Part shown: piece by piece, positions 1-22,831 of the stretch
Position numbering within the stretch: the stretch's first letter is position 1
Layout of the letters: each line of letters opens with the position of its first letter
From: a virus
Taxonomy: Duplodnaviria; Heunggongvirae; Uroviricota; Caudoviricetes
DNA length: 22,831 nt
Virus record (IMG/VR): IMGVR_UViG_3300028789_000005
Strand: one strand, 5' to 3'
The notes under the pieces: model-generated
Told to the model about the DNA's origin: nothing
The model's input: only the letters and a program-made list of their open reading frames with translations
The model's database searches: none
Program-made: the position numbers and the translations under genes

Positions 1-441
1 GGGAGGTATGGCGCATCCGGCACTACCCAGGGGGCAATTGACCCCGTTGATGAGAGAGAAGGGGTTCGCCAGAGTCTCTAGTACATTGATTCCCGAAGGG
101 TTGGTGACGTTGATCGCCCCATTGCCGCTCGAGTTGGCGAAGTTCACGGGTGACGACAGCGGGCCTGAGCCATTGACGCTAATGGCCGTTCCAGCGCCAG
201 CCGTATTCACCCATCCGGCGGAAGAGCACACGAATAACGTGTTGCTTACAGTGTTGGTGTACGGTTGCCCATAGTTGACCGAGGTGCACGTCCACAATGG
301 CGACACCGGATCCACCGTGCCTGTGATTGCCGGCCACCGAATTTGCGACGCGGGGTTTATCACAGTCTGCGCGGAGACGGCGAAAGCGGCGCAAAAGAAG
401 AGCAGAAAGCAAAGCAGCGCACGCTTAGATGTACTTGACAT
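1..441 (-). CDS. Tail-region protein with predicted N-terminal signal peptide, 3'-truncated by the window edge (absent from the ORF track)
   Basis: Hand translation from ATG at 441 gives 147 codons with no stop: MSSTSKRALLCFLLFFCAAFAVSA-QTVINPASQIRWPAITGTVDPVSPLWTCTSVNYGQPYTNTVSNTLFVCSSAGW...NCPLGSAGCAIPP. GGAG lies upstream, and the start overlaps the end of the 425-805 gene. Confidence 0.85.
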   Translation of the reverse strand, partial: MSSTSKRALLCFLLFFCAAFAVSAQTVINPASQIRWPAITGTVDPVSPLWTCTSVNYGQPYTNTVSNTLFVCSSAGWVNTAGAGTAISVNGSGPLSSPVNFANSSGNGAINVTNPSGINVLETLANPFSLINGVNCPLGSAGCAIPP

Positions 442-805
442 AAACATTGTCTCCAGTAGCAGTTGCATTGTTGGTCATCGTGATAACGGCTCCGGAGAGC
501 GTAAAATCAATACCGTCGCGTTGTAGGATGCCGTTCCAGTAGAATCCGAATATGAAGTTAGGCACCTGGCTGCATGTGTAAGAGTTTCCAGGTATGACCC
601 CCACGGGGGTCTCCGTGACGGCGTTGGCGGCAATCTGTTCGCCCAGATTCGTGATGATGAAGTCGGCCAAGGCGGGCATCGGTATGATGCCGCCAAGCAT
701 CAGATCCAGCAGGTTCCAATTGTAGTTTGTAGGAACCTGCCAGTTCGGCTGGTTGTACGCCGGAATTTGCAGTCCTATATTCGGAGTCGTCGTCTCACTG
801 GCCAT
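425..805 (-). CDS. Small tail-fibre-associated protein with a C-terminal beta-sandwich-like module
   Basis: 126-aa ORF 3 nt downstream of the tail fibre stop, with AGGA upstream. The C-terminal ETPVG...YWNGILQRDGIDFTLSG module recurs in two neck proteins. Confidence 0.75.
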   Translation of the reverse strand: MASETTTPNIGLQIPAYNQPNWQVPTNYNWNLLDLMLGGIIPMPALADFIITNLGEQIAANAVTETPVGVIPGNSYTCSQVPNFIFGFYWNGILQRDGIDFTLSGAVITMTNNATATGDNVYVKYI

Positions 806-808
806 GAT

Positions 809-1849
809 TTAGTTTCCTATCGCGTAGAACGCCAGTGTGACTGCCTGGTCGAAGTTTGCACCACCACCACCTGTAGGAACGGAGCATTGTAGGAATACTT
901 GTGCTCCGGTGGTGGTTACTGACACCGCGCTGGCGGAAGCTATATCGTTGGCGTGTGCGCTAGGACTTGGCAAGCCTTGTACGGTTACCTGCAGTCCTGG
1001 CACTGCTGTAAAACCGTGTGGAAAGACAATAGCAGCATTCGCAAACTGGTTGCCGGTGGATGGGACGTTGATGCTACCCCACACTTCTATGGTTCCATCA
1101 GGAGAGATTCTGTAACTACCGTTTGAGTTTGTTACGCGTGAAAAACCTGGCGATTGCGGCACAAAGAACCCACCGACGTTCGTCAGCACCTGGCCAGCCG
1201 CACCCGGTGCGGCCAACGTCAGCGTGGTGAACGCTCCGGTCGACGGCGCGGCGGCACCTATGGCGGTGCCTACTATACCGTTAATATCGGATAGCACGGG
1301 CGCGGCTGGAACCAGATTGCTGTTGACGTCGACCTTGAACAGCAATATGCACTCCGCGTTCGGCGACGTATCCAGAGCGCCTGCGCCAATTACATCGCCG
1401 GACCACGTGACTGTTCTCCCGCCCGTGGCATCCTGAGATAGTACCACAGTCAGTAAATCGCCAACTTGCTGATTGATTATCGTTATATCCGCATTACCGG
1501 TGAGTCTTACTTCGAATCCCAGCGACTGCGACATGTCGAACGTTACATTTGGCGCGTACGTCACCAGCTGCAAATTGGCCCTGAAGTCCGCCGACGTCAG
1601 GAAGTTGGCGCACTGGGCGGTAAGCGTAGACAGATTGGAGTCCGACGTAGTGAAGCCCTTGGCAGCGAACGCCGTGAACAGGGCAGTCAGATACGTGGAC
1701 ATCTGGTAGAACACCTTGTTCGCTAGCGGCGAAAGGAACAGGGAGGGGTCCGTCGCTCCTCCCGCGCGCTGTGAGTCGGCCAAGTAGGCCGCATCATTCT
1801 CTTGATTCGCTGCGGTGGGATTCCACTGCAGAAGATTGGTGGTTGCCAT
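809..1849 (-). CDS. Tail fibre protein
   Basis: 346 aa, AAGGAG RBS, directly after DUF2612. N-terminal S..ANK.FYQ baseplate-attachment pattern, internal LTGN...QDATGGRTVTW module, and C-terminal PDGTIEVWG...FPHGF domain typical of fibre tips. Confidence 0.8.
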   Translation of the reverse strand: MATTNLLQWNPTAANQENDAAYLADSQRAGGATDPSLFLSPLANKVFYQMSTYLTALFTAFAAKGFTTSDSNLSTLTAQCANFLTSADFRANLQLVTYAPNVTFDMSQSLGFEVRLTGNADITIINQQVGDLLTVVLSQDATGGRTVTWSGDVIGAGALDTSPNAECILLFKVDVNSNLVPAAPVLSDINGIVGTAIGAAAPSTGAFTTLTLAAPGAAGQVLTNVGGFFVPQSPGFSRVTNSNGSYRISPDGTIEVWGSINVPSTGNQFANAAIVFPHGFTAVPGLQVTVQGLPSPSAHANDIASASAVSVTTTGAQVFLQCSVPTGGGGANFDQAVTLAFYAIGN

Positions 1850-1867
1850 GTAGCTCCTTGCCCGCGG

Positions 1868-2503
1868 TTAGCCGGCCCAGTGTCCCGTGTCGAATCCAGA
1901 TATGAATCCCGGCGAGCTGCCAAATCCGAAGAAGGGCAAGACACCGAACAGGTACGTATAGAGCACGCCCTCGGGACGCGGTACGATGTAGCCGTGCACG
2001 ATTAGATCCTGCAGTATAGATGTGAATGATCCTGTAAGGGTGAGATCCACAGTCATATTCTGATTGTCGATGACCACGATTGTACCGCCAGGAAATAGTT
2101 GCTTCCAGATTGGGTACAGGCTGACAATCGTACCATCCCACTGGTTGGTCGCGATCTTCGCCTTGATGTAGATGCGAAATGTGGCGTCGTCCAGGATTGG
2201 GCTGACTCCGCCGCTTGGCTGGAAGTTCACCGTGCGGAATGCGCCGACCGTGGCTCCTAGCATGTCCAGTTGCGCGCCAATGGCGCTGTCCAGGTCGAGC
2301 GACGTGTCCATTTGAACCAGGCACTGGCTGGCGTCATCGAATTTCTTCAGCAGAACGTAGAGCAACGCGTTCAGCTTCTTGGAATTGGCGTACTGGCTCG
2401 TCAGCAGCCCTATATAGTATCCGATGGGCAGTGTTTCCAGCGGCTCATTGCCGTAGCCTCCGGTGCCATAACCTTGCGTGCCGTAGTACGGGTTGCTACT
2501 CAT
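1868..2503 (-). CDS. Baseplate wedge protein, DUF2612 family
   Basis: 211 aa with DLDSAIGAQLDMLGATVG and LDDATFRIYIKAKI..NQWDGT motifs. ATGA overlap with the baseplate J gene. Confidence 0.85.
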   Translation of the reverse strand: MSSNPYYGTQGYGTGGYGNEPLETLPIGYYIGLLTSQYANSKKLNALLYVLLKKFDDASQCLVQMDTSLDLDSAIGAQLDMLGATVGAFRTVNFQPSGGVSPILDDATFRIYIKAKIATNQWDGTIVSLYPIWKQLFPGGTIVVIDNQNMTVDLTLTGSFTSILQDLIVHGYIVPRPEGVLYTYLFGVLPFFGFGSSPGFISGFDTGHWAG

Positions 2504-3918
2504 ACCGTGACCACTCCTATGTTGCCGGCGATACCCTCAGCGGCATAGTAGAAGTTTGGCATAACGATGTCGACGACGCCGAGCGTGGAGAACGAAACCG
2601 CGCCTCCGGTACTGGCAGCTGTAGTTGGAATTGTCAACGGTATGGTAGTGCCTGACGGGGTTCCAGTCAATGTTCCAGGCGCGATGCCGGGACCAGAGAC
2701 CAGTTGACCGGCTATGATGCCAGTAGCTGAGGCCACTACCATAGACGATGCGGCAAGGCCATACGTGCCCGTGGTAGAAGCCGTTGTTACACCAAGTTGT
2801 ACAGATACTGTTCCGAAGTTCGGCGCGATCAGGTTGGTGTTCACGTTCATGATCTCGAAATAAATAGCTCCGATGGACACAGTCTCGCCAATGGCCAGTT
2901 CGTTTAGGTACGTTACCAACGCAGCCTGCACCGCACTTAGCACGGCACTGTTAGGCGTAGTACCGTAGCCAGTCAACGTGGTGAGCACGAATATGGGATA
3001 CACCGTTGGCAAAAAGAAGCTGATGTCCTCGGTCACGCCAGTATTTGGATCAATCACTGGATTCGTCGTGGTACCGTTGGTGAAGCAACCGATCGTCTTT
3101 TTCTGGTAGATCGCCGTGGCCACACTTAGTACGTTGGTGCATTGCACGACCATTGAGATGGAGTGGGGCGGGTTGCCCCAACTGTCCACGGCTCCCGTCG
3201 GATTCTCGATAGAAGACCCTGGGCCACCTGGCGTGGGGTAACCCGGAGCAACGCGAATGACTCCGGGTGCGGCTAAAATGGCAGCTATGGTGGATGCCAC
3301 AGGAGTTAGAGATGGCAGCGCCACTGACACCGCTTGACGCGCACGCAGACTGGAGTCGGACTCCACTACGTCGCCCACAGTCGCTGCTGTTGGATTGGTG
3401 ACAGTACTCCAACCAGACGTCGGCGTGTTGATGACGTTGACCTGCCCCGGCTCGGCGGCAATAGCTCCTGGAGTGGTGCAAGTCGCCGTTACGCTGATTA
3501 TCCCGCTGAGAGGAAATGTAACCGTCGAAGGAAGTGCCCACAGGTTACCATTCTGATCCTGTGCGAATCCGTTCGTAATAGTCGACAATCCTGTGCCAAC
3601 TAGATTCAGCAGTACGGTAGAGAATGTGAACGCCTCGCGCGCCAGCCCGTTCATCTTCACTTGCCTATCTAGGCCAGCTCCCACGGCCGTTTGTGGCGAT
3701 GACTGGTTGTACGCCAACTGTGCAGCCTGCATGGTGTCGGATTGCTTCAGGGAGATGATGCTCAACAGCTGGTAGATGGCCGAGTCTGGGCCAACATACT
3801 GATTGATGCCATATATGTTCAAGAACGCTTGCAGGTTGTCGGCAAGGATCGACGGGTACGAGGGAACGGTGAGTCCGCTCGCCGTTACGGACGGTGGAGC
3901 ATAGGCGGGTGTGCTCAT
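2500..3918 (-). CDS. Baseplate J-like wedge protein
   Basis: 472 aa with A.GAGLDRQV..NGL.R, ATCTTPGAIAA, ESDSSLRAR and YLNELAIGETV motifs. AAGGAG RBS; canonical position between the gp25-like and DUF2612 genes. Confidence 0.9.
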   Translation of the reverse strand: MSTPAYAPPSVTASGLTVPSYPSILADNLQAFLNIYGINQYVGPDSAIYQLLSIISLKQSDTMQAAQLAYNQSSPQTAVGAGLDRQVKMNGLAREAFTFSTVLLNLVGTGLSTITNGFAQDQNGNLWALPSTVTFPLSGIISVTATCTTPGAIAAEPGQVNVINTPTSGWSTVTNPTAATVGDVVESDSSLRARQAVSVALPSLTPVASTIAAILAAPGVIRVAPGYPTPGGPGSSIENPTGAVDSWGNPPHSISMVVQCTNVLSVATAIYQKKTIGCFTNGTTTNPVIDPNTGVTEDISFFLPTVYPIFVLTTLTGYGTTPNSAVLSAVQAALVTYLNELAIGETVSIGAIYFEIMNVNTNLIAPNFGTVSVQLGVTTASTTGTYGLAASSMVVASATGIIAGQLVSGPGIAPGTLTGTPSGTTIPLTIPTTAASTGGAVSFSTLGVVDIVMPNFYYAAEGIAGNIGVVTV

Positions 3919-3934
3919 GATTCTCCTTGCTGCT

Positions 3935-4333
3935 TTACGCGTCTAGACTTGATTCGCTCAAGGCTGGTGCTGTATTTATGGCAACCGGACCAAATTGCGT
4001 GGTGGTGTTGGCCGTTATGCCTAGTCGACCATTCGTGAACGTCACCTGCACGTTGTTGGTGCCGGTTACATATGGTCCGCCCTCGATGTTCTGGCGTATG
4101 GCCAGCTCCATGGCGGCCAGCCCTTGCGGTGTTCCGAGTTGCCCAAGTATGGCTTGGAACACTGGTAGCCCGATATTCAGGTTCTCCCACCACTCTCCAA
4201 GGAACAGATTCAAACGGGTCTTGATGGCCTGTGCTACTGCAGACGTATCTGTAAGATTGGCGTTGGGGTCAAATATAGGGTCGTATCCTGCGTCCAGCAG
4301 CAGGTACTGCATCGTAGGGGCTACGTTGGCCAT
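3935..4333 (-). CDS. Baseplate wedge / sheath initiator (gp25/gp46-like)
   Basis: 132 aa with AVAQAIKTRLNLFLGEWWEN..GLP motif, between the spike and J genes. Confidence 0.8.
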   Translation of the reverse strand: MANVAPTMQYLLLDAGYDPIFDPNANLTDTSAVAQAIKTRLNLFLGEWWENLNIGLPVFQAILGQLGTPQGLAAMELAIRQNIEGGPYVTGTNNVQVTFTNGRLGITANTTTQFGPVAINTAPALSESSLDA

Positions 4334-4336
4334 GAA

Positions 4337-5092
4337 CTACTGTCCCTTCAAAATGGTGGTCTCTGAGCCTGTAGGCACGGCAGGACCAGTATAAGGCGGC
4401 GACAGTGTAGCTAGATATGGCATGATATTGGTAACGAACCACTGGTAGAAGGTATCGTTTACTAGCGCCAATGCCATACCATCGTTCTTAGCTGTTACAG
4501 ACGCTCCACTGATGGTGACTCCTGCTTCTGCCACGTCGATGATAGTATTACCGTCGTCTGACCGAATCTGCAGTGAGTCGGTGGAGTAGTCTGAAAGCAG
4601 GTTGTTCTGGCTCCACATGCCTGGAAAGAACCCGCAGTCGTGCACATGGTGCCTGCGGACTTCAAGCTGGCGCTGCGTGCCGGATGGTATAGGCCACGAC
4701 ACCGGCTTTGGATTCTGAGCCGGAGGGGCGTTCTGCTGACCGTGCAGCCACCAATTGTCGAAGCAAGTGTCGCAGAATATCAGCATCCCCTGGTCGCCCT
4801 TCTTCAAGGGCAATGTCACGCTAAATCCTCCTCCGCGCGGCAATAGGATTGGCACGTTGATGATGGGCGGCACGTCCCACCACTGCTGCTGCCCGTTGTA
4901 GCGCACTCGCTCCTGTATGGCTATCTGCACGGTTACGGTCTGCGCGCTGCCGTTGATGTCTTCTGTTAGGAACGCCGGTGTGGCAACGCGCGCCTTGGCC
5001 AAGGCTTGCTTGACAATCAGCTTCCACTGACTGGTGTCTGAGGCCGTTACCTGTGCCAGTGTAAGACCGGGCGTGTTGGGCGTGCTTGACAT
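4337..5092 (-). CDS. Baseplate central spike, Gp138-like
   Basis: Start moved to ATG 5092 (AGGAG RBS; 251 aa). Motifs TVTVQIAIQ, VPILLPRGGGFSVTLPLKKGD.G.LIFCD and RRHHVHD.GFFPG. Confidence 0.85.
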   Translation of the reverse strand: MSSTPNTPGLTLAQVTASDTSQWKLIVKQALAKARVATPAFLTEDINGSAQTVTVQIAIQERVRYNGQQQWWDVPPIINVPILLPRGGGFSVTLPLKKGDQGMLIFCDTCFDNWWLHGQQNAPPAQNPKPVSWPIPSGTQRQLEVRRHHVHDCGFFPGMWSQNNLLSDYSTDSLQIRSDDGNTIIDVAEAGVTISGASVTAKNDGMALALVNDTFYQWFVTNIMPYLATLSPPYTGPAVPTGSETTILKGQ

Positions 5093-5099
5093 GCGACTC

Positions 5100-6161
5100 C
5101 TAGGTTGGCGATGTGGCCGACAGCAGGCCATCCAGCAGGTTGGAGGCGAACGTGGTACTGCAGCCGGTTACTTCCGTGTACCAGTCGTTTCCACGTGAGT
5201 CGCCGACATGCCTTACTTGTACGACGAACTGCAGCGTGTTGAGCGGGTTCTGGAACTGACCTACTTGAATTACTTGTTGCGTTATGAGCAGGTTGCCGGC
5301 CAACTGCACTACTTGCACTGGCAGTGTCACCTTGAGACGTGGGTCTAGCAGCACCGTGAATATGATTCCTTGCGGAGTTTGGCGAGGAGTGCCTATGATA
5401 CTCTGCGTAGTTCCGGCCGGCAGTCCCGACGCTACAGTTCCTATTGGAGTGGGCAATGCATAGATAAGATCAGGAGCAGGCGTGGCTAGGCCAGAACCGA
5501 TATTGCCGATCTCGGTCATGTACGCCGCATTGCCTTTGCGAAACGTTGACAGGTTCTGGTCGGATGATACGATGTCCAGGTAGTCGCCCATCGTATGGAA
5601 CACGGTGTTTCCACGCGGATACTGCTTGGCTGTCAATGCTGCTTGCGCATGCTCGCTCAGCGTGGCTGTATTCTGACTGTTCTCCATAGGAGGCAGACCA
5701 ATGTTGCCGGCCATCTGTGTAAGCAGCTGAGCCTGCTGCGCGTACGGGCCGATGGAGAAGGCCACCGGGTTGGCCATGGATATCGGATTGGCCACGCAGT
5801 GCAGTGTTACGCGCGTGTCGATGACGTTCTCTTCATCCAGCAATACCTGGAATATGGGGCCGTCCCACACCACCGAACTCAGCGCTGGGCCGGTCTGGAA
5901 ACCCGCCTTAAGCCTGACCTTAGTAGCCGCCAGTACTATGTTGTTGATTGTCTCCTGACTAAGGTTGTATACGACGATGTCAGCGTACCACCAAGGAGAC
6001 GGTATCGTGGACTGCACTATTTCAAACGTTATACGCAGCGATTCCGGCTCCCATGCGTTGGTGGACACGGTAAGGTCTTGGTCTACGCCGTTGGCGTCCG
6101 TGTACGTTATGATCAGCTCCCATGCCTGCCCGAAGAACGGAATCTGAGATGTGGTACTCAT
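5100..6161 (-). CDS. Baseplate hub protein
   Basis: Start moved to ATG 6161 (ATGA overlap with the upstream stop; 353 aa). Motifs ADIVVYNLS..T, V.LKAGFQ...VWDGPI, LLDPRLK and HVGDSRGNDWYTEV. Confidence 0.8.
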   Translation of the reverse strand: MSTTSQIPFFGQAWELIITYTDANGVDQDLTVSTNAWEPESLRITFEIVQSTIPSPWWYADIVVYNLSQETINNIVLAATKVRLKAGFQTGPALSSVVWDGPIFQVLLDEENVIDTRVTLHCVANPISMANPVAFSIGPYAQQAQLLTQMAGNIGLPPMENSQNTATLSEHAQAALTAKQYPRGNTVFHTMGDYLDIVSSDQNLSTFRKGNAAYMTEIGNIGSGLATPAPDLIYALPTPIGTVASGLPAGTTQSIIGTPRQTPQGIIFTVLLDPRLKVTLPVQVVQLAGNLLITQQVIQVGQFQNPLNTLQFVVQVRHVGDSRGNDWYTEVTGCSTTFASNLLDGLLSATSPT

Positions 6162-6493
6162 GCGGTATCGCCCCACAACAATGAGAAGTTGGTAAGGTTA
6201 GCAGCACCTGGGTAATCGGAAGACGCATTGCCAGTGTTCAAGATGTACGCACTGCCGATCTTCAAGTAACCGTACTGCGCCAGTATATTTGCCGATGGAT
6301 AGTAGCCGGTGACCAATGGCAGTGAAGCGATTAGAATAGCATTCTGCGCACTTGTCACTTGCAGCTGCCACCAACCGGACATGACCGAATATGATAGGAA
6401 GAATCCTAATGTAAGTGGGTTACCATCTACGGTCAACTGAACTGAGAATGATTGGTTAGGATTCTGCGTTAGCGGTATGATTTGCGACGACAT
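6158..6493 (-). CDS. Small baseplate protein (plug/hub-associated)
   Basis: 111 aa beginning IIPLTQNPNQSFSVQL; TGATG-coupled to the upstream gene; conserved position in this myovirus gene order. Confidence 0.7.
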   Translation of the reverse strand: MSSQIIPLTQNPNQSFSVQLTVDGNPLTLGFFLSYSVMSGWWQLQVTSAQNAILIASLPLVTGYYPSANILAQYGYLKIGSAYILNTGNASSDYPGAANLTNFSLLWGDTA

Positions 6494-7335
6494 CAGTTCG
6501 ACCCTCCGAACTGCTGCGGCGTGGAGCTGTATGACCCAGCTCCCGGCACGTTAACGGCAGTTTGATTCTGCTGCGCACTGCCTATCAAGGTTCCAGGCAT
6601 CGCCGGAAACTGGTTGTTGATGCTATCGGCATTCAGCGTATTGATCATGGAGCCTGGGGGCACAAGGAACTGACTGTCGATAGTGGATGTCGTTGGTGCG
6701 GTGCTGACCTCGCCAAGTCCGGTCTGATTCGTCTCATTCGGACGAGAACTTGTGGGTGCCGTCTGCACGTCAGCCAAAAACAACTGGCTAAATTCGACTC
6801 GGAAGCGCGCTCCGGTTATGGACTTATTGTCCTCATGCGGCGAGATATCCGCTATCAGCATGTTTGAATATGTGCGCAGACGAGTAGTAACTTGAAGAGG
6901 CACACGTGAAGCCTGTAACGCTAGCATCTGCTGGTACGCCGACACGCTCTTGGACGAATTGCCGGTCCACTGCTGAACGTAAGGGGGACTGGTCTGATTG
7001 GAAGCGACGTACTGCGGAGTCACGTCTGACATGAGCACGTATATGACCAGCGACGCCGGGTTGAGGTAGGCGTGGCTGGTTATGGCCGCGCCGTTTTGCA
7101 CCGGGTGCATGGTCTTGGTGAGCGTCTGTCCATGCTCTAGTGATAAGACGGCGTCGAATACGTAAGTAGTGGACGAAGTCACCGACAACTGCAACGGAGT
7201 GTCAGGACTGCTACCAGAGACTTCCGTTCCCACGCTGCTCTGACCGTAACTTGCCGGTACGGTTACGGAAACCATCGGCATCTTGGCCCATTGCGGAGGA
7301 CGATACTGGGCGATCGGTGCTGGTGCGGTCGACAT
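6493..7335 (-). CDS. Tail tube initiator / Dit-like baseplate protein
   Basis: 280 aa with FDAVLSLEH...T.HPVQNGA.I..HA and L.VTTRLRTYSNMLI motifs, directly after the tape measure gene. Confidence 0.8.
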   Translation of the reverse strand: MSTAPAPIAQYRPPQWAKMPMVSVTVPASYGQSSVGTEVSGSSPDTPLQLSVTSSTTYVFDAVLSLEHGQTLTKTMHPVQNGAAITSHAYLNPASLVIYVLMSDVTPQYVASNQTSPPYVQQWTGNSSKSVSAYQQMLALQASRVPLQVTTRLRTYSNMLIADISPHEDNKSITGARFRVEFSQLFLADVQTAPTSSRPNETNQTGLGEVSTAPTTSTIDSQFLVPPGSMINTLNADSINNQFPAMPGTLIGSAQQNQTAVNVPGAGSYSSTPQQFGGSN

Positions 7336-7338
7336 GGC

Positions 7339-8916
7339 CTACCCCGTAGCTCCCGCATCTTGCAACTCATAAAGGTTGCGCTGCGTCTGCTTGTTTTTCA
7401 GTGAGTTCAGCTTGGAGACGACCGCGTTCGCGACGTGCTCGTTGGTGTGGCCCGGCTTGTCTATGTGGATCACGATAGATCCGACGTGGATGTCGCCCGA
7501 CACTCCCTTGGCGCGCGCGATGGCCGCTATCTCGGCCTGCGCCTCCGAGCTTAGCGCGCCGTGGCGGTACAGCGCCTTGTTCATGGCGCCAGGACCGTCA
7601 TGGTACGCGCCCACGGCCTCGTAGACATTGCCGTGAAACATCTTCAGAAGTTGCGCCAAGTATGTAAGTCCGCCCTTAATGTTCTGCCCAGTGTCAGCGG
7701 CATCTACGCCAAGGCCGCGCGCCGTGCCTTTCAGCAACTGGAACACCCCGGCGGCGGAAGTGTGCGAGCCGTCCTTGTTTTTTCCGCGCAGCAAATTGCC
7801 GCTGGAGTCGTACTGGCGTTCGCCGCTTTCGCCACGCGCGAGAGCGTGCGCCACGTCCGTATCGATTCCCAACTGCTCAGCGACATGCGTTATCATCTCG
7901 TGTATGTTGATGCCTGCATTGCCCTGCGCTTGCGCCTGCGTTCCACTACTGAACCCCGGTATGTTCGGCAGTATCGGACTGTTCGTGGTGGTGGCCCCAG
8001 AGCCGTCTTTGACGGGCGCGCTCAGCACCGATCCGGCCTCGGAGAATCTGCCATGGGACGCTAGCGCCGCCGCCGTGAACAGGCGCGCCACTCGCTCCTC
8101 GGCGGTGGCCACGCCCTCCACGAACACCGCGAACAGGTGGATCACGTCGATCAAGGCCTTGGCGAACTTTTGAAAATTGAACGTACTGCCGCTGACGGAA
8201 TGGTCGAAGATTCCGACCAAATTGGTGAACGCCAAGGCGGTCTCGGACACCGCGCTCCCGACCGTATGGAACACGTCCTTGACGTCCTTCCACACCGGAA
8301 GGAACACGCTGGTGATCTTGGCCGATATTTCCGGCATGCTGGTGGTCACCCAGTTGTTGAAGCGCTGCAGCTTCTCCAGCAGCGTGTCGGGACCCAGACC
8401 CAGCGCCTTCATGAACGTGTTCACCACATTCATGGCCAGGAACTCGCCCTCGACCTCCATGCGCGTGAACTCGAAGCGAATGTCGCGCACCTTCTTCATC
8501 TGCGCGTCGAAATCGCCGTCCGGGGCCATGGCGTGCATGTCGTGCATCAGCACGGCGGTGCGAGCGCGCAGCTCTGGGTCCCACGTCATCTGGTCTAGGG
8601 TGGCGCCGAGCGCGTCCATGGAGATTTGGAGACCGCGCGCGGCTTCCTTGCTGATGTGCATGTTCAAGGCCAGCAGGCGGTATGACTGATCTGCCATGGC
8701 GACCTTGTCCACCATGCCGACCGCGGCTGTCCCGATCGCCAGGAATCCACCGGTGATTTCCATTTGCGCCTTGAAGAACGCACCCGCTATGGCGGACGCG
8801 CTGTTGCCGGCCACGGAGGTGGCCTCCTTCAGCGCCTGCGCGAACCTGGCCATGCCGCTCTGATCCACGCTAGAACCGAGCTTGACTAGATATTCATCGA
8901 CGAAGCTCGTTGCCAT
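7339..8916 (-). CDS. Tape measure protein with a lytic transglycosylase (SLT-like) domain
   Basis: 525 aa. Ala-rich helical N-terminal region, then ARGES (putative catalytic Glu), GVFQLL..TA, QNIKGG..YL and GAYHDGPG. Confidence 0.85.
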   Translation of the reverse strand: MATSFVDEYLVKLGSSVDQSGMARFAQALKEATSVAGNSASAIAGAFFKAQMEITGGFLAIGTAAVGMVDKVAMADQSYRLLALNMHISKEAARGLQISMDALGATLDQMTWDPELRARTAVLMHDMHAMAPDGDFDAQMKKVRDIRFEFTRMEVEGEFLAMNVVNTFMKALGLGPDTLLEKLQRFNNWVTTSMPEISAKITSVFLPVWKDVKDVFHTVGSAVSETALAFTNLVGIFDHSVSGSTFNFQKFAKALIDVIHLFAVFVEGVATAEERVARLFTAAALASHGRFSEAGSVLSAPVKDGSGATTTNSPILPNIPGFSSGTQAQAQGNAGINIHEMITHVAEQLGIDTDVAHALARGESGERQYDSSGNLLRGKNKDGSHTSAAGVFQLLKGTARGLGVDAADTGQNIKGGLTYLAQLLKMFHGNVYEAVGAYHDGPGAMNKALYRHGALSSEAQAEIAAIARAKGVSGDIHVGSIVIHIDKPGHTNEHVANAVVSKLNSLKNKQTQRNLYELQDAGATG

Positions 8917-9164
8917 CAGTTTCCTTTCGCCGCATGCGCCCTGACGCGCCGCATGTTCTCTTCTTTGGTGTCCAGGTACTCCAACACATCGAGCAAGTCC
9001 CCGATGTCGTATGTACCGTCGAACATCTCATGCTGCCGCCAGAGACCGGCAGCGACGGGTTGCCACAGGAAGGCGTTCAGGGTTGGAAACCCCGCCACCT
9101 CGAATCCTGGTCCGTCCCCGTCGTCACCCGGCATCACAAACCAGGGGCGGTGGACTCGAAAAAA
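8916..9164 (-). CDS. Tail assembly chaperone frameshift extension (GT-like segment)
   Basis: The -1 frame is open from the T TTT TTC slippery site to TGA at 8916 (FLWQPVAAGLWRQHEMFDGTYDIGDLLDVLEYLD). An ATG at 9134 overlapping the chaperone stop is an alternative entry. Confidence 0.7.
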   Translation of the reverse strand, partial: FFRVHRPWFVMPGDDGDGPGFEVAGFPTLNAFLWQPVAAGLWRQHEMFDGTYDIGDLLDVLEYLDTKEENMRRVRAHAAKGN

Positions 9165-9619
9165 GCGCCGAAGCAGAACACCAGGACCTCGGACACCAGC
9201 TGCATCACGAGACCGACGTCGTCCCGCACGCCGTAACCATCCTTGGTCCATACACCGCCGTCCGTCATAATGGGCATGGCATTTCCGTTCTCATCCTTCT
9301 TCGACGCCACCTTCAAGCACGCCGTCTGGATGAACTGGAAGTCAGAGAACTCCACACCACCAGACAGGACAGTGAACGCCAGAGCGCGCACCCGGTCCTC
9401 GCCGCTGATGGCCGGTTGTTCCTCGGTTGGCTGCTCCGCGACCTGCTCTACAGACCCGCGCCGCTTGGAAGCTGCCTCTAACTCCCGTTCGGCGCGCTCC
9501 TGCATCATTCGCATGCTGATGCTCATCATACGCATGAAGATGAAGCTGCCCACGTCTGGCGACAGCTTGCGGACCTCGTACGACGCGCCCTTCAACTCCA
9601 CTACCTTGCTTCGTGACAT
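9134..9619 (-). CDS. Tail assembly chaperone (G-like)
   Basis: 161 aa between the tube and tape measure genes, AGGAG RBS, slippery heptamer near the 3' end. Confidence 0.8.
   Translation of the reverse strand: MSRSKVVELKGASYEVRKLSPDVGSFIFMRMMSISMRMMQERAERELEAASKRRGSVEQVAEQPTEEQPAISGEDRVRALAFTVLSGGVEFSDFQFIQTACLKVASKKDENGNAMPIMTDGGVWTKDGYGVRDDVGLVMQLVSEVLVFCFGAFFESTAPGL
9158..9164 (-). promoter_or_regulatory. -1 programmed ribosomal frameshift heptamer TTTTTTC
   Basis: The minus strand reads GCT TTT TTC GAG in the chaperone frame (X XXY YYZ). A -1 shift enters the 8916 ORF frame (F-F-R-V-H-R-P-W). Confidence 0.7.
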
Positions 9620-9632
9620 TTCTTGCTCCTTA

Positions 9633-10088
9633 CTACTGGTTGATTACGTTGGCCGCCATCAGCTTCCAGGTCACACGCTGGCCATTGGCCTCGTATGGCT
9701 TGTCTGGCACCTTGTCAAAACTGCAGCCGGTCAGTGTGTGCTGCGTACCGTCCGTCAGCATACGGAAGCTGATGGATGTAGCCGCCCAGCCGCTGACGTC
9801 GTCGTTGTTCGCGGCCAGCAAGCACTGATTCCACAGATCCAGCAGGTCCGAGTGCAGTGAAGACGACTCCTGCACGTTGATGTCGAGCTCGCCGTTATCA
9901 CCAGCGATGTACGACACCATTACCGTACCATCTGCCGCCACATCGTGCGCCGACCGGGTGGTCGACATACGAATGGAAAAGCTGCCGGCTCCGATGTTGC
10001 CGCCGGTCAGCGGGATGGTTACGCCAAAGACGTCGTTCGTTAGAACGCCCGTCAGACTCTTGAATGAATAAGTTGCCCCTTGTCCCAA
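9633..10088 (-). CDS. Tail tube protein (DUF3277-like)
   Basis: 151 aa, TTG start with AAGGA upstream. Motifs TYSFKS..G, VAADG.VMVS and G.L.INVQESS; directly after the sheath gene. Confidence 0.85.
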   Translation of the reverse strand: MGQGATYSFKSLTGVLTNDVFGVTIPLTGGNIGAGSFSIRMSTTRSAHDVAADGTVMVSYIAGDNGELDINVQESSSLHSDLLDLWNQCLLAANNDDVSGWAATSISFRMLTDGTQHTLTGCSFDKVPDKPYEANGQRVTWKLMAANVINQ

Positions 10089-10119
10089 GACAGATTCCTT
10101 TTCTTCCGCTCAGGCGGAC

Positions 10120-11748
10120 TTACAGTTGAACAAACACTCCGATTGTCAAGCTTTGAACCGCACCCGCCGTGGTGATGAACGTGTAGATCGGCATGGCCTT
10201 GCCGGCGTCGCGATCGGCCGTCAATTGCTGCGAATACGGCTGTGACAAGTTCAGGAAGCCAGAAGGAAGAGCTTGGCCATTCGTAATCGACAACCCTGTA
10301 ATGTTGATCGAAGCGCCCTGCCAAGTATTGCCGGCGAGGAAGCCGATATTCGCCATGAACGTGCACGCCGAATTCGCGGCCTGGATAAGCAGATGCTCGC
10401 CAGCATTCGTCTGCGGAACAGCTGCCTCCGACTGCAGTACGGCCATCTCCGCGCTCTGGATCTGCGCCACCAACATGGCCAGATTCAGCCACAAGTATGA
10501 TGGTGACCCGTTGGACATGAAACCCGGCTCCTCCAACTCGAAGTTCTGGAAGTTGCCGAACACATTGAAGCCGGCCGACAGGATATTGGCGTACTGGGTC
10601 TGCGACAGCGGCTCTGGGGCGATACCTACCAGTGTCTTGTGCGCCACTGTGAAGAAGCTCCCGGCGAGTCCGGTATTAAGGCCCATCTCCACGCCCATCA
10701 ACGCCACAGCCGCATAGACATTGTTCGGGAACAATCCGCCCTGCGTCGTGCCGTACTGGCCAAGTACGCGCAGCGACAGCGTTTGCAATTGCAGAGCTAC
10801 ATTGTTCGCAGTGCCAGCTGGAATGCCGACCGAATTCGAATACGGGTAGTAGCGCGTGCTCTGCCACAGCGGGTCGGCCCACTCGCTGATGGCGATGTTG
10901 TCTGCGTCAGCGGGCGCGTTCACCGTGAGCCCGTACCACGCGCCGCTGGCGATCCGGCACGCCGTGGCGGCCTGCAGCAGCGACTCGCCGATGGCGGTGA
11001 TGTCCACCTTCAGGCCGTTTCCGGTGGATGGCGAGATCGCCGTGCACGTCAGACCGTTGGCCATGCTGTAGCCGGTGCCCTGCGTCGGCACGCTGAACGT
11101 CAGGATCTGCCCCGTCGAGCCGACCGTGAGCGCCTGGCCCACGCCGTAGTTGGCGCTGCCCTGCACGATGTTGAACTGGTCGCCGACGTCGAAGCCCTCG
11201 CCGACGTAGCCCACGCTCGTCTGCGCGGTGGTGACGGTGGTGGTGGCTGGCGCCGCCAGTACGGCGACGGTGCCGCTGGTGACCGACGCGACGGTCGTTA
11301 CCAGTGCGGCCCCTGCCACTCCGGCTCCGGCCACGATGACCGGGGTTCCGACGTCGCCGGACACGAAGGCGGCGGTGGCGGAGGTGAGGAACGTCGGGTT
11401 GGTGACGCTGGACATCGCGCCGTCGTTCACGGTGCGCCCGTCCAGGACGACGGTGCCTATGGCGGTGAGGTCCTGCCGACCGACAGCGAACTGGGCCGCC
11501 GCAGGGCTCTGCGAGAAGTAGATCTGTGCCGCAATGTACTCTGGTGAACTGGTTGTGAATCCGGCAAGTTGCATGGCCGACGTGCTGGTGAACAACTGCA
11601 CGCGGCTGTTGGCTCCGTACGAAGGAATGATGGTGCTCGGTCCTACGAACAATCCTACGTTGAAAGAGTTGACGGCTGGTGCTGTGGGAGACACCGTAAC
11701 CGTGATGTCAATGATGTTGGATAGCGCCAGAGGCGGCGTAACGGCCAT
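10120..11748 (-). CDS. Contractile tail sheath protein (DUF3383 family) with inserted domains
   Basis: 542 aa with LSNIIDITVTVSP, SPEYIAAQIYFSQSP...VGR, HKTLVGI.PE.L, VPQTNAG and AG.VQSL.I motifs. AAGGAG RBS. Confidence 0.9.
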   Translation of the reverse strand: MAVTPPLALSNIIDITVTVSPTAPAVNSFNVGLFVGPSTIIPSYGANSRVQLFTSTSAMQLAGFTTSSPEYIAAQIYFSQSPAAAQFAVGRQDLTAIGTVVLDGRTVNDGAMSSVTNPTFLTSATAAFVSGDVGTPVIVAGAGVAGAALVTTVASVTSGTVAVLAAPATTTVTTAQTSVGYVGEGFDVGDQFNIVQGSANYGVGQALTVGSTGQILTFSVPTQGTGYSMANGLTCTAISPSTGNGLKVDITAIGESLLQAATACRIASGAWYGLTVNAPADADNIAISEWADPLWQSTRYYPYSNSVGIPAGTANNVALQLQTLSLRVLGQYGTTQGGLFPNNVYAAVALMGVEMGLNTGLAGSFFTVAHKTLVGIAPEPLSQTQYANILSAGFNVFGNFQNFELEEPGFMSNGSPSYLWLNLAMLVAQIQSAEMAVLQSEAAVPQTNAGEHLLIQAANSACTFMANIGFLAGNTWQGASINITGLSITNGQALPSGFLNLSQPYSQQLTADRDAGKAMPIYTFITTAGAVQSLTIGVFVQL

Positions 11749-11757
11749 GGTTCTCCT

Positions 11758-12360
11758 TTATTCGTTCGTTGTTACGTCGGCCAGCAGGCCGTCTTCTGTG
11801 AATACCTTGTTTTCAACGCTTATAACAGCGCCGTCGGATATGGTCTCTGTGATTTGCTCATACATGACTACGCTGAAGTCGGACCGATCGAACCACTGTG
11901 CATTTGTTTGTTCAGGGATGCGCGTCGGTTCGGCGAAGTCGGACACTGGATAAAGCTGCTGCAACGAAAGCAGGTCGTTGAAGTAATCCATGAAGAATGC
12001 GGAGTGGATGGCGCGTGCTCGGTCCGTGCTGTTCGGCCCATACAGCACCCAGTTGACACGCCAGCCGCGTGTGTACATCCATGTCTCGACCACTGGCCCA
12101 GTACCAGAGAATGTCCGATCTCTTACCAGCCGGTAGTCCACGTTCTCTGGCACGCAGCTGATGAAGCAGACGTCAACATCTGGACGAGCGATGAATGGCT
12201 GCCCCTCGGTCTGCCAGTCCACACGCACCACGCTGTAATCCGGTGGGTTGATGCCAATCATGCCGCACGTCATAGGCTGTATGATGGCGTTGATTTGCGC
12301 CACCGTAAGTGCGCTGGAAACAAGTGTTTGACCATTGGGATAGGGCGTAGAAGTCGGCAC
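11758..12360 (-). CDS. Tail terminator / neck protein
   Basis: 200 aa, GTG start overlapping the upstream TAG. Motifs VRVDWQTEGQP, W.LYGPNS.D.A and PEQ.NAQWFDRSD; directly before the sheath gene. Confidence 0.75.
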   Translation of the reverse strand: MPTSTPYPNGQTLVSSALTVAQINAIIQPMTCGMIGINPPDYSVVRVDWQTEGQPFIARPDVDVCFISCVPENVDYRLVRDRTFSGTGPVVETWMYTRGWRVNWVLYGPNSTDRARAIHSAFFMDYFNDLLSLQQLYPVSDFAEPTRIPEQTNAQWFDRSDFSVVMYEQITETISDGAVISVENKVFTEDGLLADVTTNE

Positions 12361-12935
12361 TAGGCGGCGTCCATTCTGCGGGCCAAGGCTTTGAAGTACC
12401 CGCCCCCTGGATCTCTGTAGACCGAGATCACTCGGTACTGCTCATGCTCATACTGCAAGATGTCGCTGGCCGCCGCGCCTACGTAGGCCGTGAATGGCCA
12501 CGTGATGTAGAGCGTGCCGACGACGGAATTCGTGAATGTAAGTACGTTGCCGACTATCATGTAGTCGATGCCAGGAATCTGCAGCAAACCGTTGACGTAC
12601 ACGGTGGCGGTGTCTTCAGGCGGTACTTCTGATAGTGTGTAGGTAGTACCAGAACCAGCTGGAACCTCACCGTGAGTGCTGGGAACCGGAGCAGTTCCGC
12701 GCGTTACGTATAAGGCTTGCGTCCACCAGAAAGCACGCACACCTTCTACGCGGTCGGCTTCTGGCAGCATCTGTATTTCTTTCGGAGACAATTGCTGGAC
12801 TGGACCGAATGCCTGCAGCGGTGTAACTGTTGACTGCACTCCGCCCAGCACCCACGTATCCGTGCTGCGGAATATGGTGAACGGCTTCGGCGCTATCATG
12901 TCGGGATCGACGACTACATCGGCTACTGAGATCAC
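12360..12935 (-). CDS. Head closure / stopper protein with an inserted beta module
   Basis: 191 aa with ISVADVVVDPD, G.VQQLSPKEIQMLPEADR and DILQY..EQYRV motifs; ~60-aa internal insertion. Confidence 0.75.
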   Translation of the reverse strand: MISVADVVVDPDMIAPKPFTIFRSTDTWVLGGVQSTVTPLQAFGPVQQLSPKEIQMLPEADRVEGVRAFWWTQALYVTRGTAPVPSTHGEVPAGSGTTYTLSEVPPEDTATVYVNGLLQIPGIDYMIVGNVLTFTNSVVGTLYITWPFTAYVGAAASDILQYEHEQYRVISVYRDPGGGYFKALARRMDAA

Positions 12936-13240
12936 AGGTCCATCTTCTCAGCATTCTCCCATTGGTCTGGGTAGGTTCCGTGCGTTTTAACCGCCGATTC
13001 TTTGATGGATGGGAGCTCCTCCGCCACCTTGATTCGATCGCTGCCATCGCCGTCTACGCTTATCCCGGCTACGCAGGAATGACCAATATCACCCAGCCAT
13101 TTGATGAATGAAATGTGGCGCGCCAACCTGTCTACGAAATCTTTGGGACCAGTAATGGTGAGTGTAATAGTAGATTGTTCCTGCGCATCATACCCGCGAA
13201 TCTTGCTGAGCTTGCGCTGCCGTGCTCCCCAATCCAACAT
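12932..13240 (-). CDS. Hypothetical protein (102 aa)
   Basis: Start moved to ATG 13240, 2 nt after the neck gene stop, with GAGGA upstream; GTGA overlap with the next gene. Contains LGDIGHS...SVDGDG. Confidence 0.7.
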   Translation of the reverse strand: MLDWGARQRKLSKIRGYDAQEQSTITLTITGPKDFVDRLARHISFIKWLGDIGHSCVAGISVDGDGSDRIKVAEELPSIKESAVKTHGTYPDQWENAEKMDL

Positions 13241-13242
13241 GG

Positions 13243-13797
13243 CTATTCCTCTCTCACGACCCCTACGATCGCCGCCCTCATCGCCCCGGTGTCGATGCCA
13301 GGCACGTCGCTGCCCTTGCGCGCTATCGTCGACTTGGCGTTCGGTTCCCAACCATTCGCTTCGGTGAAGATGCGACGCGCGGCGTTCTGACCAGCGAGCG
13401 CGGCGCGCAGCATGAACTTCGCGGCCTTCTCCTTGTCTCCATCCAGGCTTGCTTTGATGGAGGCGTTGAGCTCGCGATTGATGGAGTCCTTGTTGTTCTC
13501 AATTGCCGGCTTCAACACCGGGCGCGCTGGCTGCTTATTGATGGGCGAGCCCTTCTCGAAGATAAAAAGTAGCTCGGCGTTGTTGATGTCTTCCTTCGCC
13601 GCTTTTGCAAGCTTGGCTTTCTTCTTTTTGGAGGCGGTCTTGCCGGCCATCTCAAGCAACTGCTGCTTACGAGCGTCTTTACCAGCTGCTGGAACCCCTA
13701 CATAAGCGGCCAGCTTCGTAAGGCCAGCCATGCGCTTCGCCAACGCGGTGGCACCAGACTTACGCGCTACGGTGATGGTGGGTCCTGTCTTAGGCAT
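13243..13797 (-). CDS. Neck / virion morphogenesis protein
   Basis: 184 aa with NNAELLFIFEKGSP...PARPVL and WEPNAKSTIARKGSDVPGIDTGAMR motifs, typical of this myovirus neck gene. Confidence 0.8.
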   Translation of the reverse strand: MPKTGPTITVARKSGATALAKRMAGLTKLAAYVGVPAAGKDARKQQLLEMAGKTASKKKKAKLAKAAKEDINNAELLFIFEKGSPINKQPARPVLKPAIENNKDSINRELNASIKASLDGDKEKAAKFMLRAALAGQNAARRIFTEANGWEPNAKSTIARKGSDVPGIDTGAMRAAIVGVVREE

Positions 13798-13802
13798 AAG
13801 AA

Positions 13803-13829
13803 TGCCTCAGCCATGTCGAGGCTGAGGCA
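13803..13829 (-). terminator. 10-bp hairpin with short U-rich tail (terminator-like or RBS-region structure)
   Basis: TGCCTCAGCC / GGCTGAGGCA (13803-13812 / 13820-13829), followed on the minus strand by TTCTT and the ATG at 13797. Confidence 0.45.
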
Positions 13830-13849
13830 AGTTCCTTTCGAACTTAGGT

Positions 13850-14713
13850 TTAGTCGCGTAGTCGGGCTTTACACTCTGAACAAGTGGTTCTATTTGGTGT
13901 ATTAAAGCTTCTGCAAACTTTTACCCATGGCGCTTTTTCAAAGCGTAGTACATTCTTGCATTCTACCAACGCTGAAGCACGCAGTTTACGCCAGTTTACA
14001 GTACTCACCGTTGTGGGGCGTGCTGTGTGTCCATCGCTGGGGTTTAAATGTAGCCACTTTTTACCAAATACTATTACTTTATTGCACTCTACACAGGTTG
14101 ACTTGCTTACTAAGTAAGTTCCGTTGTCTTCTACAAATTTACCGTCTACAAGTTTACTGCCTATCCTTGCCAGAGCTATTTTTCTGGCGTGTTCAGATGC
14201 CTTTGGTACTCCTAGTGCTTTGGTGGTCTTACCGCGCCTACCATTGCCAATATTAATAGAATGTTCTGGCGTAAGCTTTCTACCAAGACCTTTTTTACTT
14301 ATTCTTCTGCGCGTCTCGTCGCTTAGTTTACTGCCAATACGGGCTGTTCTTATTAACTCAATCGAAGTAGATTTATGATGTTTGCCAAAGAACGGATTAC
14401 GCCGTCCAGTAGCTACGTTACCACGTTGTGCGATGTTAAAGCCTAGTGGTACGAGACTACCGAGTCGTTCTATCCAGAATGACTCACGACTCCATAAATA
14501 CTGTTTATCTCCATCGGTAACCGTTTCTAGGACGGCATAGTCCCAATCAGAAAGAGCATCAGACATCAGTAAATGCATTTCGTCTATTTTTCTGAACGCG
14601 CGTTTAGCTTCTCTTATGTGATTTAAAAGGCGCTTCTTTAAGGTGGACTCAGTAGCACCAACATATGGTCTACGAGTAGGTCTGTGAACCAGTAAATACA
14701 CTAAACCAGGCAT
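13850..14713 (-). CDS. Free-standing GIY-YIG homing endonuclease with NUMOD3-type repeats
   Basis: Start at ATG 14713 (287 aa). LVYLL...PYVGAT...KRL..H, RESFWI and GFN motifs; repeats NPFFGKHH, KLSDETRRRIS, KLTPEHSINIG, KASEHARKIA. AT-rich (line 14041-14100 is 20/60 GC). Confidence 0.9.
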   Translation of the reverse strand: MPGLVYLLVHRPTRRPYVGATESTLKKRLLNHIREAKRAFRKIDEMHLLMSDALSDWDYAVLETVTDGDKQYLWSRESFWIERLGSLVPLGFNIAQRGNVATGRRNPFFGKHHKSTSIELIRTARIGSKLSDETRRRISKKGLGRKLTPEHSINIGNGRRGKTTKALGVPKASEHARKIALARIGSKLVDGKFVEDNGTYLVSKSTCVECNKVIVFGKKWLHLNPSDGHTARPTTVSTVNWRKLRASALVECKNVLRFEKAPWVKVCRSFNTPNRTTCSECKARLRD

Positions 14714-14719
14714 GCAGCT

Positions 14720-14729
14720 ATTATAGCTC
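14720..14729 (-). promoter_or_regulatory. Putative -10 element (GAGCTATAAT) 6 nt upstream of the GIY-YIG ATG
   Basis: Perfect TATAAT, no SD sequence; same element and spacing as in front of the HNH gene. Confidence 0.6.
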
Positions 14730-14747
14730 ACTAAATGCCCGTAGGAC

Positions 14748-15749
14748 CTACCAAAATAATCCTGGCCCCATGCCGACGACCCTTGCGAACGTGATCAACT
14801 GCTGGCCGTATATTGTCAAGTTCCACGACCCCCAGTCGGCTAAAGCTTCCAGTGTGGTGTAGCCAACGCTGACGTCACCAACACTCTTGGACGTTTGCAG
14901 TCCGAACGCTAATCCCTGCGACGCGATCTGCGCGCCGTTGAGCGGAGCAGCCTGCAACACCAACTCCTGCGTTAGCCATGTAGCGTACAGATCGTCACCA
15001 ATTACGGTGGTCGTCGTCAAAGTAACGGTGTTTCCACTGAGCGTGTAGTCTACCCCCGGTATCTTGAACACGCCGTTGATGTTCAACGACTGCAAAGTTC
15101 CGCCTGGAGGCGCTGCGCTAAGCGTGTAGACGGTGCCAGGCACTATACCGGCTGGCGTCTCGCCGTGCACGATGGTCTGCAGCGACTCGAACACCTCGCT
15201 AGAGTCGGAGCGAGCGTACAGCGTGCAGAAGTGCGCTATGTACAACTCAATCGCCACGCACCACATCTCGCACCAGCGAGCCTGCACCAGCGAAGCCACA
15301 GCCAGATTCAAGTACATCTGGATTACTCCGGTGGGAATCGGCGTAGACGCGTACACGTTCAACGTGGCGTTGACGTTGGTGACGATGGCCGAGTTATTCA
15401 GCGTTATCACGTTGCCCGATATGCCGATGATGAACGTACCCTGAGGGAACACTCCCCACGCCTGCAGAAACTGCCCGTAGTCCAAACCGTTCGTTGACGG
15501 TACGGTGACAGTCGGCTGTCCGATCTCCGTGCTGCAGCCGCTCAATGCGGTGGGCGTGCCAAAGAACTTTGGATGGATCGCCTTGAACTGATCCATGTAG
15601 TATGGCGGATTCTGGCCGAATACGAAGTTGCTTGCACCGTAGAATTCGGCGCAAGCAACTTCATACGAGTGACCCGCTCCCCATGCCGTGCCAAGCCACG
15701 CATTGAAATTCGGCGTGTTCAACGTCAGACCGCTTGTGTAACCGCCCAT
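14748..15749 (-). CDS. Head-tail adaptor (DUF4054 family) with two inserted modules
   Basis: 333 aa with FKAIHPKF, MYLNLA, LYIAHFCTL, TSKSVGDVSVGY and WNLTIYGQQL motifs. GAGG upstream. Confidence 0.85.
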   Translation of the reverse strand: MGGYTSGLTLNTPNFNAWLGTAWGAGHSYEVACAEFYGASNFVFGQNPPYYMDQFKAIHPKFFGTPTALSGCSTEIGQPTVTVPSTNGLDYGQFLQAWGVFPQGTFIIGISGNVITLNNSAIVTNVNATLNVYASTPIPTGVIQMYLNLAVASLVQARWCEMWCVAIELYIAHFCTLYARSDSSEVFESLQTIVHGETPAGIVPGTVYTLSAAPPGGTLQSLNINGVFKIPGVDYTLSGNTVTLTTTTVIGDDLYATWLTQELVLQAAPLNGAQIASQGLAFGLQTSKSVGDVSVGYTTLEALADWGSWNLTIYGQQLITFARVVGMGPGLFW

Positions 15750-15807
15750 GGGGAATCCTCTCTGAATATGTCGGGCGTCCGCGCAGATTCAACGAACGCC
15801 CTGTGGC

Positions 15808-16245
15808 TTACTTCTTGGTGCGACCGACGCTGGCAGTGATGCCACCGACTTTCGGCGCGGGCTGCACGGGAGTCATGGGCTGCCCGCCGAACGGTGCCTT
15901 CGGCTTATCATCCGGACCCTGCTCCGCGCCCTCTGCATCGTCCTTCGCGGCGATCTCGGCCTTGAGCTTATCTTCCTCGGACAGCTCTACTTCCGCTTCA
16001 GGCTCCGTCGGCTTCTCCACGATTACGGGCGCTGGCAGCGCGGCCTTGTAGCCCGGCATTTGATCAGCAGGCGTGAGGTTGATGATGCTGCCGTCCTTGA
16101 TGCCATACTTGAACGTTGGCGTGAGAGCAACCCAAAAGGGAACGGCTATGGACTGCGACGGATTGGCTTGCGCGAGAAAGCTCTTGGTGCCCTCGTCCTC
16201 GTGGACGAAGCTCTTCGAACGCTTGAATACTAGCTGCATTGGCAT
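15808..16245 (-). CDS. Hypothetical head-module protein (145 aa) with Pro/Glu-rich C-terminal half
   Basis: Start moved to ATG 16245 (AAGGAG RBS). Lies between the capsid/HNH genes and the adaptor gene. Confidence 0.7.
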   Translation of the reverse strand: MPMQLVFKRSKSFVHEDEGTKSFLAQANPSQSIAVPFWVALTPTFKYGIKDGSIINLTPADQMPGYKAALPAPVIVEKPTEPEAEVELSEEDKLKAEIAAKDDAEGAEQGPDDKPKAPFGGQPMTPVQPAPKVGGITASVGRTKK

Positions 16246-16375
16246 AACGTTGTATTCTCCTTGCTGCTTGGGTTGTAGTGCTGCGTAGACAGGGGCAGAA
16301 GAGCCTGGCGGCAAGGAGGCACCTTACTCAGCGCCACGCTGCCTACGCAACCTTGTGTTGAAAATCGAGTCCGAA

Positions 16376-16418
16376 CGTACAAATGCCCAACGCGTTTATG
16401 TCGTTGGGCATTTGTACG
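16376..16418. terminator. Perfect 17-bp inverted repeat (9-nt loop) downstream of the capsid and HNH genes
   Basis: CGTACAAATGCCCAACG (16376-16392) / CGTTGGGCATTTGTACG (16402-16418), 9 nt after the HNH stop. No strong U-tract. Confidence 0.55.
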
Positions 16419-16427
16419 GCGGTTAAT

Positions 16428-16955
16428 TTACTGTGGTGCGTATTCGCCGAAGTACTTCTTCTCCAGCATTAGACGATGCGCAATCGCTTTGTCTTTATCT
16501 ATGAACAGCTTGTTCTCATGGCATTTACCATGAACGACAATTTGCGACAGCCACTTCTGGTTGTGTGAATTCCACGAAACACCGGCCTTACCGCTACTAT
16601 TACTCTTACGAAGTCGACGTGTGTTCCAGCGATTCTGTGTGCGCGTTGCTTCGCGCAAATTTGTCCGCTTATTGTTAGCGCCGTTGCCATCGTGATGGTC
16701 AACGAGCTTTCCTTTAGGCGGCCAACGACCTTTCATAAAAGCGTAAGCTAAGATGTGAGCGCGATACTGCCTACCCTCAAATCCTATGCCTATTCTGTCA
16801 TCAGATCTACCAGTTGGAGTGCTGCCTGCCCGATCACCAGGGTTTATAAATCTACCTTGACACTTTGTATGAATTTTCCATACAAAGATGCCTTTACGTG
16901 GTTTATAGTCAAGAACTTCGCGTAGACGAGCTATAGAATGCTTAGGTTTAGCCAT
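16428..16955 (-). CDS. Free-standing HNH homing endonuclease with AP2-type DNA-binding domain
   Basis: 175 aa with YRAHILAY, VDHHDGNGANNKRTNLREAT..QN and NSSGKAGVSW...KW...I motifs. AT-rich (line 16861-16920 is 21/60 GC). Confidence 0.9.
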   Translation of the reverse strand: MAKPKHSIARLREVLDYKPRKGIFVWKIHTKCQGRFINPGDRAGSTPTGRSDDRIGIGFEGRQYRAHILAYAFMKGRWPPKGKLVDHHDGNGANNKRTNLREATRTQNRWNTRRLRKSNSSGKAGVSWNSHNQKWLSQIVVHGKCHENKLFIDKDKAIAHRLMLEKKYFGEYAPQ

Positions 16956-16961
16956 GCATTA

Positions 16962-16971
16962 ATTATAGCTC
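16962..16971 (-). promoter_or_regulatory. Putative -10 element (GAGCTATAAT) 6 nt upstream of the HNH ATG
   Basis: Perfect TATAAT; TAGTCA (4/6 match to TTGACA) at 17-nt spacing; no SD sequence. Confidence 0.65.
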
Positions 16972-17003
16972 GTCTTAGCGAATTTGACTACGACACCGGC
17001 ATT

Positions 17004-18050
17004 TTAGATACCGTCTAAATAGTATGCAGTCGTGGTCCGTTTGTAGATTACCTGACTGATACAGCCGGCAAACATAGTCTCGTACGCCCCGCCTGCGCGG
17101 GTCGTGGGGACGGTGATGGCCTGGATGAACGGCTGCGGCACCTTGAGGTACACGCTCTTCTTCGAGTTCTTGTAGAAGAACCCGCGATCAAGCCCGTTGC
17201 CGCCCGTGGGCGATCCCGGAGCCGCGGTGTTGCCGGAGCCGGTACCGCTGATCCATGGGTTGGGCAGGAAGTTGATCTTGAAGTCGATGCCGTGGTGCGC
17301 CGCGACGCAGTTCTTCTCGACGTACTCGATGGTGCTCATCGCCACGGGCGCGCCGCCGATTGCGATCGGCTGCGTGAGCGTGGCGAACTGGGTGTACGGG
17401 ATCAGCAAGCGGTCCGCCATGCCCTCCTCGGCCGAGTAGCCAGAATTCTGCACGGTCTGATTCAGCGCGAAGTTGATGTCCGCGAGAATCTCCTGTGGAG
17501 TCTTCTTGGCCCACGTGGTGAAGGTGGAAGCGCCAGCCGGAGCGACCGACTCGAAGATGTTGGGGTTGTTGATCAACCCGGCGTCTCCGAGGAAGCCAGC
17601 GTAGGTGACGAAGTCCAAAGCCTTGCCCCATGTGGTCTCGACCGACTCCTCGTACAGCTCTTGCAAGCTGAACGGCGGTGCCTGGCCGGTGCGAAGGGAA
17701 GTCTCCATACGGCGCAGGTCGATCCAGGTGATGGTCATGCCCATCGCCCATGTGTACGTGCGCCAGATGCCCTTCTGGATGTCCGCCTGTGCTTCGGGGA
17801 TGTCCGTGTTGTTGGTACCCTGGAGTCCGTAGGACGAGGTACCAGTGGAGGCGTAGTTGGAGCTGAACGCGGAGATGAACTCCGGGAAGCCTCCACCTAC
17901 TTCAACAGCGATGTCGCGCTTGTGCGTGACAGCCTGCAAAGGACGGACGAGGTCCGTATCGATCAGTTCCAGTTGGCTCTGAAGGAACGCCAGACCTGAC
18001 GCGCCAGAGGCATCGAATGCCCGTACGCGATTTGGGATAGTACGCTTCAT
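17004..18050 (-). CDS. Major capsid protein (DUF2184 family, HK97 fold)
   Basis: 348 aa with AFLQSQLELID, GLINNPN, WAKKTPQEILADIN and ADRLLIP motifs. AGGAG RBS; follows the DUF2213 and decoration genes. Confidence 0.9.
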   Translation of the reverse strand: MKRTIPNRVRAFDASGASGLAFLQSQLELIDTDLVRPLQAVTHKRDIAVEVGGGFPEFISAFSSNYASTGTSSYGLQGTNNTDIPEAQADIQKGIWRTYTWAMGMTITWIDLRRMETSLRTGQAPPFSLQELYEESVETTWGKALDFVTYAGFLGDAGLINNPNIFESVAPAGASTFTTWAKKTPQEILADINFALNQTVQNSGYSAEEGMADRLLIPYTQFATLTQPIAIGGAPVAMSTIEYVEKNCVAAHHGIDFKINFLPNPWISGTGSGNTAAPGSPTGGNGLDRGFFYKNSKKSVYLKVPQPFIQAITVPTTRAGGAYETMFAGCISQVIYKRTTTAYYLDGI

Positions 18051-18059
18051 TGGTTCTCC

Positions 18060-18857
18060 TTACGCCGCGTGGCGTCCCTTGAGTGTGATTTCCAGGATGT
18101 TGTTGACGTCCAGGTTGCCGGTACGCGCGACCACGTCGGTCAACGCAACCAAGTTGCTGAACGTTACGGGCGTGCCAGCCGCGACCGCCTGCGTGGTGGG
18201 AAGGCTGAGTACGATATTCACCGTACCGCCGCCCGACACGACATAGGTGCCAGCTTGGATGCCAGCGCCGGAAACGACCTGACCGTTCTGCGTGTTGGTC
18301 GCCGACGCAATGGTGAGCGCCGTGGCGTTGACAGCAGCAGTACCGGTCGTGCTGAACAGGTCAGTAGCAGCGGGGTTGGTCTCCCAATCGCCGACTGTGC
18401 CAGCGGTTACGGCACCGTTCAGAACCACGCGGGTGTAAACCTGCGCCTGTGAGTTGGGTGCGCCGACGGCCAGCGCGATGGTGCCGCTGCCGCGCTCCAG
18501 AACCTCAGCCATCTGCAGGTTGGCGTAGTAGCCGACCTGCTGGATGCCAGGAGCCTGACCGGCGGGGTAGGTGAGCTGCGTCTTGACCTCGCGGACGGCC
18601 ATACCGGCGAAGTACGCGGCAACGAGGCCGATGTTCGCGGCCGAATGGGCTACGAAGTCGGCGACGGAGTCGAAGTAACCACCGAGGTTGTTCGGAATGA
18701 TGACCGCAGGGTCGCCGAAGTTGAGGTTGTTGGTGGTCGTGTAGGGAACGAATTCACGCGCCGTAATGACGCGATCGCCGAACCGGCTGACCGTACCCTG
18801 GAAGCCGTTATTCGGTCCTGTTACACCGATAACTTGGCCAAAGCTGTACTGTGGCAT
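18060..18857 (-). CDS. Head decoration / cement protein with an inserted beta module
   Basis: 265 aa with GFQGTVSR, LNFGDPAV, FAGMAVREVK and VLERGS motifs; TAATG-coupled to the DUF2213 gene. Confidence 0.8.
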   Translation of the reverse strand: MPQYSFGQVIGVTGPNNGFQGTVSRFGDRVITAREFVPYTTTNNLNFGDPAVIIPNNLGGYFDSVADFVAHSAANIGLVAAYFAGMAVREVKTQLTYPAGQAPGIQQVGYYANLQMAEVLERGSGTIALAVGAPNSQAQVYTRVVLNGAVTAGTVGDWETNPAATDLFSTTGTAAVNATALTIASATNTQNGQVVSGAGIQAGTYVVSGGGTVNIVLSLPTTQAVAAGTPVTFSNLVALTDVVARTGNLDVNNILEITLKGRHAA

Positions 18858-20590
18858 TACTTACCTCCCTTGTGCGCGGAGTTGTAGAACTCCTGCATCT
18901 TAGTCATGGGATCAGCCTTACCGTCAGCGGCGCGGGCACGATCGGGGTTGGGGTTGCGCGGAGCCTTGTCACGGGCGCGCGCCGAGCCGGCAAACGCACC
19001 GTAGCTACCACTGGATGCACGGCTGGACTTCTTAACCGCATCAAGCGCGCGGTTGAAGGAGGCCTTCAGCGCCTTGTCGTTGGAACGGGCGACGCCCGGA
19101 CGCAGCATGCGGAGAACGGCGTTCACGCTGTCGGCCGCGCGGGCGCGGTCGTTGGCGCGGGCGTCCTTGCCCTTCTTGTCCTCGACGTCCTCTTGGTCAT
19201 CGTCGGAGTCGGGGTCGGGACTTTCACCTTCCTCGTCGTCGATGTCTTCCTCGCCGCTCTCGTCCATCTCCTCGCCGGGGCACTCCTCGGAGTCGTGCGC
19301 CTCGCCGCATTCCTCGCACTTCTCAGCGTCCTTGCCACCCTTGAGCGCATCTTCGAGCTCGGACGAATCAGCTACATCGTCAACGTGCTCGGGCTCCTTC
19401 TCTTCCTCGTCTAGGAACTCGTCAAGCAACTCCTTGAGCTCTTCAATGTCGGCGTCCTTCGCCTTGGAGTCCGAAGCCTTCGCATCGGTTGCCTTGGCGT
19501 CGAGTGCACGGTCGAGGGCGTCATGCATCTTCTTCCGTGCATCTGCCACTTTAGCGTCCTCCGCTTTTGGTTTGATTTCGTTTTCCTTTAGCGCCTCGGG
19601 CAATTCTCCGTCCTTAGCGCCCTTCTTGTCTTCAGACTTGAATTCGTTCTTCTCGGTGTCCTTGGGCTCCTCGGCGTCGTCGTTCAACGCTGCGGCAGCA
19701 TCAAGAACCTCCTCGGGGTCAGCATCGGTGGCTCGCGCCATCTCAATGAGATGCTTTCCTTTGAAGATGCGAAGCCAGTCTTTCTTCGGCTTTGTCTCGG
19801 CCACGTTTTGCTTCTCCTTCTTGGGGATTGGTGGAAGTACTATTGGTTTGTACGTGGTTTCGATGACTTCCACCGACGCAGTAGGTTCTAAGGGTAAACT
19901 TGTTAGCACTGCGGTCTCCACGCTCAGCTCTTTGACTTCAGCGAGTGGGGCAGTGGTCTTGATGTCTTCCGGCGCGGCGTCGACGATGGATACGAAGTCA
20001 CCGGCTCGGCCGTTGGGAACCACGGCGTTGTGGTTTCCCATCATTCCGCACTGCACGATCTTGTCGCCCATGCGGTCAATCGAGAAGTCGTAGCCGAGAC
20101 TTATCTCCCGCGCCGTCTTGTTCTTGACCTTCTCAATCAATTCGTGGTCGCTGATGATGAGGTCGGCGATGATCGGCCACTCCCCGTCCTCCAGCGGCTC
20201 CGCACCCTTGCGCACGTTCTGTATATGCCCGCAGGTTAGCTTCTTGAAGTTCTTCGGATCGACGAACTCGCCGTTGGGAGGATGGCCATTGGTGATTGGT
20301 TTGCCGTTCAGCGACGCGAGGAACTCCGGATGGAAGACCTCCTTCTCCGAGCGGTAGAGCTCGATGGTGGCGTGCGGGTTGCTCATGTCCACGCCGAGGT
20401 CGGCCGCGCGCTCTTGCGGTAGGTCCTTGATGGCGTACTTCTGCCAACCGGTGCGCGCGATGGGGCACCCGACGACCACGAGGTAGCCCTCGTCCGTCAT
20501 GTGGATGTTGTCGGTGAGCGGGCTGGTCAGGTAGCCGTGTGGCGATTTGGTCGCGGAGAGGACGGAGAGTTCTTCCTCTGTCTCGGTCAT
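18857..20590 (-). CDS. DUF2213 prohead protease-like domain fused to an acidic scaffolding region
   Basis: 577 aa. N-terminal TDEGYL..VGCPIARTG.Q.Y, GKPITNGHP, REISLGYD and NH.AVVPNGRAG motifs; C-terminal D/E/K/A-rich region. Confidence 0.9.
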   Translation of the reverse strand: MTETEEELSVLSATKSPHGYLTSPLTDNIHMTDEGYLVVVGCPIARTGWQKYAIKDLPQERAADLGVDMSNPHATIELYRSEKEVFHPEFLASLNGKPITNGHPPNGEFVDPKNFKKLTCGHIQNVRKGAEPLEDGEWPIIADLIISDHELIEKVKNKTAREISLGYDFSIDRMGDKIVQCGMMGNHNAVVPNGRAGDFVSIVDAAPEDIKTTAPLAEVKELSVETAVLTSLPLEPTASVEVIETTYKPIVLPPIPKKEKQNVAETKPKKDWLRIFKGKHLIEMARATDADPEEVLDAAAALNDDAEEPKDTEKNEFKSEDKKGAKDGELPEALKENEIKPKAEDAKVADARKKMHDALDRALDAKATDAKASDSKAKDADIEELKELLDEFLDEEEKEPEHVDDVADSSELEDALKGGKDAEKCEECGEAHDSEECPGEEMDESGEEDIDDEEGESPDPDSDDDQEDVEDKKGKDARANDRARAADSVNAVLRMLRPGVARSNDKALKASFNRALDAVKKSSRASSGSYGAFAGSARARDKAPRNPNPDRARAADGKADPMTKMQEFYNSAHKGGK

Positions 20591-21858
20591 ACGGGTTGAA
20601 CCTCCCTCTTGTCGCTGGCCTTGGCTTTGTCTGAGGCCTTCAAGTCTGAGTCTTTGAACGGTTGCCTTGCTCTCTTCAACAGCTCGACTTCACGGGCTCG
20701 TTGTTCTTTCGTCAGCGAGTATTTGCCGTTTGGACCGCGATACGACTTCAACTCGGCAAGTTCTTTCTTCTCCTCGGGTGTGATGGCATCCCCCGTCGGC
20801 ACCGGATCCGGCACGGCGGGAGTGGCTGGATTGTCCACAGGAGGAGGTCCGCCGGTGTCGTCCTTTGCCTTAGCACGGCATTTTCCACACAGGAAATTGT
20901 CTCCCGAAGTTTTGGCACCGCAGTTTTCACAAGCTCCGGCAGCATCACGACCATGCGCGTCATATTGTGCGGCGTCTTTGTGCGTAGAACTGTCATTAGC
21001 AGGACGGCCACAAATTGCGCATCGGTCATCTTTGTCGGGCACGTAGGCGTGTAGTGCACCATCTTTGGCGCGCGCGAACCCCGGACGAACCGTCTTGCCT
21101 TCGACGTGAACCTGCTCTCCGGCGCGGGTGCGCTCCAGCGCAGTACGCAGCGCGATGTCAACCGAGTCGCACACGCGGACGCGTCCGATGCCGGGGTGGT
21201 CGTACTGCGTGTCGAACGCGGACTGACAAAACATGATGCCATCCTTGGCCTTCTGCTCGCCAGCTTGATCGCCCGCGCGACGGTAGCCACCGGCTGCGGC
21301 GCGGTATGAGTCTAGGGCGCGAGCGCGGTCGCCGCCGATCTCGTACTGTGCGGCGCGGAAGAGGTGGTCGGCCGGTTCGGAGCCACTGCGCTGCTCATTC
21401 AGGTTGGTTCGTAGCATGTCTGTCGCCTTTGTCTTTTCTTTCGAATCGCGCATCTTCACGAAACGGCCGCGGTCGCGCGAACGCCCGTCGGTGGTCTTGG
21501 TGGCCTTGCGCTTCTTGTCCATTTCGGCGTCGGTAAGGAACCGCAAGCGAGCCTCTTCCAGCTTGGTTCGCTTGTACTTGGACAGCAGCGAGTTGATTTC
21601 CTTCTCGAGCTCGGGCAGCGTCATGTCGTCGGGGTCGGCCAGGTCGGACGCGTACGAGACCTCGTTGCGCTCTCCGGAGGGAAGCGGAACCAGGCTGGAG
21701 GTCTTGATGGGGACGGGGAGGACGTCCTTCGCCCTGTGCCGGTCCTGCGACTGCGTCAGGCCCTCCTCATGCTTCGCCAACGCAAGGGCGCGCTCGGGGT
21801 CGGCCTCGCCGACCGGCTCGATGTCGTCGCCCACTCGTCTTCCGTTCTTCATGGGCAT
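20587..21858 (-). CDS. 423-aa modular charged protein with CxxC modules and repeated [KR]AxD motifs
   Basis: Start moved to ATG 21858 (AAGGAGG RBS, 5-nt spacer). The ORF-track extension to 22131 runs through the tRNA and is not credible. ATGA overlap with the DUF2213 gene. Confidence 0.8.
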   Translation of the reverse strand: MPMKNGRRVGDDIEPVGEADPERALALAKHEEGLTQSQDRHRAKDVLPVPIKTSSLVPLPSGERNEVSYASDLADPDDMTLPELEKEINSLLSKYKRTKLEEARLRFLTDAEMDKKRKATKTTDGRSRDRGRFVKMRDSKEKTKATDMLRTNLNEQRSGSEPADHLFRAAQYEIGGDRARALDSYRAAAGGYRRAGDQAGEQKAKDGIMFCQSAFDTQYDHPGIGRVRVCDSVDIALRTALERTRAGEQVHVEGKTVRPGFARAKDGALHAYVPDKDDRCAICGRPANDSSTHKDAAQYDAHGRDAAGACENCGAKTSGDNFLCGKCRAKAKDDTGGPPPVDNPATPAVPDPVPTGDAITPEEKKELAELKSYRGPNGKYSLTKEQRAREVELLKRARQPFKDSDLKASDKAKASDKREVQPV

Positions 21859-21878
21859 GACGCCCTCCTTTTCTATGT

Positions 21879-21952
21879 TGGTTTCGGCCCAGAGATTCGA
21901 ACTCCGATTCAACGGATCAAAACCGTTTGTCCTACCATTGGACGAGGCCGAA
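21879..21952 (-). tRNA. trnQ: tRNA-Gln (anticodon TTG), 74 nt with encoded CCA
   Basis: Full cloverleaf: acceptor TTCGGCC/GGCCGAA, D stem GTCC/GGAC, anticodon stem AACGG/CCGTT with loop TTTTGAT, T stem CGGAG/CTCTG with loop TTCGAAT, then A-CCA. Confidence 0.93.
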
Positions 21953-21953
21953 G

Positions 21954-22247
21954 CTAAGTACCAGTGGCCAAATTGCATGTGGACGCGTTGCCGGGACCAC
22001 CTGCCGCGACTCCGGCGATGAACTGACCCGCCGTGACTGTAAGCCACTCGGTCTGACCGGCTGCGATCACAAGTCCATTGCCTTGGTTCACGGTTACGCC
22101 GGAACCGCCGATGGCCACGGTGATGTGGCATGGACCGAGGTTCGTCACGCGAAGCAGCGTTCCCGATCCGGGCAGGACGACCGCCGTACTTGCGAAGCCA
22201 AATGAAGTTCCGGTCGCACCGGACACTGCGAAGTTTCCTTGAGGCAT
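21954..22247 (-). CDS. Small Gly/Thr/Val-rich, predicted all-beta protein (97 aa), possibly structural
   Basis: AAGGAG RBS and clean ORF; composition resembles virion surface proteins. Family not recognised. Confidence 0.7.
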   Translation of the reverse strand: MPQGNFAVSGATGTSFGFASTAVVLPGSGTLLRVTNLGPCHITVAIGGSGVTVNQGNGLVIAAGQTEWLTVTAGQFIAGVAAGGPGNASTCNLATGT

Positions 22248-22305
22248 TTAATACTCCTTGCTAAAGTCGTACTCAGTTTCTCAGTCGTTTAGAACGACGA
22301 GGTTG

Positions 22306-22620
22306 CTACAGCAGTCCCTTGAACGCACCGACAGTGTACAGCCGGTCTATCTCCGCCTGCCACCTGCGTCCGTGCGTGCAGTCGCCGCTCGAGATGTGCG
22401 CCATCTCGTGCAGCAACGCCTGCTTCCACAGCGTGCGGCAGATGGCGCGCATGGTGTCCACTTCGATGATGTGGTTTTCCCTGTCCGTGAAGTCGCAGCA
22501 GGCGTGCTTGCCGTCCAGTGGACGAAACAACACGTCCGTATCTAGCGGCAGTTTGTTGTCGAAGTACAGTTCGTTGTACTTCAGGAACGCGCGGCGAAGT
22601 TTCGTGTGGGACAGGTGCAC
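22306..22620 (-). CDS. SprT-like zinc metalloprotease domain protein (104 aa)
   Basis: Start moved to GTG 22620 (TAAGGAGG RBS). Motifs FLKYNELYFDNKL, LLHEMAH (HExxH) and HGRRW. Confidence 0.8.
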   Translation of the reverse strand: MHLSHTKLRRAFLKYNELYFDNKLPLDTDVLFRPLDGKHACCDFTDRENHIIEVDTMRAICRTLWKQALLHEMAHISSGDCTHGRRWQAEIDRLYTVGAFKGLL

Positions 22621-22631
22621 GAGCGGCCTCC

Positions 22632-22831
22632 TTAGAAGCGTTTCTCGTACAGCGCCAGGTTGTAGAACGGGAAGAACTCCACGGCGAATCGCGTCACGGT
22701 GCCAGTCTCGTCCTGCGTGATGGAGACGACGCTGTACCCGACGTGGGCCTGCAATTTCAGCTTGCGCATGAACAGGCTCTGGTCGGTGGTGCATCCCAGC
22801 TGCAAGGCGTGCACCTCGCGCGGGTAGCCGT
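22632..22831 (-). CDS. C-terminal fragment of a probable metallophosphoesterase-like phage protein (5'-truncated)
   Basis: The frame stays open to the window edge: ..GYPREVHALQLGCTTDQSLFMRKLKLQAHVGYSVV... The GC..DQ..FMR....AHVG pattern resembles phage calcineurin-like phosphoesterase C-termini; the catalytic motifs would lie outside the window. Confidence 0.5.
   Translation of the reverse strand, partial: GYPREVHALQLGCTTDQSLFMRKLKLQAHVGYSVVSITQDETGTVTRFAVEFFPFYNLALYEKRF

Follow-up and report, generated by a model that had tools for sequence, protein, structure and literature searches.

The window, the whole stretch of 22,831 nt that was analysed, is the minus strand of G000:C1:2322-25152 in an IMG/VR virus record of 101,166 bp (56% GC; estimated by CheckV to be complete). 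Its first part holds, on the minus strand, the start of a large gene, P0001, which opens with an ATG at 441-439 and whose frame exits the window at position 1. Upstream of P0001 on the same strand lie the genes for a baseplate wedge (J-like) protein (2500..3918; phrog_6, E = 9.5e-52), which shares approximately 42% identity with proteins annotated as baseplate J in cultured phages, a DUF2612 baseplate protein (1868..2503; Pfam E = 2.9e-30, phrog_587), a leaderless tail fibre of 346 aa (809..1849) and a leaderless protein of 126 aa, w126 (425..805). The fibre is comprised of a conserved N-terminal part of 188 aa, a collar motif and an H-lectin-like C-terminal knob. The w126 gene is the conserved 5' neighbour of leader-bearing genes such as P0001, and there is a 17-nt overlap between its stop and the start of P0001, in agreement with the first-pass annotation of the stretch.

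The whole P0001 gene spans G000:C1:24712-29229 in the source record and encodes 1505 aa. The frame, 1505 codons long in the source record, stays open past the window; closure just outside it was the outcome that the first-pass annotation had named as telling against its reading. That annotation had 147 residues of the protein at its disposal; the gene is now seen to be the first of a three-gene cassette of 9.5 kb encoding P0001 (1505 aa), P0002 (940 aa) and P0003 (720 aa), each with its own leader. The P0002 start lies 2 nt past the P0001 stop, and one-base overlaps join the P0003 start to the P0002 stop and the start of an endolysin-like gene, whose product carries a PG_binding_3 domain, to the P0003 stop. 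Small genes for membrane and lipoprotein-like products, of the kind usual in a lysis cassette, follow 3' of the endolysin gene. The order is therefore baseplate J, DUF2612, fibre, w126, cassette and endolysin, on one strand, with genes overlapping or nearly abutting.

A GGAG ribosome-binding site was read directly from the sequence at 451..454 (minus strand), 9 nt 5' of the ATG at 441. Additional in-frame ATGs are present at 468 and 447, and their sole effect would be a longer n-region. The predicted signal peptide comprises residues 1-24 (370..441, minus strand), with a basic n-region (MSSTSKR, K6 and R7 being the basic residues), followed by 15 uncharged hydrophobic residues and then V-S-A|Q. 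The Sec-type leader was thus present as first described, and agrees with what is expected of a Sec/signal peptidase I substrate, namely a positively charged n-region, an uncharged hydrophobic h-region some 7-15 residues long, and positions -3 and -1 occupied by small residues. A lipoprotein signal was rejected; Cys11 and Cys17 are present but lack the lipobox context [LVI][ASTVI][GAS]C. A Tat signal was likewise rejected, as the leader has K-R, not R-R, and the twin arginine is absent. A cytoplasmic isoform from a later start was also considered; a single GTG is present at residue 27, with no ribosome-binding site ahead of it. The signal-peptide calls were made with a crude, home-made heuristic score together with conservation in homologues. 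Across all 126 ORFs of the 101-kb genome, P0001-P0003 ranked 1, 2 and 4 by this score, and rank 3 was taken by a 160-aa ORF of the early region.

An exhaustive HMMER search with P0001 residues 1-175 as the query matched 157 representative clusters. The leader was counted in the 138 listed proteins with a recognisable 'INP..QI.WP' motif, and a hydrophobic leader precedes the N-terminal module in 136 of them; the two leaderless homologues seem to be truncated gene calls. In nearly all of the 138 the module start lies at residue 19-30, and a small residue plus Gln stands immediately ahead of it in 123. Across homologues the leaders are alike in their physico-chemical pattern and not in their sequence, as would be expected of a signal peptide but not of an interface. 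Leaders are likewise carried by relatives of the P0001 body that have unrelated N-terminal modules. In the 400 kb examined of Terriglobus roseus, a member of the likely host family, Gln is exposed by 12 of 44 predicted leaders, compared to a background of 4%, and the A|Q cut site thus looks host-adapted. The Q-rule for signal peptidase I cleavage has been reported as Bacteroidetes-specific (PMC5837995).

The cysteine pairs described in the first-pass annotation were found in P0001 as Cys52/Cys72 (window 286-288 and 226-228) and Cys136/Cys143, and they form part of a larger pattern. Mature P0001 contains 38 Cys, arranged as 19 consecutive close pairs; the 16 Cys of mature P0002 and the 20 Cys of mature P0003 also all lie in consecutive close pairs. 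Random placement of the P0001 cysteines never reached this degree of pairing in 100,000 trials (p <1e-5), and the permutation p values for P0002 and P0003 were 6e-4 and 3e-4, respectively. The 18 structural proteins encoded upstream have a Cys content of 0.74% and show no pairing. Cys52 and Cys72 are invariant in the module alignment. When the Cys pair positions were scored in the homologues, both Cys were present in 70 cells, a single Cys in 9 and neither in 38, indicating that the cysteines are gained and lost pairwise.

The association between leaders and paired cysteines was then assessed at 46 related viral loci, where leader proteins were counted if they were at least 200 aa and contained Cys. 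The mature Cys count was even in 45/47 leader-bearing proteins, compared to 89/216 leaderless proteins, and the ratio of within-pair to between-pair Cys spacing was 0.25 and 1.2, respectively. Such an association is expected from export to an oxidising compartment. The conserved leaders (136/138), the invariant Cys52/Cys72, the pairwise co-variation and the 46-locus association together lend strong comparative support to the earlier description of P0001 as exported and disulfide-stabilised, and it is very likely that the cassette proteins are exported, cleaved and disulfide-bonded. As they combine genuine-looking secretion signals with many paired cysteines, P0001-P0003 probably fold outside the cytoplasm, the compartment where virions are built. 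No DsbA, thioredoxin or signal peptidase was found to be encoded by the phage, which would then depend on the host enzymes.

P0001 is a mosaic of leader, Cys-pair module, second module, body, collar region and C-terminal domain. The conserved N-terminal module of 60 residues (residues 25-84; 190..369, minus strand) has the pattern 'INP..QI.WP / C..NYGQPY..C..GW', with W36, P48, C52, G58, Y61, C72 and G76 as invariant columns. It is carried on bodies of 70-1500 aa in the 157 clusters and, at the viral loci, on bodies as long as 2824 aa. The second module begins at residue 85, and its part within the window (residues 85-147; 1..189, minus strand) holds Cys136-Cys143; it sits behind other N-terminal modules in the proteins P0007, P0008 and P0010. 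Beyond the window the protein continues up to residue 1505 (G000:C1:25153-29229). Its body is common piecewise to different relatives, and its C-terminal domain is also present on otherwise different proteins, one of them with PF13472. An 'IG...P..GAFTTL' collar motif is common to P0001 (residues 1291-1383), P0002 (residues 73-170) and the leaderless 346-aa fibre.

Pfam and PHROG scans of P0001-P0003 returned no family, and no muralytic domain was identified in either. A tblastn search of P0001 against 50,697 GenBank phage records gave no match. In a sequence search against solved structures, P0001 and P0002 were unmatched, and P0003 had two matches at chance level (E 0.06-0.3, splicing factors). 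AF2 modelling gave a mean pLDDT of 51 for P0001 residues 25-420 and of 41 for residues 530-1505, with values of about 88-92 for the N-terminal module. The usable parts of the model are the N-terminal module, residues ~169-219 and ~839-1094 and the C-terminal domain, and the confidently modelled regions comprise the N-terminal module and three small beta-barrel domains only. Foldseek found no match to the N-terminal model in the PDB at E <= 0.001. A complex prediction of w126 with the N-terminal module scored 0.00 and returned no verdict. A type IX secretion CTD or other common C-terminal sorting signal was rejected, as there was no Pfam match and the C-termini of the relatives differ. For the other two cassette proteins, Atlas models show a GH28/pectate-lyase/tailspike-like beta-helix in P0002 and a Pel9A-like beta-helix in P0003, the closest structural neighbours of the latter being Acidobacteriota bacterial proteins.

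The N-terminal module is present at 46 IMG/VR viral loci. It was not found in GTDB genomes by pattern scan, and 404 Acidobacteriaceae genomes gave a single weak match. An origin of the cassette as host-derived secreted genes was rejected because the module is absent from the host genomes sampled. The order J, DUF2612, fibre, w126 and leader gene is repeated in about 17 loci. A search seeded on w126, and hence unbiased for the N-terminal module, yielded 14 loci with usable downstream sequence; the next gene was leader-bearing in 14/14 and carried the same module in 12/14, usually with stop and start overlapping. Of the two checks on homologues that the first-pass annotation had proposed, retention of the leader was seen in 136/138, and the tail-locus position recurred in about 17 loci, with exceptions in L153 and in two Granulicella-type prophage-like contigs, L003 and a second one, where the leader genes are not beside recognisable baseplate genes.

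Outside the J lineage, the commonest companions of the module are w126-like and fibre-like families, and the same module is found with several unrelated upstream gene sets, so that a specific docking partner is not evident. In two other lineages, four leader-bearing, Cys-rich proteins are encoded in a run that has Cys-free virion-like proteins on one side and a lysozyme gene on the other. The fibre is reduced to its 188-aa N-terminal part in four loci, and the C-terminal knob of the 346-aa fibre recurs on a leader-bearing protein at another locus. In L153, a recombinant relative, residues 530-1505 and all of the downstream genes are identical to those of the present phage; the N-terminal ~500 residues have diverged, the first module has been exchanged and different genes lie upstream. 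A 404-kb contig carries a distant relative of P0001 in a prophage-like region, and the GreA encoded on this contig is 92-94% identical to that of Granulicella and other Acidobacteriaceae. The host of this soil phage is probably a member of the Acidobacteriaceae (Acidobacteria).

A comparable run of genes is present in a cultured phage. Tunturi 1 (PP887698), a podovirus with a genome of 63 kb, was isolated on the Acidobacteriota bacterium Tunturiibacter psychrotolerans (PMC11924767). Its genes gp12-gp17 occupy ~12.7 kb, flanked by a tail protein gene on one side and the lysis genes on the other, and two of them were annotated by the depositors, as a tail spike and as a virion structural protein. 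Clear leaders are present on gp12, gp13, gp14, gp16 and gp17; of these, gp12, gp13, gp14 and gp17 are large and Cys-paired, and gp16 is small. The hydrophobic start of gp15, also small, is doubtful. The likeness to the present cassette extends to consecutive large proteins, leaders ending in A|Q, paired cysteines and the position between tail and lysis genes. Moreover, gp17 is homologous to P0003, and gp12 and the P0001 relative P0007 have matching N-terminal modules. Tunturi 1 nevertheless belongs to another phage lineage, and neither the N-terminal module nor the body of P0001 has a homologue in it. The terms 'signal peptide' and 'mass spectrometry' do not occur in the text of PMC11924767. 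With such a gene run in a phage in culture, the role of these proteins can be put to the test.

P0001-P0003 appear, from their sequences, to be modular proteins of the tail-fibre/tailspike type in a late-expressed cassette, and the reading we favour, to which we give about an even chance, is that they are receptor-binding/depolymerase proteins that join the virion at lysis. The three proteins would be exported by the host Sec system and cleaved by signal peptidase I, which in P0001 would cut at VSA|Q and leave Gln at the N-terminus, and the many short-range disulfides would be made by the periplasmic oxidation machinery of the host. They would serve as the glycan-binding and glycan-cutting host-recognition proteins of the phage. 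Having folded in the periplasm, they would attach through the conserved N-terminal module to particles built in the cytoplasm, at the moment when holin lesions or lysis join the two compartments. Consistent with docking are the position in the tail module, 3' of the baseplate genes, and the combination of a constant N-terminal anchor with variable distal parts. The collar motif shared with the leaderless fibre, the loci in which that fibre is cut to its 188-aa base, the phage-specific distribution and the co-variation of the N-terminal part with the upstream genes in L153 point in the same direction. Against docking, the particles of tailed phages assemble in the cytoplasm, and the module accompanies several different upstream gene sets. 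No virion proteomics was found for any member of the family, and our literature search found no paper describing a Sec leader on a fibre-like or spike-like protein of a tailed phage.

In architecture, the proteins resemble known virion depolymerases and tailspikes (P22 gp9, LKA1 gp49, phi297 gp61, AP22 gp54 and the CBA120 TSPs), whose genes also follow the baseplate genes and which likewise combine a constant N-terminal module with exchangeable C-terminal parts and have beta-helix glycanase folds, as predicted here for P0002 and P0003. Those tailspikes, however, lack a signal peptide and fold in the cytoplasm, whereas P0001-P0003 have a Sec leader and 8-19 Cys pairs; the conserved leader and paired cysteines would be their departure from the tailspike/fibre family. 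The route has its closest likeness elsewhere. The g3p of filamentous phages is a receptor-binding virion protein with a Sec signal peptide and periplasmic disulfides. Filamentous phages, however, are assembled at the membrane and extruded, whereas the P0001 phage is tailed, with baseplate genes and a lysis cassette of the holin-endolysin type, and there is no sequence relationship to g3p. Sec-dependent and SAR endolysins and spanins are made late, exported by Sec before lysis and in place when the holin fires; they are small and act on the wall or membrane, whereas P0001-P0003 are very large and fibre-like. The cassette proteins may thus be tailspike- or fibre-like in architecture and g3p-like, or like the Sec-exported lysis proteins, in route.

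The main rival, a less probable reading, is that P0001-P0003 are free exported, disulfide-bonded enzymes or lectins that never enter the virion and that cut or bind host exopolysaccharide, capsule or LPS late in infection. They would have a receptor-destroying or lysis-assisting role similar to that of a WceF-type glycanase, allowing the progeny to escape slime and avoid trapping on debris. The evidence for export and disulfides serves this reading as well as it serves docking. The glycanase-like beta-helices of P0002 and P0003, the bacterial structural neighbours of P0003 and the abutment of the cassette on the lysis genes also agree with it. WceF of Pantoea stewartii provides a precedent, as it is an exported, tailspike-like protein active on exopolysaccharide (PMC7949094). 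WceF, however, is encoded in a bacterial EPS cluster and uses Tat, and is therefore exported already folded, whereas P0001-P0003 are phage-encoded, have Sec-type leaders and are absent from the sampled host genomes. Two further observations count for free enzymes and against docking: a leaderless fibre ending in a lectin-like knob is already encoded by the phage, which is thus not short of a receptor-binding protein, and in L153, L003 and the second prophage-like contig the leader genes lie away from the baseplate genes. On the other hand, a constant N-terminal module with freely exchanged C-terminal parts is the signature of a particle-anchored receptor-binding protein, and the leader gene that comes first is closely linked to the fibre locus and overlaps w126. 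The absence of the module from the host genomes sampled also argues against free enzymes. Furthermore, 9-20% of the genome is invested in these proteins, which speaks for docking and would be an unusual outlay on accessory enzymes in a lytic phage.

It is improbable that the proteins are late surface, exclusion or conversion factors (morons) that alter the host envelope and are of no use to the virions, in the manner of lambda Lom/Bor or T5 Llp. Genes with signal peptides in or beside tail-fibre regions are known, lambda Lom being an example (PMC12309495), and relatives of P0001 occur in prophage-like regions of Acidobacteriaceae contigs. Phages of Porphyromonas gingivalis also encode signal-peptide proteins in which, in keeping with the Q-rule, the predicted signal peptidase I cut exposes an N-terminal Gln, with their function unexplained (PMC10367356); those proteins belong to phages of another host phylum and are not described as tail-fibre-like or Cys-paired. 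However, known exclusion factors do not resemble proteins of 700-2800 aa that have beta-helix folds and carry the collar motif of fibres. Lom, Bor and Llp are small outer-membrane beta-barrel proteins or lipoproteins with their own expression, whereas P0001 has 1505 aa, no lipobox and a start that overlaps an upstream late gene. The cassette genes are co-oriented and overlapping with late structural and lysis genes, leaving no room for a promoter of their own, and the N-terminal module is essentially absent from the sampled host genomes and prophages. Synteny, modularity and the share of the genome favour a receptor-binding/depolymerase role over an exclusion factor.

Least likely of all is that the hydrophobic segment is not a working export signal, being part of a baseplate joint in an ordinary cytoplasmic fibre or an uncleaved membrane anchor; cytoplasmic assembly is the rule for tailed phages, but the segment is conserved as a pattern and not a sequence, the small-x-small|Gln site is conserved, even and locally paired cysteines that co-vary pairwise are limited to the leader proteins, and an h-region of 15 residues is short for a membrane span.

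Taking the docking of exported receptor-binding proteins as the preferred reading, we would extend it, at somewhat less than an even chance, to tailed phages of Acidobacteria and perhaps of other soil bacteria. In such phages assembly may take place in two compartments, with head, tail and baseplate made in the cytoplasm and Sec-exported, periplasm-folded fibres or spikes docking via the Cys-pair module at holin lesions or after lysis. If P0001-P0003 are parts of the virion, the textbook rule that tailed phages assemble wholly in the reducing cytoplasm would be broken by a large, abundant group of soil phages. The host Sec system, signal peptidase and disulfide-forming enzymes would then be infectivity factors, infectivity would be gained only at lysis, and host-range predictors that discard proteins with signal peptides would miss true receptor-binding proteins. 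If the proteins act as free enzymes, 9-20% of the genome of these phages would be devoted to secreted polysaccharide-active proteins, with a bearing on the turnover of slime and carbon in acidic soils. The question can be tested directly in the cultured Tunturi 1/2 system, and in both cases the family would offer stable glycan-binding and glycan-cutting proteins that are rich in disulfides.

P0001, the 1,505-aa leader-bearing tail-fibre-like protein (gene start at window position 441, minus strand), was compared with a recombinant relative, L153 (positions 1-8485). The two are identical at the protein level from residue 530 of P0001 onwards, and this identity of 100% continues through at least eight downstream genes, whereas the N-terminal ~500 residues differ. 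Upstream in L153, the baseplate genes are replaced by two other leader-bearing genes, encoding 528 and 333 aa. The recombination joint in L153 is inside the gene of the P0001 relative.

The leaderless 126-aa protein encoded directly upstream of P0001 (window 425-805, minus strand) is nearly invariant over residues 1-45 in 22 phages, and its beta-rich C-terminal half is variable. The short N-terminal motif of this protein weakly matches the sequence immediately behind the signal peptide of gp13 of the cultured podovirus Tunturi 1, with a pairwise E of 0.006. The neighbouring leaderless 346-aa tail fibre (window 809-1849, minus strand) is reduced to its 188-aa N-terminal part in four related phages (L025, L026, L035 and L040, about 9000-9630), a version with neither the collar nor the lectin-like knob. 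At a further locus, L020, the knob is carried by a 345-aa leader-bearing protein.

Two loci, L004 and L155, represent a lineage akin to the Tunturi-type podoviruses. Most of the virion-like proteins encoded immediately upstream of their leader clusters (L004:2679-8551 and L155:6075-10004) have no cysteine at all (five proteins totalling about 1,950 residues in L004 and four totalling about 1,180 in L155), while the adjoining leader proteins have 11-40 cysteines apiece.

Outside the window, about 1.2 kb is repeated at both ends of the viral record (G000:C1:1-1277 and 99806-101166). The copies are only 93-95% identical; the repeat is either an imperfect terminal repeat or two variants assembled together, and not exact terminal redundancy. 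A 160-aa ORF of the early region (G000:C1:71726-72208, minus strand), also outside the window, has a textbook leader ending in ASA|Q, which ranked third in the genome by our score. It could encode a small early protein that is exported. A small leader-bearing protein resembling it is present in L028, at 7395.

Glutamine at +1 was observed in Terriglobus roseus DSM 18391, in 12 of the 44 signal peptides predicted by a crude heuristic in twenty 20-kb segments (L133-L152), against a glutamine background of 4%. These heuristic predictions hint that a Q-rule-like tendency exists outside the Bacteroidota.

What the first reader, a model, noticed from the sequence alone, without database searches (positions are those of the whole stretch)
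20587..21858. Candidate protease-processed cargo polyprotein coupled to the prohead protease gene
Seen: a 423-aa protein made of short, dissimilar blocks: a helical LPELEKEINSLL block, a TPR-like HLFRAAQYE...ALDSYRAAAGGYRRAG block, an H-x8-CxxC-x8-H unit (~20978-21051), a CxxC-x9-CxxC ribbon (~20878-20931), a Pro-rich linker and a terminal helical hairpin. It contains nine [KR]AxD motifs, and several of them (RAKD, KATD, KAKD, KASD), plus looser xxD|A/S sites, fall at block boundaries. The gene overlaps the DUF2213 start (ATGA). Established: head proteases also process internal proteins that are ejected into the host (T4 IPs and Alt; phiKZ inner-head proteins). Inference: a beads-on-a-string precursor that is packaged via scaffold-like motifs and cut into several mini-effectors, such as anti-defence or DNA-binding peptides. 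I do not know a described system with this design, but I cannot search.
Basis: partly seen in the sequence, partly recalled or inferred. Interest (0 to 1): 0.8.

Follow-up and report, generated by a model that had tools for sequence, protein, structure and literature searches.

The report
Protease-cut modular head protein precursor
Just upstream of its capsid-maturation protease, an uncultured soil phage encodes a 423-residue chain of mini-domains joined by floppy linkers that carry the protease's apparent cutting motif; this would let one gene load several small proteins into the capsid, but cleavage and packaging are inferred, not shown.

Summary
The gene (window 20590-21858, minus strand) encodes 423 aa with exactly nine [KR]AxD motifs, against about 1-2 expected, and it overlaps the DUF2213 gene start by ATGA.

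The motif behaves like the cleavage site of the phage's head protease:
- 26 of the genome's 37 copies lie in four head proteins: this protein, the DUF2213 protein's tail, the capsid protein's N-terminal leader and the portal-InPase linker.
- RA.D is the most enriched gapped tripeptide in the tails of 120 DUF2213 homologues.
- The DUF2213 domain folds like the T4 gp21 and herpesvirus capsid proteases.

AlphaFold gives separate small domains joined by low-confidence linkers, and six of the nine motifs sit in those linkers.

Relatives exist only in metagenomic phage contigs, always directly upstream of DUF2213. They share a conserved backbone (two peptides plus a TPR/MIT-like core) and differ by inserted, sometimes reordered, motif-bounded modules. 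Two modules match stand-alone small phage proteins.

So "protease-processed modular precursor" is well supported by inference. "Ejected mini-effectors" has no direct support; a scaffold-like factor that is degraded is the main rival. I rate it a new variant of the T4/phiKZ internal-protein theme. The test needed is proteomics or a co-expression cleavage assay.

The parts
20587..21858 (-). Gene for the 423-aa modular protein (P0002), stop codon included
   Evidence: The family consensus also starts MPL/MPM.
21863..21870 (-). Shine-Dalgarno AAGGAGGG, 5 nt upstream of the ATG
   Evidence: Sequence read.
21742..21828 (-). Conserved peptide block A (residues 11-39, DDIEPVG...SQD), with one short helix
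   Evidence: Present in 35 of 65 family members as module D. Alignment. Helix 21-31.
21724..21735 (-). RAKD (residues 42-45), a putative cleavage site in a disordered linker. Relatives carry inserted modules right after this point.
21643..21723 (-). Conserved Pro-rich peptide block B (residues 46-72, LPVPIKTS..LVP.PSGE...YASD)
   Evidence: Low pLDDT, so probably extended.
21499..21618 (-). Long single helix (residues 81-120), a variable module found in only 4 family members
21418..21429 (-). KATD (residues 144-147), a putative cleavage site just before the core. It is conserved across the family as [KR]A[TK]D.
21061..21417 (-). Family-defining core (residues 148-266): TPR/MIT-like three-helix unit plus a small alpha/beta part. 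It has invariant C211, H221 and C230, holds three internal motifs (180, 194, 203), and ends with RAKD at 263-266.
   Evidence: pLDDT above 90 over residues 160-262. Invariant columns. Only generic TPR/MIT fold matches. This is the region matched in all 51 library hits.
20860..21060 (-). Variable Cys/His module (residues 267-333): H-x9-CxxC-x9-H and CxxC-x10-CxxC, ending in KAKD
   Evidence: Shared only with the 89%-identical relative P0003. Weak double zinc ribbon hit, E 0.0025, below the Pfam cut-off.
20629..20859 (-). Pro-rich linker plus helical hairpin (residues 334-410), ending in KASD
   Evidence: The part from about residue 355 onward is replaced by an unrelated module in a contig that is 99.95% identical upstream.
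20590..20628 (-). C-terminal tail (residues 411-423, KAKASD-KREVQPV). It ends in the family-wide EVQPV and contains the Shine-Dalgarno of the protease gene.
18857..20590 (-). DUF2213 protein: capsid-maturation protease domain (about residues 20-205) plus an acidic scaffold-like tail, with 13 [KR]AxD motifs
   Evidence: Pfam and PHROG hits. Motif counts. Fold like T4 gp21.
18012..18023 (-). RAFD at residues 10-13 of the major capsid protein, the likely removal point of a short N-terminal leader
   Evidence: In relatives the leader varies from 10 to 22 aa, then comes a conserved R-x-F-D followed by A[AS]GA[ST]G.
21879..21952 (-). tRNA-Gln (anticodon TTG) immediately upstream of the gene

Best explanation
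The gene encodes a modular precursor that belongs to the head-assembly module. It is made together with the DUF2213 capsid-maturation protease, since the two genes overlap by ATGA and the protease's ribosome-binding site lies inside this gene's last codons.

Proposed mechanism:
1. The precursor enters the prohead.
2. The protease cuts it after the Asp of [KR]-A-x-D in the disordered linkers. Small residues are preferred after the cut and a basic or small residue before the motif.
3. In this phage that would release about six pieces of roughly 1.5 to 13 kDa: peptide A; peptide B with a long helix; the TPR/MIT-like core; a Cys/His module; a Pro-rich helical hairpin; and a short tail.

The backbone shared by all relatives (peptides A and B and the core) most likely mediates incorporation or an assembly role. 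The variable modules are passengers that are swapped between phages.

Shown here: the motif statistics, the modular architecture, the synteny and the protease fold. Inferred: cleavage, packaging and the fate of the pieces.
For: (1) Motif enrichment in this genome. There are 9 copies here against 0.9-2.0 expected, and 13 in the protease protein against 1.0-2.1. 26 of the genome's 37 copies lie in four head proteins that make up about 7% of the coding residues.

(2) The motif sits where cleavage is expected.
- In the capsid protein it follows a length-variable leader and precedes a conserved sequence.
- In the portal its only two copies lie in the linker to the C-terminal InPase domain. All four portal relatives examined have a motif directly before that domain, and this phage has RSFD there.
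- In the protease, seven sites, six of them in the tail and one (residue 198) at the end of the protease domain, are positionally conserved in at least 58% of 113 homologues.

(3) The signal appears in an unbiased scan. RA.D is the top-enriched gapped tripeptide in 120 DUF2213 tails (443 observed against 47 expected) and KA.D is enriched 4.7-fold. The total is 821 against 104. Flanking preferences are alike in the tails and in this family.

(4) The enzyme is plausible. The DUF2213 domain model (pLDDT 88) matches T4 gp21 best (Z 11.6), then three herpesvirus proteases (Z 8.7, 7.0, 5.2); the next hit scores 4.8. His103, Ser164 and His187 are invariant. Related proteases cut after A-x-E (SPN3US gp245, PMC10052503).

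(5) Architecture. AlphaFold gives separate confident elements joined by low-confidence linkers that hold 6 of the 9 motifs.

(6) Family. In every related locus with enough flanking DNA (about 20), the order is target, DUF2213, 265-aa protein, capsid protein.
- Lengths in those loci run from 423 to 975 aa, and from 216 to 1001 aa among the library hits.
- Homology breakpoints lie within 6 aa of a motif twice as often as by chance (1628 against 791 +/- 69).
- Cutting at the motif gives recurrent modules, several of them found on either side of the core in different proteins.

(7) Two modules match stand-alone small phage proteins: phrog_2423 (52-position profile) and phrog_7884 (66-position profile). 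In Serratia phage MTx the phrog_2423-type protein is a 69-aa gene sitting between the MuF gene and the prohead protease gene.
Against: - There are no protein-level data of any kind; the phage is known only from metagenomes.
- Three of the nine motifs, which are also among the most conserved residues of the family, lie inside confident helices of the core. The motif is therefore not purely a linker signal.
- Part of the conserved C-terminal KEVQPV is explained by the embedded Shine-Dalgarno (AGGGAGGT) of the protease gene.
- No experimentally determined cleavage site for any DUF2213 protease was found in the literature searched.
- The most distant DUF2213 homologues show no enrichment of the motif.
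- The low confidence of the Cys/His module may reflect a shallow alignment rather than disorder.
Confidence: 0.55

Rival explanations
1. It is a scaffold-like or core-like assembly factor, comparable to T4 gp22/gp67/gp68 or to the long propeptides of giant-phage head proteins. It helps build the prohead, is then chopped at the same motifs, and the fragments leave the capsid before or during DNA packaging. Nothing functional is delivered to the host.
For: - It sits between the portal and protease genes, and its motif density resembles that of the protease's scaffold-like tail.
- It has an invariant backbone and a long helix.
- In SPN3US, propeptides with several motif copies are cut into small pieces and mostly leave the head (PMC10052503).
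- No effector-like domain was detected.
Against: - The protease protein already carries a 370-aa, very acidic scaffold-like tail (net charge -37), whereas this protein is mildly basic.
- Cultured phages with the same protease and capsid types lack any such gene (Klebsiella phage Mulock), so it is not a core assembly part.
- Folded Zn-type modules, and modules homologous to stand-alone proteins that are swapped between near-identical phages, are not what a disposable scaffold is expected to carry.
Confidence: 0.25
2. The motif is not a cleavage signal here. The protein stays intact as a multi-domain head-associated or regulatory protein, and [KR]AxD is a feature of charged flexible linkers or a by-product of repeated recombination at similar linker sequences.
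For: - Three motifs are structural parts of the folded core.
- Linkers rich in K, R, A and D raise the chance of such tetrapeptides; the Markov expectation is double the shuffle expectation.
- A mosaic junction lies inside the gene.
Against: - The enrichment survives a dipeptide-aware null.
- The same motif occurs at the capsid protein's leader boundary and before the portal's InPase domain, in proteins of quite different composition.
- It is absent from the 265-aa neighbouring protein and from the other structural-region ORFs listed (g9-g30, including sheath, tape measure and fibre-region proteins).
Confidence: 0.12
3. It is chiefly a partner or regulator of the protease. The conserved core displays three substrate-like motifs and holds the co-translated protease, as a pseudo-substrate or tether, until the prohead is built. 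The other modules are incidental.
For: - Translational coupling to the protease gene.
- The three core motifs are invariant or nearly so across the family.
- TPR/MIT-like folds commonly bind peptides.
Against: - This is pure inference; no interaction test was informative.
- Most DUF2213 phages do without such a partner.
Confidence: 0.08

Closest known systems
T4 internal proteins (IPI-III, Alt) and core proteins processed by the gp21 prohead protease
   Same: Head-module proteins are carried into the prohead and cut by a gp21-fold protease at a short motif ending in an acidic residue. The capsid protein, the scaffold and the protease itself carry the same motif. The DUF2213 domain here matches gp21 best (Z 11.6).
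   Different: T4 substrates are separate genes, each with one N-terminal targeting peptide removed at (L/I)xE. Here one gene strings several mini-domains together, with the motif ([KR]AxD, ending in Asp rather than Glu) at each junction. There is no sequence similarity to any T4 internal protein.
phiKZ / SPN3US inner-head (ejection) proteins cut by gp175 / gp245 after A-x-E
   Same: The motif has the same shape, A-x-acidic, with several copies per substrate. The portal and capsid proteins are also cut (PMC10052503).
   Different: In those phages the cuts remove and shred N-terminal propeptides from large single proteins. They are not described as releasing several folded modules from one chain. 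The genome here is about 101 kb, not a jumbo phage.
Polyvalent proteins of phages and conjugative elements (Iyer et al. 2017, PMC5512222)
   Same: Many domains sit in one polypeptide that is thought to be packaged and delivered. The mosaicism is extensive. In this same phage the portal carries a polyvalent-type InPase domain, as reported for BcepF1.
   Different: Polyvalent proteins are large, built from recognisable enzymatic domains, and proposed to be cut by their own zincin-like MPTase domain. This protein has none of those domains and no peptidase of its own. Processing would be done in trans by the head protease.
Stand-alone small head-module proteins (phrog_2423, for example Serratia phage MTx gene 029)
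   Same: They have the same sequence family as the N-terminal module of many relatives of this protein, and occupy the same genomic slot between the MuF/portal genes and the prohead protease gene.
   Different: They are separate 50-70-aa genes, not part of a chain. The protein in this window lacks that particular module.

Membership tests
Prohead-protease-processed internal head proteins (T4 IP/Alt, phiKZ inner-body type) | Encoded in the head-morphogenesis module of a phage that has a capsid-maturation protease | tested here: met
   The gene lies directly upstream of, and overlaps, the DUF2213 gene in this phage, and has the same position in every related locus with enough flanking DNA.
Prohead-protease-processed internal head proteins (T4 IP/Alt, phiKZ inner-body type) | Carries the sequence motif that the phage's own protease cuts, shared with capsid, scaffold and portal substrates | tested here: met
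   [KR]AxD is enriched here and in the protease tail, and occurs at the capsid protein's leader boundary and in the portal-InPase linker. That this motif is the cleavage site is itself an inference.
Prohead-protease-processed internal head proteins (T4 IP/Alt, phiKZ inner-body type) | Actually cleaved, and present inside proheads or virions | not testable with these tools
   The phage is uncultured and no proteomic data exist.
Prohead-protease-processed internal head proteins (T4 IP/Alt, phiKZ inner-body type) | Ejected into the host, with a function there | not testable with these tools
   No module matches a known effector family.
Polyvalent proteins (Iyer et al. 2017) | Two or more of the catalogued effector domains in one polypeptide | tested here: not met
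   Pfam scans of this protein and 54 relatives found none; there were only weak zinc-ribbon, MIT and DUF6496 hits.
Polyvalent proteins (Iyer et al. 2017) | An own MPTase (zincin-like) processing domain, in the protein or next to it | tested here: not met
   No such hit was found. The weak SprT-like hit of the upstream ORF disappears in the full 394-aa protein, which has no HExxH and looks like a metallophosphoesterase.
TPR / MIT helical domains (core, residues 147-221) | Fold similarity well above background, and a sequence-family match | tested here: inconclusive
   Z 9-11.4 to many unrelated TPR/MIT proteins, within the range the tool gives for generic helical arrangements. Foldseek E is 0.19 or worse. 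MIT Pfam hits appear in only 2-3 relatives.
Capsid-maturation proteases of the T4 gp21 / herpesvirus assemblin fold (applies to the neighbouring DUF2213 protein) | Assemblin-like fold | tested here: met
   gp21 Z 11.6 (128 residues aligned, rmsd 2.8). VZV, HCMV and KSHV proteases score Z 8.7, 7.0 and 5.2; the next hit scores 4.8. These are also the top Foldseek rows, with weak E-values.
Capsid-maturation proteases of the T4 gp21 / herpesvirus assemblin fold (applies to the neighbouring DUF2213 protein) | Conserved Ser/His catalytic residues | tested here: inconclusive
   H103, S164 and H187 are invariant in 53 homologues.

The most novel reading that the evidence does not exclude
This phage group uses a general cargo grammar. 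Any small protein bracketed by the [KR]AxD linker and attached to a head-targeted carrier is loaded into the prohead and freed by the gp21-like protease. The carrier can be this protein's conserved backbone or the portal's C-terminus. Modules are traded between phages like cassettes, so one gene serves as an evolvable rack of packaged and possibly injected mini-proteins.
Probability: 0.3. Interest if true: 0.75.

Novelty: new variant of a known kind. Interest (0 to 1): 0.6.

Why it matters
If the inference holds, three things follow.
- It gives the first candidate cleavage specificity, after Asp in [KR]AxD, for the widespread but uncharacterised DUF2213 class of phage head proteases.
- It shows a compact way for a mid-sized phage to package several small proteins from one gene. 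Until now this theme has been documented mainly as separate genes in T4 and in jumbo phages.
- The motif-bounded, exchangeable modules would be a natural template for loading chosen small proteins into capsids, and a place to look for new small anti-defence or DNA-binding proteins.

If instead the pieces are simply discarded, the finding is an unusual, fast-evolving scaffold accessory of modest interest.

Tried and rejected
- Searches with the whole protein found nothing: tblastn and megablast against 50,697 phage records, PHROGs, a PDB sequence search with the family profile, and a scan of one genome per prokaryote species (330 pattern hits, none confirmed). The only Pfam hit was a double zinc ribbon below the cut-off.
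- Fold searches of the whole-protein model gave only generic TPR/MIT-like matches for residues 147-221 and nothing for the rest. The atlas search gave TPR-like leads below its reliable score.
- Complex prediction with the capsid protein and residues 1-80 of this protein returned no verdict (score 0.00, partner poorly folded). It says nothing either way.
- hhalign of the family against the protease tail gave a 30-residue similarity at E 0.01 and probability 4%. The shared RPG..AR..D string occurs in only 3 of 120 protease tails. I rejected this as chance.
- I considered the upstream 394-aa ORF as a possible SprT-like peptidase that might do the processing. I rejected it because it has no HExxH, no Pfam hit at full length, and phosphoesterase-like motifs.
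- The literature search for an experimentally mapped DUF2213 cleavage site was unsuccessful. The DUF2213 papers are unrelated. The E217 cryo-EM paper says only that the first 65 capsid-protein residues are invisible. The P7-1 atlas mentions unseen internal proteins gp68/gp69 without processing data.
- A first module clustering with loose settings collapsed into one cluster and was discarded. The stricter run is the one used.
Full report
**What is there.**
The finding's coordinates hold a minus-strand gene (ATG at 21858, stop at 20587-20589) for a 423-aa protein, P0002. A strong Shine-Dalgarno sequence precedes it, and a tRNA-Gln gene lies just upstream. Its last codons overlap the start of the next gene by ATGA.

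The window lies in a 101,166-bp viral contig rated complete. The genes downstream of the target, in order, are:
- a 577-aa DUF2213 protein, which PHROGs labels a head maturation protease;
- a 265-aa protein with no family match;
- a PF09950 major capsid protein;
- homing endonucleases and neck/tail genes.

The terminase, MuF and portal genes lie at the other end of the contig. The portal carries a C-terminal InPase domain.

**The observation.**
Two Cys/His spacings were off by one residue. There are exactly nine [KR]AxD motifs, against 0.9 expected from residue shuffles and 1.96 from a first-order Markov model (p about 1.5e-4).

**Is the motif meaningful?**
In the whole genome I counted 37 copies in about 29,600 residues of ORFs. 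Of these, 9 are in this protein, 13 in the DUF2213 protein, 2 in the capsid protein and 2 in the portal. The other structural-region ORFs inspected (g9-g30) have none.

The positions of the copies are informative:
- In the capsid protein and nine relatives, a leader of variable length and sequence (10-22 aa) ends in R-x-F-D, and a highly conserved sequence follows.
- In the portal, both copies lie in the linker between the portal domain and the InPase domain. In four related portals a motif sits directly before that domain; this phage has RSFD there. The linkers also hold variable inserts.
- Across 120 DUF2213 homologues there are 821 copies against 104 expected, nearly all in the tails.
- An unbiased scan of gapped tripeptides in those tails ranks RA.D first (9.2-fold) with KA.D at 4.7-fold.
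- Seven sites (six in the tail, plus residue 198 at the end of the protease domain) are positionally conserved in at least 58% of 113 homologues.
- Flanking preferences are alike in the tails and in this protein's family: basic or small residues before the motif, and Ala, Ser or Gly after the Asp.

**Is DUF2213 a protease?**
An AlphaFold model of the N-terminal domain (53 sequences, pLDDT 88.3) matches T4 gp21 best (Z 11.6), followed by three herpesvirus capsid proteases (Z 8.7, 7.0, 5.2). The next hit scores 4.8. Foldseek ranks the same proteins on top, though with weak E-values. His103, Ser164 and His187 are invariant. Proteases of this fold in T4 and in giant phages cut after (L/I)xE or A-x-E (PMC10052503), so cutting after A-x-D is a small step. 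I found no experimental cleavage data for any DUF2213 enzyme.

A cultured Klebsiella phage with the same protease type (Mulock) shows by eye a different recurring Asp-ending string (TGD) in its tail, and TFD at the capsid protein's N-terminus. I treat that as a lead only.

**Architecture of the protein.**
AlphaFold with 31 family sequences gives pTM 0.31. The confident elements are separate:
- helix 21-31;
- helix 81-120;
- a core at 160-262 with pLDDT above 90;
- a helical hairpin at 361-398.

They are joined by low-confidence stretches at 1-17, 40-58, 66-75, 124-143, 263-278, 291-333 and 402-421. Six of the nine motifs lie in those stretches. Three lie inside the core helices, and these three are among the most conserved residues of the family. 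The core's helical part resembles TPR/MIT domains only generically.

Cutting at the six linker motifs would give pieces of about 1.5 to 13 kDa. The protein as a whole is mildly basic, unlike the very acidic protease tail.

**The family.**
Relatives occur only in metagenomic or viral contigs:
- 41 clusters in the word-indexed search;
- 51 representatives among 1.8 billion proteins;
- none in cultured phage records or in prokaryote genomes.

In every related viral locus with enough flanking DNA, the order is target, DUF2213, 265-aa protein, capsid protein. The capsid proteins are 75-93% identical, whereas this gene keeps only its core and ranges from 423 to 975 aa in these loci (216 to 1001 aa among the library hits).

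The alignment shows a constant backbone (peptide A, peptide B, the core, often a Pro-rich piece) with unrelated inserts between these parts. Nearly every junction reads [KR]-[AG]-x-D, often followed by x-[LV]-x-P-V. Three analyses back this up:
- Homology breakpoints fall within 6 aa of a motif in 1628 of 5207 cases, against 791 +/- 69 for randomised motif positions.
- Cutting 65 members at the motif yields recurrent modules, and several of them occur on either side of the core in different proteins.
- Two modules match stand-alone small phage protein families, phrog_2423 and phrog_7884. The first is found in 439 phage records. In Serratia phage MTx it is a 69-aa gene lying between the MuF gene and the prohead protease gene, that is, in the same slot.

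A contig that is 99.95% identical over the 2 kb upstream loses all similarity from about codon 355 to just inside the protease gene, and then continues at 91% identity. A mosaic junction therefore lies inside this gene.

**Interpretation.**
The best reading is a modular substrate of the head protease. It is co-produced with the enzyme, taken into the prohead and cut at its linkers.

What remains open is the fate and function of the pieces.
- In favour of passengers that stay in the capsid: the modules are folded, exchangeable and have stand-alone homologues; the same phage hangs a polyvalent-type InPase domain on its portal behind the same motif; and cultured phages with this head type lack the gene.
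- In favour of a disposable assembly factor: the backbone is invariant, the motif density resembles that of the scaffold-like tail, there is precedent for shredded propeptides, and no effector-like domain was found.

Part of the conserved C-terminal EVQPV is explained by the protease gene's ribosome-binding site.

**Comparison and novelty.**
Functionally this resembles the T4 internal proteins and the phiKZ/SPN3US inner-head proteins. The differences are that several mini-domains are strung on one chain, the putative site ends in Asp, and the phage is of ordinary size.

It is not a polyvalent protein in the sense of Iyer et al.: it has none of their domains, no MPTase, and processing would be in trans.

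I rate it a new variant of a known kind. It is interesting mainly because it proposes a specificity for DUF2213 proteases and a cassette-like way to load capsids, and both can be tested with a simple co-expression assay.

Noticed in passing
Outside the window: genome G000:C1:96370-98826 (= L002:10371-12827, + strand): The portal protein (818 aa) is fused to a C-terminal InPase domain (PF18823). The linker holds the only two [KR]AxD motifs of the protein. Relatives have a motif directly before the InPase domain and variable inserts in the linker, one with a Cys-rich ribbon.
   Followed up: partly
window 20579-20797 (minus strand), compared with L037:4062-4311: There is a mosaic junction inside the gene. 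A related contig is 99.95% identical over the 2034 bp upstream, has no similarity for about 220 bp (the last ~69 codons plus the first 4 codons of the protease gene), then continues at 91% identity. In that relative the two genes do not overlap.
   Followed up: partly
window 21879-21952 (minus strand): A tRNA-Gln (TTG) is wedged between a 97-aa ORF and the modular gene inside the head operon, with almost no spacer.
   Followed up: no
window 19997-20008 (minus strand; DUF2213 protein residues 195-198): The protease domain ends in GRAGD. R195, A196 and G197 are invariant even in distant homologues. This could be an autocleavage point that frees the enzyme from its tail, or it could be part of the fold.
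   Followed up: partly
L036:5001-5210 (Serratia phage MTx gene 029) and 439 phage records: A widespread 50-70-aa protein family (phrog_2423, MPL..GK...KQAVAIA) sits between the MuF and prohead protease genes in cultured myophages. The MTx copy has KAED right after the conserved part, and the MTx capsid protein has KALD at residues 20-23.
   Followed up: partly
L034:3689-4891 and 5401-5520 (Klebsiella phage Mulock): The tail of the DUF2213 protein of this distant cultured phage repeats TGD about five times, and its capsid protein starts MPMTFD. This hints that an Asp at the cut site may be general for DUF2213 proteases, with lineage-specific upstream residues.
   Followed up: no
window 22306-22794 and beyond (genome 1337-2521): The 394-aa ORF upstream gave a weak SprT-like hit when truncated by the window edge. 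At full length it has no HExxH and instead shows metallophosphoesterase-like motifs (GDDHEG, GHYH) behind a helix-turn-helix-like N-terminus.
   Followed up: partly
genome 114-773 and 99919-100662 (outside or at the edge of the window): Two paralogous genes (phrog_5845) with identical N-terminal stretches lie near the two ends of the contig. No exact terminal repeat was found.
   Followed up: no
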